Of a DNA stretch of 64,000 bases, positions 1 through 64,000 are shown piece by piece. The notes below the pieces were generated by a model that saw only the letters and a list, made by a program, of their open reading frames with translations, did no database searches and had not been told where the DNA came from. This stretch comes from Adineta vaga (Eukaryota > Animalia > Rotifera): contig CP075492.1 in NCBI GenBank assembly GCA_021613535.1, forward strand, positions 10,540,001-10,604,000, written 5' to 3'. Each line of letters begins with the position of its first letter. Position 1 is the first letter of the stretch. Position numbers and translations under genes: made by a program.

Positions 1-400
1 GATCAATGACCTGAACGTGATTTAGTTAATTACTCACCATATAAATTATATGAAGCACCAAATACAGTTCGTTGGTATTGTGTACCTGAATCATAGTTTA
101 AATTTTTCTACGAAAAAACTGTTGTTACGGAACCATATATGTTCTTGTATGGTTTACGTATTTATGGATTTAGTAAAGAACTTATTATTTTGGTTGCAGC
201 TGTTATAACTGTTGTTAAAACGTAAATCATCATTTTAATTTGTTATTTCAATTGAAAGAGATTGATTTGCATTTTAGACTTAGTCCAACAGTTGGTGAGG
301 TTTTTAGAGGTTGCCATCAAAAAGAAGTTGATCGATATTCATCAGTGGTTAATAATTCAAAAGCAATGACTGGAAAAATATTACATCAATAATCGAAATG
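1..400 (+). pseudogene. ATP5PB: Degenerate fragment of mitochondrial ATP synthase F0 subunit b
   Basis: Frame 1 reads DQ*PERDLVNYSPYKLYEAPNTVRWYCVPES*FKFFYEKTVVTEPYMFLYGL..., resembling the invertebrate subunit b motif PERDLVNFP...PEEWFxFFYxKTGVTGPY. Stops occur at 7-9 (TGA) and 94-96 (TAG, at the conserved Trp). A probable intron spans ~220-283. The fragment runs off the window edge. Confidence 0.7.
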
Positions 401-1762
401 GTTTTTTAAAAATCCATATTATTGACATCGTATTAACAAAACATATCATCATAAATATATATTGTAAGGGAGATAATGTATTATTGTAATATTGTTTAAT
501 AGGCTTATTATTTTCCAACAGATGAAGTGTTATATAATCAAAATTTAAATCACAAATTAAAGACCAACATTGCTGACAAACTGAATCATATTTATTGAGA
601 TTATTCTTAGAGATTTGTTTTAGTTCATATACTTTTTGTTCCAGTATTTTCAATGAAATAAGTTTGTCTTGAATAAATATTTTTCATCATAGGAATAGAT
701 GTAGAAAACATCGAATAATAAATCAAAATTAATGTTATACTAATGATTAATAATATCCATTGAGGTTGATTCAATAAATAATCAAGAGGTTGTGATCGCT
801 TAAAAAATAAATCAAAATAATTAATTATCAATAGATAACTTTGTTTTACTAAATAAAAAAAGATTTTATTCTCTTACCACCATTTTGTTAAACACTTTTT
901 TTTCTATTTTCTTATGTAAATTTTCATTTGCAGCATCTGTATAAGATGACATAATGAGAAAAAAATAATATCTAGAAGAAGAAAAAGAAGAATGAAATGA
1001 AAAAGAACTTTTTATCAGGTTTTTCTTTATCAACTAGTTTTAAACAAACAATGATAATTTCTATAATTAATGTATGTACACATTTGAATAACACACATGC
1101 TGATAGAATAATCACCATTGAATCGAAATACAAAGTTTGTTGTTGATTACTGTTACCCATGTCGAACAATACGATCCGTATACTGACTGTAATAACAGGC
1201 GCAGTAATACGGTCCGTTTTGAATCGGTACATAGCAGAAAAGTAACTGTTTTGAAGGAAAATACAGTCGGTTTTCGAGGCCGTAAAAGTGCGCCCGTGAT
1301 TACAGGCCGAAACGGTCTATTTACTGCCGTAAAGGTACCATTTTATCACAGTTCACGTTCCGAAAACACACTGTATACGGCTCCGTTTTGATCAACCTGG
1401 GTATAAATGGATCCAAAAAGCATCGTTGATGTAATTGTTGTAATAATGGTGATAAATTTTGGACCACCGAAAATGAAAAATAGAACCAAAATGTTTAAAA
1501 TATTTAAGATATTATATAAACATTTTGCGTATTCAGTTACATTTGTTATCAGTGCGTTTGTGTCATGAGTTTCAAGTACCTGTTTAATTTTCAAATCAGT
1601 TGAATCATCAAAAGTTGCTTGACCTAATTTGACTCTTAGAATGGATGATGCTTCAACTGATACGAATACAATAAATGAACCATAGAATATTAATAACAAT
1701 AAAATTAATATGAATAAATGCTCTTTGCTGATGTACTTTCTTAAATGTTGAGCAACTGGAGT
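381..1762 (-). pseudogene. Disrupted multi-pass membrane protein gene (weak TMEM245-like resemblance)
   Basis: Hydrophobic ORF pieces lie at 1346-1699, 972-1232, 625-831 and 381-653, with an acceptor at 1763-64. Removing the MITE joins ...MLFGSIY to NSNQQQTLYF... in frame. There is an apparent frame change near 650. The family assignment is tentative. Confidence 0.45.
1156..1401. mobile_element. 246-bp non-autonomous DNA transposon (MITE) with TA target-site duplication
   Basis: Imperfect ~30-bp TIRs: CCCATGTCGAACAATACGATCCGTATAC versus the reverse complement of the right end, CCCAGGTTGATCAAAACGGAGCCGTATAC. TA flanks at 1154-55 and 1402-03. GC content is higher than the flanks. Confidence 0.85.
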
Positions 1763-2445
1763 CTAAAAAAGCAAGACTATTCGAGTAGTGTAAAAATCGT
1801 TAATTCGATTCGAGTATTGAACTTCTTCTTCAACTTCTAAAGTTTCAGTTAAGAATTTGATTACTCGAATTTTAACCTATTGAATAGCATAGGTATCCTA
1901 ACATATGGCATCGTCGACTATTTTAAATGTGCATTTAAGTTATATGGTGTAAATGCTTTGCAGACCGTTATCAATCGATGTCTCTCCCGCTGAGAACGCT
2001 TTTCGTGTGTACAGTGTGACAGAGGGGTCCAAGGCAATCTCGCTTTGTTCTTTGCCTTCCAACACCCACGCCTACCCTCAATTCTAAATATATAAATTTA
2101 GAAGCTGAATAGTTGAAACGTCTTTTCGACTTCTACATCTAGGAAAAACTTATATGGGAAAAGAAGAACAGCTAAGTATGAATAATTGAAAAAAGAACGA
2201 CGAAAGGTAACAAAAAAAGAGATGAAACAATTTTCCTTTTTCTCGTATTATCTTTCGGTTTCTCTATTCATGAATCGAATTACGGTACTCCTTCTCACAT
2301 GTTATCTAGATAAAAAATATTATCGAATGTTAGAAAGTCTATAGCAAACATATTCGAACGTATCTTCCCGATGTTTATGAAACTAAAATGATTAATATTG
2401 CATGAACCATCATACGAACATTGTTCGATTATGTTTTCATGATCC

Positions 2446-2664
2446 ATTAATTCTGAATTTTCTAATGATATTATTCTTATTATTCAACCGACGACAGAAA
2501 ATGGCGATCGTGTACAAGTTCAACGACTTGAATTTAGTAAACCAATTGGAGGAAATCGAGGTTGGCATGCAGGTGCGACAATCAAAAACACCTTCTATAT
2601 TTTCGGTGGAAATACATCAGAAAATAAACGTGATAATTCTTTGCTTGCAATTGAATTTCAATAA
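2446..2664 (+). pseudogene. Orphan 3' fragment of a Kelch-repeat protein gene
   Basis: An ATG-less open frame reads INSEFSNDIILIIQP...GGNRGWHAGATIKNTFYIFGGNTSENKRDNSLLAIEFQ*, containing the Kelch signature R-x-x-H...hhhFGG. There is an in-frame stop just upstream and no upstream exons were recognised. Confidence 0.6.
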
Positions 2665-3067
2665 TCTCCTTTGTTTTGTTTCATAATCATTACTTGTAAG
2701 CCAATTAACCAAGCGAAAATTGTCAACAGTGAAATTTATTTACTTCTTCTTTCAATATTTATAATGTAGTAAATAAAAAAAGATTTGTTTTGGTAAAAGA
2801 TGCAATCGTTTGATAAAGCATTAATGACATCATATATATTTATTATGGACAAGTAAGTTGTATGCTTGCGTACATTATCTTGATATCAAATGTTGATCAA
2901 TGTTTTTGCCTGTTCTTCAGACAGTAAAAAAAGAATTTTGTTGTCTTTCGTCTATCTAAAACTGGTATCTTCGCGTTGGTTGTAAAAGAAAAAAAATAAG
3001 AGAATAGAAAAGATTTTGATAAAGTTGGAAACTAACAAATCTTGCTGTAGTATTTGCTTTTAAAATC

Positions 3068-4626
3068 ATGGGTTGTCTATGTCCACAAGGCTTGCCTGAC
3101 CATCCACCCACCCCACCTAATAACAATAGTAAAGGTGTTAAGTTCTCTAACATTCAACAACCTATTCTACATGTATACGATGCTGATCCAAATAATGAAC
3201 CATTACAAGCGCCACCTCGTCCTCCGCCACCTTTGAGACCCTTACCGAGACCAAGACCTCAGAATGATCAATCACGTGTACTACTGCATACTCCTATCTA
3301 CATTGCTAAGCAATCTTATGAGAAAACAAACGACGATCAAATATCGTTTGAAAATGATGATGAAATGGAACTGATAGAAGAAATCAATCCAAATGAATTA
3401 CGCGTGAATCATCTTCGTTCTGGTCTGTCTGGAATTGTTCTGAAAAAATACGTTCAAATCGATGTTGATACTCCACTTCGATTAGCTGTTCAACAATTTG
3501 GTGTCATTCAACGATGTCTTGTTCACAACAATGATTCGGTGGATATCTCATTCGACGAAGTGCCAGTGTTCCCAATTCATTTGTTCTAAGTATTTTACAA
3601 TCTAACGAACATCATCAAACATTGACTTGGAATTATTTAATATGTATCCATCCTTCGAATAAATATTTCTATTTTCATCAAGAAGATAAACTTAAAACGA
3701 TATTTTTCTCTTCATTTGGACAGTTAGTTGCTGATCAACGTGTTCATGCTGTTATTCCTTTAACTGAAACTGTTCCATCTGTAATTGAATTCGATAAAGA
3801 AGTTTGGAATATACCATATAATGAATTAAAAATGGATCAGAAAATTGGCGAAGGTCAATTTGGGGAAGTGTTTCGTGCAACTTGGCATCGAGGTCGACAA
3901 GATATTCCTGTTGCTATAAAAAAATTACGTATTCGAGGTATAACAAGTACAGTTCAACGACAAATTGAAGCAATGAAAGTTCTAACAAATCTATATATTG
4001 TAACACTATATGGTGTATCTGAAAATCCTCGCACGAATGAAATTCTTATTATAACTGAATTAATGGAAAATGGTGATTTGAGAACATGGTTAAAAAATCT
4101 ACCCAATTTACCTGAATATTCTACTCTCGTACGTTTTGCAAAGGATATTGCTAGAGGAATGAGTTATTTAGAATTTCGTAATTATGTTCATCGTGATCTA
4201 GCTTGTCGAAATATTCTTGTGGGACCTGGTGCACGTCGAGTTAGAATTGCTGATTTTGGTCTCTCAACTATTTTAAATCCAGCTGATGAAGGTCAACGTC
4301 AAGAAGCACGTTTAGATAAGTTAGCAACACGTTGGTTAGCACCGGAATTACTTGGTGATCAAGCAGAATATTCACTAAAATCAGATGTATGGTCATTTGG
4401 AATACTTTTAATCGAACTCTGGCAGAAAGGAAGAGATCCGTATGAAAATGAACATCGTGCATGGATTCAAGGTGCAGTCAGAACTGGCTATGTTCATGAA
4501 AAACCAACAGATTGTTCTGATGATTTCTATCAATCCATAATATGTCAATGTTTGAAATTTGAATCAAATGATCGACCAACATTTTCTGCAATAAGAACAC
4601 TTCTAGAAACATGGCAATGTTCATAA
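3068..4626 (+). CDS. Src-like non-receptor tyrosine kinase (SH4-Pro-rich-SH3-SH2-kinase) with a 1-nt frameshift at ~3536
   Basis: MGCLC N-terminus, SH3-like YIAKQSYE...ISF...SGIV..YV, and SH2 GGYLIRRSASVPNSFVLS starting at 3538 in the downstream frame. Kinase motifs are GEGQFG, VAIKKL, HRDLACRN, DFG and SDVWSFG. No coding introns; a probable 5' UTR intron spans ~2854-2920. Confidence 0.85.
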
Positions 4627-5307
4627 GAAATTGTTGAAATATGAAAAACAAAACATTTCAATTGCTACTGGCAAATTGATTTTCTCGGTTAGTTCTATTT
4701 CGATTTCATCAATATAAATAAATACTAGGTCGCATATGACCGAACATCTTCTAATCGTTGTAACCATCCGTATAGAATAAATGACAATCTTAGTTTACAT
4801 GTAAATCTTGTCATCAACGACAGTAATAATTATCGTCGTTCTCTCTGGCATACAATTATCAAGAAAAATAAAAACATTTTCTCTATGTCTAAATATATTG
4901 CTTGATTCAAAATCGTTCGACGAGAATTGCGTACTTATCACAAAAATAGAATTACATCATTTATTGATACAAGCAAATCTAATAATTAATGAAGCTCAGC
5001 ATGAATATCTTTTGATCATACGTGCGAAAAAAGCTGTCCATAGACTGATTAACTCGATTATTCTTATATCATGTATACGAAAACATCAGAGAATAAATAA
5101 GTAAAGGGCATCTGTATCTGTTGCTGTTCGTCGCGATATTATTATTATTTACAGGAGATTCGTATAATAAGGCAACAAACAGAAGAAAAAAAACCGATAG
5201 AACAATTGTGTTCATTAATTCTGACGAGTACGTTTGAGGTAATAACAGAACTCAACAAAGAAAGACAAATCGGAATCAATTATCTAATCGAATGATTTAA
5301 TTTAGAT

Positions 5308-6466
5308 ATGTATACAACAAATCAATCATCATCACTATCATCTATGAAATCATTAACACAGAATACTACAAATTTAGAAAATATCAATCTCTTTCATCAT
5401 CCAGTTTTATATGGTCTTGCTATTTATGCTCTATTTCTTATCATTATTGGCACTATTGGTAGATTAAATCTTGAAAAATTATTGAAATCTTTCTTGTTTT
5501 TCGTTTTTATTCTAGGTAATATTTTAACTATTATCATTCTTCTTCGTCCAAATTTAAGAAAACATACAACTATGCGTTATTTAATTGCTGTTGCTATTGC
5601 TGATCTTTGTTCATTATATTCATGGAATTTAAATTTATTCTATAAACATTTAATTAATCCATATCAAAATGATCTTGAAGATGCATCGATTGTATCTTGT
5701 CGTTTTGTTTCATTCTTTGCCTTTGTTAGCTTACAACTTTCATCATGGTACTTAACATTAGTTAGTTTCGATCGATGTCTAAATATACATTTCTTATTTT
5801 GGCATCGAAAATTAGGACAAGCAAAATATGTTATCTTCATTATACTAAGTATTACAATTATCATTGCTTCGATTAATAGTCATCTACTTTTTTTAAATGG
5901 TTATCAACAATCAAATTGTATACCATTTGGTAAACGTACTTGTATCGTTTGCTATGCACGTCTGAATGATCCCTATTATATTTTTCCAAAATGGGAAAAA
6001 ATTCATGTATTAATCTATAATCTAATACCTTTTTCGATCATGTTAATATCGAATTGTTTTATTATTCGTCGTTCCTTTGCATCAACGATAATTCGAACTT
6101 CATCATTGGACGTAAAACAAAGATTAAGTAGAAATTATCGACAACGAAAACAACGACAATTAACCTATATACTATTATTTGTTACTTTTTTGTTTGTATT
6201 ATTAACAGCACCCGTCTTGATTTATAATGTTTTTCTAAGAAATAATTTAGTTGATCGAAAACCATTGAAATATATTGTACAAGGAATACTTTTATCCATG
6301 CAATTTACCAGTCATGCAGTAAGTTAAATGACACGAGAAACATAATTAATGATTTCATGTCGTCTAATTTTAGATCAATTTCTTTGTTTATTGTTATGGT
6401 GCATCGAAATTTCGTAATGAATTGAATGAATTTATTACTAGTTCTATACGTAAACGACCTGTGTAA
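5308..6466 (+). CDS. Class A (rhodopsin-family) peptide-type GPCR
   Basis: Seven hydrophobic segments with GN (TM1), AIAD (TM2), SFDRC (TM3), IPF (TM5) and INFFVY (TM7). Introns at ~5459-5515 and ~6320-6372. Confidence 0.85.
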
Positions 6467-7118
6467 ATCAAAACTGTTTACTTAAACTTGTAATGTTTTT
6501 CTCCATTTCCTGACAAGTTATTTTTTACGGTCGATTTATTCGATATTTTGATAACAAATGAAGAAAATGTTAAATAAAGAAACCAGTTTTACCGATCGAC
6601 GTTAGATATTAGGACATAGTTCGTACTTTTGTCTTTGTCAATTTGTAGTCGAATGATAAATTCTATGACTGATAGTTTGCGGCATAACTTCAACTGTTGT
6701 TCATATGATTATTATTATTATCAAAAATCGTCATGTCACACAGAAAAATGTCACTCAATACATAGTTATCATACTCGACATTTTTTCTGAGTACGTCTTC
6801 ATCAACTTTTGTCAACAGTATGATTATTACTTGTTATATCTGACTCATAGAGAAAATAGGTTTATAGGATGAATATTCTTTGAAACTAATAATAATATTC
6901 TTATAGAATGATTCATTCATTAGTCAGAATTATTTACAATAGTTATTTTCAAATTAATGAAAAGAAAAGAAAATACACAAATATCAATTGAATAATTGCC
7001 ATCATTTCTCATTCATACGGATCATTGAAATGCTTTTGTTGTCTAGTAAAAAATATTCTAGAAAAGAGCAGAAATAAAAGATAGTTGATCGACACATAAA
7101 AAAGTCTCAAAGAAATGT

Positions 7119-7894
7119 TTATGAATATGGTGAACCCGTTTTTTCTAATGAATCAATTGCTTGTTGAACAGTTTGTTGAAATAAAGGACACCAAATTGGT
7201 TGTTCAAGAGAATAAAATGGATTTTTCAATGCATAATCACTATGTAATTCATAGGTACGTCTAAGTAAAGCATCAACATTCACTTGTCTTGTATCGGTTA
7301 ATGCTACAAATTTGATACCAGTTATCGATTGGAAACAATATAGTTTAAATTGATCGGTTTCTAATTCACGAATACCACTCGAATTCAATTCAGGAGATAA
7401 TTGATAAGCAATAGCATACATGGAATGGAAGATTGACGCGAGAATTAGTTTTTCATTACCATTTAATCTTGTTCGACCAAATTTTATTGTAACTATGTAC
7501 ATAAAAGTAAACAGAAATGAATAATTCGAATTACAAATAAATGAAAAATCTTACCAGGATAATTTGATGAATCTGATAGATATTTAATAATATCATGACT
7601 GGTTGTCGATGACGATGATGTTTGCGTATCATCATCATTAGTTACTGTTGATGATGAAGTAAAATCAATAGTATTTCCTCGTACTGGTATTCCATTAATT
7701 GATATAATTGTATGACCAACTTTAATTCCATCACGTTGACCAAATTGAACCATAACACCTTTATCACTCTGTTTCAGTACAAAATCAAGTGGATAACTGA
7801 ACGTTTTTTCCAATTCAATTTTTGGTATGGAATGTTCATAGGAAAAGATCAGACCACCACTACGATTGATTACATAAAAACTATGTACTACCAT
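7119..7894 (-). CDS. TRAPPC4: TRAPP complex subunit 4 (synbindin/Trs23)
   Basis: Motifs [46 protein letters not shown] and [19 protein letters not shown]. Intron 7493-7554. Confidence 0.93.
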
Positions 7895-8081
7895 ATTTGA
7901 TGTTTCGTTCAAAAAACTTGATCTGTAATAAAATGACAACGACATAAAAATATTTGTTTTATTGCTTTTCTTTTCGTCAAAAAAATCATGTTTGATAAAT
8001 ACAAAAACACAAGAAAAGAAAAAAAACGGAAAATTAGATATAACATTGGAGAGAATGAGCAGATCAATTGATGTTTGATTT

Positions 8082-9662
8082 TTAGTGATTATTCGCTGGA
8101 GGTTGGGCACGGGGAAGATGTGCTGAATCTTGTGGTGATGGCACTTGATTACCCGGTGCAGGATTATTTTGATGTGGATGATTTGGCTAGAAAAATAGAT
8201 AGAAGAAAACGATGGTTATTCGAAAGAATGATTGAATGAATTCCTTACTGTAGATACTTGAATTAAATGGTCGGAGAAACTATTAAATTCTTGGTCGGAA
8301 TAAACTGTACTATCTTCAATAGACTAAAAAGACAGAGAGGATAAATGATTTCGAAATGATGATAATTTACCTGCCATCCTTGATCATTTTTAGCACCTGT
8401 TCCATTGATACCTGTTTCGAATTCTTGAAATGAAAGCATACGATCATTATTTTTATCGAATTCTTTCATCACATGTTCACGCATTCGATCCATTTCTTCT
8501 TGTTTTTCAATTGGATCAGCTTCTGGGGTGCCTTCATGAATTTTTTCTGCCTAAAATTAGAAATGAAATAATATGCAACATTAGTTTTCTCTTAATAAAA
8601 ATAATCTGTATAAACCTCTTTGAGCATCAATGCTTCAATTTCAGCTTCATCCAAAAATCCATCACTATTAACATCATGTAGTTTGAAAAATGCTTTAGGA
8701 TTAAACTGATCAGCTTCGAGATGATCGACATTTTCCCATACTTCTTCCATTTGATCAACACTACCGGGATGATTAACTTTAGGATGATGTTTCTTCTTTT
8801 CCACAGCTTCTTGATGTATTCCTTCTTCTTTCTTTCGTTCTTCTTCAGTCATTTTCTAGGGAAAAAAAAGGAAAATGATTGATTACAAAAATAGTATATT
8901 TCATTGATTTATTTACCGCAAGTTTACTACGACGTTCAAATTCTTTTTGCATTTCATAATCTTTAAATTCTCGTTCACGTTCTCGATCTAATTGATCTAA
9001 ATCTTTTGATGCATGTTGAATTAAACGTTCAAGATCGCTTTCACTGAATGCTTCAGAATTTTTATGATCAACATGTTGAGGAATGATCTTTTTCATATGT
9101 GGTTCATCTGGATGAGCTCTAGCAAGTTCCATTCGTTCTTTTTCTATAAATAGACATTTGTTATTTAACAAAATGAAGACACTAAAATGAATACTAACCA
9201 CTTAAATTACGTATTTTTCTTGCCACTAACTCTCGTAATCGACCCATTTCACGTTGCTTTGCTTCATCAAGTTTCGTACGAACATGATGTTGAACAAGAC
9301 TAAGATGTTGAGCAATATTTCCGGACTAGAATACACTAAAACTATAATAATCATAGTTGAATCATTTTCTAGTACTTTGATATCATCGACAGAAGCATTC
9401 TCGATTTTTTTCTTGAATTCGGGATCATTCTCAAGAATTTCGACAACTTCTTTCAAATAACGACCATATTCAAGATTGTTTAACTAAAATAAATAAATAT
9501 AAACAATACAAATACAAACAAATATTTTCTTACCACTTCATCTGACTCATCTGTTTTGATATCGGCTGATGGTTTATCTTTATTCGCTTTTTCTACAACA
9601 GGCGGAGCACCAATTGTTACAATCAGAAGGAAGACACCAATGATACTTAAAGTTAGCTTCAT
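8082..9662 (-). CDS. NUCB2: Nucleobindin (NUCB1/2-like EF-hand secretory protein)
   Basis: Signal peptide, [38 protein letters not shown], and EF hands [12 protein letters not shown] and [12 protein letters not shown]. Multiple short introns. Confidence 0.92.
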
Positions 9663-9939
9663 GATAAAATCTAAAGATAATAAATATGAAAATGACTATT
9701 GTGTCAAATAAATCTTATGCTAATCCCAACTCCCATCATCGTCATCATTACGTTATATTAAATCTACTATGCGTGTGTGGGTAGGATACGATCAAACGTG
9801 GATGGTATTGGAAACAGTGTAGGTGGTCCAATAAAGACAAGAACTAAGAGAGGTCGCTGGAGGAAAACATTTGTAATGTACGAAATAGGCTATATGTTTG
9901 AATAGACAGGACTGATCGTATAACAAAGGAATTCTAGAG

Positions 9940-9946
9940 TATAAAA
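9940..9946 (+). promoter_or_regulatory. TATA box of the antistasin/Kunitz gene
   Basis: TATAAAA lies ~70 nt upstream of a 5' UTR intron (10012-10068) that ends directly at the ATG. Confidence 0.45.
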
Positions 9947-10068
9947 GATGATGTAAATATACAAAATAGTTCATAATTCTACCATATCTACGATTATAAT
10001 TACAACCAAAAGTACGTACCTATTTATACTTGTTATTCTTCGACTAATCGCTATTATATTTATTCTAG

Positions 10069-10711
10069 ATGGTTCGTTTACTTACGTCAGTACTTCTCAT
10101 CGTTGCATTCATTTGCATTTTTGAAAGTATGCTTCGTAAAAATATGAAATTATATTGAATAATTTTCATATGATTATTTAGGTGAAGCATGGTCATTGTT
10201 TCCTAAGAAAGGAAAATCATGTGAACCAGTTAAATGTATGGGAAAATTAAAGAAATGCCAATATGGTTATCAAAAACGAGACGGTTGTGAAATATGCAAA
10301 TGTGATGATCCTTGCAATCCTGACGGAAAAGTAATTCGTAGTGTAATTTTTGTTATTGATTTTCATAAGTTTTCATTTAAATAGGCTTTTTGTCGTCATC
10401 ATGAAAAATGTCATGTCGATAGAAGACGCGATGGAACATTCTTTGCACAATGTGGTGGTTCATTGAGACCAAAAAGATCATTAAGTACACATTCGAATAG
10501 TTATTTGAATTTTTTCTAAAATATTTTATCCTTATGTAAAGGTGCTTGTCACGAAGAACACAAGGTTAAAGGACCATGTCGCAGTGGTATGCGACGATTT
10601 TCTTACAATAAAGAAACAAAAAGTTGTGAACAATTCGTCTATGGTGGATGTAAAGGCACTCGTAACAATTTCAAAACAAAACAACAATGTAAATCTACTT
10701 GTCATGTCTAA
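10069..10711 (+). CDS. Secreted protease inhibitor: antistasin-like module plus C-terminal Kunitz/BPTI domain
   Basis: Signal peptide MVRLLTSVLLIVAF, antistasin-like CEPVKC..KKCQYGYQKRDGCEICKC, and Kunitz CHEEHKVKGPCRSGMRRFSYN..CEQFVYGGCKGTRNNF..QC..TC. Four coding exons. Confidence 0.88.
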
Positions 10712-10944
10712 TATATCAGAAATTTAATTAATTCTCTCAGTTGTCTTTTCATTTTTTTAATTTACTTTCTTTGTCTTTCTTCAAATAATAAATAGTTATA
10801 ACAGAAACACTATATAGCTGGAAAATTTTCGTTTCTTTGTTTGTATGAATCATAGTAAGATACAAAATAGAAAAGTAAAAGTTTACTATGAAATTTTTGC
10901 AAGATGTACACGTATAAGAAGTAACCGAAAATAAGAGAAACTTT

Positions 10945-11172
10945 AAGATTGTACTTCACAGGATCATTTTCTGTAGTACATATCGACAAAACACCCATAG
11001 CCAAAGAAGACCCAAACAACCCACGATGACGAGTGGCAGTGGTTCTTCTTGAGCGTGAAGTAGGATGGGGCTGCTCTCTTCTCGAGAGCTCGGCCTGCTT
11101 CCTTTGATGATCGCACCTTGTTGCGTCCATTGTGATGCGGCAAGGAGGGAAGCGACCACATTCTGAGTGGTT
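10945..11172 (+). ncRNA. U3: U3 small nucleolar RNA
   Basis: 5' AAGATTGTACTT (box A'), AGGATCATTTTCTGTAG (box A), GATGA box C' at ~11025, GAGCGTGAAG box B at 11051, TGATGA box C at ~11105, and CTGA box D at 11163. The terminal stem is CCAC/GTGG. It forms a GC-rich island of ~228 nt. Confidence 0.93.
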
Positions 11173-12690
11173 GGCTATGATGTGTTTTTTTTCTTTTATA
11201 AAATCAAATGAAAAAAAAAAGATCGATCAGTCATCTCTATTGTATCGATGAGATGTCATGCGAAACGAACTTTCCATGGGACATACAAGCAGTAGAAGTA
11301 ACGCTCATCTTTTGGACAAGGGAATTACCTGTTATAGAGACGAAGAATCATTATCATTACTTATCTTTAATCATACTCTCATGCGATCAAGTGTAATTGC
11401 TACTCTAATCGTAACAATGTAAGTGAATGGAAACTCTCACTTATGTCCATAGGATATTTCCGTGTTAGTTATTTCGGATGAAGTGTTTCATATACGTTCA
11501 TCTAACTCAGTTGAAGTAAAAAAAATGACGTAACTTTCTTTTCTTATATTTCTATCCAATTTCCAATCAATTAATAAAACTTATGTGAATGAATGAATTC
11601 AAAGTATCTATCTATCTATCTATCATATAGTCAGCGCAGAAAGATGTCAGAATGATGTTTCGTTCATTTGACATATGATTAATTCAATTTTATTATTTCA
11701 TCTATGTACACAGTAAAAGTGAAAAAGAAATTAAATGAACCATTTAATCAAATGTCGATGTCACCAACCTTGACTTCTATTCTTCTTCTTCTTCTTCTTT
11801 ATTGCTTCTATAAATTTAATCATGCGACAACGATTAACTGATTGGCCGATCGCGGCATATCTATCAGAAAATATGAAACGTTCGTTTGTTTCTTTCTTTT
11901 CTTTGCATGTACAGATGTTCGTCTATTTCACTTTCAAAGTAAACCCATCGGCAATGTTTGTCTACATCATTCATTTTCTTCGAGAACATTAAATTACATT
12001 TCTATTCTAAATAATTATAGTGATAAATGAATGAAGCGTAATTCTGCACAGCTAAACTAAAATAGAACTTTTATCGTGCGAAGTAAATGTATATTTATTT
12101 CATTCAAGGTTTTCTTGTTTAATCTCTAGTTACAAACGGATGTTCTCATGGAGTGAAAGTCAATTAAAATAGAAAATGACACGAAACATGAAGATGATTA
12201 TAATATTTATCACCCGCACTTCAACACGCATATGTGTTTGTCTTTTAAATCTTTCTATTTCATAGTCGATCAAATTAAAGATAGTAACATTCATCCATTG
12301 AGCGATCTTCTCAGCAGTACTCGTTAAATTTTTTTTCTTTCTTTCCCTCTCTCTCTTTCTCTTTCTCTTTCTGTTCATCAACTGAACGCAAGAAGAGAAA
12401 GCGAATGGATGAACAAAATCGTCTGTCTTTCATTCTTTTTCCCATTTTTCTTTATTACTACAATTAAGTTTAGTTCTGTGAAATAGATAACCTGAAAATG
12501 TATGGTATAGACATTTAAACCGAAGTAACAAACAGGTGTCCGAAGATGACAATCAAATAACAAGATATCTTCATTTGGCTTACACAGACAACAGGTGGAT
12601 TGTATATGATATTTTCATTGCTTTTTAGATGTAAAATCATCATGAATAGATTCTTCTATGTATTAAACATCAAAATAATGACGATCATCA

Positions 12691-15600
12691 ATGATGATTT
12701 TCAATAGAATTGTTTATATAATACTGATGTGGATGACATTGGGTAAGTTCGACTAATAACAGGTGTAGTTTGTATCTTTTAGAAAGAGAAATTTTATTAA
12801 ATAAATTGCCTCTGGACATTTAAAGGAGGGAAAAAGGATCGTTTTTCAATTTCCGCATTAAGCATATGTATATGAAAAATAATGACAAGTTAATGGGGTT
12901 TTTTCTTCACACTGACCAGTCTATCAAGTGACTAATTCTTAGCTTGCGTCATGATTACACTTAAAGAAAAAAAGGTTCAAGTGCTTTTTGAGACAACAGA
13001 AAGTGAGAGAAAGAAGACTATGATATGTATCTAAAATGTTCATTGAAATTGAATTCTATGGAGATATTCTCTACTAAATAGGTTTGTCATCGACATGTTC
13101 GTTTTCGACATTATTTGATGGTATATGGATTCAACCCGGTTTAAATGATTTAGTAACGATCAATAAAACATGGTTTTCATCGAAAGGAATTTGTTTAAGT
13201 GGACAACAAGATGCGAAAAACAAATATATATACTACAATGAGTAGGTTATATCATCTCTTTGATGACATGAAGTTATTCTCAAATTTGTTTTCTAGACAG
13301 ACAAGATGTAAACGTTGTATACTTTTCATTCCAAGACATTCAAATGCATTGCAATATCGAGAAAGTAAGTTTTTTTTTCTACTACAAATACTCAAGAAGA
13401 AAAGAAAACATCAACTGATCATCATGTCATAATGTATATTAATTATCATCGATCACTATGTACAATGGCATATTCTATTCTCTACTGATGTTCTATGCAT
13501 ACATACATGCAATGTTTCATCTACAAACGATAGACATTAACTTCCGCTAGTGATAATTGAACGGGAATTTGATGTCTTAGACAATACGTCTCTCTTCTTC
13601 TTCTTCTTTTTTTGTTCCTATATTATCACTAATAATTTCTTTCATTCTAGGTGAATGCTTCGATGCCGATGATGATAATGGTCGCATCTGTACTTCCATT
13701 ACACCGGACACAGTATTATATACACTTTTCCGGAGTAAGAGAAAGAATGAAATGTGATTCCTTCGTTGAAAATCATATTCATTAGTAGAAAATGAGAATC
13801 CGTTAGTCTCCTAGGAAAAAGGTCTTATTCCCTAGTGAATGGACGAGACATTGACCGACATGAAATGCTCACTGACCTAAATAAATACAGGAAATGAATG
13901 TTGCTCCCGGCATCATTCAATCATTCTGTCCAAATAAAAGATTAAATTTTGACTGTTTTCTTTCGACATATAGACAATGCTGAATCAATTCCATGTCCAT
14001 TGAATGAATCATGGTATTTTCAAAAAGATCACCAACTATCATCATTCTGTCAACCAAAAGCATTTCATCATTGTCTTTCTACAGATACATTTCAATTATC
14101 CTATAACAATCGATGTCAATCGAAACAAGGTTTATCTTCATTATTCTTGATGTTCTGTTGTAATATTGTCTTATGAAATTCTATAGATATGATCAGTACA
14201 TGTTTTGCTCAATTTTCTGATGGTAATATGAATTATATTATATCTCGAAGTGTTCAATCACAAAAATTTATTTGTTTTGTAAGTTAAATTTCTACTTGAA
14301 ACATTTTTGTTAAATTGTTCAAAATTTAGTCTTATATTAAAACAAAATCTGCTGATGAACACGTTTTACCTAACGAAGTTTACCTATCTCAAGATGAAAC
14401 TTGTCGAGATTTATTTACACGAGAATCAGCTGTTATATTAAAAGTTATTTCAAGTAAATCATTCAAAATTTGAAATATAGATTAAAAAATCGAGGATTTT
14501 TAGATAAACACGTAGAATCTAAAGTTCAAATACCTCATTGGGCACAAGGAATGTGGTTATCTGTTGGAACTAATAGTGTTAACTCAAATCGATTCTACAT
14601 CAATCATACACAACTTCTTATGACAGTGGATGATGATCGAATGATAAAATACGATTTACAATTTGTAAAAGTTTTGTCAAATAGAAGAAAATATGGAATT
14701 AATATTCGTATACGAGCTAAATCCTTAGATCAATGGTAAATATCATCAATGAATGTTAAAATAAAACTTGATTTCTTTTTTTAGTTCATCAACATTTTAT
14801 TGTATTAAATTAATCTATCGTTCGGCGGCAGTAATTGATCTTGCTATAGGTATATTTCATTTTGAATGATCGATTGATTGATGTTGATCAAATAAAGTTT
14901 GCTTAGTTCTTTTTTGCGTGAGAATCATGATATATACATACATACATACTGAGACGATTAAATATTCTTTCAATGAAAACTATTGTAGATCGATGAGAAT
15001 TAGAGTCTATCATCAACTAATTTTAGTATACATATCATTGTAGGATTTGAACAACATCGATGTGAACAGAGTCATCTACACTATACTCTATTTAGTAAGT
15101 CATTTTATTATATCGATTTATGGTAGATGAATATATATTATTAGAATCAAATACGAAATCCAATATTTCCTGTCCACAAAATGGTATATATAATTCATTG
15201 AATACTTATCGATCTTCACTACCTGTCTCTACTTGTTCAACGGGTATTTGGACATTATCAATTGGCTGTGAAATTACTAATACAAGTGAATTAACATTAT
15301 CTTCAACTTGTCGTCATGAAATTGTACCTGATGTACAAGTTATTACATCAATCAATGGTATTTGTCTCGCTTCATGGCGTAGTGATCATCGATTTCAACG
15401 TACACTTGTTGTTTATGAAAAAACTAAAGCATTTTGTTTGGTAAATTTGAAGTTTAAACTTGTATTTTCACTTTTTCATTTATTTTTCTTGCAGATTCAG
15501 CCATTAAAATCAATGACAGCTAGTTGGATACTATCAGAATCGAGTTGTACAAATATTGATTTACTTTCAATTGATGTTGAAAATAGTTTTCGATATTTAT

Positions 15601-15725
15601 CTCATTGTCAAGAAAAGTCGCGTTTATTATTGTCATCTTCCACATCATTATCATTGCATAGAATATCTTATGTCTTGTTTTATTTAACTATGCAAGTACT
15701 AATACATGTAAATGTGATGAAATAA
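12691..15725 (+). CDS. Cys-rich secreted/cell-surface protein of an uncharacterised invertebrate family (DUF7042-7044-like)
   Basis: A signal-peptide exon is followed by CSFSTLFDGIWIQPG...KGIC...RHSNALQYRE...CTSITPDTVLYTLFR...SIPCP, then repeated CP..G/C.A.W units and a hydrophobic C-terminus (TM or GPI signal). About 11-12 exons; internal boundaries are approximate. Confidence 0.65.
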
Positions 15726-15854
15726 ATAAATAATAGACAAAATGAATTGCTATGGAATGTATTTTTAGTTATATTTGAATATAAGAAATCAGGACAGATA
15801 AGATACAGCAAAGAAAAAAGAAGAAGAAAAAAAATCGTCCGTTCATTTGAAGAA

Positions 15855-16928
15855 TTAATCTGAATCTTCATCTTCATCATTACCGCCATCACCATTCTGT
15901 TGCGTTTGTCGTGGTTTGTAATTCGAAAAAATCACTGAAAAATACAAGCAAATGAAAAGAACCTATATAGAATACATGATTTACCCTTTTCGTCTAATAA
16001 CGATCGAGTACTGGGATCATGTGGCAAGATCAAATGATAATTTATTATCTTTATTACGAAGTCGTTTGTCAGCACCTAAGAAATTAACGTTAAGAAAACG
16101 TTTTCGTTTCTCTTGTCCTTACCATTATCTAATAGAAGTTGAACAATATCAGCATGGTTCTTCCAACTAGCTACATGCAATGGCGTGTCGCCAACATTAT
16201 TCTAATTAGATAAAAAGCGCTTGGAAAAAAATATGAGATGAAAAATGAAGATATACCTTTTGATTGATAATTGATAATGAAAGTGGTAATAATAATTTCA
16301 CACATTCCATATCACCAGAATAACATGCCCAATGAAATGGTGTATTTCCTGCTTTGTCAAGACCAAGAACTGAAGCCTATAGAAATTAAATATTCTGAAA
16401 TCTAATTTTACCAAACTATCATTCATTCTTACTTTGTTTGCAAGTGATTCTTGAAGAAATTCGATATTTCCACGTTTCGCTGCGTCATGTAAAGCATTCA
16501 CAAGTTTCTCTGTACTTTCTTCAACTAAATCATAAAATCTCCTTGAAAAAAAGACATTTCATGGATCTTAGAAGCTTCTACCATAATTCTTTGGAATTAA
16601 GCCACCTGTACGATTTTTATTTGTCGTAGCCAAATACCAATCTTTATATTTAATATCATCAGTTACATAAAGAATTTCACCTTCTTCGAAAGATAATTCT
16701 TCTGGAGAACGAGCTAAATAACAAGAAAATCATCCAACAATTTCTTTTCCTATTCAAAACAGATCTTTCTCTCTCTCTCTTACCTGTATAACTATACAAA
16801 GCTTTCACTATCGATACATAACCAGGTTTCTGTAGAACAAATCAAACATTGCCTTTTTATTTTTAACTTTTTTGAAAACTTACAGCTGGTATCGGTGGCG
16901 GAACTCTTGTAGGTCCAATAACACTCAT
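15855..16928 (-). CDS. OSTF1: Osteoclast-stimulating factor 1 (SH3 + ankyrin repeats)
   Basis: Pro-rich N-terminus, SH3 ELSFEEGEILYV...GLIPKNY, ankyrin LHDAAKRGN and DKAGNTPFHWAC, and an acidic C-terminus DEDEDSD*. Confidence 0.92.
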
Positions 16929-17016
16929 CTAGAATAGTAATAATAACAATATCAGATTTATTTTCTCTACGGATCGAAAACATATCACAAGAAGAAAAAA
17001 AAAATGACAAGAACAC

Positions 17017-20000
17017 TCAAGAAACAATCAATGGTTGATGCATATCGAGATTATCAAACAATAACTGTCGTTTTGTTGTACTTCCACGGTTTGGATGTCT
17101 AAATAAATAAATATTTATAATATCAAATTTCTTTTTAACTATTTTCATTTTTACTTGTATAATAATTGAAATATTCCAGTACCAATACGAATTGGAATAC
17201 CCATAATGATACATTCTGATACTCCACAGATCGTATCTTTTTGTCCATGATAAGCAGCATCATATAAATGATCAATGGTACGTTCAAATGAAGCAAGCAT
17301 TAAAACACTTTCTTTCATTTTAGCTAAACCATTTCGAGTCATACCAAGAACTTCACCCTAAATGAACAAACAACAAGTAATGAAATATATCTCTGTCAAA
17401 ACTTACTTTATATGTCATTAAATCCGCTAGAAGCATTACATGTCGAACATCTAAACCAATACCATGTGATGCCATTGTATAAACAATTTCATTAATAATT
17501 GTTGTTCGTGCTGCTTCAATACCCAAACAACGATAGACTTCCATCGTATTATTTGATGTTGTTTCATTGGCATTAACACCTTGTGTACCCATCACATCTC
17601 TCATACCTTCACCTTCAACGAATAGTTTATGTATAGTTCCTTCTTTTTCATCAACTGTTATCACTGCCCGATCAACTGTTGATATACCTTTAACAACAAT
17701 ATTTGGTAATGTTTCTTTATAACGTTTCATTGTATAATACATATTGCCTTTCAATGTATCAGCTACTTCCAAATGTATCATATCCGCTCCAGCTAATGAT
17801 AATTGATTATATTTAACTTTTTTCATTTTTTTATCTTGCACAATAGAATCAATAATTGACATGGGATTTATTTCAAGTTTTAATAAACGTATACGATCAA
17901 GATCAAGTTTGATAGATAGATAACAAGCATCACTTTCATAAACTTCTTCGATATATTGCGAAACTTGACCGAGATAGGTTTTTTCTATACGACCTTTTAC
18001 TTTACGTGCAAAATCTTGATCTAATTCATTGTCTAATGCAGCTGTAATTAACGGAGTAGAAGGAGTTTTAACAGCATTAATAATTTCTTTAATACGTGGA
18101 ACACCAAGAGTAATATTCATAGAGGCAACACCAGCAAAATGAAAAGCTAAAAGAAATAAATACGAACAATAACATTTCAATCCATTTATTTCTCGGAAAT
18201 CCAGCGACATCAACGTAATTACTTCTCGTCTAGAATTGACTTTTTAATACTAACTTTTCAATGTCATTTGTGTTGCAGGTTCACCAATACTTTGTGCACA
18301 AAGTGCTCCAACAGCTGTTCCAGGTTCGAGTCGTGCTCGACCATATTTATATTTACATAATTGAAGAAATTCATAAAGTTGTGATTTTGTACATCGTTCA
18401 ACTTCATAAAGTACATTTGGAACAGCACGCGGTTTTTTATTTGAGCGACTTGTAACATTTGATACACGCTTTCGAGTCGTGCTTGATTTGACTTCTTGTT
18501 CTTGTTCTTTTTCTTCTTCTTCTACGATTTCCTCTTTGATATTCGATGTATCAATCTGGTATCGTTGTCGATATCGATCAATAACGATTGAAGTTTCTTG
18601 AATAAAATCGACTATTTGTTGTTTATATTCTTGTTCCATGATAGAATATTCCTCGTTAACAAGTTCTTGACAAACATAATTATTCATGTCCGTTCCATTC
18701 AATGGATATTCATTATCATAACGATATTTCGCTCGTACATGTTGATAAATTCGGTCATACTCAACTGGTTTATCTTTACCTTCAAGAAAGATCGGATCTA
18801 ATGAATCACCACCATAGGTAAATTGAACAATATCGTCAGTACTAGTTCGTATGGTCATATCATATTGGCAGCATAAATCTTCTAAACATTTGACTAAACG
18901 ACGTTGCATATAACCAGTTTCAGCTGTTTTGACAGCAGTATCAACCAGACCTATAACCATCATAGATATTGATTCATCTACTCATCTTATCGATTCATTT
19001 ACCTTCTCGACCACCCATTGTATGAAAGAAAAATTCCGTAGGTGTTAAACCAGAGTAAAAACTATTTTCCACGAAACCTTTTGCTGCTGGAATTTTAGCT
19101 AAAAGATAAATATTTCTCTCGAAAGAAATCAATATCATTAATAGAAGAAAACATACAATGTTTTTCAAAATGTGGTAATGAACGATCTTCAAATCCATTT
19201 GGTACTCGAGAGCCACTGATAGCTTGTTGACCGACACAAGCAACCATTTGAGAAATGTTGATATTCGATCCTGAACAGAAAAGAAAAAACAACGACAGCA
19301 GTTCAAAAGAATGAAATATCAGAGATTTTACCTTTAGATCCAGAAATAGCCATAATCAGTGGACTGTTACTTGAACGTTGTAATTCTTGTAAACATAATT
19401 TACCCGCTGATTCACGAACGTCAGAAAGTTCCTTCAAAATCAATGCCTAAGAAGAGAGTAAAATGACTTTATGTTCAAAAACTTATGAATTAACTTACTT
19501 CAAGTGTTTGTTCAGGAGAACAACCGGGTTGTAATTGAAGTTTACCTTCTTGTAATTGGCGAATATAATTATTACATTTACTATATCCTTCACTAACTAA
19601 TGAACGTTTTTCTTTCATTAAATTTTCACCAGGAGTAACATCAATTAAACCAATCGAAAAACCACGATTCACTAAAGAACGAAAAAATAAATGACTATTC
19701 TGAAGAAAACGAACATCAAAATTTATACTTAGATAGTAACTAGTCAAACGAGCTAGACGTGCCATTGCTAATGCAGCTGCTGCTTCCGAACAATCTCGTA
19801 AAAGCATATAGAATACATTTGTTTTTCCATTAGCACCTAAGACACTTTTATCAACACAACCGAGAAGAAGTCGACTGTTACGAATAATAATAACTTTAAG
19901 AGAAAAAAAAGACCAAGAAATTCGTTTATAAAAGATTATAATATTTAACTTACATCCATCATTGATACACAGATCTTCTCCTTTACCACAATACGCTTTG

Positions 20001-22630
20001 CCTTTTGTACGTAAATTAATAATATCTTTCGATGAGTTATTCAATCGAAGAATAACATTAAATAATTGTTTGCCTGACCATAACTGACAAGGCTAGAAGA
20101 AGAAGAAGAAGAAGACGAGGAATGTTTCATGAAAACGGAAGTATGAATTCGAATAAGGTATTTACTTTAAGTATAGTTGGTGGTGGTAAATCGATCTTTT
20201 CTAAGCCGTCTTTATTTGTAAGAATCCAAGTTAGTAATTGACAAGCTTTTGATCGATCAAAAAATACATCACGTTGAGTCAATAAATAAGCACCTAAGCA
20301 AAGAATTTTGTTTTCTTATACAATCATCATACACCGAATAATGTGTTGAATATTTTCTATTTGTATTATAAGCTGTGATTTCGTTACTCATATTTATTTT
20401 ATAAAGTAACATGGCGTCTTTTTTCAATCGAAAAATACTGATTTAGTTATTAGTTTCTTCTTAACTAGAGTAAAAAAAGGTTTTCTTCATACCAGTTAAA
20501 AAATCTTGCGTTGCACCAATGATCATTTCTCCATTACGTGGTGTCACCAGATTTGATTTTGTCTAAACAATCAACGTTTGTATAACTAGAAACAATGTCA
20601 TCAATATTACATACTCCCATTAAAATAAGTGCTTCAGCTTTGGCTTCTTCTGTTTGTGGTAAATGGAGATTCATTTCATCTCCATCGAAATCAGCATTGA
20701 ATGGTGAACAAATACATTCATTAAAACGAAATGTTCTATGAGGCATTACTCTTGCAAAGAGAGCCATTATGGAAAGACGATGTAATGACGGTTGTCGATT
20801 AAAAAGAACAACGTCACCATCAATTAAATGTCGTTCAACAATATCACCATACTAAAATGAAAAAGATTATTTATATACGTATGCAAAGAGAGTACTGTTG
20901 AAGAATTTTACACGTAATTTTGCAGCCATATCATTTCGATCTCCATATTTAAGAAATTTTTTATGATCATTTTTTGGATTAAGAATAAAATTGGCACCGG
21001 GATGAACATCGGGTCCATTACGAACAAGTTGACGTATGAATTCAATATTTGTTTTATTAACAAATTCCGGATAAGACATGATTTTTGCTACATGAATCGG
21101 TACTGCCACCTACAGCAATATTAAATTTGCAAAACTCGATGAAAAGATTATATTTTACCTCATCAATACGTAAATTTGGATCGGGAGAAATAACTGTTCG
21201 AGCACTGAAATCAACACGTTTACCTGATAAATTTCCTCGAAAACGACCTTGCTTGCCTTTTAATCGTTGTGCAAATGATCGTATCCATTTTTTTGGTTGC
21301 ATATGTGCTGGAATGCCCGATAGACTACTATTTATATAGAGTGCACATTGTAATTGAAGAAAATCCCATTGTTCAACAAGTTTATCCATTTTCACACCAT
21401 TTAATCGATTTCGTTGAATAACATCATTTAAGAATATAATTTCGCTTAGTTTGATCGTTAAATCGTCTTCATTTCTTTTCAGAAAAGAGATAAGAATAGA
21501 TGCGTAAAGAAATCAGTCGAAGTCACTTACGTTCCAGCACGAAAATCAGATTGTACAGTAGGTCGAATACAAATAGGTGGTACGAGGATTCTTGAGAGAA
21601 TAAAATCACGTGGATGGATGATAGATTCATCAATAAGAAGTAAAGGTAAATCCTATAAACACAAAAAAGAATTTCAATTTGAAATGAAAAACAAAGAATG
21701 TAACAGACCTCTGTTGGAATGCGTTCAAATAATTCCAATACACGAACAGGATTGAGTATTTCTGTATAAGAATTGACTAATGTTGATACTTCTGCATTTC
21801 CTTGTCGAGCAGAATGAAACATTTCATTGATATCATTCAATGCATTATGTTGCCGTTTTTGTGTACGAAATTTATCATGAGCAATTTTCAAAAGAGCACA
21901 TTTAAGAACAGCACCTAATGAATAACTTAAAACATATTTCTTGATCGAATGAAATCATTTCATCTTACCATTTAGTTCACCACAATACGGACAAATTGTT
22001 GATTTTTTGGCTTTCTCATGAACACGTTTTCTCAATGATTTCTTTTGAAGATAACTTAAAACGGGTCGACATAATTGCCGTTGAAATGTCTGTTTCATTT
22101 CTTTCTTTAACATTACACGTGAACATTTCTATACGCAAACTTCATCATTGACTAGATATCTTCAAATAAGTAAACAACAACATACTTTACAAATTGTTTG
22201 TAGAACAACAGTTATCGAACGAAAAAATCCAATATGGAATACAGGTAATTGAAGATCAATATAACCATAATGACCAAGACATTTAGTCACATCTTGATGA
22301 CAAGTTTCACATAAACGTTTACCACCACAAACACCCTACATGAAATGAAATGAGTTGAATGAATATGTAAGAAGACAAATTAGATGAATATTCCATTACT
22401 AATTTAGGATCAAGAACACCGAAAGGTGCTGGAGTACGTGCAGCATCTTGAGAGTATAAATTTTTACTAACAACATGAATATGTGCTTCTTTTTGCATTT
22501 CAAGTGATGAAAAAGGAGCAAATTGAATTTGATTTCTATGAAATAGAACATCTTAGAATTATCTCATAGAAAATTCACTTTCCTACATGACTTTTCCAGT
22601 CTTAACACTTCGATATTGTGTTTTGACCAT
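17017..22630 (-). CDS. POLR3A: RNA polymerase III largest subunit (RPC1)
   Basis: Motifs [45 protein letters not shown], catalytic [34 protein letters not shown] and [11 protein letters not shown]. No CTD heptads. Confidence 0.96.
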
Positions 22631-22822
22631 TTTGAAACCAAGATTATCTGTCTATCAATACTAGTAATATTTGATTTAAATATCTAAAAATAAAAACGAT
22701 CAAAATAATGATGCAACATTTCATTCATCTTACGAAATACAAGCAAAATATAAAATAGGACTATCAATCTAACTTTACTTATTATATCCCCATCACCAGA
22801 AATGAAAAAACATAATAGATAT

Positions 22823-23937
22823 TTATTTATAACCTAGAATTCCATCAAGATAGGAATCTGATCGATAGAATTGAATATTTTTAAAACCAATCTTCTCTAA
22901 CATTGCTTGATATTCAATACATGATCGTTCTCGTCCAGTTGTGGCAATAAGCATATTCAAATCTTGTATATTAACATCCAATGGACCTGTTTTATTATCA
23001 TCTAATAATTTTTCTGCAATTAAGACTGCGCCATTATTTTCTGGTAAAGTTTGATAAATTTTTGTTAGTAAATGTTCACATTGCTCATCAGTCCAATCAT
23101 GTAAAATTCGTCCAAGACCAAACAGATCGACATGAGGTAATGCATCGACAAAGAAGTCACCACTTTGAAAACGAATTCGAGAACGAATATCCGATGAAGT
23201 TTGATCAATACATCGATTTGTATGTTTTTCAATACGTGGAAGATCGAATATAATTGCTTGTAATTGTGAATTAACTTCACATGCTGATATAGCTAAACAT
23301 CCTGTTGCACCACCAAGATCACAAAGTGTTTTAAATTGTTTAAGATTATCGAAATATTTCACAATATTTGGAAAACTAGTTAAACCAAGTCCATGCATAC
23401 CACTAATAAATAATGTTTCTGCATTTTCATCTCGATAATGTGAATCAAATGTAAATATATCTCCTTTGCCTGTATTAAATGCATGTTGCCATTGTGGTTT
23501 ATTCTCACGTATAGCATCACCGAGTGTATTCCAAAGAAGATAAGATGATTGATTGTTATGATTGATATATCCATTTAATGTCGATGGACTCGTGGATACA
23601 AGATATTTTTCACTTAACTTTGTATTAGAATATTTCTTTGTTGTTTTATCGTGTTCAAGTAATTGAAGAGCTACACAAGCGTTAAGAAAACGTTCAAATG
23701 CTAATAGATGTGATAGATTGAGTTTTGTTGCGAGTTCAATTGATGTGAGTGATTGATTGACTAGATGATCAAATAATTTAAATTCAACAGCAGTAAATAA
23801 AACTTTTGAATGACGATATCCATCAATAAGTGAAGATATATAATTTGCATTGGTATTTTCAGAACTCTAAAATGACGTGCAAATTCACCATACAAAGAAA
23901 AAGTATAGCATACTTGTTTTGTTTCCCTTGAAGTCAT
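22823..23937 (-). CDS. SAM-dependent small-molecule O-methyltransferase (ASMT/HIOMT-like)
   Basis: Exon 1 MTSRETKQ (23914-23937), then a 47-nt intron, then an open frame containing LIDGYRHSKVLFTA, DLGGATG, GDFF, LGRILHDW and DLNMLIATTGRER. Confidence 0.88.
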
Positions 23938-24219
23938 ATCTTCAATCTATATCTGAAGAAGAGAAGAAATGGAAACTTTTTCAAAGGATAAATTAATAAA
24001 TGTCATTATTTTATTGAAAGAAAATTTCATCGAAGCGATTAGAAATAGTTTATCTTGTATGAAAAACTGCAGGGAATTAAAAAGTGGTTTTCTTAACAAC
24101 GACAACAAAAACAGGATCTTATCTTCCAAAACGATAAAAAAATTAGTACACTGTTAGGAAAAAGAGTGAGGATATGAGTATATACAAAGACAAACAAAGA
24201 ATGAAAATGAAAGAGATCA

Positions 24220-25385
<1,166 letters not shown>

Positions 25386-25624
25386 TTGAAAGTAGTTCAA
25401 TGATCATGAAGTTCTCTTTTTCCAAAATCTAAAACTATATTCATTTACAAAATAATTTACACTATAAAACAAATCTTTTTTTATTCTTGATCGAGAGATT
25501 CAAAATCATAGTTTTGATGTAAACTGTAATATGTATACGCTGAATCATAGCAAGAGGAAGAGAGAGAAGAACAAATAAATACAATATATGTTTGTATAAG
25601 AACGGGATAAAATAGAATGCTTCG

Positions 25625-27696
25625 TTATTGAATAATATCATATGGAGTATGTAAACCAATCCTTCGATTTGATGCTTGCGGTGCATCATAGGATGATGTA
25701 CAAATCTTTAAATCATCACCAAGTTGAGTAGAGATATCCGAATTAAAGTTACAAACATAAATATGACCTGATAATGGATCAGAATTCATTTGATATTCAA
25801 TCTAAAACAAGAAGAGTAAGTTTTTAACAATGATATACAATGCTATTTACCATATCAGGTCGTTTACATAAGGGTGTCAATGCACATACTAATGTTTGTT
25901 TATTAAATGAACAGTGTGTTACTGGATGTGATTGAGGATTCATATGCCATAATGAATGTGGATGCATTCGTCGATCCCTATGACATATCAGATAAGATAC
26001 ATTCTATTGATATTCGTATGGAAAAAAATTCTCACCAAAGTCGAATGAAACCACGCATATCAGTACTTGCTAATTTCCATGTATCCATTTGAAGTGTTGT
26101 AATTGTTGAAAAATGATTATAAAAATGTTGCACAGCTCCATCTTTTTGTCTTCGATCGAATATGCTTATTTGTGAATTATCATAAGCCACAATAAATTCG
26201 TTCGTAGGACATTTATCAGCTCGAATAAGATGAACATTAGCCGGAAGATATTTATAAGTTGTTGAAACAATATTACAACGACCACTTTGTAAATCAAATA
26301 GTTTAATTTCATTTTCTACACCAATTATTGCTAATGGTTCATCATTATGAATATCTAATGGTATTTTTTGAATATAATCAGATACAAATGTTGAATAGAA
26401 TGATAAACGATGGCTGAGATTTAGTAATGAAATACACCAAAATGATTTCCTAGCAGCAATGATTGAGACAGGTACAGAATGATGACTAGACATACAGAAT
26501 GATAATATATGATCGTTGAAATTCGTGGAGAAATCAAGTTCTTGAAATTCAAGATCTGTGTCAGCCTAAATAGGAAAGAGAAGGATGAAAATGAATGTGT
26601 ACATCCAACAAGAACGTATTCATAATTTTCTTACCTTTTCAAAATTCCATACACTAAATTTTGATCGACTAGCAGAACATAATAGTTGATCATCATTTGA
26701 AATATCTACAATTGGTAATGATGTTAATCGATGAGTATAACGTGGTTTATTTCCAATATCTTTTGTCCAAATTTCTAAAAGACCATTATCATGTACAGCA
26801 TAGAGATCATTTTTCAAAAATCCCACTGATTTTACACTAGAAACATTTCTATTTTCATCACCATCTGCTGATTCATAGATAATATCTGGTGTATCTAACT
26901 GTTCATTATCACCATCATCATTATGATCAGTTGTCTTTAAAATATCTTCTATCGACCAAGTACGTATGATACCTGTTGAATAACCAGCAACAATTGTTGT
27001 TTGATTATTATTTGCACATGTTAAAACAACACCTAAACGATATGTTAGCTTTGTTGTACGACATTGATGATTTTTAAAATTTTGTGCTAATTGTCGATTG
27101 GATAGTACTGTTTCTTTTACATGATTTTTCCAAGTATCATCATATTTCTTGGCCGATTTATCAAGATGTAATCGTTTGTATAAATTATACCATAATAGTT
27201 CATCACATGACAATGTATACCATGCTTTACAGACTTGTAAACATGAATAAAGATCTTGAATTGATAGAGTATCAAAGATGTTCAAAGCTATTTCACGCGG
27301 TAAAGAGACATTAAAAAATGGTACATCAGTTGACTCGTCAATATCACGTATTAATTCATCAAGTAATGTTAAATTTGATGTTTTTAGCTTTTTCGAAGGT
27401 GGTGGCTCAGTAATGGATGATTTTTTTACAGATGATGACGAAATGTTTGTGGCAATGAATGTTCCTATTCCAATTGTAAATGAAGTATTATTTGTTGTTG
27501 TTTGTAATGAAAGAGTTAATTCTGATGGTGGAGGAATCGGTGTTTGACATTCAGATGAATTTTTACAGTTCGTACCTAAACGACGGAGATCACCTATTGC
27601 AGTCTGTGAAGTCTCATAGACGGCTTTAACTTCAGTTGATTTATCTTTGGAAATCTCTTCTTGCCAAGAATGACGAAATACATCTAATGATTCCAT
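25625..27696 (-). CDS. FBXW8: F-box/WD40 protein, FBXW8-like
   Basis: MESLDVFRHSWQEEI and LLDELIRDIDE..DVPFFNVSLPREIALNIF resemble the FBXW8 N-terminus and F-box. WD-like ITTLQMDTWKLAS is present. Confidence 0.8.
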
Positions 27697-28111
27697 ATTT
27701 GACAATTACTCGATTAGATGATCTAATTTCTTGTACTCGAGAATCGAGATTCGAGAAGAGAAGTCAAGTCAATGCAATGAGTTGAAAGTTGAAACATCAA
27801 GTCTTTCAATAGTTAGTCGATTATTTAAGCAATAAAAATATTCTTTTTAAACTCTATAAATAAATAGTAAGTTGAATATTATTTCTTGATTTTTTAATGG
27901 ATAAATTAATTTATTTTTGTTATAGACATTACTATTTTTAAGAGAAAAAAAAACAATGATAGTTGGCGCTAGTGTTCGGTTAGAATCGATGATGATCCTG
28001 AACTATTGTTTTAATTTGATTTTTGACAGAGATATAATGCATGCATACAAACAAACATTCTTTTAAATAGAGAATCAGTAATTGCTTCGTGAGAAGAATA
28101 ACTTGATTTTA

Positions 28112-28720
28112 AAGGGGAGTCTTCTATTATGCCGCTCGAAAATCATGATTATCGTATTTTAACATACTATTTATTATGCAGAAAATGTTTCACTCATGGT
28201 GCCGCTCAGAAACGATTTTCGACTTAGAATAGTTCTTTTAGACTGAAGTTTTCAGGGATTGTAGTTCCAGTGTGATACAGTTCTAATAAAAATTTCAGCC
28301 CGATCGGCCGTACTGTACCAAATTTACAGCTGATCCATAGGTCATGTTGAGCCTTCAGCAAAATCGCTAAAACTCGATCGCGTCACAAGGTATGGGGCTC
28401 CGATTGGTCTTTAGTTAAACCCAATGTCAAGATGCAACTTTTGATGATAGAAAAATAATCTTGTTGATTTTTTCAAAGATTAAGTATTCTGAAGGATAGA
28501 ATCCATTCTGTTATATAAGTACAATAGAAAAAGTAACAAGTAGAAGCTTTATTTATCGAAGAGAAAACTATTGTAAACGTCAGAAACAAGAAAAATAGTC
28601 GTAAGTACATATTACTATAGAAGTCATAAAGAACAGAAACAATTTAACCAAAAGTTTAAAGTATGTATGTAGAAAAGGTAAAGTAGAGGGGGGAGTTCTA
28701 TTATGGGAGAGTCTTCTAAT
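28112..28720. mobile_element. Probable decayed DNA-transposon/MITE remnant
   Basis: Begins TTAA|AGGGGAGTCTTCTATTATG, and a related motif recurs in direct orientation at ~28689-28720. TGCCGCTC is duplicated (28130, 28200). GC is raised. No matching inverted end was found. Confidence 0.35.
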
Positions 28721-30653
28721 ATTTCCATGGCTTTAGTACAAGTAATTGTTGATTAAAATGCACGTTGTAAATGCTTTGCTGTACAGAATTAATTGAGTAT
28801 TATAAATGGCACGTATATATATTAATTAGTAAAAGTAAAATAGAATCACATTTTTATTCTGATCTATGCGTCATTAAGTAGCATCATCTCTGCAATTTGT
28901 TACGATATGGTTGAGAATATGAAGAACGACTATAGGGTTAATAACAAAATTGTGCATTTCATACTCAACATTATAATTCTTGTAATCGTCCTACGACATT
29001 TTTTAATCTTCGCTTTCATTCCGTAAGAAATGTCAGATAGAATTTTTTTCTTTCTTTCTGTTACTGATAAGATGAAACTTGTGGAATCTAATTTTCTCGA
29101 CATTAATATCTGAATTCATCTTTTCTTATTATAACCAGACAAGCTTCCTCTCCTTTTCATGTTCTGCTGAAACTCTTTATGGCTTTTCTTTTATCAAAGA
29201 ATTTCATTGGATTAAACAAACATCTGGAAAAAAAAGAGACTCGCAAATGTTAACTATAGTAAGTAGAGTATTAAAAAAGTTGACATATCGAATATTAGAC
29301 ACGATCGTTTTTTTGAACGAACACTCACAAAATTATCAGATACGTAAGGTACTTTGTATAGTTTCAAGTGTCAACATTCAATGTTGATTGTGTAACCATC
29401 TTGAAATATTTTACAGTTTGACTAAAAATAATTTTTTCTCTATCTAAATTCTCTTAAGTGGTTACATATTGTCTGGCATTGATTGTGGAGAAAATTCAAG
29501 TCCTTTGTACTGTACTTAAAAATATGTCAAATAATAATACGTAACTGTTCTATTGAATTCAATACTTACATAATAGATTTAGAATGACTAATTCTATTAT
29601 GCTTTTTCTCGCATGATACTTGTAAATTATTTATTTGCAGCAAGTTGACACATCGACAAAAACTATGCTAGACAATTTCATTTCAAATAAAAGTGAGTAC
29701 TTCTTTTCTCATAGAAAGTTCGTATATTACCCTGTAATGTATCGGATAATTTTTTATTTCTTTTTACAATCTTTTATGGGTACAATATCATATACATGAG
29801 TAAGACTTCTATTGTACTTTGAAAAAGTGCTGGAAGCGGAGGATTTAACCTGAACTTTTCGAGGAAAGTTAAAGTGCAACCCCTAGTCATATTCCTTTCT
29901 CTTTTGTGAATGAAAATATATTCTAATTGACAGATCACATTAATAACAGTAAACCAAACAAAAAAACAGCTGACGCAGACAATTTATATCTTTACGAATT
30001 AATAAACGACAGTTAAAGATCGACACAGCTGGCTTTGTAACGATTTATTCCATTGAAATTAGCTCACAGTAAATAGTATGTTGCGTATTGATTAATATAT
30101 TCAAATCTACAAATTTGAACGATTTTTTGATACTCTGTTGAGTATACATCGTCTAAATACTTTACTTTGGAATCAATTTGACCACAGACATTCAATTGCT
30201 CATTGAATCTAAGGGTAAATATATCATTAGCATGGTTGTATATTCATTTCTGTTTTGTTCTTTATTGTATTCGACGATAATGTTACTCCTCATGAAGATT
30301 TTTATTGACTATATACATCTAGTTTACTGCAGAGTTTACATTCTATCTTATGACATGTATTTGATTTACATGTTAACATTGTTAGTTATTCAAACAATGA
30401 ATGCACGATTAACTTAACGATGTTCTCTTTCGTATAGGTAGAGTGACATTTTGTCTCATCGAGGAAAGAAAAACTGATTTTTTTTCTTTACTTTTTCAAC
30501 GTTGAATGCAGTAATGAGAACGATTGAATAATTCGACAAATATTTACTTAACATTTCTTTCAGAAAAAAAAAAATCATTGCTAAAATGATGACTATTTTT
30601 CTCTCTCATTTCCTTCAGATTTTGTAATAAACGCTGTTGGTTCTGATGATTGC

Positions 30654-32672
30654 ATGGCACTTGAGATTGATACAAACCAAATTTATCATCTTTTCTGCAA
30701 AAATAAACGCTGTTTTTTAATTCTGCTGTTATCCAATTCTTTATTAGCCTATAGTTATTATATATATATGCAAAATCAATCATCAACGAAAGAAAATGTT
30801 AAAACATATTCGAAACAATTTGATAAGAATTTCAATAGCAGTAATTCAATTGATACAATTCGAAATATTCTTAAACAAGAATATGATCGCAATGATTTAG
30901 AAGTATTTTATAACGTAGTAAATACACAATTTGCATTAGGTTTACGATGTATGAGAAAAGCTAATCAACCGCAAACTCTATTCAATGTGAGTGAACAAAT
31001 AAATGGTAATGTCACTAAAAACAGGTATTAAATGTCATATAGATGTAGATAAACTTTTTTAAGTCATCAGATTCGATAGAGACGTAGAATAATAACGGAA
31101 ATAGTGAGGAAATAGGAATACTATTTGATAGATTGACGGATATGAGTTCCTAGAAACTAAATAGATAATTATGAACAGTAAATCTTGATAAAAATATCCA
31201 TTGTATACAGACTGATTCATTCTTTTTAGTTTTCAGTTAGTAAATAGAAATATTTCCTAGATGTCAAGCATACAATTATAATTGTATAGATAGTGAAGAC
31301 CGATTTGCATAACTTATTTAACGTATGTCAACTGTTTCTTTTTTTCTGTTTCGAATCTATCGTAAAAAGAAACTGTCTGAATGTTCAGTGGCAACGTACG
31401 TCGAAAAGAATAGTTACTCATAAACACGAGAAATATAATAAAAAAAGAGGTTGCAAGTGTTGATTTGCATATAGTGCATTAGAATCTGACATGGATGTGA
31501 TTATTCGAAGAGAAGTCAACTTATTGAAATACTATTTTCTTATATTGATGCAAGTCATTCGATATAGTTGAATTGCTGACAAGAGATTTGTTCTGTATAG
31601 ACGAAGTTTGAGATGATTTGGATAAATACGAAAGAATTTAGCCAATATGAACGAATTTCGTCTACTTAATTCATATATTTCTAGAACTTTACCACTGCAA
31701 AAAGTTTCTACACAATCTATTTCACCACATCGTCAATTACATGGAACTTTTTATTCATTCATCATTTCAAATGCTAATATTTGTTCATTCGAATCTGTCG
31801 ATTTATTGATTATCATCATTTCCAAATCGGAAAACTACAAAACCCGTGATGCCATTCGTCGAACATGGGGTGCTCGAAAGAATCTTGGAAATCTTTCAAA
31901 TATATCCATTACACTTCTATTTCTCTTAGATTTCGATGAAAAACTAAATCAGAATATTCGCTTAGAGAATAATCTCTTTCATGATATAATTCAAGTTGAA
32001 TTACCACAACAATATACACTTGTTACACATCGTGAATTAGCTTTATGGGAATGGTCATTTCGTTATTGTCATTCAGCAAAATTTCTCTTCAAAACAGATG
32101 ATGATGTTTTTGTCAATCTAATTCTACTACTGAAATTTATCTCACCACTTCTTGCAATACCAACAAATAATTCATTTCGTATTTCTGAGATGACTTTATA
32201 TGGTAATAAACATTATAATCCAGGTGTTTTTCGTCAAGCTAATGATGCTGTTGGTGCTCGATATGTTGTCACATCAGATGAGTATCCATGTTCAACATAT
32301 CCTGATTTTCTATCCGGTTTTGGTTATTTGATTCCAAGAAAAGCACGAGATGCTCTACTGTACACTTCCTATCACGATCCAAATACACCCTTTCGAATCT
32401 CCGATGTTTATATGACGTATGTTATTATTTGAAAGTAGATTTTCTTTCATAAGAACGAACTTATTTTGTGTTATAGAGGAATTCTTCCTGATTATTTATC
32501 TCTTGCACGTCAACCAATGTCTGATTATATAATTCGTTATCAAAGCAATTGTGAAGATTTTTTCACGAATCCAAAAGCATTCACATGTGCTGTTGGTTCA
32601 CATCATGGTGATACAACTGATGTTTTTCATAAATATAATCTATATTGGCAACGTGTTAAAAAGTTTTTATAA
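30654..32672 (+). CDS. GT31 beta-1,3-galactosyltransferase-family protein, copy A
   Basis: Type II TM anchor, RDAIRRTWG, ENNLFHDII, FKTDDDVFVN, YPDFLSGFGY and SDVYMTG. Introns ~31026-31684 and ~32418-32477. Confidence 0.88.
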
Positions 32673-33033
32673 TATTCTGTTTATTTATTCTTGTTAAGGA
32701 TAGAAAGACAAGTTTTGTTATATTATTTTATTTGAATGAAAAGAAAAGTAGTCTGTCTGTATTTATTAAAACAGTCGATAAGATGTTACGATCAGACAAT
32801 TTCTTTTTCTTTTTCCTATGATCTATAAACATACTACCTCGATGATATACTGCATGTCAAATGATAAAATGTGAATCGAAAAGAACGAGAAAAATATTTA
32901 TTTTATTCGAAACTTCGTCATCGTTACTATTCACAGACACTGATTTTTCTTCTTTGAACATAGTACAATAAATAGCGTGTAAAGTTTAGTTGAAATATCT
33001 TCTTCAATCGATTTTCTTATCGTTGGCAAAGTA

Positions 33034-34447
33034 ATGGCATTTGACAATCACAATACTCGTAATCACAATTCATCATTGATAGTCAAACGTTTTTTCCTTG
33101 CACTGTTATTATTTAATTCATTAATTGCTTGTGTTTATTATGTTCATTCTCATAATCAATTAGAAATATTAGATAATTCTCAATCATATACAAACGAATT
33201 TCGAGAAACTTTAAATCAAACTGAAGCAATTCAATTAATGCAATACGTATTCAAACAGAAATATAATCAGAAAGATTTAGCTGCATTTTATAGTATGGTT
33301 AACAAAGAATTTGCATTGGGTTTACGATGTATGAGAAAAACAAATCAATTAGAAACAACATCAAGTTCAGATAGATTCAATGATGAAGCAATGCATAGTT
33401 CGTTAAATAAATTCAAGTAAAAATAAGAATTATTTCTTCTCTGCTGAAAATAAGAATGTCTATGAATTTAGATTTGCATTAACAAATCATTCACGTCCTA
33501 CTCAACTTCATCGAACTTTTTATTCATTTCTTATTCCTAATGCTGATACATGTTTGTTCGAACCAGTAGATTTACTCATTATCATCATTTCCAAATCGGA
33601 AAACTACAAAACTCGTGATGCCATTCGTCGAACATGGGGTGCTCGAAAGAATCTCGGTCGTTATTCGAAAATGTCAATTAAATTATTATTTCTCTTGGAT
33701 TTAGATGAAAAATTAAGTCGTAGTATTCAACTCGAAAACAATCTCTTTCATGATATAATACAAGTTGAATTACCACAACACTATACACTTGTTACCCATC
33801 GTGAATTAGCTTTATGGGAATGGTCATTTCGTTATTGTCATTCAGCAAAATTTCTCTTCAAAACAGATGATGATATTTTTGTCAATCTAATTCTACTACT
33901 GAAATTCATCTCACCATTAATGAAACTACCATCAGATAATTCATTTCGTGTTGAAGATATGGCTATATACGGTTTTCAACATCATGCAGCACGAGTTATT
34001 CGGCAAGCGAATGATACAGTCGATGCTCGATATATTATTACAACAGATGAATATCCTTGTACACATTATCCAAAATATTTATCCGGTTTTGGTTATTTGA
34101 TTCCAAGAAAAGCACGAGATGCTCTACTTTACAGTTCATTTTTCGATCGTGATGAACCATTTCGAATTTCTGATATTTATGTTGGGTATGTTCAATAATA
34201 GAAATTCTTTTTTAGATGATACGGAAACGAATATTTTTCTTTCAATTTCAGTGGAATTCTTCCTGATTATATATCACTTCCTATACGACAAATGGCTGGC
34301 TATCATATTTATTATTCAGGCAGTTGTAATGCTATATTCGAAGATCCAAAAGCATTTGCTTGTGCAGTCGGGGCACATTTTGGTGATACGACCGATGTAT
34401 TTCATTCTTATTTTCGTTATTGGCAACATGTTAGACAATTTTTATAG
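33034..34447 (+). CDS. GT31 beta-1,3-galactosyltransferase-family protein, copy B (tandem paralog)
   Basis: Same motifs and intron positions as copy A (FKTDDDIFVN, YPKYLSGFGY). Confidence 0.88.
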
Positions 34448-34922
34448 TACGATTTCAATTGATTATTATTAAAAGTTGAGAACAGATGTTTTCTTTTTGG
34501 TCGAAAGTTATTTCTTTATCGCTTATTTTTTATTATGATTAGAAAGATCAGAAAAGAAAAGTAATAAATAAAGAAGATTCTATTGTCAAATAAAATTAAG
34601 GTTAGTCTATAATAGTTGATTTGTTAATGTAGACTAAATATCGTTATATATTTGTTTTCTTCATGGTAGTGAGGCATTAACAATTTACACACACGCACAC
34701 ATCAGAAAAACATGACTATCTTGTAAATAAAAAGAAGAGCGAAGAGAAAAAGGTTAGGCAATAGAATTTGCTAGGAGGGAAAGTAACATTGGACATGAAA
34801 AAGAAAAGTCCAAAACATAGGTTGAGCGGCAAAAGGTAATTAAAAAGAATGAAAACATACAAATAGAAGAAAATATTCGAGAGAAAAAGAAAAACAATTT
34901 AAGTTCAGTCAATAGAAGTGAT

Positions 34923-56187
<21,265 letters not shown>

Positions 56188-56882
56188 TCGTTTTTCGTCA
56201 ATCGATCGATTAATTCACTATTTATCTATCTAAAAGACGAAAAAATTCAATTTAACCAAAATACAAACCAGACATAATCTATTCTATTTTCAGTCATGTT
56301 GATGTCGACATACAGCAAAGTATCAAAGAAATAATCATAAAAAAGGATTATAGATGGTCGACGACAAGCCAAGACCCGAGAGGAAGAGAGACAGAGACAG
56401 AGGAAAAAATGAAGGAAAGAAAGGAGAATAAGACGAAGAAATGTATGTACTATTGTGTGCGGTAAAAAATATGTCCATTGCGCTATATGTATAAATCGGT
56501 GTTGATCATCTCATATATTCTTCTATATCTCACAGATGGAGAAAAGAAGAAAAATATAGTCTCTCTTAGTACAATCCATTGCTAAGAGGCAAATTGATGA
56601 CAAAAGTTCTTTTCTTTTTTTCCTTTTCTTTTCTCTTTCGGTACAACATATCTGTTGCATTCTGACGTACAACTCGTTTTCTTCGTCGTCCGATGCACTT
56701 CTGGAAAAAGAACAGAGAAAAACGTTGTCTATGAATGGATAATTGTAAGGCAACGGTAAACAACTCGGATATCACATGTAACTAGCGAGAGGGTGGCACA
56801 AGAAAAAAGAGAAAGAAAAGGAAAGAAATGAAAGGTCCTTCCTCAATGAATAATACAACTATAAAAAGACAATTGACAAGAT

Positions 56883-56909
56883 AACAACAACAACAACAAC
56901 AACAACAAC
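56883..56909 (+). repeat. (AAC)n microsatellite upstream of twitchin
   Basis: About 9 consecutive AAC units. Confidence 0.85.
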
Positions 56910-58542
56910 TAAGAGAGAAAGGGCTAACACAGCATCACGTCTAAATGAGAGACACAAGACATGCACTGTGTTCTTCTATGGACAAAAACGAGCTAAGATG
57001 AGTAGTAAATGCATTGAGATAAGCCATCCAATATGATCGACAAGCACAATAACGATAGAGTATAGAATGCTAATTGTCCCTGGATATTCAGAAGATATGA
57101 TTTAAGGAAAATGCTTTAATCGATATAATGATGACCACTATCGATATACATGTCGATCAATCATAATAAACATATTTTCAAAAAAATGTAATTCACATGT
57201 ACATACCATTTCCAGTCAGTATATCTAATTCATATTTTCAGCCTGAATAGTTACATATAATAACAAGCTTTATTGGAAAAAGGTCATCAGATTGATGTAG
57301 AAAACATCTTTAATAGAACAATGAAACTCCCATTTAGCTTTTTTCCTCATCACGAAAAAAACAAGATCTATATATGTATATATATATATATATATGTAAG
57401 TATTGAGTCGATAAAAGCAACAAGTAAAAATATACACGATCGTCAAGTGAATGTCTTTTCGCCACACGTATTCTAGAAATGTGGGCGTCCACGGTCGATG
57501 CTGATAATCTTACAAGTCTAGGCAGAAAAGAAGAGCACATCATCTAACGTGTTGTCTTTAACTGTACGACGATGAAGACATTAGAGCAATCTTGGCAATG
57601 GATAGAAAAATGTCGGTTTTCAGCACGCATAGGAAAAGGAGAGAGAGAGAGAAGAAAACAATAAATAACAATTTCATATGTGGTGAATCTCTGAATGCTA
57701 TTTATGTATTGTCTATTTTGCTATTGAGACATTGAATATAACGATGATGATGATGAAAAAAACAAAAGAAGCCTGCTTTTTTCCTTAGAGAGGAAAATGC
57801 CAGTCGGTATGTTAATCTGTTGAGACAAACAAGATAAAAGATCAGAATCATTCACAATAAATATAGAATAATATCATATCAATAAACGAAAATACTCTTG
57901 AGATAGACACACCTACGTTTGATCATACTCGTTAACATGAAGGATTCTTAGTTTACATTGATACTAGTCTATATTGACCTTCTGGAGTCAATATTCAAGA
58001 TTTTTTCCACGTTATTGTCGATGACAGAAGACATGAATTCTTTGTGCAAATGATAGTTGTACTTATTAAGTAATTGATCATCGTAAACAGTCGAATGTCG
58101 TATAAAAACAACAATGAATTGATTTCGTTGTCTACATATGGTCAAATTATTGTTCTTAAATATGAAATTTTCCTAAGAAAATAACAATAAGTTAGTAATC
58201 AAGTAATTATCTAATCCAATTTGCAATGCAGTCAAAGAAATATATTGAGGTTATACGAAACGAATTATGGGTAATTCTATCATAAGTTCGTTGATATTCA
58301 TCTGACGTTGAGATAATTTTTTCTGATTAATGACAGATTGACATTAGATGAAGAGCAGATAGTACAAGCAAAGTTTCTTTTTTGTCTCATTTGATGGTCT
58401 GAAAATAGACATTTTTTTTTCACTCTGTCGTTTTGTGCTGATATTCTAACTAATAGTTAGAATAATATTCGAGACATTTCGATTAATCGAATGGACAAAC
58501 GTTTCACAATTATGATATGTTTTATTGAATCAAACAATAACT

Positions 58543-59789
58543 CTAGAAACGTTTCAAAGCAATGATAGTTTCATAGAGAGATTTATTATAAAAAGTTCCT
58601 TCTCGACTATTGACTAGATGTGACAACCATCGATCACGAATATGTAATTTTTGAAAAATACCGACACCTTTCAAAGCTGTATGCACAGAAACATCTGATA
58701 ATGGAACAATAAATTTTCGTGCACTAGGCCATAATGCATAAGTAACAATTCCAACAGACGATCCATCCTTGAGGAGATAAATACGACGGATACATCGAGC
58801 AGGATAGATAATAGATGCAGCAAATATAGCACCGCCTACAATAACAAAAGAAATCGCTTAGATTTGTATGACAGTGGGTCATACAATAATTGTGTTTTTG
58901 TAATATGTAAAACGTAAATCTACACTTCGAGAACAAATAGATTTCTATGAAATAGACACGAAATTTTGTCGCCAATTCATTTCAGCTAAGTGTAAAGAAC
59001 ATTAGGAACAGAGACGATCTTTCAAGATAGAACTCGTGGATAGATACTAAAAAAAAACTTAACGAACATTCTTTATCATTCTTGCTTTTGCCTAAATACA
59101 ATCGCTTTTGTCAATGTAAGACACAATTTATTCTAGAAGAGATTTCGTGAAATAATCGATCTTCCAACTAATAATAATGTCTTCATTCTATCTGTGGTTT
59201 GTGATAATTAATGTCATCAATCTATAGCCTAAATTAACTTGTATAGTTTCAGTATGATATTAATAGAACGACAGAAAAGCCTTTCATGGCTAGAGGAAAT
59301 CTTGTACAAAACGCATCAAATAAGACTCATCGCCTATGGGCGATAGTTACTTCTATGCTTAAATATTTCATTCATCTTTCCATTGAAAAACTTACTTAGT
59401 AATACAATAATAATATTTGTTGTATATCGAAATTTGTTTGTCGGAATAATAGTTGCTGCTCGTTCCAATAATGATGAATGTGTTGTTAAATTCTCTTCTT
59501 TAGCTGTAACTGTACCAAATAAATGGAAACTCCAATATGCAATAAAATTGAATGCAATAAATTGAACAAGACCAATCAAACCTATTACAGGTAGAATTCG
59601 ATCTTTATATTCAAAAACAAGAACATTCTTTGTGAGAGATTTTTGAATATTAGAAAAAATAGATTTCGTTGCTGTCGTCGTCGTCGTCGTCTTTGTTGTT
59701 GTTGTTGTCTGATTTCGAACTATTGGTTTTATTAAATTCAATCCCATTCGACGCCATGCTGGACAAAATACAGAACGAAGTAAAATCAT
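58543..59789 (-). CDS. TMEM223: Mitochondrial inner-membrane protein TMEM223-like
   Basis: Presequence-like N-terminus and VLVFEY...GLVQFIAF. Exon 2 (58543-58856) reads ISFVIVGG...RCIRRIYLLKDGSSVGIVTY...FIVPLSDVS...GTFYNKSLYE. The intron is ~540 nt. Confidence 0.8.
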
Positions 59790-60058
59790 TCTTCAGTCTA
59801 CAAGTTAAAATATTCGAATTTATTTTTGTAGACAAGAATTTATACAAATACAAAATTCAAAAAGATCTGCGTAGATATACACATAGTTCTACAACGAATA
59901 TTTTTCTTTATTTATCAGTCGAAATTGATTGATAAAAGATGATTTTAAATGCAAACTGGTATAGATATATCTGAATGAAATCAATTAAGAAATTAAAACA
60001 TACAAATCAATACAACACAAAAAACAAATGACTAGAAGAATAAAAATGAAAACGCTAT

Positions 60059-61988
60059 TTAACAAGGACATAGAACTTTGAGAATATATTTTGTTAATAA
60101 TTCAGGAATTTGAGGACTATCATCATTGATTGCGTGAAGAACTAGAACAGAAAAGCTCAAAGTTTAAAAAAAAAGAATTTTAATAAATAACAAACTTTTA
60201 TTGAGATTTTGTATATATTCAAATGATAAATATGATGGATAATCATGATCATATGGAATGACAGTGGTTAGATACTAGAAATATAGATCAAATATGAAAG
60301 AAGTTAGTTTATTAGATGAATATCTTTCTTTATAATTATATATTCTCGTAATTATCTGTATTACATTGATAGAAGCAAAATCCGAGCTTTTAATAGATAT
60401 CTTTTCTGATTCCATTACTACATATATCACATTGCAATTTGACATGTTTTGTTTATCTGCTGATGAAGACAAGCTTTCAAAATTTCTTTGTATATATTAA
60501 TAGATAGTATGATGATTTCATGCAAATATGTTCTTCGAACATCTTTCTTTTACAGATTAGAGTCAATGTTAGAAGAAGAGAAAGAAAACGTTCTCGTATG
60601 TTTCTTCTTCTTCTTTTTTCTTTTATCATATCCTTTGAGAAAGAATTGTTCGTTAATTAAAACATTCTCTATAATCAAGATGACCTCTTTTCTTCCTTTT
60701 CGACATTCTGTCTGTTCTAATCTAATTATTGACAATACTAAACAGTCGTCTAGAAGAGAACAAGGAAAGAGTTTGTTTAGCAGTTCATCTCGAGAATAAT
60801 AAATATTCATAGAACACTTTTTCTATTTCTCGCTAGGAATAAGAGAATTCCCTCACCCAGACGCATCTATTCATATCAGATAGTATTAATGTTTTTCTAT
60901 GAACAAAAAAAAAAGCTAATTTACCGTTCCCGGTTCAATAAAATTATTATTTCCAGACAGTAAACGATGTTGTTGACGTTTTTCATTTTGATAATGTCGT
61001 CGTTTATTCTGGAAAAAGAGAAAAATAGTTTTGATAATATGATTAACTAGATCTTACTTGAATACTAAGTACAAGAGAAATAAATGTGTTTTTATTTTCT
61101 TTTTCATCTTCCAGATCATCTCGATATGCCAATTCTTGTACAAGTATATTTGATAAAGTTTTAATTGAGTCATTTAATTCATCTGTTAGTTGATTTAGTG
61201 AATCGATTGTTTGATATTTCAATTGAAATTGATCATTTAGAAAATGTGATCGAGGTAAATCATCACAAAAACCAGAATCGGGTGTCATATCTTGTAGCAT
61301 GAAATCAATTTCACTAATAACTTGTTCAGCTGTAAGAAAAGGTTCATGAAGAAATGTATCCGATGAAACAATTATTGAATGCATATCTAATTGTTCACGT
61401 AATTCTTCTTCTTCAGCTTCATTTAAATCATCAATTGATTTTATATCATCTTCATAATGTTCTTTATCATAAATAGTCTTCATTACCGTTCGACAATTTC
61501 CAGCAATATGAGGTAATTTCAAATCTTGACGAAGCGATGTACGCAGATTTTCAACTAATTCTGACCAAGTACTAATCAAACAAAACGAACAATCAAATTG
61601 AAAATGTACTAACTCATCAACAACATACCTTGATGAAGTAACTAAATCTGTTTTCAATACATTATTCGATTGCATTTCATCTTGCTTTGGAAAACAAGCA
61701 TGAATTGTATGATCAAATGATTGAACAAGATTTTCAAGTGAAAATGCTTTGAATGAATGTTCTAGAAAAACAAATCTTACCATCATCACAAAAGTTTTTC
61801 TTTAATTTTCTACACTTACCCAATGTAGGATGTAGTAAAGTATCCATCGATGAACTCATATTTGTTGGATCATCCATCATATCATCGTCGTCGTCGTCGT
61901 CATCGAGATTATTTGAATATGAAAATTTTACAATTGGTGCACATGGATTATCGTATAGAACTTGTTTTTCAGTTATTCCAATCGACAT
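60059..61988 (-). CDS. unc-76: Fasciculation and elongation protein zeta (FEZ/UNC-76)
   Basis: Motifs SLENLVQSFDHTIHACF, EEELREQLDMHSII, TAEQVISEI, LVQELAYRDDLEDEKE.KNTFISL and LTTVIPY. The C-terminus is PELLTKYILKVLCPC*. Confidence 0.9.
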
Positions 61989-62415
61989 ATTCTTCCGAGG
62001 AAGATATAGAATGGAATGAGAAATAATTTCACTTATTCCTGTTTGCTTTCTATTCTATTGATAGATAGAAGAATAGAAATGCACATCGTTTCTCTTTCAT
62101 TCAGTCATTTAGTTCAGTTCACAGTTCTTCTTCTCTTGCTTTGATGAACCAATCATTGGATGTGAACCAGGCTTAGTAATTTATTGGAAAGAATATGTTG
62201 AGTTTCTTGAATTTCTATAATGATTCTTTGGAATATCTTTGATGAATTTCTAATCGAGGACGAAACAATAATTGAATGGTTGAAAAGAAACCAATCCAGT
62301 CAGTTGTGAGGTATGACGAATGAATCATTGGTTGGTGGTTGATCATTTGATTCATTCATTCGATCGACACTGATGACTGACTGATACTGATACTGATCTG
62401 ATAGTTTAGTCAAAG

Positions 62416-63644
62416 ATGATATTGTTGATTTTTCTCATATTTCCTGCTGTACAATCATATTTATTTGGATGTTATTATGATTATAATCAACCATTAATCT
62501 TACCCGAACAGTTGCCCACCAGTATTTGCACACATGTATTATTGATTGGAGCAGTTCTTGTTAAAGATCGAGGGCTTAGTTTTGTTCAACGTCCATACAA
62601 TGGTTCTGAGGCATTACAAAGTATGAGAGAGTATCGTACACGCGATTCCAATAGACTGAAACTAGTTCCATCCATAGTTGGTGATGATGTAGAATGGAAA
62701 ACAGCATTGAAGGATTCAGAATCTCGAACAATATTCATCGCAAATCTCGTCGATTTTGCATCATCTCAAGTAAAGAATGACGAAAATTTTCTTTGACTTT
62801 TTATATGAATGAATAGGAAGTCGATGGTTTTGATTTTGATTGGGAATATCCATGTGGAGATTTCAAATCGATCTATACCGAATTTATTCAAGAACTACGT
62901 CTAGCTGTAGATCGAATGTTCAACACTAAGTTTCTGATTGGTACTGCCGTGGGTGCAGGTAAATATACAATTGATAATTGCTATGAAATTGGTAAATTAG
63001 GTTTAATACTTGATCTAATTCATCTAATGACGTATGATTATCATAGTAAGTACTATTATTTTAAGAAAATCAATCAATTTATAGTTATCTATTCAGCTAT
63101 TTATGATAAACAAACAGGATATAGTTCGCCTATTTATCCAAAAAGTGTTGAAACAGGTGATGCTCGATATTACAATACCGAGTGGAGTGCAATGTATCTT
63201 GTTGAACAGGGTGTACCACGAAATAAAATTCTCATTGGATTCGAAGGACTTGGTCATACATTCCAATTGAATAACAGTGATAATCATGATTTTGCAGCAC
63301 CTGTTGTTGGTCCTGGTTATGGTAGTGGATGGATGACATTTATTGAATTTTGTTTAATTGTAAAAACTGCTGGATCACATTGGGACGATGAAGCAAAAGT
63401 TAATTATACATATTATAAAGATCAATGGACAAATGTAGGAGATGTAAGAGCAGCAGTGGAGAAAGTGCTCTTTACTAAAGCACATGATTACGGTGGTGTA
63501 TTTAGTTTTGTGAGTTTATAAATGAATAGAACTGTTTGAATCTATTGGTATATTTAGGGTCTTCATCTCGATGATCCAACAGATATTTGTCAACACGGTG
63601 AAACTTTTCCGATTCATCGTACAGTCGCTCGACATTTACAATAA
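62416..63644 (+). CDS. Secreted GH18 chitinase (catalytic domain only)
   Basis: Signal peptide, CTHV, intact DGFDFDWEYP, HLMTYDYH, KILIG and YGGVF. Three short introns. No chitin-binding domain was seen. Confidence 0.9.
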
Positions 63645-64000
63645 CTGTGATATTATATTTGATATATTGTCATTTGTTTTTTTTCTGAATTGATAATAAA
63701 AATATAATTGTAATACTCATGAACAAAATTGAATCTTGATTTTTGTTCTTTTATCGTAGTGTCTCAATAATGTCGTCGATATTTGGTTATACTTGTATAC
63801 TAATCTATTTTCTATTTCTTTCCATAATGACGTGTGAAACACGATTCATCAATGAAGAAGAGACAATTGATAATTCACAACTTGCAATTATACTCTCAAA
63901 TTATCGACATCGATTTGAACATTCAACAAATTTAAAGAAACTTCGATGGACTTTAGACAATCGATATAATAAAGCTTATTGTCAATTTTGTGATTTAGTT

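What the first reader, a model, noticed from the sequence alone, without database searches (positions are those of the whole stretch)
15855..27696. Candidate five-gene polycistronic operon (FBXW8>Rab39>O-methyltransferase>POLR3A>OSTF1) resolved by SL trans-splicing
Seen: five functionally unrelated genes lie on the minus strand with stop-to-ATG gaps of 239, 282, 192 and 88 bp. The gaps follow the order stop - AATAAA - U-rich tract - YAG acceptor - short UTR - ATG. Rab39 has AATAAA at 25480-85 and AG at 25429-30; the methyltransferase has 24010-15 and 23953-54; OSTF1 has 16957-62 and 16929-30. POLR3A has AG at 22684-85, with AATAAA overlapping the upstream stop. No comparable pyrimidine-rich acceptor precedes the first gene, FBXW8, which has a ~3-kb upstream gap. 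Established: nematode and tunicate operons are built this way, and spliced-leader trans-splicing is known in bdelloid rotifers. Inference: one promoter drives a polycistronic pre-mRNA. Caveat: a GTAAG at 22729-33 could make the POLR3A acceptor an ordinary cis 5' UTR intron.
Basis: partly seen in the sequence, partly recalled or inferred. Interest (0 to 1): 0.85.

Follow-up and report, generated by a model that had tools for sequence, protein, structure and literature searches.

The report
Candidate spliced-leader operon in bdelloid rotifer
Five unrelated genes packed head-to-tail in the rotifer Adineta vaga look like a worm- or sea-squirt-style operon, kept across bdelloid rotifers and backed by a two-gene RNA from a related species, but the RNA test in A. 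vaga itself could not be run.

Summary

The window is Adineta vaga chromosome 3. The genome carries 58 copies of the bdelloid spliced-leader (SL) RNA gene.

- **Conservation.** The five-gene order is kept in two Rotaria species and in several uncultured bdelloids. A pyrimidine-rich acceptor, usually TTTYAG followed by AT, is conserved at three of the four junctions and less regularly before the methyltransferase.
- **POLR3A>OSTF1.** The spacer is 54-95 nt in four species, and ATTCTAG|ATGAGT never varies.
- **RNA evidence.** A contig from a published metatranscriptome carries an intron-free Rab39 and an uninterrupted methyltransferase reading frame, joined by their 100-nt spacer. That is a two-gene RNA from another bdelloid.
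- **Duplicate region.** On chromosome 6 the FBXW8 coding sequence has decayed, but its promoter block and the Rab39 acceptor survive.
- **Against one promoter.** The MT>POLR3A gap ranges from 97 to 1422 bp, and four species share a block there that looks like a transcription-factor site.

My reading is an operon, probably hybrid or in two parts.

The scan had already flagged two other candidate SL operons in this genome (s1-489416, s1-498426).

The parts
27956..27973 (-). Conserved upstream motif ACTAGCGCCAACTATCAT, 276 nt before the FBXW8 ATG. Candidate promoter or insulator-type site of the first gene.
   Evidence: Same core (TAGCGCCA.CTAT) at -161 to -276 in L026, L030 and L047/48.
25625..27696 (-).
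   Evidence: ORF pieces. Pfam F-box-like 8.6e-15. Orthologs at 53-72% identity in six loci.
25386..25624 (-). Junction 1, 239 nt. AATAAA 25485-25480. Acceptor TTTTAG with AG at 25430-25429, 43 nt before the Rab39 ATG.
   Evidence: TTTYAG|ATTT acceptor kept in 5 species. In L047 the gap is 63 nt with AG|ATG.
24220..25385 (-). Gene 2: Rab39 (cluster copy), 6 exons.
23938..24219 (-). Junction 2, 282 nt. AATAAA 24015-24010. Acceptor TCTTCAG with AG at 23954-23953, 15 nt before the MT ATG.
   Evidence: The orthologous spacer is present inside RNA contig L038.
22823..23937 (-). Gene 3: ASMT-like O-methyltransferase (A. vaga I4U23_014124), 2 exons. Probably of bacterial origin.
   Evidence: 100% to the A. 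vaga protein; every named non-rotifer relative is bacterial, at about 45%. Pfam.
22631..22822 (-). Junction 3, 192 nt. AATAAA overlaps the MT stop. Conserved block about 22737-22705 containing GAAATGTTGCATCAT. Acceptor AG at 22685-22684, 53 nt before the POLR3A ATG.
   Evidence: Acceptor kept in 7 species. Block kept in 4 species, and in the three long-gap species it stays near the acceptor while the gap grows to 1422 bp.
17017..22630 (-). Gene 4: POLR3A (largest subunit of RNA polymerase III), many exons.
16929..17016 (-). Junction 4, 88 nt. AATAAA 16962-16957. Acceptor ATTCTAG with AG at 16930-16929, directly abutting the OSTF1 ATG.
   Evidence: The spacer aligns in 4 species, with invariant ATTCTAG|ATGAGT and AAAAT.AA. 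AATAAA sits 19-28 nt before the AG.
15855..16928 (-). Gene 5: OSTF1 (SH3 plus ankyrin), 8 exons.

Best explanation
This is a conserved bdelloid gene cluster that works as a spliced-leader operon, probably a hybrid or two-part one.

Transcription starting upstream of the FBXW8-like gene runs on through Rab39 and the methyltransferase. Each downstream mRNA is released by cleavage and polyadenylation of the upstream message, and by trans-splicing of the 23-nt bdelloid SL onto a pyrimidine-rich AG acceptor (TTTYAG followed by AT at most junctions) 0-53 nt before its ATG.

POLR3A and OSTF1 are coupled in the same way across an 88-nt spacer. There the poly(A) signal lies 28 nt before an AG that abuts the ATG, as in sea-squirt operons.

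POLR3A probably also has its own promoter or regulatory block inside the 192-nt gap. If so, the five genes need not all depend on one promoter.

- Shown: the anatomy, its conservation, SL genes in this genome, and a cis-spliced Rab39-MT RNA in another bdelloid.
- Inferred: SL addition at these four acceptors in A. vaga, and the position of the promoters.
For: 1. The genome is A. vaga and holds 58 SL-plus-GT donor sites against 0 for the control. The SL sequence is confirmed in PMC3795323. [quoted passage not shown]

2. The order FBXW8>Rab39>MT>POLR3A>OSTF1 is kept in Rotaria magnacalcarata, L029 and L033. Rotaria sp. Silwood1 keeps the first four genes within the locus fetched. Parts of the order are kept in L011, L039, L065 and L116.

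3. Acceptors are conserved at each junction, and the whole J4 spacer is conserved.

4. L038 carries a complete Rab39 lacking all 5 introns, a 100-nt spacer (AATAAA, 17 nt, TTTCAG, AA, ATG) and a complete, uninterrupted MT reading frame.
- Its sample, IMG 3300002344, is one of six DNase-treated, rRNA-depleted metatranscriptomes (PMC5029510 and PMC4796919).
- Its spacer shares GATCAATC.AGCTT with the genomic spacers of L029 and L039.

5. The duplicated (ohnolog) region on chromosome 6 keeps only Rab39.
- In front of it lie the FBXW8 proximal promoter block (..CCAATTCGAATAAAG..CACGTGAGA), 794 nt between the relic FBXW8 ATG and the Rab39 ATG, and the TTTCAG|ATTTT acceptor.
- In the L041 group the same block lies 90 nt before the Rab39 ATG.

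6. L114 shows the SL joined to an mRNA of that Rab39 paralog.

7. Genome annotators fused FBXW8 with Rab39 in five Rotaria assemblies.
Against: - No RNA from A. vaga could be examined.
- SL addition is shown only for the Rab39 paralog of another species, and SL trans-splicing is common in bdelloids whether or not a gene sits in an operon.
- Polymerase II normally reads past poly(A) sites, so one two-gene contig from total RNA does not prove that the downstream mRNA is made from that precursor.
- J3 varies from 97 to 1422 bp and holds a conserved block in A. vaga, both Rotaria and L033. That fits an independent POLR3A promoter.
- The proximal CACGTG block is not kept in the A. vaga chromosome 3 copy itself.
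- The genome-wide excess of AATAAA-N(10-30)-TTYTAG|ATG is modest: 252 against 154 for the control.
Confidence: 0.5

Rival explanations
1. It is a single five-gene operon exactly. One promoter upstream of 27.7 kb drives one precursor, and SL trans-splicing resolves it at four acceptors.
For: Same evidence as the best explanation. In addition, species with short J3 gaps (L011 109 nt, L039 97 nt, L029 135 nt) lack the conserved J3 block. L047/48 join Rab39 to POLR3A across about 210 nt with an acceptor 14 nt before the ATG.
Against: In Rotaria and L033 the J3 gap is 578-1422 bp, far beyond usual operon spacing. A block containing TTGCATCA is kept next to the acceptor there, and A. vaga has the block too. 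No RNA spanning J3 was found.
Confidence: 0.2
2. These are five ordinary genes in a compact genome. Each has its own short promoter lying in the 3' end of its neighbour, and each pre-mRNA is trans-spliced on its own. Read-through RNA is a by-product, and the gene order is kept simply because local order is generally kept in bdelloids.
For: The chromosome 6 duplicate is collinear with the window well beyond the cluster (window 41-35 kb and 15-10 kb). So local order is conserved in general. SL trans-splicing affects more than half of bdelloid mRNAs. Rab39 is still expressed as a lone gene in its paralog.
Against: - J4 (54-95 nt), J1 in L047 (63 nt) and J2 in L038 (100 nt) put AATAAA 17-28 nt before the acceptor, leaving no spacer for a promoter.
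- After FBXW8 decayed on chromosome 6, what survived upstream of Rab39 is the FBXW8 promoter block, not a block in the J1 spacer.
- The cis-spliced two-gene RNA L038.
Confidence: 0.25
3. The acceptors are the 3' ends of ordinary cis introns in 5' UTRs, with small non-coding first exons upstream.
For: GTAAG at 22733-22729 lies 44 nt before the AG, which would make a bdelloid-sized intron.
Against: The GTAAG aligns with ATAAT in L033 and with no GT in L026 and L030, so no donor is conserved. At J4 and at L047's J1 the AG abuts the ATG only 19-28 nt after AATAAA. L114 shows the SL, not a cis exon, on an mRNA of the Rab39 paralog.
Confidence: 0.05

Closest known systems
Ciona / Oikopleura (tunicate) SL operons
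   Same: A single SL type is known. Unrelated housekeeping genes sit head-to-tail, with little or no intercistronic region. Here AATAAA lies 17-28 nt before an AG that abuts or nearly abuts the next ATG (J4 in four species, J1 in L047, J2 in L038).
   Different: The phylum differs, and the SL has a different sequence and probably a separate origin. J1-J3 in A. vaga are longer (192-282 nt), with 15-53 nt 5' UTRs. Poly(A) sites were not mapped here.
Caenorhabditis elegans operons, including hybrid operons with internal promoters
   Same: Same-strand clusters of unrelated genes, conserved in order, with gaps of roughly 100-300 nt between the poly(A) signal and the acceptor. A possible internal promoter before POLR3A would match a hybrid operon.
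   Different: Nematodes use a dedicated SL2 family for downstream genes, plus a Ur element. No second functional SL class is known in bdelloids. Variant SL gene copies exist in this genome but their use was not tested.
Chaetognath operons (Paraspadella gotoi, PMC12460157)
   Same: Chaetognaths are gnathiferan-related, with widespread SL trans-splicing and operons defined as genes less than 250 bp apart with SL evidence. There is no operon-specific SL.
   Different: That case rests on genome-wide RNA-seq. Here the evidence is one locus, comparative data and a single RNA contig.

Membership tests
SL-resolved metazoan operon | Two or more same-strand genes separated by short gaps | tested here: met
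   Gaps of 239, 282, 192 and 88 nt.
SL-resolved metazoan operon | The organism has SL RNA genes and performs SL trans-splicing | tested here: met
   58 SL-plus-GT sites in the window's genome against 0 for the control. Gene structure seen. SL found on a bdelloid mRNA contig, L114. Literature.
SL-resolved metazoan operon | Mature mRNAs of the downstream genes carry the SL at the acceptor before the ATG | tested here: inconclusive
   Seen only for the Rab39 paralog of another species. No SL-bearing contig for MT, POLR3A or OSTF1.
SL-resolved metazoan operon | A polycistronic precursor RNA spans the junctions | tested here: inconclusive
   Met for Rab39>MT in another bdelloid: L038, a cis-spliced metatranscriptome contig. 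Not tested in A. vaga, and no RNA was found across J1, J3 or J4.
SL-resolved metazoan operon | Promoter upstream of the first gene only | tested here: inconclusive
   Conserved blocks lie upstream of FBXW8 and are retained before Rab39 in the duplicate. But a conserved block in J3 suggests an internal promoter.
SL-resolved metazoan operon | Gene order conserved among related species | tested here: met
   Two Rotaria species, L029 and L033, plus partial loci. Caveat: flanking order is also conserved in the duplicate.
Tunicate-type operon (no intercistronic region) | The poly(A) site of the upstream gene coincides with the acceptor of the downstream gene | not testable with these tools
   The sequence is compatible: AATAAA lies 19-28 nt before AG|ATG at J4. 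The cleavage site needs 3' end reads.
Nematode-type operon (SL2) | A specialised SL is used for downstream genes | not tested
   Variant SL gene copies, such as a C-to-A change at SL position 10, exist. Their usage is unknown.

The most novel reading that the evidence does not exclude
Bdelloid rotifers possess tunicate-like SL operons, and such operons serve as landing pads for horizontally acquired genes. A promoter-less bacterial O-methyltransferase was captured between Rab39 and POLR3A. It has since been expressed by read-through transcription plus SL trans-splicing, and it gained an intron in most lineages.
Probability: 0.3. Interest if true: 0.85.

Novelty: new member of a known kind. Interest (0 to 1): 0.68.

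Why it matters
In the papers I could search, operons have not been described in Rotifera. A 2021 methods paper states this explicitly (PMC7986045).

- A confirmed bdelloid operon would add another lineage in which SL trans-splicing and polycistronic transcription occur together. That bears on the long-standing question of whether SL trans-splicing predisposes genomes to evolve operons.
- The locus offers a natural experiment. One duplicate keeps the five-gene cluster. The other has lost the first gene yet kept its promoter in front of the second.
- A probably bacterial gene sits in the middle of the cluster. That makes testable the idea that SL operons help foreign, promoter-less genes become expressed in the animals best known for horizontal gene uptake.

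Tried and rejected
1. **RNA reads.** I made no further attempt, and read laying could not be used without run ids.

2. **Duplicate cluster within the genome.** MT, POLR3A and FBXW8 have no second copy, so only Rab39 could be compared.

3. **SL on Rab39.** L114 at first looked like SL evidence for the cluster's Rab39. Residue comparison shows it is the chromosome 6 type of paralog. It therefore supports use of the acceptor only indirectly.

4. **L115.** This is a chimeric or aberrant contig and was not used.

5. **L077, L052, L060.** These are paralog-type genomic loci, not the genomic counterpart of L038.

6. **OSTF1 and MT hits.** Their N-termini show no SL-encoded peptide, for example LITTYQE.

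7. **Contigs that could not be fetched.** Two spliced OSTF1 proteins lie on JGI contigs of 4375 bp (P0356) and 1953 bp (P0266). Either might be a POLR3A-OSTF1 transcript or a merge with the convergent neighbour.

8. **J3 block.** It is not a common genome motif: 8 copies.

9. **Genome-wide motif count.** AATAAA-N(10-30)-TTYTAG|ATG gives only a 1.6-fold excess over the control.

10. **Spliced models.** Exons were searched one by one by reference, and full-length proteins came only from database hits or from RNA contig L038.


Full report
**What is there**

The window has about 30% G+C and is chromosome 3, positions 10,540,001-10,604,000, of a 100.8-Mb, six-contig genome. The methyltransferase (MT) in the stretch is 100% identical to Adineta vaga protein I4U23_014124.

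There are five genes with stop-to-ATG gaps of 239, 282, 192 and 88 nt. Each gap has an AATAAA, and each has a pyrimidine-rich AG 43, 15, 53 and 0 nt before the next ATG.

Pfam and source names confirm four identities:
- an F-box protein, whose propeller hit is weak, so the name FBXW8 is unverified;
- Rab39;
- an O-methyltransferase with its dimerisation domain;
- an Rpb1-type polymerase.

For OSTF1 the name and domains come from orthologs; its own exons match them at 87-98%.

**The machinery exists**

The published rotifer SL is GGCTTATTACAACTTACCAAGAG (PMC3795323). Followed by GT, it occurs 58 times in this genome within two mismatches, against 0 for the reversed control. Many copies lie in head-to-head pairs about 156 bp apart. 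More than half of bdelloid transcripts are reported to carry it (PMC1925144).

**RNA reads could not be used**

The decisive test in A. vaga remains undone.

**Conservation**

I used the MT exon by reference to find relatives and fetched the contigs that encode them.

- The order FBXW8>Rab39>MT>POLR3A>OSTF1 is kept in Rotaria magnacalcarata (L030/31), an uncultured bdelloid with 49% G+C (L029), and another uncultured bdelloid (L033-37).
- Rotaria sp. Silwood1 (L026-28) keeps FBXW8>Rab39>MT>POLR3A; the fetched loci end inside POLR3A.
- Parts of the order are kept in L011, L039, L065 and L116.
- Annotators of five Rotaria assemblies merged FBXW8 and Rab39 into a single 839-865-residue model.

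Junction by junction:

| Junction | Gap across species | Acceptor | Other conserved features |
|---|---|---|---|
| J1, FBXW8>Rab39 | 63-330 nt | TTTYAG&#124;ATTT in five species; in L047 the gap is 63 nt, with AATAAA 24 nt before TTTTTAG&#124;ATG | none noted |
| J2, Rab39>MT | 100-457 nt | AG 2-15 nt before the ATG in A. vaga, L029 and L038 | AATAAA 17-57 nt upstream of the AG |
| J3, MT>POLR3A | 97-1422 nt | TTTYAG or TTCTAG, then AT, in seven species | block of about 35 nt (see below) |
| J4, POLR3A>OSTF1 | 54-95 nt | ATTCTAG&#124;ATGAGT invariant in four species | AAAAT.AA signal 19-28 nt upstream; the spacer aligns across species although the neighbouring OSTF1 intron visibly does not |

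**The J3 block**

A. vaga, both Rotaria species and L033 share a block containing GAAAT(A/G)TTGCATCAT, 20-55 nt before the acceptor. In the three long-gap species it stays near the acceptor, not the MT stop. It is absent from L011, L039 and L029. It occurs only 8 times in the genome.

From my own knowledge, not tested here, its core TTGCATCA resembles a C/EBP-ATF composite site. That argues against a conserved cis intron.

**A two-gene RNA**

Contig L038 (JGI24217J29970_1059418, 1944 nt) holds three parts in order:
- a complete Rab39 of the cluster type with all five introns absent; every genomic locus examined has them;
- a 100-nt spacer reading AATAAA, 17 nt, TTTCAG, AA, ATG;
- a complete, uninterrupted MT reading frame.

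Its spacer shares GATCAATC.AGCTT with the genomic spacers of L029 and L039, so it is collinear and not a chimera.

Its sample, IMG 3300002344, is the 'N_134min_Aerobic' point of an activated-sludge bioreactor series (PMC5029510). IDs 3300002341-46 are the six DNase-treated, rRNA-depleted, stranded metatranscriptomes of Oyserman et al. (PMC4796919).

L038 is therefore RNA. It is a cis-spliced transcript that still joins Rab39 and MT, from a bdelloid living in that reactor. Because total RNA was sequenced, it may be a precursor and not a stable message.

**The duplicated region as a natural experiment**

Rab39 has a second copy at chromosome 6, about 5,302,400-5,303,300 (I4U23_028929). That region is collinear with the window on both sides, matching window 41-35 kb and 15-10 kb. 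It lacks FBXW8, MT, POLR3A and OSTF1.

Upstream of this Rab39, three things survive:
- the proximal promoter block of FBXW8, ..ATATTTTAATTGC..CCAATTCGAATAAAG..CACGTGAGA, which aligns well with Rotaria and L033;
- the first ten or so FBXW8 codons, followed by about 0.75 kb of decayed sequence;
- a TTTCAG|ATTTT acceptor 61 nt before the ATG.

In a second lineage (L041, L045, L046) the same block, CCAATTCGAACAAAG..CACGTGAGG, lies only 90 nt before the Rab39 ATG. L041 comes from the same sample as L048, which carries the FBXW8>Rab39>POLR3A cluster.

A metatranscriptome contig of this paralog type (L114) begins with GCTTATTACAACTTACCAAGAG joined to the 5' UTR.

The simplest reading is that Rab39 has always been transcribed from the FBXW8 promoter. 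When FBXW8 died, the promoter was kept and the dead gene became an outron.

Caveat: the chromosome 3 copy in A. vaga has lost the CACGTG core. It keeps instead a more distal motif, ACTAGCGCCAACTAT, which it shares with Rotaria and L047.

**The methyltransferase**

Beyond rotifers (53-70% identity), every named relative in the top 120 hits is bacterial, at about 45% identity: Acidobacteria, Planctomycetes and similar. The gene is single-copy in A. vaga.

In L047/48, Rab39 is followed directly by POLR3A with no MT. A paralog lies beside polyketide-synthase-like genes in L032.

So a probably foreign gene sits inside the cluster. It was either inserted into a Rab39>POLR3A junction or lost from one. 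I could not root the comparison to decide which.

**Weighing**

- Co-transcription is well supported for FBXW8>Rab39 by evolutionary evidence, and for Rab39>MT by RNA in a relative.
- For POLR3A>OSTF1 it is strongly suggested by anatomy.
- MT>POLR3A is the weak link.
- SL addition at these particular acceptors in A. vaga is inferred, not shown.
- A genome-wide count of AATAAA-N(10-30)-TTYTAG|ATG gives 252 against 154 for the control, which is only mild support for a general class.

**Literature and earlier notes**

A 2021 paper states that operons have not been reported in rotifers (PMC7986045). My searches for bdelloid or Adineta together with operon or polycistronic terms found no such report. 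The chaetognath genome paper lists rotifers only in passing among lineages with trans-splicing and operonic transcription.

Earlier agents of this scan reported two other RNA-supported candidate operons in this same genome. I did not test those.

**Method note**

Exons were searched one by one by reference.

Noticed in passing
window 22823-23937 (-); L047:3940-4170; L032:1-10921: The O-methyltransferase has only bacterial named relatives outside rotifers (about 45% identity). It is missing from the otherwise identical cluster in L047/48. It has a paralog next to polyketide-synthase-like genes in L032. This points to a likely horizontal acquisition sitting inside an operon-like cluster.
   Followed up: partly
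G000:C6:5301490-5302365 (L120/L121): A relic of the FBXW8 promoter and its first codons, followed by about 0.75 kb of decayed sequence, lies upstream of the duplicated Rab39. The relic keeps the ancestral CACGTGAGA block better than the intact chromosome 3 gene does.
   Followed up: yes
G000, e.g. C1:2551158-2551338 (L001/L002): SL RNA genes are mostly arranged as head-to-head pairs about 156 bp apart. About ten copies carry a variant leader with a C-to-A change at SL position 10, often paired with a canonical copy. Whether the variants are used is unknown.
   Followed up: no
window 15099-15857: A plus-strand gene ends at 15722-15725, only about 130 nt from the OSTF1 stop on the other strand. 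The 3' UTRs of these convergent genes probably overlap. Assemblers could therefore merge their transcripts.
   Followed up: no
window 24150-24222 (-); L026, L029, L030, L033, L114: The Rab39 3' UTR has a motif conserved in both paralogs and all species examined. It reads TAAT.ATCTCTTT just after the stop, then (C/A)AACAGTG(T/C)A about 60 nt later. It may be a regulatory RNA element.
   Followed up: no
window 22705-22737 (-): A conserved block lies upstream of the POLR3A acceptor and contains TTGCATCA, which resembles a C/EBP-ATF composite site. There are only 8 exact copies of the 15-mer in the genome.
   Followed up: partly
L011:135-200, L029:10001-10081, L038:787-840, L039:193-240: In other bdelloids the methyltransferase starts with a basic 15-27-residue extension that looks like a mitochondrial presequence. 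A. vaga has only MTSRETKQ. L029 and the L038 lineage lack the intron that the other species have after this first exon.
   Followed up: no
L115:1-960: This metatranscriptome contig joins the end of an unrelated 303-residue ORF to the middle of Rab39 exon 3. It is probably an assembly chimera.
   Followed up: no
proteins P0356, P0266, P0358-P0360: Spliced OSTF1 proteins lie on JGI contigs of 4375 and 1953 bp, much longer than an OSTF1 message. Some Rotaria annotations fall in the OSTF1 protein cluster at 275-589 residues, longer than OSTF1 itself. One, read in full, is instead the start of POLR3A with no OSTF1 part; the others were not read.
   Followed up: no
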